A DNA stretch of 32,000 nucleotides. Origin: Planctopirus limnophila DSM 3776 (GTDB lineage Bacteria; Planctomycetota; Planctomycetia; Planctomycetales; Planctomycetaceae). Positions 1-32,000 of the stretch are shown here, one piece after another. A program made the position numbers and the translations under genes. The stretch spans positions 4,620,001 to 4,652,000 of the forward strand of contig NC_014148.1 of assembly GCF_000092105.1 (NCBI RefSeq), given 5' to 3'. The notes below the pieces were generated by a model. The model saw only the letters and a list, made by a program, of their open reading frames with translations, was not told where the DNA came from and did no database searches. Position 1 is the first letter of the stretch; the number at the start of each line of letters is the position of its first letter.

Positions 1-256
1 CTTTGATGAATTGACGAAAGGATTCGACAGCATCTCCCCAACGACTCTGGCGGTACAATCCCACGCCGTTATTAAAGTCACTCAGGTCTGCTGAATTGGC
101 AGGCGGCTGTGCCAACGTTGGCTGAAGAGCGAACGATTGGAAACCACAGATCATGGCCAGCCATAAGAGGCTTGAGCAGGCCAGGCGCGCTTTGGCCCTA
201 ATGGCACCGAGGTCATACCCTCTTGTCGAGCCGTCCTGTGGGACACAGCGATTCAT
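1..256 (-). CDS. N-terminal part of a secreted TPR-like protein (partial; continues beyond the window edge)
   Basis: Hand translation of the minus strand from the ATG at 256..254 gives MNRCVPQDGSTRGYDLGAIRAKARLACSSLLWLAMICGFQSFALQPTLAQPPANS (signal-peptide-like), then DFNNGVGLYRQSRWGDAVESFRQFIK (TPR-like). It is absent from the ORF track because the window edge truncates it. Confidence 0.45.
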   Translation of the reverse strand, partial: MNRCVPQDGSTRGYDLGAIRAKARLACSSLLWLAMICGFQSFALQPTLAQPPANSADLSDFNNGVGLYRQSRWGDAVESFRQFIK

Positions 257-432
257 CGCTCTGAGGGATTGATCATGCGTTTGCAATTGGTGCACTTCTC
301 CTTCCGATAGAAGGCCTGGCAATCCGCCTTTGAACAACATCCCCGCTGGTGATGCGTTTCGGGCCAGACGATTGCCACAGCAATAATCAGAGTAACTTTG
401 CACGGCTCGCAAAAAAAGACCGCCATCGCCAT
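253..432 (-). CDS. Candidate small Cys-rich membrane protein (59 aa from the internal Met of ORF 253..510)
   Basis: Sequence is MAMAVFFCEPCKVTLIIAVAIVWPETHHQRGCCSKADCQAFYRKEKCTNCKRMINPSER, with one hydrophobic segment and CxxC, CC and CxxC motifs. Its TGA stop (255..253) overlaps the downstream ATG (256..254) as ATGA. No SD was seen. Confidence 0.25.
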   Translation of the reverse strand: MAMAVFFCEPCKVTLIIAVAIVWPETHHQRGCCSKADCQAFYRKEKCTNCKRMINPSER

Positions 433-821
433 CCTGAGGGGGAAAGGATGACGATGGCAGTCAGTGGACTTGATGCCCAGGTTATTGGACAGGTTGCGGG
501 GCCTGCACAATTCAGGGCATCAATTCCATTCAAAACGGTCAACATCAGGTGATGGTTCGCTGAAGCCTGCTGAAAACGAACGTCATTCAGGCTTAAGCAG
601 GAAAGGCAGGCAACAGGTCAGACTCATGCGCAGGAAATAGAACCTTGCTGAGTGATACAGACTGTTCTTTCATCGCTAAGTATCGGGAAGGTGGTCGTCA
701 CGCATCGGCAAAATCTGCGGAATTCCACTCTTGCCGAATGCAACCTGCCCACCGGATGTAACGATTCTAAGGAATCTTTGAGTCAGAAATCGGCTGACTT
801 ATGGCTCAGGCACTTTGTTAA

Positions 822-848
822 GTGCCATGCTTGCAGCTCTGGGCTGTC
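822..848 (+). repeat. REP-like family R3, partial copy (gtgccatgcttgcagctctgggctgtcc)
   Basis: It shares the core catgcttgcRgctctgRgc with copies at 1128-1172, 2171-2220, 4067-4092 and 11008-11026 (reverse). Confidence 0.6.
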
Positions 849-867
849 CATTACAAACAACTTTTCA

Positions 868-1172
868 CCCACCCATGGGTGGCACGACCCTGGAGGCCCC
901 AAAAAACAAATCACAGCGAAAGGGCGTCGTTCTTGCGCGGGTGGCAGGGGTCGGATGTCTTCATCCGCCCCCAGGTCATCAAAGTTCGCAAGCACGATTG
1001 CACCTGTATTGTCCCTTCCCCTGACTATTGCCATGAACAGTCAACGCCCCATGAACTGGGGGCAAACGAGGACGTTTGACCCCAGCCACACGTCTAAACA
1101 CCTTTCGGCAAAGTTGTGTGTACGAAGCAGCAGCTCTGGGCAAGCATGGCCTCTTCAACCAACACATCACAA
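868..1172 (+). repeat. Composite repeat copy A; the MITE-like core is at 938..1090 and the flanks are shared with copy C
   Basis: Left arm 938-980 is GGGTGGCAGGGGTCGGATGTCTTCATCCGCCCCCAGGTCATC. Right arm 1056-1090 is CTGGGGGCAAACGAGGACGTTTGACCCCAGCCACA. Flanks 868-937 and 1091-1172 align by eye to the reverse complement of 10985-11345. Confidence 0.8.
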
Positions 1173-1191
1173 TGATTTCACCGAAAGCGAC

Positions 1192-2133
1192 TTATCGCTT
1201 CGGCTCTTCAGGCCATTCCAGCCTGGCACGAACGACAGGGTGATCGGATAGCTTGGTTGGAATGACTTCGGCCGAGATCGTTTTCAGGCCGCGGGTCAAA
1301 ATCCAGTCGATATGAGCGGCCTGAGTGCTGCCATTTCTTCGGGCGATAATCTCGAGCGGATCTTCTGTTCCCTCCACAGCAAGTAACGGTTTCATCAAAG
1401 GATCTTCGGGACGTGTGTTCAAATCCCCCAGCAGGATGCAAGGGGGTGCCAGTGACTTCCACAGCTCGATGAGAATGGGCCATTGTGCGGGTCGATCCGT
1501 CGTGCTGTCGAGATGCGTGGCGAGAACTGTCAGGCGAACTTCACCCATTGAGACGGGAATCAGTGCGATCTGTCGGAAGGCTTTACCTTTCGCATTAGGG
1601 AGTGGAATCGTCGCGATCTGGCCAGGAGGGCGGCTGAGCAATAGACCATTCCCGCCATTCACTTGGCCCCATTGAAACTCTGTGGGAAATTCCATGGCCC
1701 ACAGTCCCATGGATGCGCCCAACTGGCGCGAGAACGTTTTTCCATTGATCAGTACATCTTCCTGCAGGGCAATGATGTCACAGCCATCGAGCAGCTGGCG
1801 AAAGCCATCGATTTTCGCTGGTTGATCACCCCCTTTGCCGCGATGCAAATTGAACGTAGCCACCTCAAAGAGAACTGGCTGATTGGTGGAGTCCGCTTGT
1901 GGCAAATCGACCGCTGTTGGAGATAAGTCTCCATCGGCAGGTGGCGGGAAAATCGCGACTGGCTGATGGAGATCGGCAGGAACCCGGTCACTTCCCCAAG
2001 AGAGCAAAAGCGCCACCAGCAGAAACCACGGCAGAAGGATCGCGAGTTTCACACCCACAAATTTCGAATTTCGTGTCGGCGATCCAGTCAGAAGTGGCTT
2101 AGTGCCCATAAGCCGACGATCCTTCGGTAACAA
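1192..2133 (-). CDS. Endonuclease/exonuclease/phosphatase (EEP) family protein with an N-terminal membrane anchor or signal
   Basis: 313-aa ORF with EEP-type motifs ATFNLHRG, IIALQE, ATHLDS, LGDLNTRP and SDHPVV. The N-terminus has the hydrophobic segment LAILLPWFLLVALLLSW. Confidence 0.85.
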   Translation of the reverse strand: MLPKDRRLMGTKPLLTGSPTRNSKFVGVKLAILLPWFLLVALLLSWGSDRVPADLHQPVAIFPPPADGDLSPTAVDLPQADSTNQPVLFEVATFNLHRGKGGDQPAKIDGFRQLLDGCDIIALQEDVLINGKTFSRQLGASMGLWAMEFPTEFQWGQVNGGNGLLLSRPPGQIATIPLPNAKGKAFRQIALIPVSMGEVRLTVLATHLDSTTDRPAQWPILIELWKSLAPPCILLGDLNTRPEDPLMKPLLAVEGTEDPLEIIARRNGSTQAAHIDWILTRGLKTISAEVIPTKLSDHPVVRARLEWPEEPKR

Positions 2134-2170
2134 GCTGCGATCGCACTACTGGAGAGAATGATTCTGGCTC

Positions 2171-2220
2171 TGTGTGCCCTGCTTGCAGCTCTGGGCAAGC
2201 ATGTCTTCTCAACCAACACA
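2171..2220 (+). repeat. REP-like family R3 copy (tgcttgc-agctctgg-gcaagca hairpin followed by tcttctcaaccaacaca)
   Basis: The 7-bp stems 2180-2186 / 2195-2201 are complementary. The block matches 1128-1172 and the reverse complement of ~10990-11030. Confidence 0.65.
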
Positions 2221-2270
2221 GTGCTGTTATTTCATGCAAAAGGTCTCGCGTGAGACTTAACTCTTGGAAA

Positions 2271-2462
2271 TCAGTCGTCATTGACTATAGCAACACATAC
2301 AGCCAGTCCATAGGTTGCCCACAGCACTTCATCAACCCCTTCAAATCGCTTGCCAGATGATTGGTCTTTGTAAGTTTCAGTTGACGCCAGGTTGCTCGTC
2401 GCGAAATCAAGGAAACTTGCCTCTTGCTTTAACATCAAAGAATCTGCATATTTGCGGAACAT
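2271..2462 (-). CDS. Small hypothetical protein (63 aa from the internal ATG of ORF 2271..2489)
   Basis: AGGAG lies 12 nt upstream of the in-frame ATG at 2462. The composition is protein-like (MFRKYADSLMLKQEASFLDFATSNLAS...). I recognised no family. Confidence 0.3.
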   Translation of the reverse strand: MFRKYADSLMLKQEASFLDFATSNLASTETYKDQSSGKRFEGVDEVLWATYGLAVCVAIVNDD

Positions 2463-2562
2463 TTCATCGCAATTCTCCTTTCTTTGCACCGATCCCGTGA
2501 CTTGGATTCATCCACGGGACATGGATTCAGCAAACCCTGTCTGATCATTTCGGAACACTGAC

Positions 2563-4038
2563 ATGATGTGCCCATGCACTCTCCCCAGACTTCGAAGTCG
2601 TCTTGGAAATCGGCCTTCAATCCATACCTCTCTGGCAATGTTCCTCGCCTTGATGTCGGGATTGATGATCTCAGGTTGCTCCACAAGGGAGTCACCCAAT
2701 GGAGCGTATCAGAAGCTCGTTAATGGCGTCCGGAGTGAAAACTTCCAGCTGGTCGTAGACAGCCTGTCGACAGAGACCGTCAACAACACGCTCGATACCA
2801 TGCTGCGAGCGCTCAGGCCACAGATCGCGATTCTCGGCATGACCGGGCCTGGCAAGGAGTTTATCGATATCTTCAAGAGGTACGGCGTCGATCTCCAGAA
2901 GTTAGATCCCGGAACCTCTAATACCCAAATTGTCGATCGACTCACAGATCGATACCAGTGCCTGGTCGAAGTGTTGGGTTTCAGTTATCGCCTGCAAAAA
3001 CAGAATCCCGGCGGAGCAGCCGCTCTGGCGTCGTTCTCCCGCATCGGCCAGGATCCGAACACGACGTTGGCCAGTATCAAATACGACGGTGATCGCTGTA
3101 CAGCCGAAGCCCGCTATACCGTCGATGGCAAAAAGTATCGCGAGCCACTGAATTTCGTGCGGCAAGGAGGCACCTGGCGCATTGCTCAGGTTCCTTCAAC
3201 ACCAGATACCCTGGCCTCTCGTGGCCCGGTTTCAGGGAATCAGGCGGTCGCCGTTTCTACCAATTCAGCTCCCGCTCATGGAACGCCTCACGGAGAGCAT
3301 GGTGCTCCCGAGATGCAACTCGCTCAAGCGACACCCGGCACCCCTTCCGGTGGACACAATGAGTCGGCAGCTCCAGCCCCACATGCAGCTCCTGCGACAA
3401 CTCCTCCATCAACACCGGCAGGTCATGGAAGTGAGACACCGGTTCCCATGCCGCTGCCAGAACAGGCCGCCACTCCGCCAGGTCATGCTCCTGAAGGCCA
3501 GGCCCCGGGAGGGAATAACATCCCCAGGCCACAGACTCCCAATGGTCATGGTGAAATGGCCAATGCACCAGCCGGCCTTCCACCAGCAGGTGAAGGAAAT
3601 AATCCTGCCAACCCTGGTGGCGCAAATCCGGGTGGAGCAATTCCAGGTGCTGACGGCCAGAATCCTGCCAACAGCATTCCTCAGGCACCCACCTTTCCTC
3701 TGGGGACAGCCGAGTATGCCGTGCAGAAAATCTGTCTCTCAGTAGCGGCAGGTCAATACACCGGGCTCGATGGCGTGATCAGTGAAAAAGCCGATGGATT
3801 GCTGGCACAGATTCGAGACGGTGCCGTATCGGAAGACGAAATCCAGAGCCTGAAAAAGCGATTTGGTGAAGTTCGTCTGCTCAGTGTGAAACCCAAGGGA
3901 GGGACTCGCACGGTCACTTTGCAGAATACGTCGGGAGAATCTCTGGTCTTCACTCTGGCCAAGGAAGACGAAATTTTTCGCGTGAAAGATCTGGATATCA
4001 AACAGCCAGCCAGTGCCAAACGCAAAAAAGCCAGCTGA
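2563..4038 (+). CDS. Lipoprotein with a long Pro/Ala/Gly-rich low-complexity linker
   Basis: An Arg-rich n-region is followed by the hydrophobic LAMFLALMSGLMISG-C lipobox. A low-complexity region (HGTPHGEHGAPE...PPGHAPEGQAPGG...NPGGANPGGAIPG) spans ~3230-3700, and both ends look globular. An alternative start is at 2638. Confidence 0.75.
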   Translation: MMCPCTLPRLRSRLGNRPSIHTSLAMFLALMSGLMISGCSTRESPNGAYQKLVNGVRSENFQLVVDSLSTETVNNTLDTMLRALRPQIAILGMTGPGKEFIDIFKRYGVDLQKLDPGTSNTQIVDRLTDRYQCLVEVLGFSYRLQKQNPGGAAALASFSRIGQDPNTTLASIKYDGDRCTAEARYTVDGKKYREPLNFVRQGGTWRIAQVPSTPDTLASRGPVSGNQAVAVSTNSAPAHGTPHGEHGAPEMQLAQATPGTPSGGHNESAAPAPHAAPATTPPSTPAGHGSETPVPMPLPEQAATPPGHAPEGQAPGGNNIPRPQTPNGHGEMANAPAGLPPAGEGNNPANPGGANPGGAIPGADGQNPANSIPQAPTFPLGTAEYAVQKICLSVAAGQYTGLDGVISEKADGLLAQIRDGAVSEDEIQSLKKRFGEVRLLSVKPKGGTRTVTLQNTSGESLVFTLAKEDEIFRVKDLDIKQPASAKRKKAS

Positions 4039-4066
4039 TGACAAACCCGTCCCATGCTTTCTGTGC

Positions 4067-4092
4067 CATGCTTGCGGCTCTGAGCAGGCATG
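4067..4092. repeat. REP-like family R3 hairpin between convergent genes (possible bidirectional terminator)
   Basis: catgcttgc-ggctctga-gcaggcatg forms a 9-bp stem with one mismatch. It lies 29 nt after the stop of 2563..4038 and 43 nt after the end of holA on the other strand. Confidence 0.5.
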
Positions 4093-4134
4093 CTCAATAA
4101 ACTCTCCAAATGTCATTGATTTCAGCGATGGGCA

Positions 4135-5121
4135 TTATTTCCCTGAAAGCTGCATCAAGAGACGTTCCATCTGAATCCGTTCCGGGAGTTTGCTGCCACC
4201 CTTAAGACCGAGATCGGCCTCCAGCAGAATCTGGTAGAGTCGATCGGCCCGTGCTCTGCCAATCCGGCGGAAATAAGCCTCCACAGCCCCTTGATCGCGC
4301 GGAAAAACACCCGCCTCTTTCATCGCCTGAGGTAGTGGCATCGATCGCGAAAGTTCGGCTGCAATCGCCAGTTTTCGATAAACGAACGAAATCCCACCCA
4401 GCAGCTTTTGGGGAGCTTCATTGGCGCGCAGCAGGTCTTCCAGGCATTCGAGACTGCGTGCCAATTGGCCATCTCGGGCTGCATCGGTCATTGACCAGGT
4501 GGTTTCGGTGGTCCACCCCCCGACCATACTGCGGACATCTTCAAGTTCAATCTGTGTTCTCGCTCCTGTGTATGAAGAGAGCTTACTGAGTTCCTGCTCA
4601 TAAGTTCCGAGATCTTCGCCGACGAGTTCCACCAGCAGTGAGAGCGCCTCGCGCGTGAGTGTTTTCCCAAACTGAACCTTGGCCAGATTGGTCAGCCACT
4701 TGTTGAGTGCCGGCCCTTTGAGTTCGCTGCAATCAACTTCGAGGCCTTTCGAGGCACAGAGCTTGGCGATGCGCGTGGTCTTGGGGAGCGATTTCACTTC
4801 CAGCAGCAGAATCGATTTTTTAGCGGGCTGCTCGAAATATTTCTCGATGGAGCCACGATACTTCGAGACGAAATCGTCGGCCTCTTCAATGACAATCAGG
4901 CGGCGGTCGCCCCACATCGAAACCATCGAAAGTTCGTCTTTGACGTTCGGCCACTCTGCCGTTTTACCAGTAAGCCTGGTGAGAGACGCATCGTCTCCGC
5001 CCAATGCCAGCTCGATCAGCCGGGCCAGCACATTCTGACGCAGCTTCCATTGAGTCCCCACGCAAATGATCACCGGCGGCAACGTCGGTTGAGCATCAGC
5101 CAGAAACTCCGTCGCGTGCAT
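4135..5121 (-). CDS. holA: DNA polymerase III delta subunit
   Basis: Length and layout are typical of HolA, for example ...RLIVIEEADDF..., EQELSKLSSY, F.MTDAARDGQLARSLECLEDLL, PQKLLGGISFVYRKL and LEADLGLKGG. GGGAG lies 7 nt upstream of the ATG at 5121, whereas the track start at 5178 has no such support. Confidence 0.8.
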   Translation of the reverse strand: MHATEFLADAQPTLPPVIICVGTQWKLRQNVLARLIELALGGDDASLTRLTGKTAEWPNVKDELSMVSMWGDRRLIVIEEADDFVSKYRGSIEKYFEQPAKKSILLLEVKSLPKTTRIAKLCASKGLEVDCSELKGPALNKWLTNLAKVQFGKTLTREALSLLVELVGEDLGTYEQELSKLSSYTGARTQIELEDVRSMVGGWTTETTWSMTDAARDGQLARSLECLEDLLRANEAPQKLLGGISFVYRKLAIAAELSRSMPLPQAMKEAGVFPRDQGAVEAYFRRIGRARADRLYQILLEADLGLKGGSKLPERIQMERLLMQLSGK

Positions 5122-5319
5122 GGTATGCTCCCATCGAACAATTCTGTGCCGGGCGTCATGATGGAATAGCGTAATCATTCGCCGGGGCGTTTGTCAGCCC
5201 ATGCGGATTGATCGATGATGATGGACCATCGATTGGAAAACCTGGCATCGACGATTGGCATTTTTCTCTACAATATGAAGTGATTCGATCCGCGATCCTC
5301 CCTTCTAAGGACTTGAAGG

Positions 5320-6648
5320 ATGCCCACTGCACACTCCCCAGACGAGCGCATGCCACAATCGAGCCGACGAGAATTCATCAGCCAGCTGACCTGGTTAGGT
5401 GGTTGTGCAGTCTTGAGCAGCACTGCTGCCGGCTTTGCAGCTGGGCAAATTTCAGCAGCCGAAGTCGATTCATCGGCCAGCGATCATTGGAATCAGTGGC
5501 GCGGGCCACAGAGAACCGGTTTTGCTACCCGAAGTTCGACACCCGATTCACTCGATGAATCGCATCTGCAGACCCTCTGGAATGTCCCTCTCGAACCCAG
5601 TTATTCCGGCCCTCTGATTTCAGGTAATGCCGTTTATACGACCGCCACAGTGGGCCAGAAGACCGAACACGTCTACCGGCTCGATCGAACCACGGGCAAA
5701 AAAATCTGGGAACAATCGTGGGAGGGTGCCATCTCCGTCCCCTTCTTTGCCAAAGCGAATGGTGACTGGATTCGCGGGACACCCGCCCTGGCTGGCTCGC
5801 GTCTGTATGTCCCGGGGATTCGAGATCTGCTGGTCTGCCTGAATGCAGAAAATGGCGAGATTCTCTGGAAGCTCGATTTCGTGTCGAAGTTCAAGGCAGC
5901 ACTCCCCACCTTCGGCTTTGTGGCTTCACCTCTGGTAACGGAAAAAATGGTCTTCGTGCAGGCGGGCGGAGCTGTCTGTGCTCTCGATCCAGAAAAGGGA
6001 GACCTCCTCTGGCGATCATTCGATGATGGCGGCGGCATGAATGGCAGCGCCTTCTCATCACCCTTTCTGGCAGAGATCGATGGTCAGACACAACTGCTGA
6101 TTCAATCCCGCGAAAAACTGGCCGGGCTGGTCCCCCAAACAGGAGAAGTCCTCTGGCAGATTCCGATCCCCGCATTTCGCGGCATGAACATCACCACCCC
6201 CGTCGTCTGGAATGGCTGTGTCTTTACCAGCAGTTATGGCGGTGGTTCCTTCCTCATGAAGCCAGAGCAGACTTCGCCCGGCAAATGGACGGTCAACGAA
6301 GTCTGGAAGAACAAAGTTCAAGGATATATGTCGACCCCGATTGTCTCCGGCGACCATGCCTATCTGCATCTGCGGAATCAGCGATTTGCCTGCATTGATC
6401 TCAAGACGGGTAAAGAAGCCTGGATCACGCAGCCCTTTGGCAAGTATTGGAGCCTCGTCGCCATCGGCAATCGCCTGCTGACATTGGACGAAACCGGTGA
6501 GTTGCGGCTGATTCTCATGACACCCGAGAAGTTCGAGCAGATCAGCTCTCGATCTCTCAAAGACAACAGCTGGGCTCACCTGGCGGTGGCTGGCCAAGAG
6601 ATTGCGATCCGCGACCTGAATGGACTAACCCTCTACAAGTGGACCTAG
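5320..6648 (+). CDS. Tat-exported PQQ-like (BamB-type) beta-propeller repeat protein
   Basis: It has the twin-arginine motif SRREFISQL followed by a hydrophobic stretch. Repeated motifs such as G.L.A.D..TG...W occur throughout (LDRTTGKKIWE, LNAENGEILWK, LDPEKGDLLWR, VPQTGEVLWQ, IDLKTGKEAW). AAGGA lies just upstream of the ATG. Confidence 0.85.
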   Translation: MPTAHSPDERMPQSSRREFISQLTWLGGCAVLSSTAAGFAAGQISAAEVDSSASDHWNQWRGPQRTGFATRSSTPDSLDESHLQTLWNVPLEPSYSGPLISGNAVYTTATVGQKTEHVYRLDRTTGKKIWEQSWEGAISVPFFAKANGDWIRGTPALAGSRLYVPGIRDLLVCLNAENGEILWKLDFVSKFKAALPTFGFVASPLVTEKMVFVQAGGAVCALDPEKGDLLWRSFDDGGGMNGSAFSSPFLAEIDGQTQLLIQSREKLAGLVPQTGEVLWQIPIPAFRGMNITTPVVWNGCVFTSSYGGGSFLMKPEQTSPGKWTVNEVWKNKVQGYMSTPIVSGDHAYLHLRNQRFACIDLKTGKEAWITQPFGKYWSLVAIGNRLLTLDETGELRLILMTPEKFEQISSRSLKDNSWAHLAVAGQEIAIRDLNGLTLYKWT

Positions 6649-6683
6649 AGCATCACTGTCAAAGCGATTATTGGCAAAGCGAT

Positions 6684-6725
6684 GAGCCCGCTGATCAAGA
6701 TCGATCAGCGGGCTCAATTTCTTTT
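6684..6725. terminator. Intrinsic, probably bidirectional terminator between convergent genes
   Basis: A perfect 13-bp stem GAGCCCGCTGATC (6684-6696) / GATCAGCGGGCTC (6703-6715) has a 6-nt loop and is followed by aatttctttt on the plus strand. Confidence 0.65.
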
Positions 6726-6739
6726 AACAGTTAGAGCAA

Positions 6740-6925
6740 TCAGGCAGCTTCTGAGAGCTCTTCTTCGTCTTCGTCGTAGACGAGGTAATAAATCGTGTTC
6801 GAAAGCTCTTCAATGTGCGATCGAATGGTTTCGCTCGTGACCGATCCTGCTAACTCTTCGAGAGCAGCCACAACTCGATCCACTTCATCGCTCGAGATTT
6901 CTTCGAATTCGAGATCTTCAGACAC
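6740..6925 (-). CDS. Small, highly acidic hypothetical protein (61 aa)
   Basis: A GTG start is preceded by GGAGGGAG 6-8 nt upstream. The sequence is MSEDLEFEEISSDEVDRVVAALEEL...YDEDEEELSEAA, and the terminator hairpin lies just downstream. Confidence 0.55.
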   Translation of the reverse strand: MSEDLEFEEISSDEVDRVVAALEELAGSVTSETIRSHIEELSNTIYYLVYDEDEEELSEAA

Positions 6926-7184
6926 AGGTTTCTCCCTCCATTGAGATCACTGGAAGCAAGATCTTCTTGACCGAAGGCTACATATCCTTCATTTCTGAGA
7001 AGACCTGCAGTGCCTTGGGTATCGGCTGTCACTCTCAGGGCTTTGCACTGCAAAACCATCGCCACCAACGATCCCGGCGAAACGAACTTCTGGCTTCGAT
7101 CCATTCGCTAGAACAGGTTCATTTTGACAAGCCTGTCAAACTTTAGCGGTCAGGCAGACTGATCGGCCCGGGATCGACCTCCCG

Positions 7185-7409
7185 CTATTGAGCTTTCTTC
7201 TTTGGCTTGGCGGCAGCTTTGCCAGAAGACTTTCCTGAAGCAGATTTCGACAGCTTGCCATTGGGTTGGCCAGGCGTTTTAGCTTTTGTCTTCGATGAAT
7301 TTTTAGCACCCGTTGCAGTTTTCGAACTGCTGGTCGTCTTGCCAAAAATACGATCCCACCCATCAGAAAACTCAGCCGTCGCCCCCGTATGCACCGTGTA
7401 ACCAGTCAT
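7185..7409 (-). CDS. Small Lys/Ser-rich basic protein (74 aa)
   Basis: The internal ATG at 7409 is preceded by AAGGAG ~8 nt upstream. The sequence runs MTGYTVHTGATAEFSDGWDRIFGK followed by a K/S-rich tail. The longer track ORF (to 7478) has no SD support. Confidence 0.6.
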   Translation of the reverse strand: MTGYTVHTGATAEFSDGWDRIFGKTTSSSKTATGAKNSSKTKAKTPGQPNGKLSKSASGKSSGKAAAKPKKKAQ

Positions 7410-7573
7410 CAGTCCGCACTCCTTTCTATGTTCTTTGGAGGAAGAGACTCTGAAAACCACTGGAGCAGTCCCCCTCAACTGAAATTGTAGATTGCCGACG
7501 TCCTGCTCGCGATAGACATTTTCCTGGCCATTGGCTTACCCGGCCACCAGCTCTTCTCCAACTCCCAACCACC

Positions 7574-7615
7574 AAAAAAAACAACCCCCAACGACTCTCA
7601 CAAGTCGTCAGGGGT
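7574..7615 (-). terminator. Intrinsic terminator on the minus strand (hairpin plus T8)
   Basis: The minus strand reads ACCCCTGACGACT-TGTGAG-AGTCGTTGGGGG-TTGTTTTTTTT. The ACGACT/AGTCGT and CCCC/GGGG stems are followed by a run of 8 T. No convincing minus-strand ORF lies upstream of it. Confidence 0.5.
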
Positions 7616-8166
7616 CATCCGTATTCCAGCCTCAATCACAGCCCATCCTGGACAGCCACGACCAACGAAGTCACCTTCGCCCGTCATGACTGCCAGCTAG
7701 CCCGATTTCTCAATCGTCTTATGTTCAAGCTTCATTCGCTGTCGATTTTTCCGAATGCAGCTCGCGACCATTTTCGTTCAGTGCATCACAAAGTCTGTTC
7801 GTCACTGACTCAGTTCCCTACTGACCGTAGCACTCGAATTCGAGGGGAAGTACCCACAAGCAGTACTCCCACCATTGACACCTTGAGGTGTCAATCGCAC
7901 AGGATGGGCTCTGATCGAGCCACGGGAGAAACTTCGGTCCGGAATCACAAGCGGGCAGATCCCACCTGCAAGGTGCACCCTGATGAAGCCTCTCTACCCA
8001 ATCCCACTCTGTTGCGCCACCTTTCGCGTAACTAACCAAAAGCGCAGGGAATCGACCGTCTACAATGGTTATACGAATCTGGAGAGCTGCACTCAAAATC
8101 ACCGTGACATCTTGCCGTTAAAAAACTGAACTTTTGCCATTTTTTCAGGATGATTTTTCGACACGC

Positions 8167-8196
8167 TTAGCGGTAATATCTCGTAAGAGATATAAT
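8167..8196 (+). promoter_or_regulatory. Candidate sigma70-like promoter for the 8243 gene
   Basis: A perfect TATAAT at 8191-8196 lies 47 nt upstream of the ATG. A weak -35 TTAGCG at 8167-8172 gives an 18-nt spacer. The surrounding sequence is extremely AT-rich. Confidence 0.3.
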
Positions 8197-8242
8197 TAAA
8201 ATAAGCGCAGTGTGACACGACAACAATCAAGATGGTTACGTC

Positions 8243-9820
8243 ATGCAAAAAAAAGTGGGCGATCAACGAATCGAAATCATAAATGATGACCGTGTGTACA
8301 CTTCTTCAGAGTTGATTGGTAAGCTCAACGCTGAAGGTTTTAGCACTCCAAATGCTCGCAAAATCCTCAGTCGCGAGTCACAAAAAAAGAGCCTTTGGCG
8401 TTCAGAAACGCTCAAATTACCGAGAGATGAACGACTATTTTCTCGATTGGGATTGGTTGGAACGCCATCCTTCTTCGCACAAATCGGAGAAAAACTAAGG
8501 TCAACACAACGGCATGGAATAGCGAGAAGTGTCGCAGCTCTTGGTACGCATAAGCTGCTTCATCGCATGGATCTGCTACGTCTCCTCGCTGTGACATCAT
8601 CAACGGATGCCGCCCTGTCAGGAAGTCGGCAAAGACTCTCATTTGAGGAGGAGTGCCGCTCGCTCGAAGAACTTGGAGCAAAAATCATTCAGCGTGGAAC
8701 AGCTTTAGAGTCAGTTGTGGCACCACAGGCTGTGCAAACCGGTGAAGACCTAGATTCTCTTGCAGTGATTGCCTTAAGCCGAATTCGAGTTGAAACACTT
8801 CTCGCAAAGATTTTAACTGAACGGTTTCGAAAGCAGAATCTCATATCATGGAACTGCATCGATATCGCGGACTTTGACAAGCCATACGTTGTTTTCAATG
8901 GGCAAGTTTTCACAGCATATGGGTTTTCCTATCTTGGACCTCTAAGGCGGTGGAAAGATGGAAACCGAACTCCTACTTCATGTCCAGTCGTTATAGACTG
9001 TTACCACGATATGTGCTCCCTACCTCAGGTTGAATCTTTGCTTCAAAGAATTCAACGAGCAGCCTATCGAGGCCGCAAACAGCAGCCCATCTTGGGCGTA
9101 ATTGCCGCACGCGACTTCGAAACGGAGGCGTGGAGTAAAGCTCGTCAAGAATCGTTAATGACTGTTAGCTTTCGCCAATTGTTCGGCGATGAAGCATTGA
9201 ATGTAATGATTCAGATTGAACAACTGCTTTGCGGAATATGCCAGTCCGATCCAAAAAACTCTCAAGATCAATATAATAAAGTGGCTACACTGATAGAAGA
9301 CTTAAAGGTGAATCCAATTGTAGCAGATTTACGAGCAATTGGTCTTGAATTAATATCTGCTTTGATTCTGCAATCAAATGGATTCACTTCACTAGAGCTC
9401 GGTCGAGTCGTTCCATGGGGTAGTACATCTCGCGATGTAGATGTTTTTGGGATTCGTGCGGATAATGAGTTGAGAATTGTGGAATGTAAAGCCTATCACC
9501 ATAAAAAATCTCTTCTTGACTCCGATGTAAAAAAGTTTTTTACGGAAACCGTACCAGCATTGAAGAAATGGCTGAAAGACAATTCTCGTCATTTTGAAAA
9601 ATGTATTGCTGAAATTTGGACGACAGGGCCTAAAGGCAAAAACGCAGAAAACACCATGAAGGAAATTAGAGTGCCTGCTGGTGACAATTGGACAATACGA
9701 AGAATGAGTGATATGCACGCAGAGATACCAAAAAATATACGAAGACGCAGTGTGGCGCTCTTAAAGGCCATTTCATTTCCAGAAACAGACCTGAACGACT
9801 TATGCAACGAAGAATGCTGA
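8243..9820 (+). CDS. Large hypothetical protein with a C-terminal PD-(D/E)xK (Mrr/restriction-endonuclease-like) nuclease motif; candidate stand-alone defence or restriction-like gene
   Basis: The 525-aa ORF sits in an AT-rich block. The C-terminal region reads ELISALILQSNGFTSLELGRVVPWGSTSRDVDVFGIRADNELRIVECKAY (nt 9434-9490), which contains D...E-x-K in the usual helix-strand context. I did not recognise the N-terminal ~390 aa. Confidence 0.8.
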   Translation: MQKKVGDQRIEIINDDRVYTSSELIGKLNAEGFSTPNARKILSRESQKKSLWRSETLKLPRDERLFSRLGLVGTPSFFAQIGEKLRSTQRHGIARSVAALGTHKLLHRMDLLRLLAVTSSTDAALSGSRQRLSFEEECRSLEELGAKIIQRGTALESVVAPQAVQTGEDLDSLAVIALSRIRVETLLAKILTERFRKQNLISWNCIDIADFDKPYVVFNGQVFTAYGFSYLGPLRRWKDGNRTPTSCPVVIDCYHDMCSLPQVESLLQRIQRAAYRGRKQQPILGVIAARDFETEAWSKARQESLMTVSFRQLFGDEALNVMIQIEQLLCGICQSDPKNSQDQYNKVATLIEDLKVNPIVADLRAIGLELISALILQSNGFTSLELGRVVPWGSTSRDVDVFGIRADNELRIVECKAYHHKKSLLDSDVKKFFTETVPALKKWLKDNSRHFEKCIAEIWTTGPKGKNAENTMKEIRVPAGDNWTIRRMSDMHAEIPKNIRRRSVALLKAISFPETDLNDLCNEEC

Positions 9821-9846
9821 GAATTCAAATAAAGCTGCTTCTTTAA

Positions 9847-9885
9847 TCCTCACCCGCGTCTTCGTTGGAGAGGGCACAGTGAGGG
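9847..9885 (-). repeat. Short repeat family R4 (reverse copy)
   Basis: The reverse complement ccctctccaacgaagacgcgggtgagga matches 19209-19238 (cccctctcccacaaagacgcgggcgagggt) at about 24 of 28 positions. It lies directly 3' of the 8243..9820 gene. Confidence 0.5.
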
Positions 9886-10026
9886 TCTTCCTCATCGATT
9901 TTCAACAACTACAATGGCCTCCGCCGGAGTGCCAATTGTCTGCTCCAGGCCAGAGATGAAAAGCGTCCTGCGATGAAGCGACTCGTGGATTGCACGCCCG
10001 ATACGTGCGAGCTCCGCTCATCCCAG

Positions 10027-10052
10027 CCTTCTCCCGTCAGAACGGGAGAAGG
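10027..10052. other. Perfect 11-bp hairpin (ccttctcccgt-caga-acgggagaagg)
   Basis: Complementarity was read directly from the sequence. There is no T-tract, so a terminator role is uncertain. Confidence 0.5.
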
Positions 10053-10087
10053 AGCTAAACTGCAATGAATAACCAGCGTCAGCCGAT

Positions 10088-10122
10088 CTGGTGGCAAACG
10101 AGGACGTTTGACCCCAGCCTCA
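10088..10122 (+). repeat. Solo right arm of the MITE-like element
   Basis: CTGGTGGCAAACGAGGACGTTTGACCCCAGCCTCA is near-identical to 1056-1090 and 17678-17712. No partner left arm lies within ~200 bp upstream. Confidence 0.8.
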
Positions 10123-10203
10123 CTTCGAATCAACATACTAAAGCAAGCTGTGTGAATGAGCGTTGAATCGTAGATTCCTTATCTCTGTCAGGAAGCGTCA
10201 TCC

Positions 10204-10950
10204 TTGTCTTCGAGCCTTGCAGAAATACCTGTCGATTTCGAGCCGCTGGACATCCTGTGTGTGGCACCGCATCCGGATGATGCGGAGATCAGTGTGGGAG
10301 GTTCGCTGCTCAAATGGCATCGGATGGGGCAGCGTGTGGGTGTTCTCGATCTGACTTCGGGTGAACCCACCCCCTTCGGAACACCTGAAATTCGACGCTC
10401 AGAAACCCAGGTGGCGACGAAACTTCTGGAGCTGGATTTTCGTTTGAACCTCGGTTTACCGAATCGCGCGCTCGAAGCCACACTGGATCATCGTCGGGCT
10501 GTGGCGGAGGTGTTTCGATTAACCAGTCCCAAGGTCATTCTGGCACCGTGGCCTGAGGATGCCCATCCCGATCATGTGGCAGCGACACAGATGATCGAGG
10601 CGGCACGGTTCTGGTCGAAACTGACGAAAACAACCATGGCGGGTGAGCCTTATCACCCTCCCCGAATCTTCTACTACTGGAGCATTCACCTCAAAATTCA
10701 GCCAGAGCCGGCATTTGTCGTCGATATCAGCGAGACGATCGATGAGAAGATGCGGGCCGTCGAGGCTTATGCCAGCCAGTTCATCACAGGTCGCACACTC
10801 ACCTTTCCGACGGCTCTGGATGATATTCGTGACCGGGCCCGCTACTGGGGCTGGGCAATCGGAAAAGCTTATGGCGAGCCAATCGGGAGTCGCGAGGCTT
10901 TGTGCGTGCATGATCTGGGAGCTGTCACCAGCCTGAAGCTGGGAACATAG
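10204..10950 (+). CDS. PIG-L/LmbE family N-acetylglucosaminyl deacetylase (BshB1-like)
   Basis: Contains ILCVAPHPDDAEISVGGSLLKW and GVLDLTSGE plus a downstream HPDH motif, all typical of the PIG-L family. A TTG start has AGGAAG ~10 nt upstream. Confidence 0.85.
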   Translation: MSSSLAEIPVDFEPLDILCVAPHPDDAEISVGGSLLKWHRMGQRVGVLDLTSGEPTPFGTPEIRRSETQVATKLLELDFRLNLGLPNRALEATLDHRRAVAEVFRLTSPKVILAPWPEDAHPDHVAATQMIEAARFWSKLTKTTMAGEPYHPPRIFYYWSIHLKIQPEPAFVVDISETIDEKMRAVEAYASQFITGRTLTFPTALDDIRDRARYWGWAIGKAYGEPIGSREALCVHDLGAVTSLKLGT

Positions 10951-10984
10951 TGTGTCTTCAGCCGATACGGTTCCGTTGATCTAA

Positions 10985-11345
10985 CAGCGTGGTGATGGTT
11001 GCGAAGGCATGCTTGCCCAGAGCCGCTGTCTTTTACACACAACTTTGCATCTGTATTAATCTGCGGTGTGGCAAGTGGCTGTGTGGCTGGGGTCAAACGT
11101 CTTCGTTTGCCCCCAGGTCATGAGACTTTGGTCATCCCTGACGACCTTTCTCAACTGCCATGAAGCATGTTTGCAGATGCATTCGTGCCGGTGACCTGAA
11201 TTCACCAATGTGCGGATGCAGACATCCGACCGTTGCCACCCGGCAATGTGAAAACATGAAGTAGAAAAGCGTAAAGACCACGCCCTTTCGCACTGTTTTG
11301 TTTTTTTAGGGGCTTCAGGTCGTGCCACCCAAGACAGTGCCACCC
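10985..11345 (-). repeat. Composite repeat copy C (reverse orientation); the MITE-like core is at 11081..11243
   Basis: 11081-11121 is the reverse complement of the right arm, and 11198-11243 is the reverse complement of the left arm (ccgggtggcaacggtcggatgtctgcatccgc...). The flanks align to copy A, including the R3 core at 11008-11026. Confidence 0.8.
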
Positions 11346-11419
11346 ATGACTGAGTTGAGAGTGAACTCGATGATCCATCCGGACGGGTTGCCCAAACGCA
11401 GCATTCGTTGATAGCGCGG

Positions 11420-13129
11420 TTATGGTTTACGCTGACTTTTGCTCAATTGTTTTGCGGCCCAGGGGGCGAGTTTCTCCCGGAAGATTTTGGAATTGTGCCG
11501 GGTATCAACGGGGAACGCCGGGTGTTCGAGAAAGTGTTCAATCGCTGCCGTGACCCGGCAACTGATGGCCAGCGAGCGAAGTTCTTCTTCGAGCTGAGCA
11601 AACGGTGTGCGGTCGCCCGGATTCCTTTCAACACACAGGACAGGGATGATTCGCTGGTCAATGAGAGCACCGACCAGAGCTGTTCTGGCGACTGCGGGAT
11701 GCCCATTGAAGACCGCTTCGCACTGATCGGCAAAGAGGGTTTGTGCAGGGACACCAGCTTCGGCCGGCAATTCAACCCGCTGTGATTTCCGGCCGCAAAA
11801 CCATAAGTGGCCCAGCTCGTCAAAGTAGCCGGCATCTCCCATGCGATGCCAGAGTTCCCCCGTGTGTGGATCGATGATTTTTGCCAACGCTGTCTGTTCG
11901 GGTCGGGCATCGTAAGACTTGGTGACGACTGGCCCGCAGACGGCAATTTCGCCAATCACACCTGGTAAGCGGATCAGATCGTTCGACCACTCGGGGATCG
12001 GCTCATCACTCAGGCGAATGACGCGGGCCTCCATGCCGGTCACCACTTGACCGACGCAGATCCCCGCTCCAGCGGCAGTTTTCTGCTGGGTTTCACCTAA
12101 AATCTGCTGGCTCGAAACAACAGCCACAGGGAGCGATTCCGTCGCACCATAAGGTGTGTAGATGGGTGTCCCCGGCGATAAAAGGGGCTGGAACAGTTCC
12201 AGAATTTTCGGGTTCACTGGTGCGCCGGCAGAAACCACACGCCGAAGTGTGGGGAAGGTCTTTCCCGCTTGTTGTGAAGCGATGGCCAGCCTGCGGATCA
12301 GAGCGGGAGAACCGAACAGATTTGTGACTTGAAAGAGTTCGATGGGTTGCCAGATTTCTTGAGGATCGACCTTCGCAGGACGGGTGAAATCCATCCGCGG
12401 AATAATCGCGGACATATTGAGGGCCGGGGCAAAGAGTGCGAACAAAGGAAAAGTGCAAAGATCAATTTCGCCCGGAGAGATCTTCAGAGCCTCTTTCAAC
12501 AGTTCCACCTGGCTCAAGAAGATCTCGTGAGTGTAAACGGCTCCTTTGGGAATTCCTGTGCTGCCACTGGTGAACAGGATGGCGGCTGTTTCATCCCGGG
12601 GGAGATCGACCATGGGAACCTGTGAGCTTTTCTGGCCCAGTCGTCGCAGTTCGTCATAAGTCCGCCCGCTCCACCAAAGCTTACGGCCGACGGTAATCAA
12701 CTGGCGCAGCGAGCCTTTCGCCCAGCCCAGCAAAGAGCGCGCGATGTGAGCCTTGGTGATGCCAATAAAGACTTCGGGACGGGCTTCGGTCAGGCATTGT
12801 GCCAGATTTTTGAGCCCCATGCCGGGATCGATGAGGACGGGGACGGCCCCCAGCCGGAACAGGGCAAAAGTCAGTACGAAGAATTCCGGTGAAGGGGGCA
12901 CCATGAGCGCAATGCGTGTCCCCCGGCGAATGCCGATCGCATTCAGCCCGGAGGCCAGTTCAACAGATAATTCATGGAGCTGCTGAAAAGTGAGCGTTTG
13001 ATAATTCTCCACCCGCAGTGGTGTTCGACCGGATGGCGGAGCGTAAATGGCGACCTGATCTGGCCTGTTAGCAGCAGCAGTTTCCAAAGTTCGAGCAATG
13101 TTACTGGCTGTCATACGCTGCAGACTCAT
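11420..13129 (-). CDS. AMP-dependent synthetase/ligase (fatty-acyl-CoA ligase family)
   Basis: The AMP-binding motif ILFTSGSTGIPKGAVYTH is present with an adenylate-forming enzyme layout (YGATES, GEIAVCGP..., WHRMGDAGYFDELGHLWFCGRK). The ATG at 13129 lies one codon inside the TTG of the track ORF. Confidence 0.9.
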   Translation of the reverse strand: MSLQRMTASNIARTLETAAANRPDQVAIYAPPSGRTPLRVENYQTLTFQQLHELSVELASGLNAIGIRRGTRIALMVPPSPEFFVLTFALFRLGAVPVLIDPGMGLKNLAQCLTEARPEVFIGITKAHIARSLLGWAKGSLRQLITVGRKLWWSGRTYDELRRLGQKSSQVPMVDLPRDETAAILFTSGSTGIPKGAVYTHEIFLSQVELLKEALKISPGEIDLCTFPLFALFAPALNMSAIIPRMDFTRPAKVDPQEIWQPIELFQVTNLFGSPALIRRLAIASQQAGKTFPTLRRVVSAGAPVNPKILELFQPLLSPGTPIYTPYGATESLPVAVVSSQQILGETQQKTAAGAGICVGQVVTGMEARVIRLSDEPIPEWSNDLIRLPGVIGEIAVCGPVVTKSYDARPEQTALAKIIDPHTGELWHRMGDAGYFDELGHLWFCGRKSQRVELPAEAGVPAQTLFADQCEAVFNGHPAVARTALVGALIDQRIIPVLCVERNPGDRTPFAQLEEELRSLAISCRVTAAIEHFLEHPAFPVDTRHNSKIFREKLAPWAAKQLSKSQRKP

Positions 13130-13706
13130 CAATGATTAAGCATGTGATTGTGTGATGCTGCGGAGTGAGATGACCTGCTTTTTGGTTGACACTCGCGGTG
13201 TGGAGGGGCAGGATATAGGTAATAAGGTACGTGATTCCAGTGTTTTGTCGCTGAATTTGGCAAGGAGCCAACTTCAAATGAGAACGCAGTCATCCGTATT
13301 GTGTGATTCCCTGGTCATGTTCTGAAATCAGTCCAACTCACCCAATTGAGCACAAGTCCTTGTGTCGTCTTGATCTGTCCCTCGATTCTACCGACTTTCC
13401 CATCCTGTTCTGACTTCTCACGACATCTTCTGGCAATCCTGAATGGGAACCTGTCGATAACATCGCCTGCCATATCAATACAGCACCAACCCACCTGCAA
13501 CGAATCATTCACAACGAACCATTTCTATTGATCAACGTTCCCAGAGTTCGCCCCATAAGCACTTTCAACTGCACCTCATCACCTGCGTGTCCAACATTGG
13601 CATCATTCCTTCATAACCTTGGATGAATTCATCGAACCCGTCGTCAGTCATCTCTCGCTGCAATTCCAAACCACCTTCCTTAGTTAAGCACTGCTGGTAA
13701 TCTTCC

Positions 13707-14633
13707 ATGACATCGCAGTCTGCGATCAGCACTCGAAAAGTCCCTGTCGTCGGAATTCTGGGAGCGATTGGCTCCGGGAAGAGTTTCGTCGCGCGGAGTG
13801 CTGCCGTCGATGTGGAACCGCCGTGGCTGGTGCTGGATGCAGATCGTGCGGGACATGAGGTGCTACGGGAAGAGGCTGTTCGCGCCCGGCTGGTCGAACT
13901 GTTCACCAGTCAGATTCTTGGTGCCGATGGTGAAATTGACCGTCGCCAATTGGCGGCCCAGGTGTTTGGAGAACTCCCCACTCAGCAGGCTGCGAGAAAA
14001 CAACTCGAACAGGTGGTGCATCCGCAGATTCGATCGCGGCTACTCCAACAGATCGAACATGCGGCTCATGCCGGATACGCGGCTGTGATTCTCGATGCAG
14101 CGATCCTGCTGGAGACTGGCTGGCGTACACTTTGCGATTTGCTGGTTTACATCGATACGAATGAAGTCGATCGTCATGCACAGATCGCAGGGCGTGGCTG
14201 GTCGTTGGAAGATCTGGCCCGACGGGAAGCGAGCCAGTGGTCACTGGATGCCAAGCGATCCGTGGCCGATCTGGTCATTTTCAACGACCTCAAAACGAAT
14301 GCAGCGACAACGGCTCTCAGAGACGCGATTCAATCGTGGTTGAAAACACCACCGGTCACGTCGTCTCACGCGGAGATGTCCGATGTCAAGGCGATCGCGC
14401 AGGAGCCGGGAAAAGCGGCTTCTCAGAATGGTGTTTCATCTTTCGTAAAAAATGCCGCCAGCCTGTGTGTTGTGAATTGGCCATGTGACGAGCCTGCGCC
14501 CTTTTCTGGCATGGCCTGGCCACTCGTACGTTCGTTGACAAACTTTGAAAGCGCGTGGTGGTGTGCCAACCTGTCAATCTGGCACCAGCCACTAAAAATT
14601 ACCTCTCAGTTAGTCAGGCAGCCCTCGCCATGA
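13707..14633 (+). CDS. coaE: Dephospho-CoA kinase with an unusual ~100-aa C-terminal extension
   Basis: Contains [17 protein letters not shown] (P-loop), [17 protein letters not shown] and [12 protein letters not shown], which matches the CoaE pattern over the first ~200 aa. The ORF stays open to the TGA at 14631-14633, which overlaps the rho ATG. Confidence 0.85.
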
Positions 14634-16192
14634 CCATGAAACCTCGTGCCTCGATGAATCGTTCGACAGAAGCCTCTGCCACCGGAGAGGCCCCGCCGAT
14701 CCCCTTAGGTTCCTTCCGCAGGGAATCTCAGTCAGGTCGTGCAACGGCAACAAGTAGTTCTGCTGCCGGCCGTGAACCTGTGCGCGAACCAGACCAGGAT
14801 CGTGCCGATCGTCGAACAGAAGAGTTCAGTGCGCCACCACTCGCTCGATCGCAGGCTCTGCCACCCGATGACGACGACCAGCCACTTCCCGGCGACGACA
14901 AGTACGAGCAGGCGAAAAACGGCGAAAACGAAATCCATGTCGCTGAACTCCAGCGATTGACGATGAAAGAACTCATCGACATTGCCCGAGCGGAGAACAT
15001 TACCGAGTACACCGGGCTCAAAAAGCAGGATTTGATCTTCAAGATTCTCAAAGAACGCACCAAGCTGCATGGCCTGATGTTCGGTGAAGGCACGCTCGAA
15101 ATTCTTCCCGATGGTTTCGGGTTTCTGCGCAGCCCCGATTATCACTATCTGCCCTGCCCGGATGACATCTATGTGTCACCAAGCCAGATTCGCCGCTTCG
15201 GGCTGAGGAATGGAGCGACTGTCGCTGGTCAGATTCGTCCGCCCAAGGAAAACGAGCGCTACTTTGCTTTGTTGCGGGTCGAGGCGATTAACGGTGAAGA
15301 TCCGAATCTGCTGACGGAGAAGGTCTTCTTTGACGACCTGACGCCTTTGCATCCCGAGCGTCGACTGAAGCTGGCGGGAATATCTTCCGATTACAGCTCA
15401 CGCGTGGTCGATATGATTGCTCCCATCGGGATGGGACAGCGAGGACTGATTGTTTCGCCACCAAAGGCTGGCAAGACGATTCTGCTGCAGAATCTGGCGA
15501 AAGCTGTCCTTGCCAATGAACCTGATGTCTATGTGATTGTGCTGCTGATTGACGAGCGCCCCGAAGAAGTGACCGATATGGAACGGCAGGTCAAAGGGCG
15601 AAATTGCGAAGTCATTTCGAGTACGTTCGATGAACCTCCCAGCCGACATATTCAGGTTTCGGAGATGGTCATTGAGAAGGCCAAACGCATGGTCGAGTAC
15701 GGTCAGCATGTGGTGATCTTTCTCGATTCGATCACCAGACTGGCCCGCGCGTGGAACTCGGAAGTTCCTCATTCGGGAAAGATCCTCACAGGTGGTGTCG
15801 ATGCGAACGCTCTGCAGCATCCCAAGCGATTCTTTGGTGCGGCACGCAATGTCGAAGAAGGGGGCAGCCTGACGATTATCGCCACAGCTCTGGTTGATAC
15901 CGGCAGCAAGATGGACGATGTGATCTTTGAAGAGTTCAAGGGGACAGGGAATACCGAACTGCACCTGGATCGCCGGATGGTTGAAAAGCGAGTCTGGCCC
16001 GCGATTGATATCAATCGTTCGGGGACACGCCGGGAAGAATTGCTGTTTAACGAAGAAGAACTTCGCAAAATCTGGATTTTGCGCCGAGTCGTGGGTGATA
16101 TGAACCCCGTGGAAGCCATGGAACTGCTGACATCCAGGCTGCGGCGAACCAAGACGAACGAAGAGTTTCTGAATACAATGAATTTAAGTTGA
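14630..16192 (+). CDS. rho: Transcription termination factor Rho with a ~115-aa disordered N-terminal extension
   Basis: Contains [17 protein letters not shown] (Rho_N), [34 protein letters not shown] (RNA-binding/CSD), Walker A PPKAGKT, and [10 protein letters not shown]. The start ATG at 14630 forms ATGA with the coaE stop. Confidence 0.95.
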
Positions 16193-16300
16193 TGGATGCC
16201 TGAGTTGATGGATACCTGAGCAGAATCATGTTCTGTTCGAGTCGATCGAATACTGATGGCTCTTTGTTGAATCCGTACTCTTTCCAGTATCAAAACTGAT

Positions 16301-16780
16301 ATGACGCGCACTATTGAAGCTCAACTGCTTGCTCCTCAAGAACCTGTAGCGATTGTCGTCTCGAGGTTCAATGAACTCGTGACCAACCGCCTGCTGGAAG
16401 GGGCCGTTTCGACGTATCGTCGACACGGTTTGCCCGAAGATCAGATCACGGTGGTGTATGTCCCGGGGTCATTCGAGCTGCCTGTCGTCGCGCAAAAGCT
16501 GGCACAATCGCAGAAATATGGTGCGATTGTCTGCCTGGGGGCTGTGATTCAGGGAGAGACCACGCACCACGAATACATCAATCAGCAGGTGGCCGCCGGC
16601 CTGCAGAAGATTGCTCTGGAGTGTGGTATCCCGGTGGCGTTCGGTGTGCTGACCTGCCCCACGATGGATCATGCTTTGGATCGATCGGGCGGGAAAGCGG
16701 GGAACAAAGGTGTCGAGGCGGCACTGGCAGCGATTGAAACCCGCAACGTGCTCATCGAACTTTCCCGCCATGAGAAATAA
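16301..16780 (+). CDS. ribH: 6,7-dimethyl-8-ribityllumazine synthase
   Basis: Contains [41 protein letters not shown] and GVLT, which are characteristic RibH motifs. It shows the classic ribH-nusB synteny. Confidence 0.95.
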
Positions 16781-17013
16781 CTCTCACGAATCGATCATGC
16801 GCACATCATCTGCAGGGGAATACGATCGATGGCCTGCCGACTCAGGGTCATCAATTCCGGCCCGTCATCTGATGTGACCATGAACAGCCTGCGTGTTCAA
16901 ATCCATATTGTTTAGCGGCCTGAAGGAATGCTCCGAATCGCTGAGAGTTTCTTCCTGGTTGCAGGTTGTTATCATCATTTGTTTCCGCCCGTGATTTGTA
17001 CCTCGGATGTTTC

Positions 17014-17505
17014 ATGTCAATGTCCCGCCGCCACAAAGCCCGTGAAGTCGTGCTTCAGATGCTGTATCTGAAGGATCTCAATCCCGATGTGGGCTTCGAG
17101 CAGATTCGTCAGATGATTCAGGCCGAGTTGCCGGATGAAACGCTCTCTCGCTTTGCCTGGGGGCTCTTTTCCGGGGCGATGGAATTCCGCCCGGCGCTGG
17201 ACAAGAAAATCGAAGAAGCAGCGGTCAACTGGTCGCTCAGTCGTATGGCACCCACAGATCGCAACGTGCTGAGATTAGGTGCCTATGAACTTCTGCAGAC
17301 CGATACGCCCCACCGCGTGGTGATCGATGAAGCTCTCGAACTGGCCAAATCTTTTGGCGGTGCGAATAGCGGCTCGTTTGTGAACGGCATTCTGGATCGT
17401 TTACTGCCGCCCGAGAAAAGAGCACGCGCTGCGAAGCCCACCGAAGAAGTGCATGCCACGACAGAGTCAGAACAGCCAGCCGATGGAGAAGAAGCTCCTG
17501 CGTGA
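17014..17505 (+). CDS. nusB: Transcription antitermination factor NusB
   Basis: Contains RRHKAREVVLQMLY, DRNVLRLGAYELL, VVIDEALELAKSFGG..SGSFVNGILDRL. The ATG at 17014 gives the usual N-terminus, and there is an acidic C-terminal tail. Confidence 0.9.
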   Translation: MSMSRRHKAREVVLQMLYLKDLNPDVGFEQIRQMIQAELPDETLSRFAWGLFSGAMEFRPALDKKIEEAAVNWSLSRMAPTDRNVLRLGAYELLQTDTPHRVVIDEALELAKSFGGANSGSFVNGILDRLLPPEKRARAAKPTEEVHATTESEQPADGEEAPA

Positions 17506-17552
17506 GAAATTTTTCGATGGTCACGCGCTACGGTCACAGATTGATCGCGGCT

Positions 17553-17712
17553 GGGTGGCAGGGGTCGGATGTCTTCATCCGCCCCCTGGTCAATCAAGTT
17601 CACCAGCGCAAATGCATCCGAAACATACATTTATTGCTTTTAACGCCGTTCGTCAAAAGCGATCAGCGTCAAACAAACTGGGGGCAAACGAGGACGTTTG
17701 ACCCCAGCCACC
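17553..17712 (+). repeat. MITE-like element copy D (160 bp, core only)
   Basis: The left arm is 17553-17595 (GGGTGGCAGGGGTCGGATGTCTTCATCCGCCCCCTGGTCAATC) and the right arm is 17678-17712 (CTGGGGGCAAACGAGGACGTTTGACCCCAGCCACC). Confidence 0.85.
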
Positions 17713-17768
17713 CTGTCGGCTTTTGTATAAGATTCCCTCTGTGTGATCGTGTGGGTGTGTTCTTGTGA

Positions 17769-19196
17769 GTGGCCGGCAGTTGTAGAGATTGTTCCATGGC
17801 ACCGGCGGACGAGCCATCAGAAACTTTTCCTTCGATCGATGCAGTGGCTGAGCCCATCGATGCATTGGCCCCAGGCGCTTTACCGGGGGGAACGTATCGC
17901 TGTCCGGAGGAAACGTATTCGATCAGCCGCAGTGTGCATCTGGCGCGACTGGCGGCTCATTATCCCCTCTGTAGGAATTGCCCGGCTCGCGACGAACAAG
18001 GACTGCTGCCCATCAGTTTCCCTGTAGCGCCGATCCTTGAAAACCGTGAGGAAGAGATTTTTTCGGAGGGTGGCGTCCGGGCGGTTTATCTGAATGTGAT
18101 GCATCGCACTCGTGCGGTGGAGTGGGGCAGGGCGATTGGCAAGGCTTTGAGCGAGGGGGCGTTCGGGGGAGTAGCCTCGACTGCCGGGACGACATTAACA
18201 GTGGTGATTGGTCATGATGAGCGTGTCAGTTCGCCAGAGATTGCCGCCGGGCTGGTGAAAGGCCTCAGACAGCAGGGGCTGGATATTGCTGACCTGGGGT
18301 TCTGCCGAAAGCCCGATCTGACCCTGGCGATGTCATCGTTCCAAAATGTGCTGGCGATCTTCATTACTGGTTCGGGATATGGCCCTGCCTGGACGGGATT
18401 TGACCTGATCGGGCCGGATGGCCTGGCCTGGCCATCGATTGAGGAATTGCGCTGGCTCAGTGGGGAATCTCGCACGGGAATTTATGCTCACGCTAAACAA
18501 CTGGGTCGATACTCACCTCTTCTCCACTTTGAGCAGGATCAGACCTTACAGGAAGAGTTTCATGCGCTGCGCCCGCTGACTGTGGTTTGCGGGAGTGAGA
18601 ATGAACTTCTTTTTCAGAGATTGAAGCGATTGACGGAACATCATCCGTGCCGGTTGATTCCGCTCTCGCTGCCGGCTGTGCATCGGGATTTATCGAGTCA
18701 TACTTCCGCCTCGCTGAGAGTTCTGGAAGAGACCGTTCGTCAGGAGCAGGCTCATCTGGGGTGCTATTTCGCACCGGATGGTGAAACGTTGACTGCTGTC
18801 GATGAGCAGGGGAAGTGGCTCTCGATGCCGGATGTGACGTTGTTACTGGCGATCGAACTGGCTCAGGAACGTCTGATTTCTCCCTCGCAAGAACCTTTAG
18901 AAATCTGTCTGACAACGACGGCCTGGGCTCATTGGCACACCGATTTCGAACGGTGGGGATTTGTGAGTCTCGATGGTGGCCCATCGATCCAGACGATGAC
19001 GAAAGCACTCACGAGTCGAAAATGCTTACTCGGCACTAATGGCTCTCCCCAATGGTGGCTTTTGCGCAAAGAGCTCGCCGTCTGCGATGCTTTGCGTGTG
19101 TTTGGCACATTGCTGAGATCGCTCAGTCGCTCGGATCGCCCCTGTTCACAACAACTGGCCGCTCACAAGGCGGGCTTACCACGCGATCTGACATAA
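17769..19196 (+). CDS. Phosphohexomutase (PGM/PMM)-like protein with degenerate catalytic loops and an N-terminal Cys cluster
   Basis: Contains VVIGHDERVSSPEIAAGLVKGLRQQGLDIADLG (domain I). ITGSGYGP stands in place of the TASHNP loop, and FAPDGETLTAVDEQG stands in place of the DGDGDR metal loop. The N-terminus has C-x22-C-x2-C. The start is uncertain (GTG at 17769 or ATG at 17796). Confidence 0.65.
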   Translation: MAGSCRDCSMAPADEPSETFPSIDAVAEPIDALAPGALPGGTYRCPEETYSISRSVHLARLAAHYPLCRNCPARDEQGLLPISFPVAPILENREEEIFSEGGVRAVYLNVMHRTRAVEWGRAIGKALSEGAFGGVASTAGTTLTVVIGHDERVSSPEIAAGLVKGLRQQGLDIADLGFCRKPDLTLAMSSFQNVLAIFITGSGYGPAWTGFDLIGPDGLAWPSIEELRWLSGESRTGIYAHAKQLGRYSPLLHFEQDQTLQEEFHALRPLTVVCGSENELLFQRLKRLTEHHPCRLIPLSLPAVHRDLSSHTSASLRVLEETVRQEQAHLGCYFAPDGETLTAVDEQGKWLSMPDVTLLLAIELAQERLISPSQEPLEICLTTTAWAHWHTDFERWGFVSLDGGPSIQTMTKALTSRKCLLGTNGSPQWWLLRKELAVCDALRVFGTLLRSLSRSDRPCSQQLAAHKAGLPRDLT

Positions 19197-19208
19197 TGAG
19201 GATCTTCT

Positions 19209-19238
19209 CCCCTCTCCCACAAAGACGCGGGCGAGGGT
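19209..19238 (+). repeat. Short repeat family R4 (forward copy)
   Basis: cccctctcccacaaagacgcgggcgagggt lies directly 3' of the 17769..19196 gene and matches the reverse complement of 9847-9874. Confidence 0.5.
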
Positions 19239-19268
19239 TCCAGAGGGGCATGTGCCGCGAGAAGAGTT

Positions 19269-19666
19269 GTGGGTGAACGACTGGCCTTCATCCGCTGCCA
19301 CCAACCCCGCTTCTAACCTCTCCGTTGATTCGCGTTCTGGCAGCGGAAGACCCAAACGTGGGTGAACGACAGGCCTCCATCCGCTGTCCCCAGCCCCGCT
19401 TCTAACCTCTCCGTTGATTCGCGTTCTGGCAGCGGAAGACCCAAACGTGGGTGAACGACAGGCCCCCATCCGCTGTCCCCAGCCCCGCTTCTAACCTCTC
19501 CGTTGATTCGCGTTCTGGCAGCGGAAGACCCGAACGTGAGTGAACGACAGGCCTCCATCCGCTGCCACCAGCCCCGCTTCTAACCTCTCCGTTGATTCGC
19601 ATTCTGGCAGCGGAAGACCCAAACGTGGGTGAACGACAGGCCCCCATCCGCTGCCACCAACCCCGC
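19269..19666 (+). repeat. Tandem repeat, 4.5 copies of an 89-bp unit (non-coding)
   Basis: Unit starts (GTGGGTGAAC / GTGAGTGAAC) fall at 19269, 19358, 19447, 19536 and 19625, an exact 89-nt period. Units differ at only a few positions. Each unit contains CCGCTGCCA...TGGCAGCGG (a 9-bp stem around a ~37-nt loop). Because 89 is not a multiple of 3, the same peptide appears in three different minus-strand frames in the ORF track. Confidence 0.9.
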
Positions 19667-19707
19667 GAGGGGCGCAACAGGGGGTGATAGGGTGAGGGGG
19701 CGGAAAA

Positions 19708-20052
19708 GTGTCTGCCCGAAAAATCGTGGTTGTTCGGGAGGCCTGTCTCATGCGCCCTGTGGTTGATGAATCGATGGAAGCGAATGTTCCCCAGCCGGGG
19801 AATTCTGGAGAAAAGGAACAGTTTTGCGGGAGTGCCCGGTTCGCGCTGGCGGCAAGTGATGCGGGGGAGATTGCCCGCACTGTTGCGATTGCCGGTGGGT
19901 CGGCAGCACTGGTGGCGCTCTTGGAGATTCTCAGTTCGTTCCACTTTGGCACCTGGAACGCCTTCTTTACGGCTGTGTTCACCGTCGTCATTCGACTGGT
20001 GCAGCAATGGAGCACCGATACCCGCCGCGTGACACACCCCTGGCGCGATTGA
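19708..20052 (+). CDS. Hypothetical protein, possibly membrane-associated (weak call)
   Basis: GTG-start ORF with a hydrophobic C-terminal half (AIAGGSAALVALLEILSSFHFGTWNAFFTAVFTVVIRLV). It lies in a high-GC region where all frames are open, so support is weak. Confidence 0.3.
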   Translation: MSARKIVVVREACLMRPVVDESMEANVPQPGNSGEKEQFCGSARFALAASDAGEIARTVAIAGGSAALVALLEILSSFHFGTWNAFFTAVFTVVIRLVQQWSTDTRRVTHPWRD

Positions 20053-20146
20053 CCCAGCGTGATGTTCGGCCAGTTGTCGTCAACCGCCTGTTGATTTTGT
20101 GCCTGTCTCTTTGGTCAAGCCACTGTTTTCGTGGGGTGCTCTCAGC

Positions 20147-20578
20147 ATGTTCACTCGTCTGGTGTTTGTTCGTGGTCTGTCGGTTCTGGCAGTCATTTTG
20201 TGTCTGGCTGGTGGCTGGCATGTGATGCAAATGGTCACAGGGATGGCGGAGCGCTCGCTCGGCAACTATCTGCTGACCGTTTTTCCGTGGGTGGTGGTGA
20301 TCGTGCTCTGGCCCCTCATTCGCTGGCTGAACTCTGACAAGCCCACGCCTGATGCTGAAGAAGGCAATGTGAAAACGCCCTCCTTCGAGCCAGTCGTGCA
20401 ATCACTGGATGTGCTGCATCACTACTTCCCCGCTTCCTCACCGGCTCAAGAACAGCTGCAGGAGCTGGCGAAAGCCGCCATGGCTCAGCGTTACGACAAC
20501 CGCCAGAGATCCGCGACAGCCAGGAAATCAGTTCGCGGCTGCGTGCGCGGACCCAAGACTTCATCCACGGCTTCCTGA
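20147..20578 (+). CDS. Hypothetical two-TM membrane protein
   Basis: From the internal ATG the sequence is MFTRLVFVRGLSVLAVILCLAGGW and LLTVFPWVVVIVLWPLI, followed by a soluble tail. I recognised no family. Confidence 0.5.
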   Translation: MFTRLVFVRGLSVLAVILCLAGGWHVMQMVTGMAERSLGNYLLTVFPWVVVIVLWPLIRWLNSDKPTPDAEEGNVKTPSFEPVVQSLDVLHHYFPASSPAQEQLQELAKAAMAQRYDNRQRSATARKSVRGCVRGPKTSSTAS

Positions 20579-20754
20579 ATCTCTGGTTTCATCTCCCAGT
20601 CCTTACTCAGAGAACCTGTCTCATGGTCTTTCGACGTTGTTTTCGTGCAGGGCGGGTGCAGTGTGCTGCCGCCGCTGGATGGTTCGAAGCCGCTCCTTCG
20701 AAGTGCGAGAGTCCACGCGCCCTGCTCTCGTGCCTGTTGCCGCGTGTTCCCACC

Positions 20755-21201
20755 ATGGGGTTTCCCTTCTCCCCCGGGCCTGCCTGTGCCCCGACACGCG
20801 TGCTTCCAGCGACAGCCCGACGCTTGCTCGTCGGCCTGATGGGATGTTTTCTCCTCGCATCCCTCGCTGGCTGCCTGACACCCGCCCTGCACGATGATCA
20901 CCCGCGTCCCGAAGTTCCGCTGGCTGCTGATCAAGAGCTGGCCCGAAAGGCTTTGCGAACCTATGCCGTCGGTCTGCAGCAAGCCTTTGACGAAGCGAGC
21001 CAGCGATCAGAACTTCGCCCGGCTGAGTTGCACGAAGATCTCAGCGCACGCATTTCAAGCATCCGACGTGCCGCCTTCGCACCCCTTGATGCCCGGCTCG
21101 AAGAGGTCATGAATCGCCAGCCAATCGATGAGCTTCAGGCCCGCAACCTGTTGAAAGGACTCTCTCAAGGCTTTGCCGCAGCGATCCCAGAAGCAAAGTG
21201 A
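20755..21201 (+). CDS. Hypothetical lipoprotein
   Basis: From the ATG at 20755, the signal-like LLVGLMGCFLLASLAG-C lipobox is followed by a helical, charged domain. Confidence 0.5.
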   Translation: MGFPFSPGPACAPTRVLPATARRLLVGLMGCFLLASLAGCLTPALHDDHPRPEVPLAADQELARKALRTYAVGLQQAFDEASQRSELRPAELHEDLSARISSIRRAAFAPLDARLEEVMNRQPIDELQARNLLKGLSQGFAAAIPEAK

Positions 21202-21338
21202 GTTTTTGCATCACAACACGCGACATGGTCTTCGCGTTTTGACGTCGAAGCATTCCACGAAATGACAGTCCTCTAAGTGCCCTGCTGACAGCTTGGGGCG
21301 GTCGATTTCACACAACTTTTCTAGGGGGAGGCTCCCAA

Positions 21339-21501
21339 GGGTGGCAGGGGTCAAACGTCCTCGTTTGCCCCCGGGTCATCTGACATTGGCACTTCATGGC
21401 GACGTTCATGGAGAGTCATGAAGAACATTGCGGATGCAATGTGTCCTGTGGTCCTCGAGTGACCTGGGGGCGAATGAAGACATCCGACCCCAGCCACCCG
21501 G
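21339..21501 (-). repeat. MITE-like element copy E (reverse orientation, 163 bp)
   Basis: 21339-21380 GGGTGGCAGGGGTCAAACGTCCTCGTTTGCCCCCGGGTCATC is the reverse complement of the right arm. 21459-21501 GTGACCTGGGGGCGAATGAAGACATCCGACCCCAGCCACCCGG is the reverse complement of the left arm. Confidence 0.85.
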
Positions 21502-21523
21502 CCTTTTTTGTGGGGAACATTTC

Positions 21524-22336
21524 ATGAATCAATTTGGTTGGCGCGATGATCTGGAAGAGCGTCTGCTGTTGTCGGCATCTTCTCAAGCTCCGCTGACGAG
21601 GTCATTCTCTGTCAGCGATGCTCCACAAGAAATCGATCCCCGCCCATGGCATCGCATTGAAATGCAGGGATCTTTGGGAAGCTGCCAGGGGCATGCCCTG
21701 TCGAGCGTGGGAGAAATGGCCTATCACCTCGCCAGTGGGCGCGTGACGCAGTTCTCACCTCTGTTTGCCTATTACGCCACTCAGCAGATCGATGGGCTTT
21801 TAGGACGTGATCAGGGGAGCACCATTCAAGGGGGTGTCCAATGTGCCCGGCAATATGGCTTCTGCCCGCTGGAGGTGTTCCCGAACCCCGTCCCCTTGCG
21901 CTACACCGGTGTGATTCCTCAAGAAGCCTGGCCCGCAGCGGCACCATTTCGCATCCGGTCGCACACTGTGTGCACCTCGTATGACGATGTCTGGTCATTT
22001 CTCGCAGCCGGGCAAGGAGGTGTGGTGGCTGGCCTGGGCTGGAACAGCAGCCTCACGCCACGTCAGGGGCGTATTGAAAGTTATCGCCCGGGCGGTGGCG
22101 GGCATGCCGTCGCATTTCTGGGATACAGCCGGCGGCGCGATGCCCAGCAACGACCTTATCTCTGGCTGGCCAACAGCTGGTCAGAGGAGTGGGGAGATGA
22201 CGGCTGGGCAGAGGTTGCTCCGCAGGCGGTGGAATCGATGCTGGCTGATCGCCGGACTGTCATGGTCGGTCTCTCGGATCTCAGTCTGCCGACACCAAGA
22301 CCCATTCCCTGGCGAGAAAAATCGATCTTTGAGTGA
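21524..22336 (+). CDS. Papain-family (C1) cysteine peptidase with no obvious signal peptide
   Basis: Contains QGSLGSCQGHAL (catalytic Cys context), GGGHAVAFLGY (catalytic His) and LANSWSEEWGDDGW (Asn-Ser-Trp). The ATG at 21524 is preferred because the longer track ORF begins inside the MITE copy. Confidence 0.85.
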   Translation: MNQFGWRDDLEERLLLSASSQAPLTRSFSVSDAPQEIDPRPWHRIEMQGSLGSCQGHALSSVGEMAYHLASGRVTQFSPLFAYYATQQIDGLLGRDQGSTIQGGVQCARQYGFCPLEVFPNPVPLRYTGVIPQEAWPAAAPFRIRSHTVCTSYDDVWSFLAAGQGGVVAGLGWNSSLTPRQGRIESYRPGGGGHAVAFLGYSRRRDAQQRPYLWLANSWSEEWGDDGWAEVAPQAVESMLADRRTVMVGLSDLSLPTPRPIPWREKSIFE

Positions 22337-22412
22337 GCCCCGCACCTGCTGAGCGGCTCGCGGATTTTATTGACATCCAGTTTCCACACACCCTTTGTTT
22401 CAGGGGAGAATC

Positions 22413-23315
22413 ATGTTCCGGAGCATCACCTTCTCGCTGATCTATCCTGCCGGGCTAATCATGTGGCTGGCCACTGGCCCGCAGGCAGGGGCCCAACCTC
22501 ATGTAATGGCTGAAGAAGCTCTTTCGCAGTCAACGAAAGCGGCATGGCCATCACTCTTTGCAGAGGCAGCAAGCCCCGCGAGTCCTGTGAATACAGCTCA
22601 GAATTCTCGTGCGTTGCAGTGGCTGGTGTTTTATGGCCCGGGGTGTGTCCCCTGCATGCGCGCTATTCACGATTTTCAGCCCTGGTTGAAGGCCAGTGGC
22701 TGGGAGGTGAGCGAAGTTCCCCAGGCTCATATCCGCTTGATCGACGCCAATCGCGAACAGTCGCTGGCACGACAGTTTCAGATCGAAGCTTGGCCCACCT
22801 TTGTGCTTATGCATGAGGGGAAAGTCCTCGAGCGGCACACATCGTATCCGGGGCGGCAATTCCTGGCAGACCGCTATCTGGCAGCCGCTGCTCGAGTTCG
22901 TGACCAGCGAAGCTTCACCAGCCATGAGCCAGTCAGTGCGATCTCGATGGGCACTTTGTCCAATACGTCTCGGGAAGTGGCCCTGCTGCTGGAATCGACC
23001 CGGCCTCTGCTCGAAGCGGGACTGATGTTCGAAGGCCGTCTCCTGCCAGCCAGCCAGAAGGCTTCAGGCAGCTTGCCAGCCAGTACCACCATTTCACTCA
23101 CCGAATCAGCAGCCATCCGGCTCTACTGGCCACTCGTGTTTCGCTTATCGAGACAACAAAACTCGCTCCATCTCGATTTCGAGAAGCCATATCCCCAGTT
23201 CCGGATGTCGAACATCTTTCCTGTCGAACAATCGATTGAAGGGCTCACAGCCACCACGCAATCTCTCACTATCGAGTTGCCCCGCATGATTGACCTCAAG
23301 TGGCAGCTCGATTAA
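22413..23315 (+). CDS. Secreted thioredoxin-fold protein (CVPC) with an uncharacterised C-terminal domain
   Basis: The signal-like N-terminus is MFRSITFSLIYPAGLIMWLATGPQAGA. WLVFYGPGCVPC provides the CxxC motif and EAWPTFVLMHEGKV provides a cis-Pro loop. GGGAGA lies upstream of the ATG at 22413. Confidence 0.75.
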   Translation: MFRSITFSLIYPAGLIMWLATGPQAGAQPHVMAEEALSQSTKAAWPSLFAEAASPASPVNTAQNSRALQWLVFYGPGCVPCMRAIHDFQPWLKASGWEVSEVPQAHIRLIDANREQSLARQFQIEAWPTFVLMHEGKVLERHTSYPGRQFLADRYLAAAARVRDQRSFTSHEPVSAISMGTLSNTSREVALLLESTRPLLEAGLMFEGRLLPASQKASGSLPASTTISLTESAAIRLYWPLVFRLSRQQNSLHLDFEKPYPQFRMSNIFPVEQSIEGLTATTQSLTIELPRMIDLKWQLD

Positions 23316-23402
23316 TCGACCCTCGTTGAATCGCCGATCGTGGAATGGCCCCATCAGTTCTCTGTGTTCATCGTTCACGCCGGTCTTACTGGATCTCCCG
23401 AC

Positions 23403-24293
23403 ATGCTGCTCAATATCTGCTACCACATCGCCCCTAAGGCACCCACCGTTCAGGCCTCGATGGTTTGCGATCACTTCGGCCTGACACTTGATGGCCAGCA
23501 GCAGGTGATTGCCCGCGATCTCGAACTCCCGGTCACTTCCGGAAACCTCATTGCCTTCGTCGGCCCCTCGGGCTCTGGCAAATCGTCACTCATGCGGGCC
23601 GTCGCTGCAGAGCTGAAGTCATCGGGCCAAGGAGATGTTCTGTGGCTTGATCATCTGCCGCAGGTTGCGTCACTCGTGGCCGACGCCCTGGCACTTCCAC
23701 CACTGGATGCCTTTCGACTTCTGGCCCAGTGCGGTCTGGCTGAGCCACAACTTCTTTTGCGAACACCTGATGAACTGAGCGACGGCCAGAGATTTCGCTT
23801 TCGCCTCGCACAAAGTGTGGCCGAGGCGCTTCGTCGCCAAAGTCAGCATTCATCACAGGGCACCTGGATCGCGGCCGATGAGTTCACTTCGCCACTCGAT
23901 CGCACGCTAGCCAAAGTGATGGCCCGCAACTGGCATTCCCTGTTGCGCCAACATCGCCTCGGTGGCCTCGTGGCCACCACACACACCGATATTCTCGACG
24001 ACCTCGAGCCCGACCTCATCGTCACCTGCAGTCACGACGCGCCGCCTCAGCTTTCCGGCCTGGCCGCCTCGCCGACATTCTCGTCCGCAACATCGTCCGC
24101 ACAGCGGACCCTACGGGAGGCCGACGCCCCCACGCCCGCTGTAAAAAAAAAGAAATCAGCTTTTTCCACGAACTGGCCCTCACCACCGGAACGAAACGCG
24201 ACTGGGCGTATTTTGCTCGGTGGCATTACCGCTCGCACTCCGTCGGCATTGTCCGCTTCGTCACCATCCTCTGGCATCTCCACGAACCCATAG
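23403..24293 (+). CDS. ABC-type ATPase (no transmembrane domain); the zero-frame product ends in a low-quality tail after an A9 tract
   Basis: Contains Walker A GPSGSGKSS, signature LSDGQRFR, Walker B WIAADEFTSPLD and H-loop ATTHTD. After ...PTPAVKKKK the frame-0 sequence (SAFSTNWPSPPERNATGRILLGG...) no longer looks protein-like. The start is ATG at 23403 or GTG at 23340. Confidence 0.85.
   Translation: MLLNICYHIAPKAPTVQASMVCDHFGLTLDGQQQVIARDLELPVTSGNLIAFVGPSGSGKSSLMRAVAAELKSSGQGDVLWLDHLPQVASLVADALALPPLDAFRLLAQCGLAEPQLLLRTPDELSDGQRFRFRLAQSVAEALRRQSQHSSQGTWIAADEFTSPLDRTLAKVMARNWHSLLRQHRLGGLVATTHTDILDDLEPDLIVTCSHDAPPQLSGLAASPTFSSATSSAQRTLREADAPTPAVKKKKSAFSTNWPSPPERNATGRILLGGITARTPSALSASSPSSGISTNP
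24143..24152 (+). promoter_or_regulatory. A9 tract containing a dnaX-type A_AAA_AAG -1 slippery heptamer, in phase with the ATPase frame
   Basis: The frame-0 codons are GTA AAA AAA AAG AAA. The heptamer A AAA AAG occupies 24146-24152. A -1 shift here enters the GNAT-like frame exactly at EISFFHELALTTG... Confidence 0.5.
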
Positions 24294-24814
24294 GCATCTG
24301 TGTCTTCACCAGTGCCCCACTCTCGTTGCGTTTGCGCAACCAGTACTTTGGTCTTTCCGGCCGCTGGACAAGAACCGGCCTCCAGGCCATCGATCGACAG
24401 TTCTGCCGATTGGCCCGCGTGGTGATTCATCCCACGTATCGAGGAGCCGGGCTGGCGGCTCCTTTTGTTCGCGCCAGTTGCCAGCATGTTCCCTGGCCGT
24501 GGATCGAATCGCTCGCCGAGATGGGGCAGTTCCACCCCTTCTTCGAGAAAGCCGGGTTCCTCAATCTCGGGGAATGTCAGTCCGCAACCCATTCCCCAAA
24601 GGCACCTGCCGCAGACCATCGTGAGCAGCACTCCCAAATCTACGGCACACGTTCACTTTCGGGCCGCAAGCGATTGATCACTCATGAAACGTTCCGCAAA
24701 AGCCAACATGCTCACCCCGTCTACTTCCTCTTCGATAATCGAAACTCACCCGCCTACCTTGCCAGTTGCCAGAGAAGAATCGCCAACAGTCCCCCATCCC
24801 ATGCTCTGGAATGA
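24152..24814 (+). CDS. GNAT-like acetyltransferase domain ORF lacking its own start codon (reachable from the ATPase frame by a -1 shift or by A10)
   Basis: Hand translation of the -1 frame gives EISFFHELALTTGTKRDWAYFARWHYRSHSVGIVRFVTILWHLHEPIGICVFTSAPLSLRLRNQYFGL...LARVVIHPTYRGAGLAAPFVR...FFEKAGF, which includes a GNAT motif-A-like R-x-x-G-x-G/A. This frame is open from 23882 but has no ATG, GTG or TTG before the TTG at 24326. Confidence 0.65.
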   Translation, partial: EISFFHELALTTGTKRDWAYFARWHYRSHSVGIVRFVTILWHLHEPIGICVFTSAPLSLRLRNQYFGLSGRWTRTGLQAIDRQFCRLARVVIHPTYRGAGLAAPFVRASCQHVPWPWIESLAEMGQFHPFFEKAGFLNLGECQSATHSPKAPAADHREQHSQIYGTRSLSGRKRLITHETFRKSQHAHPVYFLFDNRNSPAYLASCQRRIANSPPSHALE

Positions 24815-25244
24815 ATCACTCGAAACCACACCACAGCTTCTGAAACCCGCTCTGCTCACCAGCGATCAACAGGCGGAGTTTCTCGAACTTCTCACCAAAG
24901 GAGCCAGTCCCTTCGGTGCCTGTGAGAAGCTGGAATGTTCGCAACTGCAACTGGCTCTCACGCTCGCGCAAGATGCCGAATTTTCCGAGAAGCTCAAGGC
25001 GATCAAGGAGATTCAAGGCCAGAACGTGGTGGCCATGCTCTATCAGGCGGCCCTCAAGGGAAATGTCACAGCTCAGCAATTCTGGCTGCGCCATCAGCCA
25101 CCAGCCGACTGGCGACTGGCTGCCAGCCCACTGGAAGGACAAGACCTCAGCGATGCCGATCTCTTTGACCGCTGCCGAGAGGCAGGACTTGATTTCCCGC
25201 CTGAACTCACTGCGCGCCTGGCAACTCCTGATCTCGAGGCATAA
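24801..25244 (+). CDS. Putative terminase small subunit / HTH DNA-binding protein
   Basis: 147 aa from the ATG at 24801, overlapping the end of the GNAT frame by 14 nt. It contains LTSDQQAEFLELLTKGAS...ACEKL (HTH-like) and AALKGNVTAQQFWLRH, a motif I associate with phage small terminases. It lies directly upstream of terL. Confidence 0.6.
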   Translation: MLWNESLETTPQLLKPALLTSDQQAEFLELLTKGASPFGACEKLECSQLQLALTLAQDAEFSEKLKAIKEIQGQNVVAMLYQAALKGNVTAQQFWLRHQPPADWRLAASPLEGQDLSDADLFDRCREAGLDFPPELTARLATPDLEA

Positions 25245-26751
25245 TCCTCACAGCTTCCGGCATGTGGTCCGTCTTTCTGCCGCCGATCGAACGCGGCAGG
25301 CCACACTCGAATCGTGGCAACGGGCCGATTTCGCAGCCCTCGACCCCGCCTGGCGCAAATTGGCTTTCGGTTCTCGTCCTTCGTTATCACAGGCCGACGC
25401 GACCACTTCGAACGCTCCCCACGTTCTTCGAAGGGCCTATCTCGAGCGACCGCGCGGCCACTCGAAAACCACCGATATCGCTCTCTCCTGCGCCTGGATA
25501 CTCGCCTTCGCGCAGGAACCCGTCACTGGCATTGCAGCGGCTGCTGATCGTGAACAGGCCCAGTTGCTCCTGCAGGCCATTGCGAGGCTCGTGCGTCTCA
25601 ATCCTCACCTGCTGGGCCATCTGCAGGTGCAGCAGGAACGGGTGATCCACACGCACACACGCAGCCGGCTCGATGTCATTTCTTCCGATGTCGCCAGCTC
25701 CTGGGGCCTGCTCCCCGATTTCGTCATCTGTGACGAACTCTGCCACTGGACAAAGCCTGATCTGTGGCATTCGCTCGTTTCTGCATCGGCGAAAAAGCCG
25801 CACACCCTGCTCGCTGTGATGAGTAATGCTGGTGTGGGCCGTACCTGGCAATGGCAGGTTCGCGAGGCTGCCCGCACTTCTCCCGAGTGGTACTTCTCAT
25901 CGCTCCATGGCCCTCAGGCGAGCTGGATTACCCCAGAAACACTGGCCGAGCAGCAGCGTTTGCTCCCCGCGACCGTCTTTGCCCGCTTGTGGCTCAATCA
26001 GTGGCAACAGGCGGAAGGCGACTTCGTCACTCTCGACGAAGCCCGGGCCTGTATCGATCCCTCACTCGCGAGGAAAGAGCATGGTTCACCAGGCATCCAT
26101 TATGTGGCGGCCATCGATTATGCCGAGAAGCACGACTGGACAGTCGCTGTCATTCTGCATGCCGAGGGAGATCGCCTGATTGTCGATCGCATGGATGTCG
26201 CTATTCCACAGCCCGGGCGGCCCACACCTGTCGCGTGGGTCGATAACTGGCTCACCTGGGCAGCGGGTGCCTTTGATGATATTGAGTTCGTGCTCGATGA
26301 ATATCAGTTATTGTCCATCATCCAGCATCGCTCGGCAGAACTCGCACTCGAACGCTTTTCGTTCGCTGGTGGAGCCGGGAATCACGCTCTGGCGATGTTA
26401 TTGCGGCAACTGATTATCGAACGCCGGGTGCTCTGGTACCCCGGTTGCGGCTCACCGCAATTCGATCAACTCGATTTTTCCCACGGGCCCACTCCTGCAG
26501 AAGCGCTGATCAATCCCGAGACGACGACGCAGCCGGGAGATGAGAACGATCTGGCTCAGGAACTGGCGACACTTTTGCTGCGACAGTCGCCTTCGGGCCG
26601 ATTGCGTTTTGACCATCGAAACGAAGCCGGCTTCCACGACGACCGCGCCTTCGCTCTCGCCGCTGCCTGTTTAAAACTGACAAAAACACCCATCTCTCCC
26701 TCCTACTTCGACCTCACCCCACCCACAACCGACGGCACATTCGCCTGGTAA
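25153..26751 (+). CDS. Phage terminase large subunit (Terminase_1/COG4626-like)
   Basis: Contains ERPRGHSKTTD (Walker A-like), DFVICDELCHW (Walker B), MSNAG, and the C-terminal RNase-H-like nuclease motifs AAIDYAEKHDWT and FHDDRAFALAAA. The start is uncertain: ATG at 25153 overlaps terS by 92 nt, and GTG at 25264 is the alternative. Confidence 0.9.
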   Translation: MPISLTAAERQDLISRLNSLRAWQLLISRHNPHSFRHVVRLSAADRTRQATLESWQRADFAALDPAWRKLAFGSRPSLSQADATTSNAPHVLRRAYLERPRGHSKTTDIALSCAWILAFAQEPVTGIAAAADREQAQLLLQAIARLVRLNPHLLGHLQVQQERVIHTHTRSRLDVISSDVASSWGLLPDFVICDELCHWTKPDLWHSLVSASAKKPHTLLAVMSNAGVGRTWQWQVREAARTSPEWYFSSLHGPQASWITPETLAEQQRLLPATVFARLWLNQWQQAEGDFVTLDEARACIDPSLARKEHGSPGIHYVAAIDYAEKHDWTVAVILHAEGDRLIVDRMDVAIPQPGRPTPVAWVDNWLTWAAGAFDDIEFVLDEYQLLSIIQHRSAELALERFSFAGGAGNHALAMLLRQLIIERRVLWYPGCGSPQFDQLDFSHGPTPAEALINPETTTQPGDENDLAQELATLLLRQSPSGRLRFDHRNEAGFHDDRAFALAAACLKLTKTPISPSYFDLTPPTTDGTFAW

Positions 26752-26838
26752 TCGCCGACTTGTTGTGTGCCTGCCAAACGCGGAGGGTCCGCTATGCGGA
26801 CCATATCCCGCGTTCCACTGGTAGCATCTTCATAAGTA

Positions 26839-26857
26839 GGGTGCATGCCAATGCACC
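26839..26857. repeat. Hairpin GGGTGCAT-GCCA-ATGCACC; left member of an inverted pair flanking the NERD gene
   Basis: The 7-bp stem was read directly. The sequence resembles the reverse complement of 27787-27807 (GGGTGCAATGCCAAGTGCATT). Confidence 0.5.
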
Positions 26858-27089
26858 AGTTCGGCCATCCTCTTTATAGCTGACTGGCATCAAATGAAAC
26901 CTTCTCGTCCGGGTGCCACTGTTGGCTCGCCCAGCAGTGCTCGTCAGAAAGTGAGTCGAGGATGTACATGGCCACCCATCGAGACTGATCTTCCACTGGA
27001 AGCGGTTGATGGCAGCTTTGCGGAAAGCTACGGTGGACTAAGGCTTTGCGCAACCCACCAGTTCAGCTCACAGCAACATCAGGCCCCCC

Positions 27090-27776
27090 ATGAGCCATCT
27101 CCGAGGTTGGTTTGGCGAAATCTGCACCCGGCTGGGCCTGTGGCTCAGGCTCCCTTCGCGAACCTACCGCCAGTTCCACAACGTCGTCGTCCCCACCTCC
27201 AACGGCACGACACAGATCGATCACCTGATCGTTTCAACTTACGGCCTCTTCGTCATTGAAACCAAGACCATGAATGGCTGGATCTATGGCAACGAGCAAG
27301 ACAGCCAGTGGACGCAGAAGTTCTATAAAAAATCGTTCCGCTTCCAGAACCCGCTCAAGCAGAACTATCGGCATCTCTGCTGCCTCGAAGAGCACCTGGG
27401 CCTGCCCCGAACCTGCATGCACTCGATTATCTTCTTCATCGGCGACGCGGAACTGAAGACCCCCATGCCCAGCAACGTCCTCACTCACGGCCTGTCGAGC
27501 TATATCCGCTGGCATCGCGAGCCATTATTATCTGAAGACGAAGTGGAGCGGATCATCGCCGCCATCCAGGAACTGAAACGCGATCGCACTCTCAACCACG
27601 CCACCCACATGGCCTCACTCGCAGACCGCCACTCCTCAACCACCCGCTGCCCCAAATGCGGCAACGATCTCATCGAGCGGCAATCCCAACGCGGCCCGAA
27701 TGCCGGCAACACCTTCCTCGGCTGCAAATCCTACCCCCGCTGCCGCTTCACCAGACAACTCTCCCAAGAGCCATAA
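27090..27776 (+). CDS. NERD-domain nuclease fused to a topoisomerase-type C4 zinc ribbon
   Basis: Contains QIDHLIVSTYGLFVIETKTMNGWIYGNEQDSQWTQ (NERD signature) and the C-terminal CPKCGNDLIERQSQRGPNAGNTFLGCKSYPRCR (zf-C4_Topoisom pattern). Confidence 0.9.
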   Translation: MSHLRGWFGEICTRLGLWLRLPSRTYRQFHNVVVPTSNGTTQIDHLIVSTYGLFVIETKTMNGWIYGNEQDSQWTQKFYKKSFRFQNPLKQNYRHLCCLEEHLGLPRTCMHSIIFFIGDAELKTPMPSNVLTHGLSSYIRWHREPLLSEDEVERIIAAIQELKRDRTLNHATHMASLADRHSSTTRCPKCGNDLIERQSQRGPNAGNTFLGCKSYPRCRFTRQLSQEP

Positions 27777-27786
27777 CGCAGCACGG

Positions 27787-27807
27787 AATGCACTTGGCAT
27801 TGCACCC
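27787..27807. repeat. Right member of the inverted hairpin pair flanking the NERD gene
   Basis: AATGCACTTGGCATTGCACCC has the reverse complement GGGTGCAATGCCAAGTGCATT, compared with GGGTGCATGCCAATGCACC at 26839 (two 1-nt indels). Confidence 0.45.
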
Positions 27808-28044
27808 ACACTGGTACGTGGCACACAACATGCCAGAGTGACCCAGCCTTGTTGTCACCGACCTAATTGTATTCCTTAGGCAGAAGACAGTCGGCTACTA
27901 GAGAACGTCTATTGTCCTTCCCTGCCGAAGATCCTCAAGTTCAACTCAGTGAAGCAGAGAGATCCATAACATTTTGCGACGTGGCCATCCCAACAGAAAT
28001 CTGAATCTCAACCCTGACCACCCGACGGAATCAATTGATCATTA

Positions 28045-28251
28045 CTACTCATCGTGAGTAGCTTGATTGCGTGCACAAGGGTGACAAACAACCTCATGTC
28101 TTGGTTTGTCGAGAATGATATCTTCCGGTGCCAATGGTGCCACAGAAGATGGTTGCAAACTTTGCAAAAGGATGTGTCTTTTCCAAATTGGCCATTCTCT
28201 GACCACTGCCGCAGCACGTTCTAGCTTCTCAAGGAATTCGGCATCAGTCAC
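28045..28251 (-). CDS. Small hypothetical protein (68-71 aa) translationally coupled to the deaminase gene
   Basis: The GTG at 28251 has GGGAG 8 nt upstream and overlaps the deaminase stop (GTGACTGA); an alternative GTG is at 28260. The sequence reads (MEKV)TDAEFLEKLERAAAVVREWPIWKRHILLQS... GC content is similarly reduced to that of the deaminase gene. Confidence 0.45.
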   Translation of the reverse strand: MTDAEFLEKLERAAAVVREWPIWKRHILLQSLQPSSVAPLAPEDIILDKPRHEVVCHPCARNQATHDE

Positions 28252-29755
28252 TTTTTCCACTCCCAGTTGCGGCGTTAATTGACTGAAGGAAAAGTGTAGC
28301 CGCCTCCGTTTCGGAATCCAAATAAGAACGCGGCGCCATCTGTATTCTAGAACGAGAATCTTGAATAGACCAGTTTATCTTCTGTCCACTTTCATCATTT
28401 TTGCGCACTAGTGGGTAGCTCGACCCCAGTTGCATGGAGAATAAGTCAAAAAAACGTCGAGGGCCGATTCCGACAAACGGCTCGAATCTCACTCGTCCGT
28501 TCACTTGCTCACTTTTTGTTCCGGGAGGTGCAATTGAGTCGTCGTGAAACTCCAAAGCCTTGCTTTTTGGATATGGTTCAACGTAAACGACTCTCTCAAT
28601 GCCTGCCGCTACAATATGTTTCGCACAATTGTGACAGGGAAACGTAGTGCAGTAAAGTGTTGCTCCAACAGTTGAAACACAATTCCTGGCGCAGCTAAGA
28701 ATTGCTTCCATTTCCGCATGAACAACTCGACCGAATTCAGTCAGATCTCGAATCGGACTACCCTCAAGGCAAGCTGCCACCATCTTAGTATCAACATTAC
28801 ACTTCTGGCCGATTGAATTAGCAATACTGTTAATCATTCTTACCTGTTCAGCTCGATTAGAATCGCCATCCTTCCTCATGTAGTCTCTACCATCTTCCAA
28901 ATCTCGAATACACGGGCCATCATGGCGATCTGGCCAGTACAGACCTCCGCCTGCCTTGGGGCAGTCATTAGCTCCAGTCGAAAGTATCTGCTTATCCTTA
29001 GCGACAACGGCTCCTACCTGCCTCGAAAGATCTGCGGAGCGAAGCGCTGACGAAAACGCCATAAACATTGCATGCTCGTCGAATGTTGGCGTCTGGAAAG
29101 GATTGCCGAACCAGAGATCGACAATACGGTCGATGTCACACGCAAGCTGCGATTGATTAGAAGAGAGATCTATAAAAAAATCGGCCAAATGAAATGTTTT
29201 CCGCAACCTCTGTCCATGCGGATCTTCACTTTCGTCAGCATCACGATCAAGCAGTCGATCAACCTGTTCGGTTGACAACCCCTTACGAGTGAGCTCTTGA
29301 CGCCGATCCTGCTCGCTCTGATGAACACCAATTAGCAGAAAACCGGATGGATAGGTCACCCTTAAAAATTCGACCTCCTCTGGCCGCTTTAGGGAACTGA
29401 TTATAAATGCGGCTTTCTGTTTTGGCTGAATTGTCTCGTTGCTACTCAATCGCCGTGAATATATGTTCGCGACAACACCTTGTGCCAACACTGAGTCACC
29501 GTGCTCCGCCCTTGACTTATTCCCGGCATCCATCATCTTGTTGATTCGGTCGTATTCCGATTTGTACGGCGTATTGTCACCTGACATACGGCTCATCACA
29601 TCGCTAGAAACGCGAATAACTTCAACTGTATAGGAGGCTCTTTCCAGTGACTTTTGTAGATCCCGGATGAATCGATCACTATCTGTCCCTACAGCGTGCA
29701 AAAGTCCAATCATCAACTCAGGATGAAAAGATACAGATGAGTCTACTTTTTCCAT
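28244..29755 (-). CDS. Kinase-like N-terminal domain fused to a dCMP/CMP-type zinc deaminase (AvcD / anti-phage dCTP-deaminase type)
   Basis: The C-terminal half has HAEMEAI and PCHNCAKHIVAAGIERVVYVEPYPKS (the CDA zinc motifs H-A-E and P-C-x-x-C). The N-terminus has PELMIGLLHAVGTDSDRF...YTVEVIRVS and HLADFFID, resembling the nucleotide-kinase-like module of defence deaminases. The ATG at 29755 is preferred over the GTG at 29764. Confidence 0.85.
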   Translation of the reverse strand: MEKVDSSVSFHPELMIGLLHAVGTDSDRFIRDLQKSLERASYTVEVIRVSSDVMSRMSGDNTPYKSEYDRINKMMDAGNKSRAEHGDSVLAQGVVANIYSRRLSSNETIQPKQKAAFIISSLKRPEEVEFLRVTYPSGFLLIGVHQSEQDRRQELTRKGLSTEQVDRLLDRDADESEDPHGQRLRKTFHLADFFIDLSSNQSQLACDIDRIVDLWFGNPFQTPTFDEHAMFMAFSSALRSADLSRQVGAVVAKDKQILSTGANDCPKAGGGLYWPDRHDGPCIRDLEDGRDYMRKDGDSNRAEQVRMINSIANSIGQKCNVDTKMVAACLEGSPIRDLTEFGRVVHAEMEAILSCARNCVSTVGATLYCTTFPCHNCAKHIVAAGIERVVYVEPYPKSKALEFHDDSIAPPGTKSEQVNGRVRFEPFVGIGPRRFFDLFSMQLGSSYPLVRKNDESGQKINWSIQDSRSRIQMAPRSYLDSETEAATLFLQSINAATGSGKSD

Positions 29756-29841
29756 GATCGCCACTTACTAAGATTACCAATTCGACTGAGCTGCTATTGT
29801 GTGCGATTTGAAGGGGTAAGAGCAAGTTGTAAATGTCCAAC

Positions 29842-29883
29842 AAAAAACCGGACTTGCATCAGTGTTAACTGACGAAAGTCCGG
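29842..29883 (-). terminator. Intrinsic terminator of ahcY
   Basis: The minus strand has CCGGACTT...AAGTCCGG (8-bp outer stem with an inner TCAGT/ACTGA stem) followed by TTTTTT. It lies 45 nt after the ahcY stop. Confidence 0.75.
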
Positions 29884-29927
29884 CAATAATTTAGGAAAAT
29901 GCCAAAACAGGCTAGAAGAGGCCACCC

Positions 29928-31280
29928 TTAATACCGATAATGCTCCGGCTTGTACGGGCCTTCAACCGGGATGCCCAGGTATTCGGCCTGCGTTTTGGTC
30001 AGCTTGGTCAGCTTGACGCCGAGCTTTTCCAGGTGGAGGCGGGCGACTTCTTCGTCCAGTTCCTTCGGCAGGCGGTGCACGCCCAGCTCGAACCGGTCGG
30101 TATCCTGCCAGAGTGCCAACTGAGCCATCACCTGATTGGTGAAGCTGTTCGACATCACAAAGCTGGGGTGACCATTGGCACAGCCCAGATTCACCAGACG
30201 ACCTTCGGCCAGGACGATAATGCCCCTGCCATCAGGATACGCATAGCGATCCACAGGGCCGCCTTCGTCCTGATCGCTCTTGATCCGCGTCTTCTTGATA
30301 TCCTTGCGGTTATTCAGGTAGGCGATTTCGATTTCGAGATCGAAGTGCCCAATGTTGCAGACAATCGCGTTGTTCTTCATCACATCGAGATGCTCTGCGC
30401 GGATAATATCCCGGCAACCTGTCGTCGTCACGAAGATGTCGGCATAAGGAGCGACTTCTTCGAGCGTCGTGACCTGGTAGCCTTCCATCGTGGCCTGCAG
30501 CGCACAGATGGGGTCGATTTCTGTGACGATGACGCGGGCTCCCAGGCCCTTCATCGAAGCCGCAGAACCCTTACCCACATCGCCATAACCACAGATGACG
30601 ACGACTTTGCCAGCAACCATCACATCGGTCGCACGCTTGATCCCGTCGGCCAGCGATTCCCGGCAGCCGTAAAGGTTATCGAACTTGCTCTTGGTGCAGC
30701 TGTCGTTCACGTTGATCGCGGGAACACCCAGCTTGCCCTGCTCCATCCGCTGATAGAGCCGATGCACGCCCGTGGTCGTTTCTTCGGAAAGACCCTTAAT
30801 GCCACTCAGCAGCTCGGGGTACTTGTCGTGAACCATGTTGGTGAGGTCGCCACCGTCATCGAGAATGAGGTTCAGCGGCTGACCATCCGGGAAGAAGAGG
30901 GTCTGTTCGATACACCAGTCGAACTCTTCGTTGGTCATCCCCTTCTTGGCGTACACAGGAATACCAGCGGCAGCAATGGCCGCAGCAGCAGTATCTTGCG
31001 TGCTGAAAATGTTGCAGCTCGACCAGGTGACTTCGGCACCCAGGGCGGTCAACGTTTCGATCAGCACAGCGGTCTGAACAGTCATATGCAGGCAGCCGGC
31101 AATGCGGGCCCCGGCCAGTGGCTTGGTGTTGCCGTACTTTTCGCGAAGTGCCATCAGGCCTGGCATTTCGACTTCGGCCAGTTCGATTTCCCTGCGGCCC
31201 AGTTCGGCCAAAGAAATATCCTTGACCCAGTAGGGCAGCTTGTCTGTTTTGGCCTGTTCGTGAAGTGTGGCTGTCGCCAT
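29928..31280 (-). CDS. ahcY: Adenosylhomocysteinase
   Basis: The match to the AhcY pattern runs the full length ([40 protein letters not shown]-binding motif, [17 protein letters not shown]-terminus). GAGGA lies 9 nt upstream of the ATG at 31280. Confidence 0.95.
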
Positions 31281-31575
31281 AAGTCGAATTCCTCGCAAAT
31301 AGAATCAAAATGTGGCCAATCCCATGACCACTCAAAACGGCAAATCGACCGTCGAAGAAAATTCCCCGTTGATCGCGATTACAGAAGTATAGCGTGATCG
31401 ACTCGTGAGTGGAATTTCGCTTTCATTTCGAAGTTGCCGGAACGCCCCACTGTTGCCAAGATGCATCATTTGCCACTTGAAAAATGAATCCGCCGGATGA
31501 CTCATCAGCGTTTAATGATTCGAGTGGTGCTATCCAAATCGATCGACTTCTGCATCATTTTTTGAAGAAGACTCC

Positions 31576-32000
31576 ATGTACGCAGAAATTTTGGCTGTCG
31601 GGTCTGAGCTGACAACGGGTGCCAAGCTCGACACCAACAGCCAGTGGCTGAGCCTGGCGCTGGCCGATCTGGGCATCTCGGTTTTGTTTCATACGACCGT
31701 CGCCGACGAACTCGACTGGATGGTGGCTGCACTCAAAATCGCCGCCGAGCGGGTTGATGTGATCATCATCACAGGTGGCCTGGGGCCCACTCTCGATGAT
31801 CTGACTCGTGAAGCCGCCGCACGATGTGTCGACGTCCCGCTGGTGGTCGATGAGCATTCACTGGCACAAATCAAGGCCATGTTCGCCCGGCGCAAGCGAG
31901 ACATGCCCGAACGGAATGTGATTCAGGCCCAGTTTCCTCAGGGAGCCGAACCCATTCCCAACGCCCGCGGCACAGCCCCCGGCTTCTGGATGGAAATCCC
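31576..32000 (+). CDS. cinA: CinA-family competence/damage-inducible protein, N-terminal MoCF-binding domain (partial; continues beyond the window)
   Basis: Hand translation from the ATG at 31576 gives MYAEILAVGSELTTGAKLDTNSQWLSLALADLGISVLFHTTVADE...VIIITGGLGPTLDDLTREAAA...NARGTAPGFWMEI, which is the classic CinA N-terminus. Confidence 0.9.
   Translation, partial: MYAEILAVGSELTTGAKLDTNSQWLSLALADLGISVLFHTTVADELDWMVAALKIAAERVDVIIITGGLGPTLDDLTREAAARCVDVPLVVDEHSLAQIKAMFARRKRDMPERNVIQAQFPQGAEPIPNARGTAPGFWMEI

Follow-up and report, generated by a model that had tools for sequence, protein, structure and literature searches.

The 525-aa protein encoded in a low-GC block of Planctopirus limnophila DSM 3776 probably represents a new defence nuclease that works on its own, since its relatives lie in anti-phage defence islands, often beside Gabija. 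The window analysed here is a stretch of 32,000 nucleotides of contig NC_014148.1 (positions 4,620,001 to 4,652,000). A sequence-only reading of it had proposed a single-gene defence or restriction-like system with a C-terminal nuclease module, and each in silico check that might have refuted this proposal came out in its favour; a role in defence is suggested by the whole of the comparisons below. The evidence leans towards a self-contained DNA endonuclease acting against phages or other invading DNA, gained horizontally as a single-gene islet.

The gene, its base composition and its surroundings

The ORF of the 525-aa protein is intact and begins with ATG (Table 1). Further ORFs that overlap it are short shadows, antisense or in another frame, and the ORF list agrees with the sequence-only reading that this is the sole gene of the block. 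It has a GC content of 44.0% (GC3 37.1%), whereas its flanks, taken over 15 kb, have 54.0%. Segments of 300 nt ranged from 0.39 to 0.52 within the gene and from 0.51 to 0.58 outside. No other 1.6-kb segment of the 32 kb is as low in GC as the gene block (0.436; mean of the remainder 0.552, sd 0.029). The compositional break described earlier is therefore real and marks the lowest stretch of the window, but the values then given for it, 32–38% against 55–62%, were overstated. A GC content below that of the gene's own flanks was found in 30 of 36 homologue loci as well. Horizontal gain as a single-gene islet is supported by this ten-point drop, by the low-GC homologue loci and by the housekeeping character of the flanks.

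Table 1. Features of the 525-aa gene and its vicinity, in window coordinates.
Feature	Position	Strand	Basis or remark
Low-GC block	8000..9820	.	gene 44.0% GC vs flanks 54.0%
TATAAT hexamer, possible -10	8191..8196	+	46 nt before ATG; no matching -35
CDS, 525-aa protein	8243..9820, stop included	+	ORF list; sole credible gene in low-GC block
Winged-helix array, N-terminal (aa ~15-165)	8285..8737	+	AF2 model, weak Foldseek matches, conservation
Middle domain, degenerate second PD-(D/E)xK fold (aa ~170-320)	8750..9202	+	model, Foldseek, alignment
Mrr-like PD-(D/E)xK nuclease domain, C-terminal (aa ~356-490)	9308..9712	+	Pfam, Foldseek, model
Catalytic constellation	9347..9490	+	34-sequence (A1) and 47-sequence (A2) alignments
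E369	9347-9349	+	within catalytic constellation
R397	9431	+	within catalytic constellation
D/E398	9434	+	within catalytic constellation
D400	9440-9442	+	within catalytic constellation
E414-C415-K416	9482-9490, K416 at 9488	+	within catalytic constellation
Perfect 11-bp hairpin, downstream spacer	10027..10052	.	located in sequence
Dispersed 32-nt repeat, one copy	10088..10119	.	repeat comparison within window

The locus is surrounded by a holA-like gene, a BamB/PQQ gene, a PIG-L deacetylase, an AMP-binding enzyme, coaE and rho, with NusB and a phosphoglucomutase-like gene farther downstream; the BamB-like and PIG-L-like genes flank the CDS directly. As had been stated before, no methyltransferase, ATPase or partner gene was found beside the CDS in the window, where the neighbours are housekeeping genes. 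A tblastn search of the window for gajA and gajB was negative, and no decayed neighbour genes, whether of Gabija, R-M or another kind, were seen in the 1.6-kb left spacer or in the right spacer. No insertion marks (tRNA, Rfam element, flanking direct repeats) were found at the locus.

Expression signals were analyzed as well. The perfect TATAAT reported upstream of the gene is present, but it lacks an acceptable -35, and the promoter scan returned no site on the + strand and no sigma-70-type promoter. No intrinsic terminator was detected after the gene, the downstream fold having a z-score of -0.5. The elements said to bound the block on its right side, an 11-bp hairpin and a repeat, both exist. 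The hairpin probably does not belong to the gene. The 32-nt repeat occurs four more times in the window (1056-1087, 17678-17709, and, on the minus strand, 11085-11116 and 21347-21369); it is a genome-wide intergenic element and, since it lies in several intergenic regions, does not form a specific boundary of the 525-aa gene.

Domain architecture of the 525-aa protein

The full AF2 model reached a pLDDT of 86 and a pTM of 0.80, and a model of aa 1-350 alone a pLDDT of 89.5 and a pTM of 0.86. At the N-terminus, helix-helix-strand-strand units were modelled at aa 21-68, 75-115 and 120-159, with a pLDDT of about 90 in these segments. This array gave weak Foldseek matches to Fur, PadR, MarR, BlaI, Z-alpha and the TFIIIC tauB winged-helix arrays, and R44, W52, R53 and R90 are invariant in an alignment of 34 family sequences (A1). 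It is presumed to be a nucleic-acid-binding module. The wHTH-like segments suspected in the unrecognised N-terminal region of about 390 aa were thus recovered as tandem winged helices, but the notion of one large sensor did not hold, because a second, degenerate PD-(D/E)xK fold follows them. In this middle domain N219 and R269 are invariant and D252 nearly so in A1, and the (D/E)xK position, IDCYH, carries no lysine. Foldseek matched the aa 1-350 model to NucS/EndoMS (2vld and 5gke), MspJI (4f0p), AspBHI (4oc8) and AF1548 with E-values from 5e-4 to 1e-2; the middle-domain superpositions had an rmsd of 3.9–4.6 Å over about 125 columns.

The C-terminal domain has the core order alpha-beta-beta-beta-alpha-beta in the AF2 model (H360-378, E381-392, E395-405, E409-416, H426-446, E453-460). 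The motif noticed by eye, DVDVFG...ELRIVECKAY, was confirmed at nt 9434-9490, together with the helix that precedes it, ELISALILQSNGF, which begins at E369 (nt 9347). The conservation on which the nuclease proposal depended was found: E369, R397, D400, E414, C415 and K416 are invariant in A1, whose sequences share 30–63% identity, and the catalytic residues are nearly invariant in the 47-sequence alignment A2. The residue earlier singled out for mutation, D398, has to be replaced by D400 as the invariant catalytic Asp, position 398 being D or E among homologues. Both features that define the PD-(D/E)xK superfamily were found, the core fold in the model and the E...D...(D/E)xK residues in the 34 sequences. 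Foldseek matches of this domain were AF1548, the SduA-DNA complex, NucS, Card1 and Can2, with probability 1.0 for AF1548, SduA and NucS. With Pfam, the window protein matched Mrr_cat_2 at E 0.0024 and 18.2 bits, below the cut-off of 22, while Mrr_cat matched 18 of the 34 family members at E<0.01 (best 8.3e-6) and Mrr_cat_2 nine of them; the distant member P0190 reached 28.3 bits in the Mrr_cat test, where the cut-off is 21. A strand with the sequence AEIWTTG (aa 456-462), invariant in A1, comes after the ECK motif and fits the Mrr_cat pattern. Fold, motif and conservation, taken together, point to a putatively active nuclease.

Distribution of the family and neighbourhoods of its members

At E<=1e-3, one search gave 75 homologue clusters, mostly of 510-545 aa and full length, and another gave 339 representatives; conservation extends along the whole protein. 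Their hosts belong to Planctomycetota, Verrucomicrobiota and Acidobacteriota, with a patchy distribution. A branch of about 20% identity was located on 267 plasmids, mostly enterobacterial and mostly conjugative of IncF type, and family members occur in 71 of 5426 complete E. coli genomes. The family has no name in PADLOC, NCBIfam or the sources consulted, and its sole Pfam signal is the weak Mrr_cat match. All sources that give names call its members 'hypothetical protein', including the plasmid and E. coli copies; of ten cluster names queried, nine were blank and one (P0073) read 'hypothetical protein'. No mention of accession WP_032433926, a homologue on E. coli/Klebsiella plasmids, was found in papers. 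Assignment to a housekeeping family, which would have spoken against a defence gene, was returned neither by Pfam nor by NCBIfam or PADLOC.

PADLOC models gave no accepted match to the window protein or to the 34 members, and single-sequence and profile searches of the PDB gave nothing significant. Among the candidates rejected, HEC-01B showed a weak PADLOC match (E 0.006, aa 243-306); this identity was discarded because just two of the 34 members match HEC-01B, which is a TOPRIM protein (bioRxiv 10.1101/2024.01.29.577857). Weak Pfam matches to RTT107_BRCT_5, EFL1 and Cohesin_load, and weak PDB sequence matches to chloramphenicol acetyltransferase and haemoglobin, were regarded as noise. A phage origin was also discarded: no family copies were found in GenBank phages or IMG/VR, and BFVD yielded generic nuclease folds only.

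The neighbourhoods were compared at 41 independent, informative homologue loci with usable flanks, 26 of them with both flanks. Bona fide gajA-gajB genes were next door in 6 of the 41 (about 15%) and in 5 of the 26, both being raw counts. The absence of a partner gene holds in the window, but not at every locus of the family. In the six loci (L002, L007, L009, L020, L022 and L066), PADLOC identified GajA at E 6e-209 and GajB at E 3e-120 to 4e-147. The Gabija genes are divergent to the family gene in L007, L009 and L022, convergent in L002, and co-directional in L020 and L066, where the order is gajA-gajB-gene and the gaps are 84 and 270 nt, and they fall into two size classes. Identities of the gene, GajA and GajB vary together: 66, 65 and 63% between L002 and L009, 85, 87 and 78% between L007 and L022, and 32, 27 and 29% between L002 and L007. 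The remaining 35 loci have no Gabija nearby; the window belongs to them, as do its closest relatives.

When all neighbour ORFs were clustered without bias, the genes that recurred were those of Gabija and of type I R-M and no others; in a PADLOC search of 126 neighbour ORFs, the best 25 matches listed were redundant GajA and GajB models. Type I R-M genes lie next to the gene in L002, L040 and L050/L051. In L017, HmaA-[HEC-05]-HmaB-HmaC is directly upstream of it, and in L053 it sits between Avs4 and Wadjet JetC/JetD. L002 and L066 also hold ThsB-TIR, patatin, AbiEi/AbiEii, reverse transcriptase, HNH and integrases, and on a Pantoea plasmid a distant full-length relative adjoins Septu PtuA/PtuB. 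The expectation that homologues would lie near defence or mobile genes was thus borne out by Gabija, type I R-M, Hma, Avs4, Wadjet, AbiE, Thoeris TIR and integrases. Several copies, that of the window included, have housekeeping surroundings with no defence neighbour. No methyltransferase recurs across loci outside the separate type I or Hma systems, and no conserved synteny with repair genes was observed.

Proposed function and relation to known systems

According to the reading favoured here, the conserved winged-helix array would bind DNA, and the Mrr-like domain would cut it in a metal-dependent manner through E369, D400, E414 and K416. The middle domain, a nuclease fold minus the catalytic lysine, may assist the active domain without catalysing cleavage itself, through pseudo-dimer formation, oligomerisation or a second DNA contact. 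Since no methyltransferase accompanies the gene at any locus, the host's own DNA must be protected by other means. Our first choice is a type IV logic, by analogy with EcoKMrr or the winged helices of DpnI, in which only modified or foreign-type DNA would be recognised; the second is an auto-inhibition that would be lifted during infection. In lineages that inherit the gene with gajA-gajB, its product may supplement Gabija or work jointly with it.

The closest architectural likeness for the type IV logic is EcoKMrr (Mrr), which is also a single polypeptide free of a methyltransferase and joins an N-terminal winged-helix DNA-binding part to a C-terminal Mrr-type PD-(D/E)xK domain (PMC12707154). 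The mrr gene of E. coli K-12 is divergent to hsdR across a 188-nt gap, and some family copies are placed in this way towards a type I R-M operon, that of L002 being divergent to hsdM. MspJI and AspBHI are among the structural matches of the middle domain. By contrast, EcoKMrr has 304 aa instead of 525 and the motif QxK instead of ExK, and the window protein has an additional degenerate nuclease fold and more than one winged helix. Mrr_N (PF14338) was not matched by Pfam in the window protein or the 34 members, and homology to EcoKMrr was rejected, hhalign against A1 giving a probability of 0.17% with the alpha-1 helix alone aligned. A type II R-M system differs in having an adjacent cognate methyltransferase, whose place is taken here by the BamB-like and PIG-L-like flanks.

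A nuclease that is auto-inhibited and triggered by infection, resembling Shedu or acting by abortive infection, is a rather unlikely alternative to the self-contained endonuclease favoured above. The N-terminal and pseudo-nuclease domains would hold the active site shut until a phage cue such as free DNA ends, replication intermediates or a phage protein appeared, and DNA would then be cut indiscriminately. This agrees with a solitary gene that has no modification partner, with the single-gene layout of Shedu (SduA), in which a variable N-terminus is likewise joined to a C-terminal PD-(D/E)xK nuclease, and with the SduA-DNA structure 8ps5, the second-best PDB match (Foldseek E 9e-5). It is also consistent with the adjoining Gabija, a sensor of DNA ends and nucleotide depletion, and with the precedent of Upx (Gao_Upx), a stand-alone protein of defence islands with one canonical and one atypical PD-(D/E)xK-fold domain, whose regulation by the middle domain is relieved by a phage protein (PMC13099982). 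However, Shedu has another N-terminal architecture, TM-scores to SduA are low (0.18–0.22) and reflect the shared nuclease core alone, and SduA/DUF4263 profiles of Pfam and PADLOC matched neither the window protein nor the 34 members. The Upx profile of PADLOC had no match either; Upx is a three-domain protein of 1272 aa, compared with the 525 aa of the window protein, its atypical domain retains weak exonuclease activity (PMC13099982), and it is unlike the window protein in domain order and in the N-terminal winged helices. Moreover, the N-terminus of the family shows strong conservation, including invariant Arg and Trp residues, whereas sensors that bind phage proteins are usually hypervariable.

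The co-diverging linkage with Gabija raises two further proposals. That the proteins form an undescribed, widely dispersed family of defence nucleases built of winged-helix array, pseudo-nuclease and Mrr-like nuclease in this order, from Planctomycetota to enterobacterial IncF plasmids by way of Verrucomicrobiota and Acidobacteriota, and are a functional third partner of Gabija, forming a three-gene variant in which a DNA-cutting module would feed or back up GajA-GajB, is considered unlikely. It is quite improbable that the protein is, at least ancestrally, an accessory component that, for example, makes or processes the DNA ends sensed by GajB, the solo copies, that of the window included, then being orphans with the function kept or lost. 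The accessory role is favoured by direct adjacency in six loci, in three arrangements and with two Gabija size classes, and by the covarying identities, although neighbours sharing one island would also be expected to co-diverge. The 35 loci without Gabija and the completeness of canonical Gabija with two genes argue against it. The window protein and the 34 members match the profiles of neither GajA nor GajB, none of the published Gabija variants includes such a gene, and the 'GajC' of type II Gabija, being MazF-like (PMC13069673), is unrelated and was rejected as an identity for the 525-aa protein. A function outside defence, as a NucS/EndoMS-like nuclease of DNA repair or recombination or as a selfish nuclease of plasmids or mobile elements (plasmid competition, maintenance), is very improbable. 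NucS/EndoMS and AF1548, which are archaeal and actinobacterial PD-(D/E)xK proteins, are the top structural matches to both nuclease-fold domains, the motif EIDV...ECK of AF1548 lines up with RDVDV...ECK of the family (sequence similarity not significant, E 0.38), several copies lie among housekeeping genes, and the distant branch is mostly on conjugative IncF-type plasmids. Nevertheless, NucS, a conserved enzyme of repair, carries a PCNA/beta-clamp motif and has another N-terminal domain, whereas the family is patchy, in islands and of atypical GC; its recurrent neighbours are known defence systems, synteny with repair genes is lacking, no repair family was matched in Pfam or NCBIfam, and the NucS profile PF01939 did not match the window protein in Pfam even at E<=10.

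These results describe a nameless protein family at the level of its domains and propose a function for it that can be tested. Should the defence role prove true, the PD-(D/E)xK defence repertoire would gain a further single-gene system, one with an unusual pairing of a live nuclease fold and a dead one. Linkage with Gabija, recurrent and co-diverging, is a lead on cooperation of that system with a second nuclease, and the relatives on plasmids of E. coli and Klebsiella make the family tractable in a standard host.

A low-GC gene among housekeeping genes

The ORF proposed for a 525-aa protein was present and intact, and the remaining entries of the ORF list within it were short shadows, antisense or out-of-frame. 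Its GC content was 44.0% (GC3 37.1%) versus 54.0% in the flanks (15 kb), and this stretch is the lowest-GC 1.6-kb window of the 32 kb (0.436; mean of the rest 0.552, sd 0.029). The compositional break described in the sequence-only reading is real, but weaker than claimed. The composition is that of a horizontally acquired gene. Since the genes on both sides have ordinary housekeeping roles (holA-like, BamB/PQQ propeller, PIG-L deacetylase, AMP-binding enzyme, coaE, rho and, farther out, nusB), the description of a single-gene islet that lacks a partner holds in this window. Neither spacer contained remnants of other island genes, and no tRNA, Rfam element or flanking direct repeats were found around the gene.

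The TATAAT noted in the earlier reading was located; however, it lacks a usable -35 and was not called by the promoter scan. The 11-bp hairpin was also found. The repeat taken as the right-hand boundary exists; however, its copies (94–100% identical) occupy at least five intergenic sites in the window and, therefore, do not bound the islet. It has the appearance of a REP/MITE-like element in the P. limnophila genome.

The gene-poor 1.6 kb to the left of the gene has a GC content of 49.7% and a GC skew down to -0.33 at 7400–7850, and the Rfam and tRNA search of this spacer gave no match. Separately, the cluster of non-housekeeping ORFs found about 12–20 kb downstream of the gene could be what is left of a prophage, or else another variable region.

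Table. Features located in the window (window coordinates)
Feature	Position	Strand	Remark
Family gene CDS	8243-9820	+	ATG start, 525 aa, intact
Left spacer	6649-8242		gene-poor
Perfect 14-nt hairpin	6683-6716		left spacer
Small ORF, 61 aa	6740-6925	-	left spacer; acidic, odd composition
Small ORF, 97 aa	7185-7478	-	left spacer; Lys-rich, odd composition
20-nt inverted repeat	7631-7650 / 7900-7919		left spacer
TATAAT	8191-8196	+	sequence match
11-bp hairpin	10027-10052	n/a	sequence check
Dispersed 32-nt repeat	10088-10119; copies 1056-1087, 17678-17709, 11085-11116 (-), 21347-21369 (-)		intergenic
Non-housekeeping ORF cluster	21428-29764		four ORFs below
Papain-like protease	21428-22336		cluster ORF
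ABC/nSTAND-like ATPase	23340-24293		cluster ORF
TerL-like terminase ATPase	24916-26751		cluster ORF
Cytidine-deaminase / MafB19-like deaminase protein, 506 aa	28244-29764	-	cluster ORF

Protein family and domain architecture

No library gives the family of the protein: NCBIfam and the defence-system profiles of PADLOC returned nothing usable, and the sole Pfam match was sub-threshold (Mrr_cat_2, E 0.0024, aa 405–478). The protein matched 75 clusters, mostly full-length (510–545 aa, 30–64% identity), and an exhaustive search with it gave 339 representatives at E<=1e-3; it is thus the founder of a well-defined, unannotated family. When the members were scanned singly, Mrr_cat was found in 18 of 34 (best E 8e-6) and Mrr_cat_2 in 9 of 34.

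In the 34-sequence alignment, E369, R397, D400, E414, C415, K416 and the strand AEIWTTG (456–462) were invariant. The nuclease motif lies where it had been placed (D398, nt 9434; E414-C415-K416, nt 9482–9490), and the helix ahead of it starts with E369 (nt 9347). However, position 398, previously read as the catalytic Asp, is D or E, whereas D400 is invariant and is, therefore, the canonical one. The AlphaFold2 model built on the alignment was confident (pLDDT 86, pTM 0.80); its C-terminal part follows the restriction-endonuclease fold order (alpha-beta-beta-beta-alpha-beta), and Foldseek matched AF1548, the Shedu SduA-DNA complex, NucS/EndoMS, Card1 and Can2. The family conserves a complete C-terminal PD-(D/E)xK site.

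A separate model of residues 1–350 alone (pLDDT 89.5) still matched PD-(D/E)xK enzymes (NucS/EndoMS, MspJI, AspBHI and AF1548; rmsd 3.9–4.6 Å, ~125 columns), and for this reason residues ~170–320 are assigned as a second, degenerate nuclease fold. D252 is kept there, and we take this fold to be catalytically dead because the lysine expected at its (D/E)xK position is missing (IDCYH). Residues ~15–165 comprise two or three winged helices, with R44, W52, R53 and R90 invariant and weak structural matches to Fur, PadR, MarR, Z-alpha and TFIIIC-type domains. The domain order is therefore a winged-helix array, the pseudo-nuclease, a helical linker and a putatively active Mrr-like nuclease.

Additionally, the protein P0071 (507 aa) joins a phage-integrase domain (PF00589) to about half of the family protein, and may represent either a fusion or a gene mis-called where it meets an integrase. 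The copies at loci L021 (10001–11511), L023 (10001–11309) and L028 (10001–10408), split over two or three frames or with just the last 140 aa left, must be pseudogenes or else artefacts of long-read assembly.

Defence neighbours and Gabija linkage

Genome and metagenome scans together with exact-protein-sequence look-ups gave 51 independent loci, 41 of which had 2 kb or more of flanking sequence on one side or both. Planctomycetota predominated among the hosts, alongside some Verrucomicrobiota and Acidobacteriota, and the GC of the homologue was below that of its flanks in 30 of 36 loci. No relative was found in GenBank phages or IMG/VR. Every neighbour ORF was subjected to unbiased all-against-all clustering, and only two families were recurrent: an OLD/TOPRIM ATPase with a UvrD helicase, and type I R-M subunits (hsdM, hsdS and hsdR; loci L002, L040 and L050/L051). 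Locus L017 (1–11494) carries HmaA, HEC-05 (GmrSD-like) inside the Hma system, HmaB and HmaC, with the homologue 211 nt downstream; in L053 (3651–18385) it is flanked by Avs4 (E 4e-142) and Wadjet JetC/JetD, and in L025 a NERD-UvrD candidate adjoins it. Further immediate neighbours were ThsB-TIR, patatin, AbiEi/AbiEii, reverse transcriptase, HNH and integrases. The relatives reside in defence islands; several homologues stand alone among metabolic or informational genes, as in the window.

PADLOC confirmed the recurrent ATPase and helicase as true GajA (E 6e-209) and GajB (E 3e-120 to 4e-147). Six loci have Gabija immediately next to the homologue, with three arrangements and two Gabija size classes: gajAB divergent (L007, L009, L022), gajAB convergent (L002), and gajA-gajB-gene co-directional (L020 and L066, gaps of 84 and 270 nt). 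For the family gene and its two Gabija neighbours, pairwise identities co-vary (gene, GajA and GajB: 66, 65 and 63% for L002 vs L009; 85, 87 and 78% for L007 vs L022; 32, 27 and 29% for L002 vs L007), and the three must therefore have travelled as a group. This linkage is the most distinctive finding on the family, and may reflect functional cooperation or merely common island residence and co-transfer. The 'GajC' of type II Gabija is MazF-like and unrelated (PMC13069673).

Moreover, a distant full-length branch (~20–23% identity, hhalign probability 99.3%, E 3e-20), always annotated as 'hypothetical protein', was found on 267 PLSDB plasmids, chiefly of Klebsiella and E. coli (the copy examined closely is on an IncF plasmid). 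Among 5426 complete E. coli genomes, 71 carry it as well. Its neighbours on Klebsiella pDA33140-112 (L069, 6503–8095) are a HEPN nuclease, a DUF4238 protein and a RES-domain protein, and on a Pantoea plasmid (L070, 6920–8488) it adjoins Septu PtuA/PtuB.

Comparison with known systems and proposed function

The window protein may be likened to a Mrr-type stand-alone restriction nuclease; however, it falls below the Pfam threshold for the Mrr family proper, lacks the Mrr_N domain and had no detectable homology to EcoKMrr by profile comparison. Identity with Shedu, Upx, NucS, GajA or GajB was rejected, as there was no profile match, and a weak match to HEC-01B was spurious since HEC-01B is a TOPRIM protein (bioRxiv 10.1101/2024.01.29.577857).

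In the proposed mechanism, the winged helices would bind DNA, the E369/D400/E414/K416 site would cleave it in a metal-dependent manner, and the dead fold would be a structural partner that forms a pseudo-dimer, offers a surface for oligomerisation or makes a second contact to DNA. The role of the gene would be to protect against invading DNA. Because no methyltransferase accompanies it, host DNA must escape by one of two routes: the recognised feature would be absent from host DNA (type IV logic), or else the enzyme would stay inactive until infection (Shedu/Upx logic), a behaviour for which Upx is a precedent (PMC13099982). We lean slightly towards type IV logic over infection-triggered activation, because the putative sensor is strongly conserved and arginine-rich, not hypervariable, and because the architecture and the site beside type I R-M mirror EcoKMrr (PMC12707154) and the E. 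coli immigration control region.

The defence-nuclease reading is supported in outline by the conserved PD-(D/E)xK site and by the relatives in defence islands, and the function would be single-gene defence by a nuclease that follows type IV-like logic. The interest of this family lies in its being unannotated, in its pairing of a putatively dead with a putatively live nuclease fold, and in its repeated, co-diverging linkage to Gabija.

What the first reader, a model, noticed from the sequence alone, without database searches (positions are those of the whole stretch)
24100..24330. ABC-ATPase ORF and a start-less GNAT-like ORF joined at an A9 tract containing the dnaX-type slippery heptamer A_AAA_AAG
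The ATPase frame reads ...PTPAV-KKKK and then degenerates into an implausible tail ending at 24293. The -1 frame is open from 23882 to 24814 and from nt 24152 encodes a coherent GNAT-like domain (EISFFHELALTTGTKRDWAYFARWHYRSH...RVVIHPTYRGAGLAAPFVR...FFEKAGF). My codon-by-codon reading finds no ATG, GTG or TTG in that frame before the TTG at 24326, so about 58 residues of the domain cannot be made by normal initiation. The junction is GTA AAA AAA AAG AAA, which places A AAA AAG, the E. coli dnaX -1 frameshift heptamer, in the correct phase at 24146-24152. A -1 slip there lands exactly on E-I-S-F-F. Four explanations are possible: (a) programmed -1 ribosomal frameshifting; (b) transcriptional slippage on A9 (A10 restores the fusion); (c) a phase-variable homopolymer switch; or (d) a sequencing error or recent pseudogenisation. 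Cases a-c would yield both an ATPase-only product and a ~470-aa ATPase-GNAT fusion.
Basis: partly seen in the sequence, partly recalled or inferred. Interest (0 to 1): 0.65.

Follow-up and report, generated by a model that had tools for sequence, protein, structure and literature searches.

The report
Conserved A9 slippage site joining ATPase and acetyltransferase
A run of nine A's sits between the two halves of a phage-derived ATPase–acetyltransferase gene, is kept in dozens of distant Planctomycete lineages, and most likely lets the cell make both a short and a full-length protein by slipping one base, probably during transcription.

Summary
There is an A9 run at 24143-24151. The ABC-ATPase frame runs into a 46-codon tail, and an intact GNAT-like domain lies in the -1 frame with no ATG/GTG/TTG before 24326.

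It is neither a sequencing error nor a pseudogene. Hundreds of homologues are single ATPase–GNAT ORFs. Among non-redundant relatives that carry an A-run at this junction, 30 have exactly A9 with the GNAT domain in the -1 frame, 9 have A10 in frame, and only a few have other states. Adding one A gives an uninterrupted fusion in 32 of 33 cases. The out-of-frame domain is under purifying selection (dN/dS 0.02-0.27), much as the ATPase domain is.

The dnaX analogy does not hold up. The run sits in all three codon phases, and the in-phase A_AAA_AAG occurs in only 9 of 30 loci. No Shine-Dalgarno-like element or hairpin is enriched, and there is no Rfam match. What is conserved is the 9-base homopolymer itself. 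That points to RNA-polymerase slippage (A9→A10 in mRNA), with ribosomal -1 slipping possibly contributing.

The gene lies in a phage packaging module (TerS/TerL). I rate it a new, apparently unreported member of a known kind of recoding.

The parts
23403..24293 (+). 0-frame ORF for the ABC-type ATPase. It has Walker A GPSGSGKS, signature LSDGQR, Walker B IAADE and H-loop TTH, followed by a 46-codon out-of-frame tail. An alternative upstream GTG lies at 23340.
   Evidence: Pfam ABC_tran and NCBIfam ABC ATPases. PDB profile hits to ABC nucleotide-binding domains, E = 7e-23. Foldseek top hits MalK and FtsE. Invariant motif columns in the family alignment.
24066..24142 (+). Variable, disordered linker between the two domains (about residues 243-268 of the fused protein).
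   Evidence: AlphaFold2 pLDDT is below 50 for residues 243-266 and above 90 from residue 271. This region is unalignable across homologues.
24143..24151 (+). The A9 homopolymer, the proposed slippage site. One extra A (A10) in the mRNA, or a -1 ribosomal slip, fuses the two frames.
   Evidence: It is conserved as A9 in the -1 configuration in 30 non-redundant relatives and as A10 in frame in 9. Adding one A gives an open fusion in 32 of 33 loci.
24146..24152 (+). In-phase heptamer A_AAA_AAG, as in E. coli dnaX. It is present here but is not the conserved feature.
   Evidence: It is in phase in only 9 of 30 A9(-1) loci.
24152..24814 (+). GNAT-fold acyltransferase-like domain in the -1 frame (EISFFHEL...FDNR..., stop TGA 24812-24814). 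There is no canonical start codon before 24326.
   Evidence: dN/dS is 0.02-0.27. The AF2 domain model has pLDDT 86.6. Foldseek finds GNAT folds, with TmcA, phage Mu Mom and NAT10 on top. The RGAGLA motif (R-x-x-G-x-A) is invariant or nearly so.
24101..24142 (+). Possible hairpin (ACAGCGG...CCGCUGU) ending directly at the A-run. It is specific to this window and not significant.
   Evidence: One search gives -19.2 kcal/mol, z = -1.5. It is not conserved in relatives, where mean z is 0.08.
24684..25244 (+). Small-terminase-like gene immediately downstream.
   Evidence: phrog_309, terminase small subunit, E = 1.6e-7. It is syntenic in about 35 related loci.
25153..26751 (+). Large terminase (TerL) gene.
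   Evidence: Pfam TerL_ATPase. phrog_9, E = 9e-30. It is syntenic in 36 related loci.
21428..23315 (+). Upstream cassette genes, a papain-like peptidase (21428-22336) and a thioredoxin-like protein (22395-23315). They are shared only with the close Planctopirus-type relatives.

Best explanation
The A9 tract is a selected, programmed recoding site in a phage-derived ABC-ATPase–GNAT gene.

Standard decoding of the DNA-encoded A9 message gives an ATPase-only protein of about 296-317 aa, including a 46-residue out-of-frame tail. A fraction of the expression gives the full ATPase–GNAT fusion of about 470 aa, reading ...PAVKKK-EISFFHEL... across the junction.

The most likely route is RNA-polymerase slippage on the 9-bp rA:dT hybrid, which adds one A to give A10 mRNA (programmed transcriptional realignment, as in Thermus thermophilus dnaX). 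A -1 ribosomal slip or sliding on the same A-run would give the same protein and may contribute.

**Shown:** the anatomy, the conservation of the run and of its -1 configuration, and purifying selection on the downstream frame.

**Inferred:** that the switch occurs at the RNA level, the ratio of the two products, and that both products are needed. ABC ATPases work as dimers, so a mixed short/long assembly is plausible.
For: 1. **The fusion is the normal family architecture.** Hundreds of homologues of 400-490 aa cover 91% of the fused query in one ORF.
2. **Junction states.** Over genome, metagenome and viral loci, non-redundant: (-1, A9) = 30; (in-frame, A10) = 9; (in-frame, A9) = 1; (-1, A10) = 2; (-1, A8) = 1; (+1, A8 or A9) = 4. 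Adding one A gives an uninterrupted fusion in 32 of 33 cases, always reading KKK-x-(I/V/L)-S-F.
3. **The run is kept while its surroundings have diverged.** All nine A's are kept although the linker around them is unalignable and dS exceeds 1 between lineages. The run lies in phase 0, 1 or 2 and is followed by G, C or T. It therefore extends beyond any single heptamer that a ribosomal slip would need.
4. **The run is almost unique to this site.** 50 of 52 A/T runs of 9 or more bases in 953 kb lie at this junction, in genomes of 54-69% GC. AAA is under half of Lys codons.
5. **The GNAT frame is under selection.** dN/dS is 0.02-0.27 between A9 loci, similar to the ATPase domain.
6. **No stimulators of ribosomal frameshifting.** No SD-like enrichment (27% against 33% in controls). 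Mean fold z-scores are about 0 upstream and downstream. The window's downstream z is -0.33. No Rfam hit.
7. **Tree distribution.** A9(-1) is the prevailing state through one large Planctomycetaceae clade, with A10 forms as scattered tips.
8. **Literature.** Bacterial RNA polymerase slips with high efficiency in vivo on runs of 9 A or T. T. thermophilus dnaX uses such a run, and the RNA:DNA hybrid is 9-10 bp (PMC5009743). Runs of A with n > 7 are typical sites of transcriptional realignment, and Chlorobi dnaX has A10 with two ORFs (PMC3711429).
Against: - No RNA or protein data exist here, so transcriptional and ribosomal routes cannot be separated. Both give an identical product in the window.
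- An A9 run always contains an in-phase A_AAA_AAN heptamer whatever its phase. Ribosomal -1 slipping is therefore possible in every A9(-1) locus.
- Close relatives differ at the DNA level (A10 in P. hydrillae, A8 in a Logan assembly, A8 against A9 in L173 and L177). DNA-level switching therefore also occurs.
- Some lineages have dispensed with the run: 51 in-frame fusions without it, and split genes with their own ATG (L069, L072, L075, L079, L185). The two-product arrangement is thus not obligatory for the family.
- The slippage behaviour of Planctomycete RNA polymerase is unknown.
Confidence: 0.58

Rival explanations
1. Programmed -1 ribosomal frameshifting, either dnaX-like tandem slippage on A_AAA_AAG / A_AAA_AAA or ribosome sliding on consecutive AAA codons, is the main route to the fusion. 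Transcription is faithful.
For: The window has A_AAA_AAG in the correct phase. Every A9(-1) locus contains some in-phase A_AAA_AAN heptamer. The overwhelming bias is to the -1 configuration, 33 loci against 4 in the +1 configuration, which is what -1 frameshifting needs.
Against: - The dnaX heptamer is in phase in only 9 of 30 loci.
- No SD-like element lies at a stimulatory distance; GGGAGG is 25 nt upstream in the window, and there is no enrichment in relatives.
- No downstream hairpin and no Rfam DnaX element.
- The two or three A's outside the minimal heptamer are kept in all 30 lineages although the linker is otherwise free to vary.
- A10 is also kept in 9 in-frame genes, where frameshifting is not needed.
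- Organisms with a tRNA-Lys(CUU) shift poorly on AAG (PMC5009743). Whether this genome has one could not be checked.
Confidence: 0.2
2. The tract is a DNA-level phase-variable switch. A9 is the OFF state (ATPase only) and A10 the ON state (fusion), with replication slippage toggling the tract within populations. The fusion is made only in A10 cells.
For: Run length differs among close relatives: window, L003 and L004 have A9, P. hydrillae has A10, and L002 has A8. L173 (A8) and L177 (A9) share the same flanks. A10 forms are scattered as tips among A9 lineages.
Against: - The length distribution is extremely narrow, with 30 A9(-1) against 10 in-frame. No A11 was found among 47 tracts of A8 or longer; tracts shorter than A8 were not tallied as runs.
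- Classical contingency loci show broad tract lengths.
- A9(-1) persists across lineages with saturated dS while the GNAT domain stays under selection as strong as on the ATPase.
- A poly-A tract of 9 is a weak mutator compared with known contingency tracts (own knowledge).
- The one A10 isolate has a nonsense codon in the GNAT domain.
Confidence: 0.13
3. The GNAT domain is made as a separate protein by internal initiation just after the A-run, with the A-rich tract acting as an unstructured ribosome landing site.
For: A few loci have a start codon in the GNAT frame within a few bases of the run (L073, L082 and L178 ATG; L067 and L186 GTG). Other lineages have truly split genes with their own ATG.
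Against: - The window has no ATG, GTG or TTG for 175 nt after the run, and most A9 loci have none nearby.
- The codon before the invariant S-F is ATC, GTC or CTC, so it is not a conserved start.
- This model does not explain why the run is exactly one base short of the in-frame length in 33 of 37 out-of-frame cases.
Confidence: 0.05
4. The true sequence is A10 and A9 is a sequencing or assembly error, or the gene is a recent pseudogene.
For: Homopolymers are error-prone on some platforms. One close relative is A10.
Against: The same A9 is found in independent assemblies from many projects, including SPAdes and MEGAHIT contigs. The GNAT frame has dN/dS of 0.02-0.27. 32 of 33 loci are restored by exactly +1 A.
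Confidence: 0.02

Closest known systems
Thermus thermophilus dnaX (and Chlorobi dnaX) programmed transcriptional slippage on an A9/A10 run
   Same: A homopolymer of 9-10 A in the coding strand at a domain boundary. Two products share an N-terminal ATPase and differ at the C-terminus. The run length rather than a phased heptamer is the conserved feature. No accessory RNA element is needed (PMC5009743; PMC3711429).
   Different: In T. thermophilus the long product is encoded in frame and slippage makes the short one. Here, as proposed for Chlorobi dnaX, the long product needs the slip. The gene family is unrelated (a phage ABC-ATPase–GNAT gene, not a clamp-loader subunit). Slippage has not been demonstrated here.
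E. coli dnaX -1 ribosomal frameshift (A_AAA_AAG with upstream SD-like element and downstream stem-loop)
   Same: The window has the identical heptamer in the identical phase, and the shift is -1.
   Different: The upstream SD-like element at about 10 nt and the downstream stem-loop are both absent. The heptamer is not conserved in relatives. In dnaX the shift truncates the protein, whereas here it extends it.
Rescue of interrupted genes by poly-A transcriptional frameshifting (for example Citrobacter rodentium tssM, PMC4256274; endosymbiont poly(A) tracts)
   Same: An interrupted ORF with a poly-A run gives two length variants through polymerase infidelity.
   Different: Those cases are strain-specific or reflect genome decay. 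Here the interrupted state is the prevailing, long-lived state across a large bacterial clade.
COG2401-type 'ABC-type ATPase with predicted acetyltransferase domain' proteins, and phage 'ABC-like' proteins next to the terminase (Gordonia phage BiggityBass gp2; SSU5, RHEph10 and nickie phages)
   Same: The same two-domain architecture and the same position beside ParB-like and terminase genes.
   Different: Most members are plain in-frame fusions without any A-run. The function of the family is unknown.
TmcA / NAT10 (ATPase + GNAT RNA cytidine acetyltransferases) and phage Mu Mom (GNAT-fold DNA modifier)
   Same: They are the best structural matches of the GNAT domain model (Foldseek E = 4e-5 to 2e-4, TM about 0.48). 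TmcA and NAT10 also couple an ATPase to a GNAT domain.
   Different: The ATPase here is of the ABC type, not the helicase type. Ordinary small-molecule GNATs score almost as well. There is no sequence-level relationship and no substrate evidence.

Membership tests
dnaX-type programmed -1 ribosomal frameshift site | In-phase slippery heptamer X_XXY_YYZ (A_AAA_AAG) | tested here: met
   It is at 24146-24152 in phase. In relatives it is in phase in only 9 of 30 A9(-1) loci.
dnaX-type programmed -1 ribosomal frameshift site | Upstream Shine-Dalgarno-like stimulator about 10-14 nt before the heptamer | tested here: not met
   The only GGGAGG (24115-24120) lies 25 nt upstream. SD-like 4-mers occur 5-22 nt upstream in 27% of A9 loci against 33% of run-less controls.
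dnaX-type programmed -1 ribosomal frameshift site | Stable downstream stem-loop or pseudoknot a few nt after the heptamer | tested here: not met
   Window 24153-24232 gives z = -0.33. The mean z over 30 loci is -0.09, the same as controls. No Rfam family matched, including the DnaX element.
dnaX-type programmed -1 ribosomal frameshift site | Only one tRNA-Lys (UUU anticodon), so that AAG pairing is weak | not testable with these tools
Programmed transcriptional realignment at a homopolymer (T. thermophilus dnaX type) | A or T run of about 9 nt or more in the coding region | tested here: met
   A9 at 24143-24151.
Programmed transcriptional realignment at a homopolymer (T. thermophilus dnaX type) | Run length conserved irrespective of codon phase and of flanking bases | tested here: met
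   30 A9 loci lie in phases 0, 2 and 1 (16, 12 and 2 loci), with next base G, C or T (23, 5 and 2 loci).
Programmed transcriptional realignment at a homopolymer (T. thermophilus dnaX type) | Downstream frame functional (under purifying selection), lacking its own start, and restored by a one-base change in the run | tested here: met
   dN/dS is 0.02-0.27. No start codon before 24326. 32 of 33 loci are open after +1 A.
Programmed transcriptional realignment at a homopolymer (T. thermophilus dnaX type) | Heterogeneous mRNA population with extra or missing A's from a homogeneous DNA template | not testable with these tools
   This needs cDNA and genomic DNA read data.
Phase-variable contingency locus (homopolymer switch) | Tract length polymorphic among closely related strains | tested here: inconclusive
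   A8, A9 and A10 occur among Planctopirus-type relatives, and L173 and L177 differ. Some of these could be assembly errors.
Phase-variable contingency locus (homopolymer switch) | Broad spread of ON and OFF lengths, with neither state fixed over long times | tested here: not met
   30 of 47 tracts are A9(-1). No A11 or longer was found among tracts of A8 or more (shorter tracts were not tallied as runs). A9 is the prevailing state through a deep clade.
ABC-ATPase–GNAT fusion family (COG2401-like) | ABC nucleotide-binding domain with Walker A, signature, Walker B and H-loop | tested here: met
   GPSGSGKS, LSDGQR, DEF and TTH are invariant columns. Pfam and PDB profile hits support this.
ABC-ATPase–GNAT fusion family (COG2401-like) | C-terminal GNAT fold with the R/Q-x-x-G-x-G/A acyl-CoA motif | tested here: met
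   The AF2 model has pLDDT 86.6, and 47 PDB matches at E <= 0.001 are led by and consist almost wholly of GNAT-fold enzymes. RGAGLA is conserved. The Pfam hit in the window protein itself is weak (E = 0.053), but homologues carry PF13508, PF13673 or PF00583.
ABC-ATPase–GNAT fusion family (COG2401-like) | Both domains in one polypeptide | tested here: inconclusive
   This is true only if recoding occurs. The DNA as it stands encodes the ATPase alone.

The most novel reading that the evidence does not exclude
The A9 tract is a deliberately maintained stoichiometry device. RNA-polymerase slippage fixes the ratio of ATPase-only to ATPase–GNAT subunits, which assemble into an asymmetric ABC dimer carrying a single GNAT domain. 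That complex would be a previously unrecognised ATP-driven nucleic-acid acyltransferase (TmcA- or Mom-like) that acts on phage DNA or RNA alongside the terminase. On this reading the recoding site marks an unknown step of phage DNA packaging or modification, kept in a domesticated or cryptic terminase module of Planctomycetes.
Probability: 0.2. Interest if true: 0.8.

Novelty: new member of a known kind. Interest (0 to 1): 0.6.

Why it matters
- **Recoding.** It adds a deeply conserved, multi-lineage case to the short list of bacterial genes whose full product depends on slippage at a homopolymer. It occurs in a phylum that earlier frameshift surveys barely covered (2 Planctomycetes genomes in PMC3711429).
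- **Annotation.** The gene is currently called as a 296-aa ATPase and its GNAT half is left unannotated. The same error will affect dozens of Planctomycete genomes and metagenome-assembled genomes.
- **Natural experiment.** One protein family shows four ways to express two domains: a plain fusion, an in-frame A10, an out-of-frame A9, and split genes.
- **Function.** It draws attention to an uncharacterised ABC-ATPase–GNAT protein that sits next to ParB-like and terminase genes in many phages, and whose GNAT domain most resembles enzymes that acylate nucleic-acid bases.

Tried and rejected
- **tRNA genes.** I looked for tRNA-Lys genes to judge how shift-prone AAG would be. None are in the window or in 42 related loci.
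- **Rfam.** A permissive scan (E up to 10) of 23800-24600 found nothing.
- **Downstream structure.** I tested for a conserved downstream hairpin and for an upstream nascent-RNA hairpin. The window has an upstream stem ending at the run (-19.2 kcal/mol) but z is only -1.5. Relatives show no trend.
- **SD-like stimulators.** No enrichment was found.
- **Literature.** 'COG2401' returned no papers. Planctomycetes + terminase + acetyltransferase, and ParB-like nuclease + ABC + terminase, returned nothing relevant. Two recoding reviews or surveys do not mention this family.
- **Whole-protein Foldseek.** It returned only ABC nucleotide-binding domains, so the GNAT domain was modelled and searched separately.
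- **Large-phage relatives.** In L092-L166 the ATPase and GNAT matches lie 400-1700 nt apart in assorted frames. I did not try to interpret their architecture.
- **Rejected readings.** I considered and rejected sequencing error or pseudogene, and internal initiation as a general mechanism (see rivals).
Full report
**1. The observation**

Reading the window confirms every factual point of the finding.
- An A9 run lies at 24143-24151. It is the longest homopolymer in the 32 kb.
- The ATPase frame (ATG 23403, or GTG 23340) reads GTA AAA AAA AAG AAA = VKKKK. It then runs through a 46-codon tail to TAG at 24291-24293.
- The -1 frame is open from 23882 to 24814. From 24152 it encodes EISFFHELALTTGTKRDWAYFARWHYRSH...
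- That frame has no ATG, GTG or TTG before 24326.
- A_AAA_AAG is in phase at 24146-24152.

**2. What the two halves are**

The N-terminal half is a complete ABC-type ATPase.
- Walker A, signature, Walker B and H-loop are invariant in the family alignment.
- Pfam and NCBIfam match ABC ATPases. A family profile hits solved ABC nucleotide-binding domains at E = 7e-23.
- Foldseek on a confident AlphaFold2 model of the fused protein (pLDDT 84) returns MalK, FtsE and similar proteins.

The C-terminal half is a GNAT fold.
- Modelled on its own it has pLDDT 86.6.
- It has 47 PDB matches at E <= 0.001. The best are TmcA, phage Mu Mom and NAT10, closely followed by ordinary GNATs.
- It keeps the R-x-x-G-x-A acyl-CoA motif (RGAGLA).

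The model shows a disordered linker at residues 243-266. The A-run encodes the last three residues before the second domain becomes ordered.

**3. The fusion is the family norm**

A search with the conceptually fused protein found 627 relatives. Almost all of the best 120 are single ORFs of 400-490 aa that cover 91% of the query. Several are named 'ABC-type ATPase with predicted acetyltransferase domain'. Only the closest relatives are called as short ATPase-only proteins.

**4. The junction in relatives**

I fetched the DNA of close relatives, 80 species-representative genome loci, 20 metagenome loci and 80 viral contigs. For each I determined the frame of the ATPase and GNAT matches and the sequence between them.

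Non-redundant junction states:

| State | Loci |
|---|---|
| A9, GNAT in -1 frame | 30 |
| A10, in frame | 9 |
| A9, in frame | 1 |
| A10, -1 frame | 2 |
| A8, -1 frame | 1 |
| A8 or A9, +1 configuration | 4 |
| No run, in-frame fusion | 51 |
| No run, out of frame | 13 |

- Among the run-less out-of-frame loci, several family members have their own ATG for the GNAT part and so are true split genes (L069, L072, L075, L079, L185).
- Adding one A restores an uninterrupted ATPase–GNAT reading in 32 of 33 '-1' loci. The junction always reads KKK-x-(I/V/L)-S-F.
- In 953 kb of fetched Planctomycete DNA, 50 of the 52 A/T runs of 9 or more bases are this junction. These genomes have 54-69% GC and use AAA for under half of their lysines.

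**5. Not a pseudogene or an error**

- The out-of-frame GNAT region has dN/dS of 0.02-0.27 between A9 loci. This includes pairs with dS near or above 1, and matches the ATPase domain.
- The GNAT frame is intact in all close relatives.
- The same A9 is seen in many independent assemblies from different projects.
- An NJ tree places the A9 state throughout one large Planctomycetaceae clade. A10 and split forms are scattered tips within it.

**6. Which mechanism**

That heptamer is a feature of the window's subclade, not of the conserved site.
- The run lies in codon phase 0 (16 loci), phase 2 (12) or phase 1 (2).
- It is followed by G (23 loci), C (5) or T (2). In-phase A_AAA_AAG occurs in 9 of 30.
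- The dnaX stimulators are absent. The window's GGGAGG is 25 nt upstream. SD-like motifs are no more common than in run-less controls (27% against 33%).
- Neither upstream nor downstream segments fold better than shuffles (mean z about 0; window downstream z = -0.33). Rfam finds nothing.

What is conserved is all nine A's. This holds even though the surrounding linker is free to vary, and a ribosomal slip would need at most seven of them.

A run of 9 matches the RNA:DNA hybrid of bacterial RNA polymerase. It is also the length at which slippage is efficient in vivo and is used by T. thermophilus dnaX (PMC5009743; PMC3711429). I therefore favour programmed transcriptional slippage (A9→A10 in mRNA).

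Ribosomal -1 slipping cannot be excluded, for two reasons. Any A9 contains an in-phase A_AAA_AAN heptamer, and both routes give the same protein.

DNA-level switching clearly happens as well: A10 in P. hydrillae, A8 in L002, and A8 in L173 against A9 in L177. However, the very narrow length distribution, the absence of A11 and the long persistence of A9 argue against a classical contingency locus.

**7. Context and possible function**

- The gene is followed by a small-terminase-like gene and a TerL gene. This trio is syntenic in about 35 related loci, whereas the outer flanks are unrelated host genes.
- Some relatives have a ParB_N protein upstream and a lambda-type portal downstream.
- Cultured phages carry the same arrangement. 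Gordonia phage BiggityBass has ParB-like nuclease, a 409-aa 'ABC-like' protein, terminase and portal. SSU5-, RHEph10- and nickie-type phages also have homologues.
- The window shows no capsid or tail genes next to the module, so it looks like a cryptic or domesticated packaging module.
- The resemblance of the GNAT domain to TmcA/NAT10 and Mom suggests an ATP-coupled acylation of nucleic acid. This is only a lead.

**8. Novelty**

Searches of the literature found no report of this family or of recoding in it. The large GeneTack survey included only two Planctomycetes genomes. The mechanism is of a known kind. The gene family, the depth of conservation, and the coexistence of A9, A10, fused and split forms are new.

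**9. Verdict**

- The best explanation is programmed transcriptional slippage, confidence about 0.58. The rivals are a ribosomal route at about 0.2 and DNA phase variation at about 0.13.
- Interest is 0.6.

Noticed in passing
L001 7093-7095 (= L016; Planctopirus hydrillae JC280): The only close relative with an in-frame A10 has a TAG in place of the conserved Trp (HVP*PWIES) inside the GNAT domain. Its constitutive fusion is therefore truncated. This may be chance, or a sign that constitutive full-length fusion is disfavoured.
   Followed up: partly
L069 2612; L072 3658; L075 6798; L079 6900; L185 374: In these relatives the A-run is absent and the GNAT domain has its own ATG overlapping the ATPase tail. 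They are true split genes. The family therefore shows fused, A10, A9 and split layouts.
   Followed up: partly
window 24152-26751 and L008-L086: The trio of ATPase–GNAT, TerS-like and TerL genes is syntenic in about 35 Planctomycete loci at roughly 50% identity, while the outer flanks are unrelated host genes. The window has no capsid, portal or tail genes nearby. L077 has a lambda-type portal after TerL, and L070 and L077 have a ParB_N protein upstream. This may be a cryptic or domesticated packaging module.
   Followed up: partly
window 24152-24811 (GNAT domain model): The best structural matches are nucleic-acid-modifying GNATs: TmcA 2zpa, phage Mu Mom 8bv8 and NAT10 9aym. They score only slightly ahead of small-molecule acetyltransferases.
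   Followed up: partly
L153 (IMG/VR contig 3300046673_000114, AT-rich), about 10590-10636: An AT-rich 80-kb viral contig has the same A9 in the -1 configuration at the same domain junction (KKK-ISFYNNL after +1 A). It is far outside the Planctomycete clade.
   Followed up: no
A9(-1) loci, flanks of the run: The base before the run is T in 19 of 30 loci and the base after it is G in 23 of 30. In phase-0 loci the T makes a TAA stop in the GNAT frame right at the start of the run. No explanation was tested.
   Followed up: no
window 24684-25244 against 24152-24814 and 25153-26751: The TerS-like ORF overlaps the end of the GNAT frame by up to 130 nt if ATG 24684 is used. It also overlaps the TerL ORF by 92 nt. 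The true starts were not resolved.
   Followed up: no
window 8243-9820 and 7574-7581: Two A8 runs occur elsewhere in the window. One lies directly after the ATG of a 525-aa ORF (8247-8254), inside a low-GC stretch (44-45% GC at 8-10 kb, against 54% overall).
   Followed up: no
window 27090-27776 and 28244-29764 (-): Just downstream of TerL are a NERD nuclease with a Top1-type zinc ribbon and a 506-aa protein with a cytidine or MafB19-like deaminase domain. These may be defence or toxin genes next to the module.
   Followed up: no
L068 12561-12577: A T17 run lies in a related metagenome-assembled genome locus. It is one of only two A/T runs of 9 or more bases outside the junction in 953 kb.
   Followed up: no
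L092-L166 (large phage contigs of about 100-115 kb): In SSU5-, RHEph10- and nickie-like phages the ATPase and GNAT-like matches are separated by 400-1700 nt and lie in assorted frames. This suggests inserted domains or separate genes.
   Followed up: no

What the first reader, a model, noticed from the sequence alone, without database searches (positions are those of the whole stretch)
23403..26751. Tightly overlapping ATPase/GNAT-terS-terL operon with no portal, capsid or tail genes nearby: an orphan or domesticated DNA-packaging-like module
The four reading frames overlap one another. ATPase and GNAT join at the A9 tract, GNAT and terS overlap by 14 nt, and terS and terL overlap by up to 92 nt, all of which implies co-translation. 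The terL ORF looks intact, with Walker A-like RGHSKTT, Walker B DFVICDE, SNAG, and a complete RNase-H-like nuclease half containing AAIDYAEKHDW and FHDDRAF. Even so, nothing resembling a portal, protease, capsid, tail, integrase or lysis gene occurs anywhere in this window. I know of no described role for an ABC-type ATPase-acetyltransferase fused directly upstream of a terminase pair. The possibilities are a decayed prophage end, a satellite or PICI-like hijacker module, or a domesticated terminase-nuclease system (for example a defence or GTA-like function) in which the ATPase-GNAT is a sensor or modifier.
Basis: partly seen in the sequence, partly recalled or inferred. Interest (0 to 1): 0.65.

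Follow-up and report, generated by a model that had tools for sequence, protein, structure and literature searches.

The report
Domesticated terminase module with slippery frameshift
These genes are the DNA-packaging unit of an old virus-derived particle gene set kept by most Planctomycetaceae, here separated from the capsid genes, and the first gene needs a conserved run of nine A's to shift its reading frame.

Summary
They are (1) an ABC-ATPase fused to a GNAT acyltransferase and split at an A9 tract, (2) a small-terminase-like gene, and (3) an intact large terminase.

The block is not a decaying prophage end. In 82 species-level Planctomycetaceae loci, ATPase/GNAT-terS-TerL is kept as a unit (66/68). 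TerL is never interrupted (78/78). dN/dS is about 0.1.

A portal follows TerL in only 13/62 loci. The matching portal-capsid-tail cluster is common elsewhere (capsid 75-99% identical, 398 aa). It usually lacks an adjacent terminase (17/20) and has no integrase, lysis or replication genes. That is the signature of a domesticated, gene-transfer-agent-like element split over several loci. I could not check whether this genome keeps the capsid cluster.

The A9 tract is a conserved recoding site. 45/66 species have A9 with GNAT in the -1 frame, and 7 have A10 in frame. The GNAT frame often opens only inside the tract. The site would give an ATPase-only product and an ATPase-GNAT fusion.

The GNAT domain's nearest folds are nucleobase acylators (TmcA, Mom, NAT10). 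The same ParB-ABC-GNAT-terminase order occurs in real phages. I found no description of the Planctomycetaceae element or its recoding site in the papers I could search.

The parts
23403..24293 (+). ABC-type ATPase domain ORF in the zero frame. It would give the short product of about 296 aa, ending 140 nt after the A tract. It carries Walker A GPSGSGKS, signature LSDGQR, Walker B WIAADE and H-loop TTH.
   Evidence: The AlphaFold2 model has pLDDT 87, and Foldseek finds ABC transporter nucleotide-binding domains at E about 1e-8.
24143..24151 (+). A9 slippery tract (GT AAAAAAAAA G). It contains A_AAA_AAG in phase with the ATPase frame. This is the proposed recoding site: a -1 ribosomal frameshift, or insertion of one A by RNA polymerase.
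   Evidence: It is conserved as A9 with GNAT in the -1 frame in 45/66 species loci and is A10 in frame in 7. It is the only homopolymer of 9 or more in the window. It lies at the end of the disordered linker of the model, residues 221-243.
24149..24814 (+). GNAT-like acyltransferase domain in the -1 frame. It is translated only as the C-terminal half of a roughly 470-aa ATPase-GNAT fusion. Motif A is HPTYRGAGLA.
   Evidence: phrog_886 matches residues 248-387. dN/dS is 0.05-0.13.
24801..25244 (+). Small-terminase-like gene of 147 aa. It has an N-terminal helix-turn-helix (KGASPFGACEKL) and the conserved segment NVVAMLYQAALKGNVTAQQFWL. It overlaps the GNAT stop by 14 nt.
   Evidence: PHROG terS families 309, 4044, 4102 and 24579 are hit by the orthologues. 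There is no Pfam or PDB match.
25153..26751 (+). Large terminase (TerL) of 532 aa with an ATPase half and an RNase-H-like nuclease half. It is intact. Its start overlaps terS by up to 92 nt.

Best explanation
Positions 23403-26751 hold the DNA-packaging module of a phage-derived head-tail particle gene set that was domesticated early in the family Planctomycetaceae. The set has been inherited with the chromosome since then, in the manner of a gene transfer agent or 'viriform'.

The full set, as seen in relatives, has about 20 genes and 18-20 kb:
- a small HTH protein
- a ParB_N protein
- the ABC-ATPase/GNAT
- terS and TerL
- portal
- a protease- or scaffold-like protein
- a cement-like protein
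- a 398-aa HK97-type capsid protein
- neck proteins
- a short tape-measure-like protein
- distal tail proteins
- two glycosyltransferases

The set has no integrase, repressor, replication or lysis genes next to it. In most species it is broken at two recurrent joints, TerL|portal and portal|g282 (the protease- or scaffold-like gene that begins the capsid-tail part). The window shows the first kind of break. In this lineage the module has also lost the HTH and ParB genes from the locus.

Inferred working:
- TerS binds DNA.
- TerL cuts the DNA and pumps it into procapsids that are encoded elsewhere.
- The ABC-ATPase/GNAT is a packaging-associated accessory enzyme made in two forms from one gene.
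- Normal decoding of the A9 tract gives the ATPase alone.
- A -1 shift in the tract gives the ATPase-GNAT fusion. The shift is most likely RNA-polymerase slippage adding one A, possibly ribosomal slippage on A_AAA_AAG.
- Because the GNAT fold is closest to TmcA/NAT10 and Mu Mom, the fusion may be an ATP-driven acyltransferase acting on nucleic acid.

Shown versus inferred:
- Shown: gene identities, conservation as a unit, purifying selection, split architecture in relatives, and conservation and necessity of the tract.
- Inferred: particle production, packaging of host DNA, the substrate of the GNAT, the mechanism of the shift, and the presence of capsid genes elsewhere in this genome.
For: Distribution:
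- TerL relatives occur in 181 GTDB species genomes. All 80 loci listed are Planctomycetota, mostly Planctomycetaceae.
- There are more than 655 protein clusters.

Conservation as a unit:
- ABC/GNAT is upstream in 66/68 loci.
- terS is present in 66/68.
- ParB is present in 45/60.
- TerL is uninterrupted in 78/78 complete copies.
- A portal lies within 3 kb in only 13/62.
- A capsid gene lies within 7 kb in only 5/49.

Complete linked clusters are seen in L001, L015, L034, L055, L084 and L170.

Split pieces that complement each other:
- Symmachiella has g282-capsid-tail with neither portal nor terminase (L090).
- L091 has portal-capsid-tail with no terminase.
- Alienimonas has the module plus portal, then host genes (L119).
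- L041 has the capsid part inverted beside the module.
- In a capsid-centred metagenome survey, 20 loci had at least 6 kb upstream. TerL was upstream in 3 and a portal in 8.

The capsid is about as common as TerL. It forms 512 clusters, 75-99% identical, almost all 398 aa.

Evidence for chromosomal inheritance:
- A ThiF-like gene sits divergently upstream of ParB in 23 species. Its divergence is similar to that of TerL. Mantel r is 0.65, p = 2e-4.
- Within Planctopirus the flanks are identical.
- The module's dS matches that of flanking host genes.

Selection: dN/dS is 0.07-0.13 for terL, 0.10-0.17 for the ATPase, 0.05-0.13 for GNAT and 0.06-0.27 for terS.

No phage lifestyle genes were found:
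- The window holds housekeeping genes.
- Relatives' flanks hold host genes.
- In IMG/VR (2.9 M contigs) a TerL scan and a capsid scan together found three contigs carrying the element, and in the stretches fetched two of them show only the cluster itself.

Content resembles a small siphovirus-like particle. It has a Neck1/tail-completion protein, a 232-aa tape-measure-like protein and a cement-like protein.

Recoding:
- A9 with GNAT in the -1 frame is found in 45/66 loci. A10 in frame is found in 7, and A8 in 4.
- The upstream linker varies in sequence and length while the tract is fixed.
- A TAA in the GNAT frame overlaps the start of the tract in 24 of the 45 A9/-1 loci.
- In 35/47 loci the first canonical start in the GNAT frame lies after the invariant FARWHY motif.
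- 65 A/T runs of 9 or more occur in 1.36 Mb of loci, and by my count about 59 of them are this site.
- A9 tracts are established sites of transcriptional slippage, for example Thermus thermophilus dnaX (PMC1088944; PMC3711429).

GNAT fold neighbours: TmcA 1.2e-5, Mu Mom 1.3e-5, then NAT10 and Kre33. TmcA also matches the two-domain model.
Against: - No experiment shows particles, packaging or gene transfer in any Planctomycete. I found no paper on this.
- For the window's own genome I could not test whether portal, capsid and tail genes exist elsewhere.
- Planctopirus has also lost ParB and the small HTH gene from this locus.
- P. hydrillae carries an in-frame stop inside GNAT. The module could therefore be on its way out, or re-used, in this genus.
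- Direct evidence of retained split pieces in one genome is limited to L041. Otherwise it rests on complementary fragments and equal prevalence.
- The ThiF/TerL distance correlation is driven by close pairs (Spearman 0.15).
- No frameshift-stimulating RNA structure was found, and the shift mechanism is not resolved.
- A9/A10 differences between close relatives also fit heritable phase variation.
- The Foldseek scores for the GNAT domain are modest (TM 0.4-0.5), and GNAT substrates cannot be read from the fold.
Confidence: 0.65

Rival explanations
1. This is an exapted terminase. In Planctopirus, and perhaps in other 'orphan' species, the ATPase/GNAT-terS-TerL trio works without any capsid. It might act as a DNA-cutting or DNA-translocating system in defence, DNA uptake or export, or repair, with the ATPase/GNAT as sensor or modifier.
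For: - The module is intact and under purifying selection although no structural gene lies within 23 kb upstream or 5 kb downstream here, or within 10 kb downstream in P. hydrillae.
- ParB and the HTH gene are missing from the locus in this genus.
- The module sits next to a NERD gene and an anti-phage dCTP deaminase.
- The ATPase weakly resembles defence ABC ATPases such as mad3 and mad8.
Against: - No PADLOC model matches TerL or terS.
- The NERD and deaminase neighbours are not conserved outside the Planctopirus lineage.
- Across the family the capsid clusters are as common as TerL and are usually unlinked from it. Missing local linkage is therefore the norm and says little.
- TerL in Planctopirus is barely more divergent than in species with linked clusters: 52-58% against 55-64%.
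Confidence: 0.17
2. This is an ordinary prophage remnant, the left end of a decaying temperate phage. Its genes are still intact only because the decay is recent.
For: - The genes are phage-type terminase genes.
- The same order is found in real phages.
- The cluster is called viral in IMG/VR contigs.
Against: - The same truncated arrangement with an intact TerL occurs in 49/62 species loci.
- dN/dS is about 0.1 and dS equals that of the host flanks.
- The chromosomal position is conserved within Planctopirus, and ThiF synteny is conserved across genera.
- No integrase, repressor, lysis or replication genes lie nearby.
Confidence: 0.05
3. The A9 tract is not programmed recoding. It is either a sequencing or mutational frameshift that leaves a pseudogene here, or a replication-slippage phase-variation switch between ON (A10) and OFF (A9).
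For: - The closest relatives have A10 in frame while the window has A9.
- Tract lengths of 8, 9 and 10 all occur.
- Poly-A tracts are hypermutable (PMC1088944).
- Some lineages have a hard-wired fusion with no tract: L001, L013, L081 and L119.
Against: - A9 with GNAT out of frame is the majority state, found in 45/66 independent assemblies that include complete genomes.
- The GNAT domain is nonetheless under strong purifying selection in those species.
- It cannot be initiated independently.
- An OFF state as the norm would not preserve it.
- Transcriptional slippage on A9/A10 yields both products whatever the genomic length, which explains why both lengths are tolerated.
Confidence: 0.12
4. 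This is a phage satellite or PICI-like hijacker module that carries its own terminase to redirect a helper phage's capsids.
For:
Against: - No integrase, replication or interference genes are present.
- The position is fixed among housekeeping genes (Rho, RibH, NusB, AhcY).
- Conservation is vertical and family-wide.
- In relatives the module is contiguous with its own portal and capsid.
Confidence: 0.02

Closest known systems
RcGTA-type gene transfer agents of Alphaproteobacteria, and other GTAs or 'viriforms' such as BaGTA, VSH-1, Dd1 and VTA (my own knowledge of the literature; Lang et al. 2017 is cited)
   Same: - It is a small head-tail gene set of about 15-20 kb that starts with terS-TerL-portal.
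- It has a short tape-measure protein.
- It has no integrase, replication or lysogeny genes.
- It is conserved across a whole bacterial clade under purifying selection.
- It is chromosomally fixed.
- Its parts are encoded at separate loci.
   Different: - It is in a different phylum and is an independent origin.
- TerL is of the PF03354 type, and no sequence relative of TerL has a solved structure.
- It has extra conserved 5' genes (small HTH, ParB_N, ABC-ATPase/GNAT with a recoding site) and 3' glycosyltransferases.
- The main cluster itself is usually split between TerL, portal and capsid.
- No particles or gene transfer have been shown.
ParB-like nuclease - ABC ATPase - (GNAT-like, phrog_886) - terminase - portal modules of SSU5-like phage-plasmids, Nickievirus (Pseudomonas phages hairong and nickie), Rhizobium RHEph10-like phages and Gordonia Sourvirus phages
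   Same: - The order of ParB-type gene, ABC ATPase (32-37% identical over about 200 aa) and GNAT-like part is the same, directly upstream of the large terminase and portal.
   Different: - These are autonomous phages of 60-115 kb.
- The ATPase and GNAT-like parts are separate genes in SSU5 and hairong.
- No A9 tract is present in Gordonia gene 2.
- The records annotate these genes only as 'ABC transporter', and no paper found assigns them a function.
Programmed frame change on poly-A. Examples are Thermus thermophilus dnaX (A9, transcriptional slippage), E. coli dnaX and IS3/IS911 (A_AAA_AAG, -1 ribosomal frameshift), and IS elements with A8-A9 (PMC1088944; PMC3711429; PMC5009743)
   Same: - A run of nine A's sits at a domain boundary.
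- One gene gives a short and a long product.
- The tract is conserved while the flanks vary.
- Tract length variants of 8 to 10 occur among relatives.
   Different: - The gene family is different (ABC-ATPase/GNAT).
- Here the shifted frame adds a whole 220-aa enzyme domain rather than truncating the protein.
- No stimulatory Shine-Dalgarno sequence or hairpin was found.
- Neither product has been observed experimentally.
TmcA/NAT10 (P-loop ATPase plus GNAT, N4-acetylation of cytidine in RNA) and phage Mu Mom (GNAT that acylates adenine in dsDNA using Gly-tRNA; PMC13219725, PMC7261163)
   Same: - They are the best Foldseek matches of the GNAT domain: 2zpa, 8bv8, 9aym and 5jpq_i.
- TmcA also matches the two-domain model.
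- An ATPase is coupled to a GNAT.
- Mom is a late phage function that modifies the DNA to be packaged.
   Different: - The ATPase here is an ABC-type nucleotide-binding domain, not a helicase-like domain.
- Sequence identity is 11-15%.
- There is no tRNA-binding domain and no Mom HTH insertion.
- Substrate and cofactor are unknown.

Membership tests
Phage large terminase (TerL; Pfam PF03354 TerL_ATPase, PHROG 9) | HMM match above the curated threshold | tested here: met
   PF03354 scores 40.0 bits against a cut-off of 23.7. phrog_9 scores 9e-30.
Phage large terminase (TerL; Pfam PF03354 TerL_ATPase, PHROG 9) | ATPase motifs (Walker A, Walker B with catalytic Glu, coupling motif) and acidic residues of the RNase-H-like nuclease | tested here: met
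   RPRGHSKT, DFVICDE, NAG, IDYAEKHD, LDEYQ and HDDR are all present, in columns invariant across 30 homologues.
Phage large terminase (TerL; Pfam PF03354 TerL_ATPase, PHROG 9) | Works with a portal-containing procapsid encoded by the same element | tested here: inconclusive
   Portal and capsid follow TerL in 13/62 and 5/49 relatives and lie elsewhere in others.
Small terminase (terS) | Small protein encoded immediately upstream of TerL, with an N-terminal HTH and similarity to terS families | tested here: met
   The position and the overlap with TerL are conserved. PHROG terS families are hit: 309 by 8/20 orthologues, 4044 by 7/20, and 4102 and 24579 by a few. There is no Pfam or PDB match, so membership is at the remote-homology level.
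ABC-type ATPase fused to a predicted acetyltransferase domain (the name JGI gives homologues; COG2401 from memory) | ABC nucleotide-binding domain (Walker A, LSGGQ-like signature, Walker B, H-loop) followed by a GNAT domain with the R/Q-x-x-G-x-G/A motif | tested here: met
   The motifs are present in the sequence. Homologues carry that name. The AlphaFold2 model has pLDDT 87 with both domains. Foldseek finds ABC nucleotide-binding domains and GNATs. R97, G98 and G100 are invariant.
Programmed frame change (transcriptional slippage or -1 ribosomal frameshift) | A conserved slippery sequence lies exactly at the junction of two frames, and both frames are conserved at the protein level | tested here: met
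   A9 with GNAT in the -1 frame is found in 45/66 species. The flanking linker is variable. Both domains are under purifying selection.
Programmed frame change (transcriptional slippage or -1 ribosomal frameshift) | The downstream frame cannot be expressed by independent initiation | tested here: met
   A TAA closes the GNAT frame at the start of the tract in 24 of the 45 A9/-1 loci. In 35/47 loci the first start codon lies after the invariant FARWHY motif. In the window the first start is 61 codons in.
Programmed frame change (transcriptional slippage or -1 ribosomal frameshift) | A stimulatory element, either a downstream structure or an upstream SD. This is needed only for efficient ribosomal frameshifting. 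| tested here: not met
   RNAalifold finds no conserved structure next to the tract and no covariation. There is no Rfam hit. This favours RNA-polymerase slippage over ribosomal frameshifting but does not exclude either.
Programmed frame change (transcriptional slippage or -1 ribosomal frameshift) | Both protein products, or heterogeneous transcripts, are observed | not testable with these tools
   This needs RNA-seq or proteomics.
Gene transfer agent / viriform | A phage-like head-tail gene set lacking replication, lysogeny and integration functions, and too small to be a phage | tested here: met
   In relatives the set is about 18-20 kb with about 20 genes and host genes at both ends. This was not tested for the window's own genome.
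Gene transfer agent / viriform | Clade-wide, chromosomally inherited and under purifying selection | tested here: met
   The element is found in 181 species genomes. ThiF synteny holds in 23 species. dN/dS is about 0.1. TerL is never disrupted. No formal tree reconciliation was done.
Gene transfer agent / viriform | Particles package host DNA fragments and deliver them to recipient cells | not testable with these tools
   No experimental report was found.
Functional or recently decayed prophage | Integrase and att sites, a lysogeny switch, replication and lysis modules contiguous with the structural genes | tested here: not met
   The window's other genes are housekeeping or defence genes. Relatives' flanks hold host genes.
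Known anti-phage defence system (PADLOC-DB) | HMM matches to the components of a described system | tested here: not met
   Only generic ABC-ATPase similarity was found for the ATPase (mad3 at 6e-12, over about 30 residues). TerL and terS have no match.

The most novel reading that the evidence does not exclude
Planctomycetaceae carry their own independently domesticated gene transfer agent, encoded in pieces around the chromosome. Its packaging module includes an enzyme class not yet known in packaging: an ABC-ATPase-driven GNAT, related in fold to TmcA, NAT10 and Mom, that chemically marks the nucleic acid being packaged. The dose of this enzyme would be set by programmed slippage on a conserved A9 tract. 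The same ParB-ABC-GNAT unit in SSU5-like and actinobacteriophages would then be an unrecognised DNA-modification or packaging-initiation system.
Probability: 0.2. Interest if true: 0.9.

Novelty: new variant of a known kind. Interest (0 to 1): 0.72.

Why it matters
Gene transfer agents are known from only a handful of lineages. A family-wide candidate in Planctomycetota, a phylum for which I found no report of a gene transfer agent or any other phage-derived particle, would add an independent case of virus domestication. P. limnophila is genetically tractable (my recollection, not checked here), so the idea could be tested there.

The split architecture also gives a natural experiment. TerL stays under selection while it is separated from portal and capsid, which bears on how such elements are regulated in trans.

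The A9 site is a clean, comparatively validated new example of recoding. It joins an ATPase to an enzyme domain.

The ParB - ABC-ATPase - GNAT unit next to terminases is also present in phage-plasmids of enterobacteria and in actinobacteriophages. No function has been assigned to it there. A role in DNA modification or packaging initiation would matter beyond this phylum.

Tried and rejected
- Defence-system reading. PADLOC gave no system match for TerL or terS. The NERD and dCTP-deaminase neighbours are lineage-specific.
- Frameshift-stimulating RNA. RNAalifold on 32 orthologous junctions found only a weak hairpin about 55 nt downstream, inside conserved coding sequence, with no covariation. 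Rfam found nothing.
- Operon signals. The promoter and terminator scan was at chance level.
- Solved relatives of TerL and terS by sequence. None were found.
- Literature. I found nothing on a Planctomycete GTA, on COG2401 or on the ParB-ABC-terminase unit beyond genome annotations.
- Capsid genes of the window's own genome. This was not possible. The homologue lists show only the top 120 cluster representatives, mostly unnamed. IMG/VR holds no Planctopirus provirus with this capsid.
- Same-contig test of a split, using equal contig lengths (P0178 and P0280). This turned out to be a linked cluster.
- Extra tail-fibre-like genes beside the cluster in one IMG genome (L120). They are not shared by any other locus, so I do not count them as part of the element.
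- My first naive ORF clustering merged antisense shadow ORFs with the ThiF family. I replaced it with tblastn-based mapping.

Full report
**1. What is in the window**

- The ATPase ORF runs from ATG 23403 to a stop at 24293.
- From the A9 tract at 24143-24151, a second frame (-1 relative to the ATPase) is open to 24814. It encodes a conserved domain.
- The terS-like ORF (24801-25244) overlaps that stop by 14 nt.
- TerL (ATG 25153-26751) overlaps terS by 92 nt.

Family assignments:
- Pfam gives ABC_tran at the N-terminus, and TerL_ATPase at 40 bits against a cut-off of 23.7.
- PHROGs gives terminase large subunit at 9e-30 and terminase small subunit at 1.6e-7.
- PHROGs also gives two phage 'ABC transporter' families, one for the ATPase half (phrog_293) and one for the second domain (phrog_886).
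- The second domain is GNAT-like. All 20 orthologues tested hit Acetyltransf_7/10/1 weakly. A profile hits the N-acetyltransferase 3fb3 at 2e-4 over motif A. R-G-x-G is invariant.

The rest of the window is chromosome backbone: a holA-like gene, a BamB-like gene, an AMP-binding enzyme, CoaE, Rho, RibH, NusB, PGM and AhcY. There is also a NERD-zinc-ribbon gene and an anti-phage dCTP deaminase. No cluster protein from relatives has a tblastn match elsewhere in the window.

**2. ATPase and GNAT are one gene with a conserved recoding site**

The closest relatives (96% TerL identity) have A10 instead of A9 and encode a single 492-aa ATPase-GNAT protein. I expected a sequencing error in the window, but the comparative data say otherwise.
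- Among 66 non-duplicate species-level loci that hold both domains, 45 have A9 with GNAT in the -1 frame.
- Seven have A10 in frame, four have A8, and only a few lack a tract.
- The sequence and length of the linker upstream of the tract vary freely while the tract is fixed.
- In 24 of the 45 A9/-1 loci a TAA in the GNAT frame overlaps the first A's, so that frame opens only inside the tract.
- In 35 of 47 loci the first canonical start codon in the GNAT frame lies downstream of the invariant DWPYFARWHY segment.
- The GNAT domain is under purifying selection, with dN/dS 0.05-0.13.
- The tract is the only homopolymer of 9 or more in the window. By my count about 59 of the 65 A/T runs of 9 or more in 1.36 Mb of related loci are this site.
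- In the AlphaFold2 model (pLDDT 87, pTM 0.83) the tract sits at the end of the disordered interdomain linker, residues 221-243.

This is the comparative signature of programmed recoding. The zero frame gives an ATPase-only protein, and a -1 shift gives the fusion.

In the window the tract reads GT-A AAA AAA AAG, so the classic A_AAA_AAG heptamer is in phase. In 32 of the 45 A9/-1 loci the phase differs. No stimulatory structure is conserved.

Runs of nine A's are established sites of RNA-polymerase slippage, as in Thermus thermophilus dnaX (PMC1088944; PMC3711429). I therefore favour transcriptional slippage and cannot exclude ribosomal frameshifting. Heritable A9/A10 phase variation remains a minor alternative.

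**3. The block is conserved as a unit, and 'orphan' is the normal state**

TerL has more than 655 homologous clusters. One is at 96% identity, one at 72%, and the rest at about 50-56%. A scan of one genome per GTDB species found 181 relatives. All 80 loci listed are Planctomycetota, mostly Planctomycetaceae, one locus per assembly.

Mapping all cluster proteins onto 82 non-duplicate loci gave these counts:
- ABC/GNAT upstream in 66/68.
- terS-like in 66/68.
- A ParB_N gene in 45/60.
- A small HTH-like ORF before ParB in about 47 loci.
- TerL uninterrupted in all 78 copies not cut by a contig end.
- A portal within 3 kb in only 13/62.
- A capsid gene within 7 kb in only 5/49.

Within Planctopirus the flanks are the same: a papain-like peptidase and a thioredoxin-like gene upstream, and NERD downstream. 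dS of the module (0.07-0.23) is like that of the flanks (0.16-0.48). dN/dS is 0.07-0.13 for terL, 0.10-0.17 for the ATPase and 0.06-0.27 for terS. A decaying prophage end is therefore excluded.

**4. What the module belongs to**

Where the cluster is complete, the order is:
- small HTH, ParB, ABC/GNAT, terS, TerL
- portal (Phage_portal_2), g124, g282
- g160 (cement-like)
- a 398-aa capsid protein (Phage_capsid_4)
- about ten small proteins, including a Neck1/tail-completion protein
- a 232-aa tape-measure-like protein
- two larger distal proteins
- two glycosyltransferases

This is seen in L001, L015, L034, L055, L084, L113 and L170. The whole set is about 18-20 kb, and host genes lie at both ends.

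The capsid is strikingly conserved. It forms 512 clusters, 75-99% identical, nearly all exactly 398 aa. It is thus about as common in the databases as TerL.

Capsid loci are mostly unlinked from TerL:
- In Symmachiella macrocystis the cluster starts at g282, directly after a host dehydrogenase gene.
- In L091 it starts at the portal.
- In Alienimonas californiensis the module plus portal is followed by host genes.
- In L041 the capsid part lies inverted beyond the ThiF gene, next to the module.
- In a capsid-centred survey of metagenome contigs, 20 loci had at least 6 kb upstream. TerL was upstream in 3 and a portal in 8.

The fragments complement each other at two recurrent joints, TerL|portal and portal|g282.

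A ThiF-like gene lies divergently upstream of ParB in 23 species and in Alienimonas, at 55-64% identity. That is the same divergence as TerL. Mantel r is 0.65, p = 2e-4, although the correlation is driven by close pairs.

In IMG/VR a TerL scan and a capsid scan together found three contigs carrying the element, and in the stretches fetched two of them show only the cluster itself. More distant TerL relatives at 36-49% identity lack the ABC/GNAT.

Taken together:
- the set is small and has no lifestyle genes;
- it is present across the clade;
- its chromosomal position is fixed;
- it is under purifying selection;
- it is dispersed over several loci.

From my own knowledge of the field, these are the criteria used to recognise gene transfer agents. 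I found no paper describing such an element in Planctomycetes.

**5. The ATPase/GNAT**

Homologues are named by JGI 'ABC-type ATPase with predicted acetyltransferase domain'. The fusion is therefore a known but uncharacterised architecture. Stand-alone copies exist in unrelated contexts.

In bona fide phages the same unit sits in front of the terminase:
- Pseudomonas phage hairong and Salmonella phage SSU5 have two ParB-like genes, an ABC ATPase, a small ORF and a GNAT-like ORF. In hairong a large terminase and a portal follow.
- Gordonia phage BiggityBass has ParB-like gene 1, ABC-like gene 2, terminase gene 4 and portal gene 7.

The N-domain model matches ABC transporter nucleotide-binding domains such as MalK, ArtP and HrtA.

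The GNAT domain modelled alone (pLDDT 88) matches best the nucleobase-acylating GNATs. These are TmcA (1.2e-5), phage Mu Mom (1.3e-5), NAT10 and Kre33, ahead of polyamine and other small-molecule acetyltransferases.
- TmcA and NAT10 are ATPase-GNAT enzymes.
- Mom acylates adenine in double-stranded DNA late in infection (PMC13219725).

This makes an ATP-dependent nucleic-acid acyltransferase a reasonable hypothesis. The scores are modest, and substrate cannot be read from a GNAT fold.

**6. What remains open for this window**

The cluster look-up shows masked members on a 5,423,075-bp contig, next to P. ephydatiae and P. hydrillae proteins. The window is therefore from a complete Planctopirus chromosome. 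The size matches P. limnophila DSM 3776 as I remember it.

I could not search that genome for the capsid cluster. Three observations leave some room for the view that the module has been re-used or is being lost in this genus:
- Planctopirus lacks ParB and the HTH gene at this locus.
- P. hydrillae has a stop codon inside GNAT.
- The module borders two defence-type genes.

Against that view, TerL is no more divergent here than elsewhere and is under strong constraint.

**7. Verdict**

This is the packaging module of a Planctomycetaceae-wide GTA-like element that is typically split from its structural genes, and it carries a conserved A9 recoding site in an ABC-ATPase/GNAT gene.

My confidence by claim:
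- Packaging module of a domesticated element: about 0.65.
- Programmed recoding: about 0.85.
- Actual gene-transfer function: about 0.35-0.4.
- A nucleic-acid substrate for the GNAT: about 0.3.

Noticed in passing
window 28244-29764 (-) and 27090-27776 (+): There is an anti-phage dCTP deaminase (PADLOC dCTPase 9e-168; dCMP_cyt_deam_1) in a low-GC stretch (GC 0.47 against about 0.57). Beside it is a NERD plus Topo-I zinc-ribbon gene. Together they form a small defence islet directly downstream of TerL. NERD is also near TerL in the 72% relative (L003) but not in other genera.
   Followed up: partly
L008 about 9340-9350 (Planctopirus hydrillae JC280): The ATPase-GNAT gene has A10 and is in frame, but it carries an in-frame stop inside the GNAT domain (CQHVP*PWIES, where the window has W). 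This is either a recent inactivation or a sequencing error.
   Followed up: no
L001 7230-7535, L119 6902-7219 and about 45 other loci; absent from the window: A conserved protein of about 100 aa with a weak HTH_23 / sigma-region-4-like segment lies immediately upstream of ParB. A ThiF-like gene lies divergently upstream of it in 23 species. The small protein is a candidate regulator of the element. L041 has a second, diverged copy 3 kb downstream of TerL.
   Followed up: partly
L090 20169-21197, L091 19033-20667, L117 15469-17201, and L121, L131, L141, L153, L157, L161-L163: A GT2 glycosyltransferase follows the last tail-like gene in at least 11 loci, and a second (GT1-type) glycosyltransferase follows it in the three loci where I looked. 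They appear to be part of the conserved set. This could mean glycosylated particles, or a fixed host neighbour.
   Followed up: partly
L120 12923-20945 (-), IMG genome 2887510965: A convergent block sits next to the cluster. It holds a 1475-aa tail-fibre-like protein and ORFs of 210, 237, 315 and 474 aa. None of these is found in any other fetched locus. It is probably why IMG/VR called a 56-kb provirus here.
   Followed up: partly
window 8001-10000: This is a low-GC island (GC 0.44-0.45 against about 0.55). It holds a 525-aa ORF (8243-9820) with no Pfam match, and A8 runs at 7574 and 8247. It is possibly horizontally acquired.
   Followed up: no
window 21428-23315: A papain-family (Peptidase_C1-like) gene and a thioredoxin-like gene lie directly upstream of the module. 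They are syntenic in all Planctopirus relatives and replace the HTH-ParB genes found in other genera.
   Followed up: no
L001 9532-10131, and many other loci: The terS-like ORF overlaps the start of TerL by 80-130 nt in many species (92 nt in the window). This is an unusually long and conserved overlap, which may reflect translational coupling or an alternative TerL start.
   Followed up: no
L118 8001-9200 (JGI contig Ga0436431_00032): A stand-alone ABC-ATPase/GNAT homologue (42% identity, in frame, no A tract) lies next to cytochrome and Act-complex genes with no terminase nearby. The family therefore also exists outside packaging modules.
   Followed up: no
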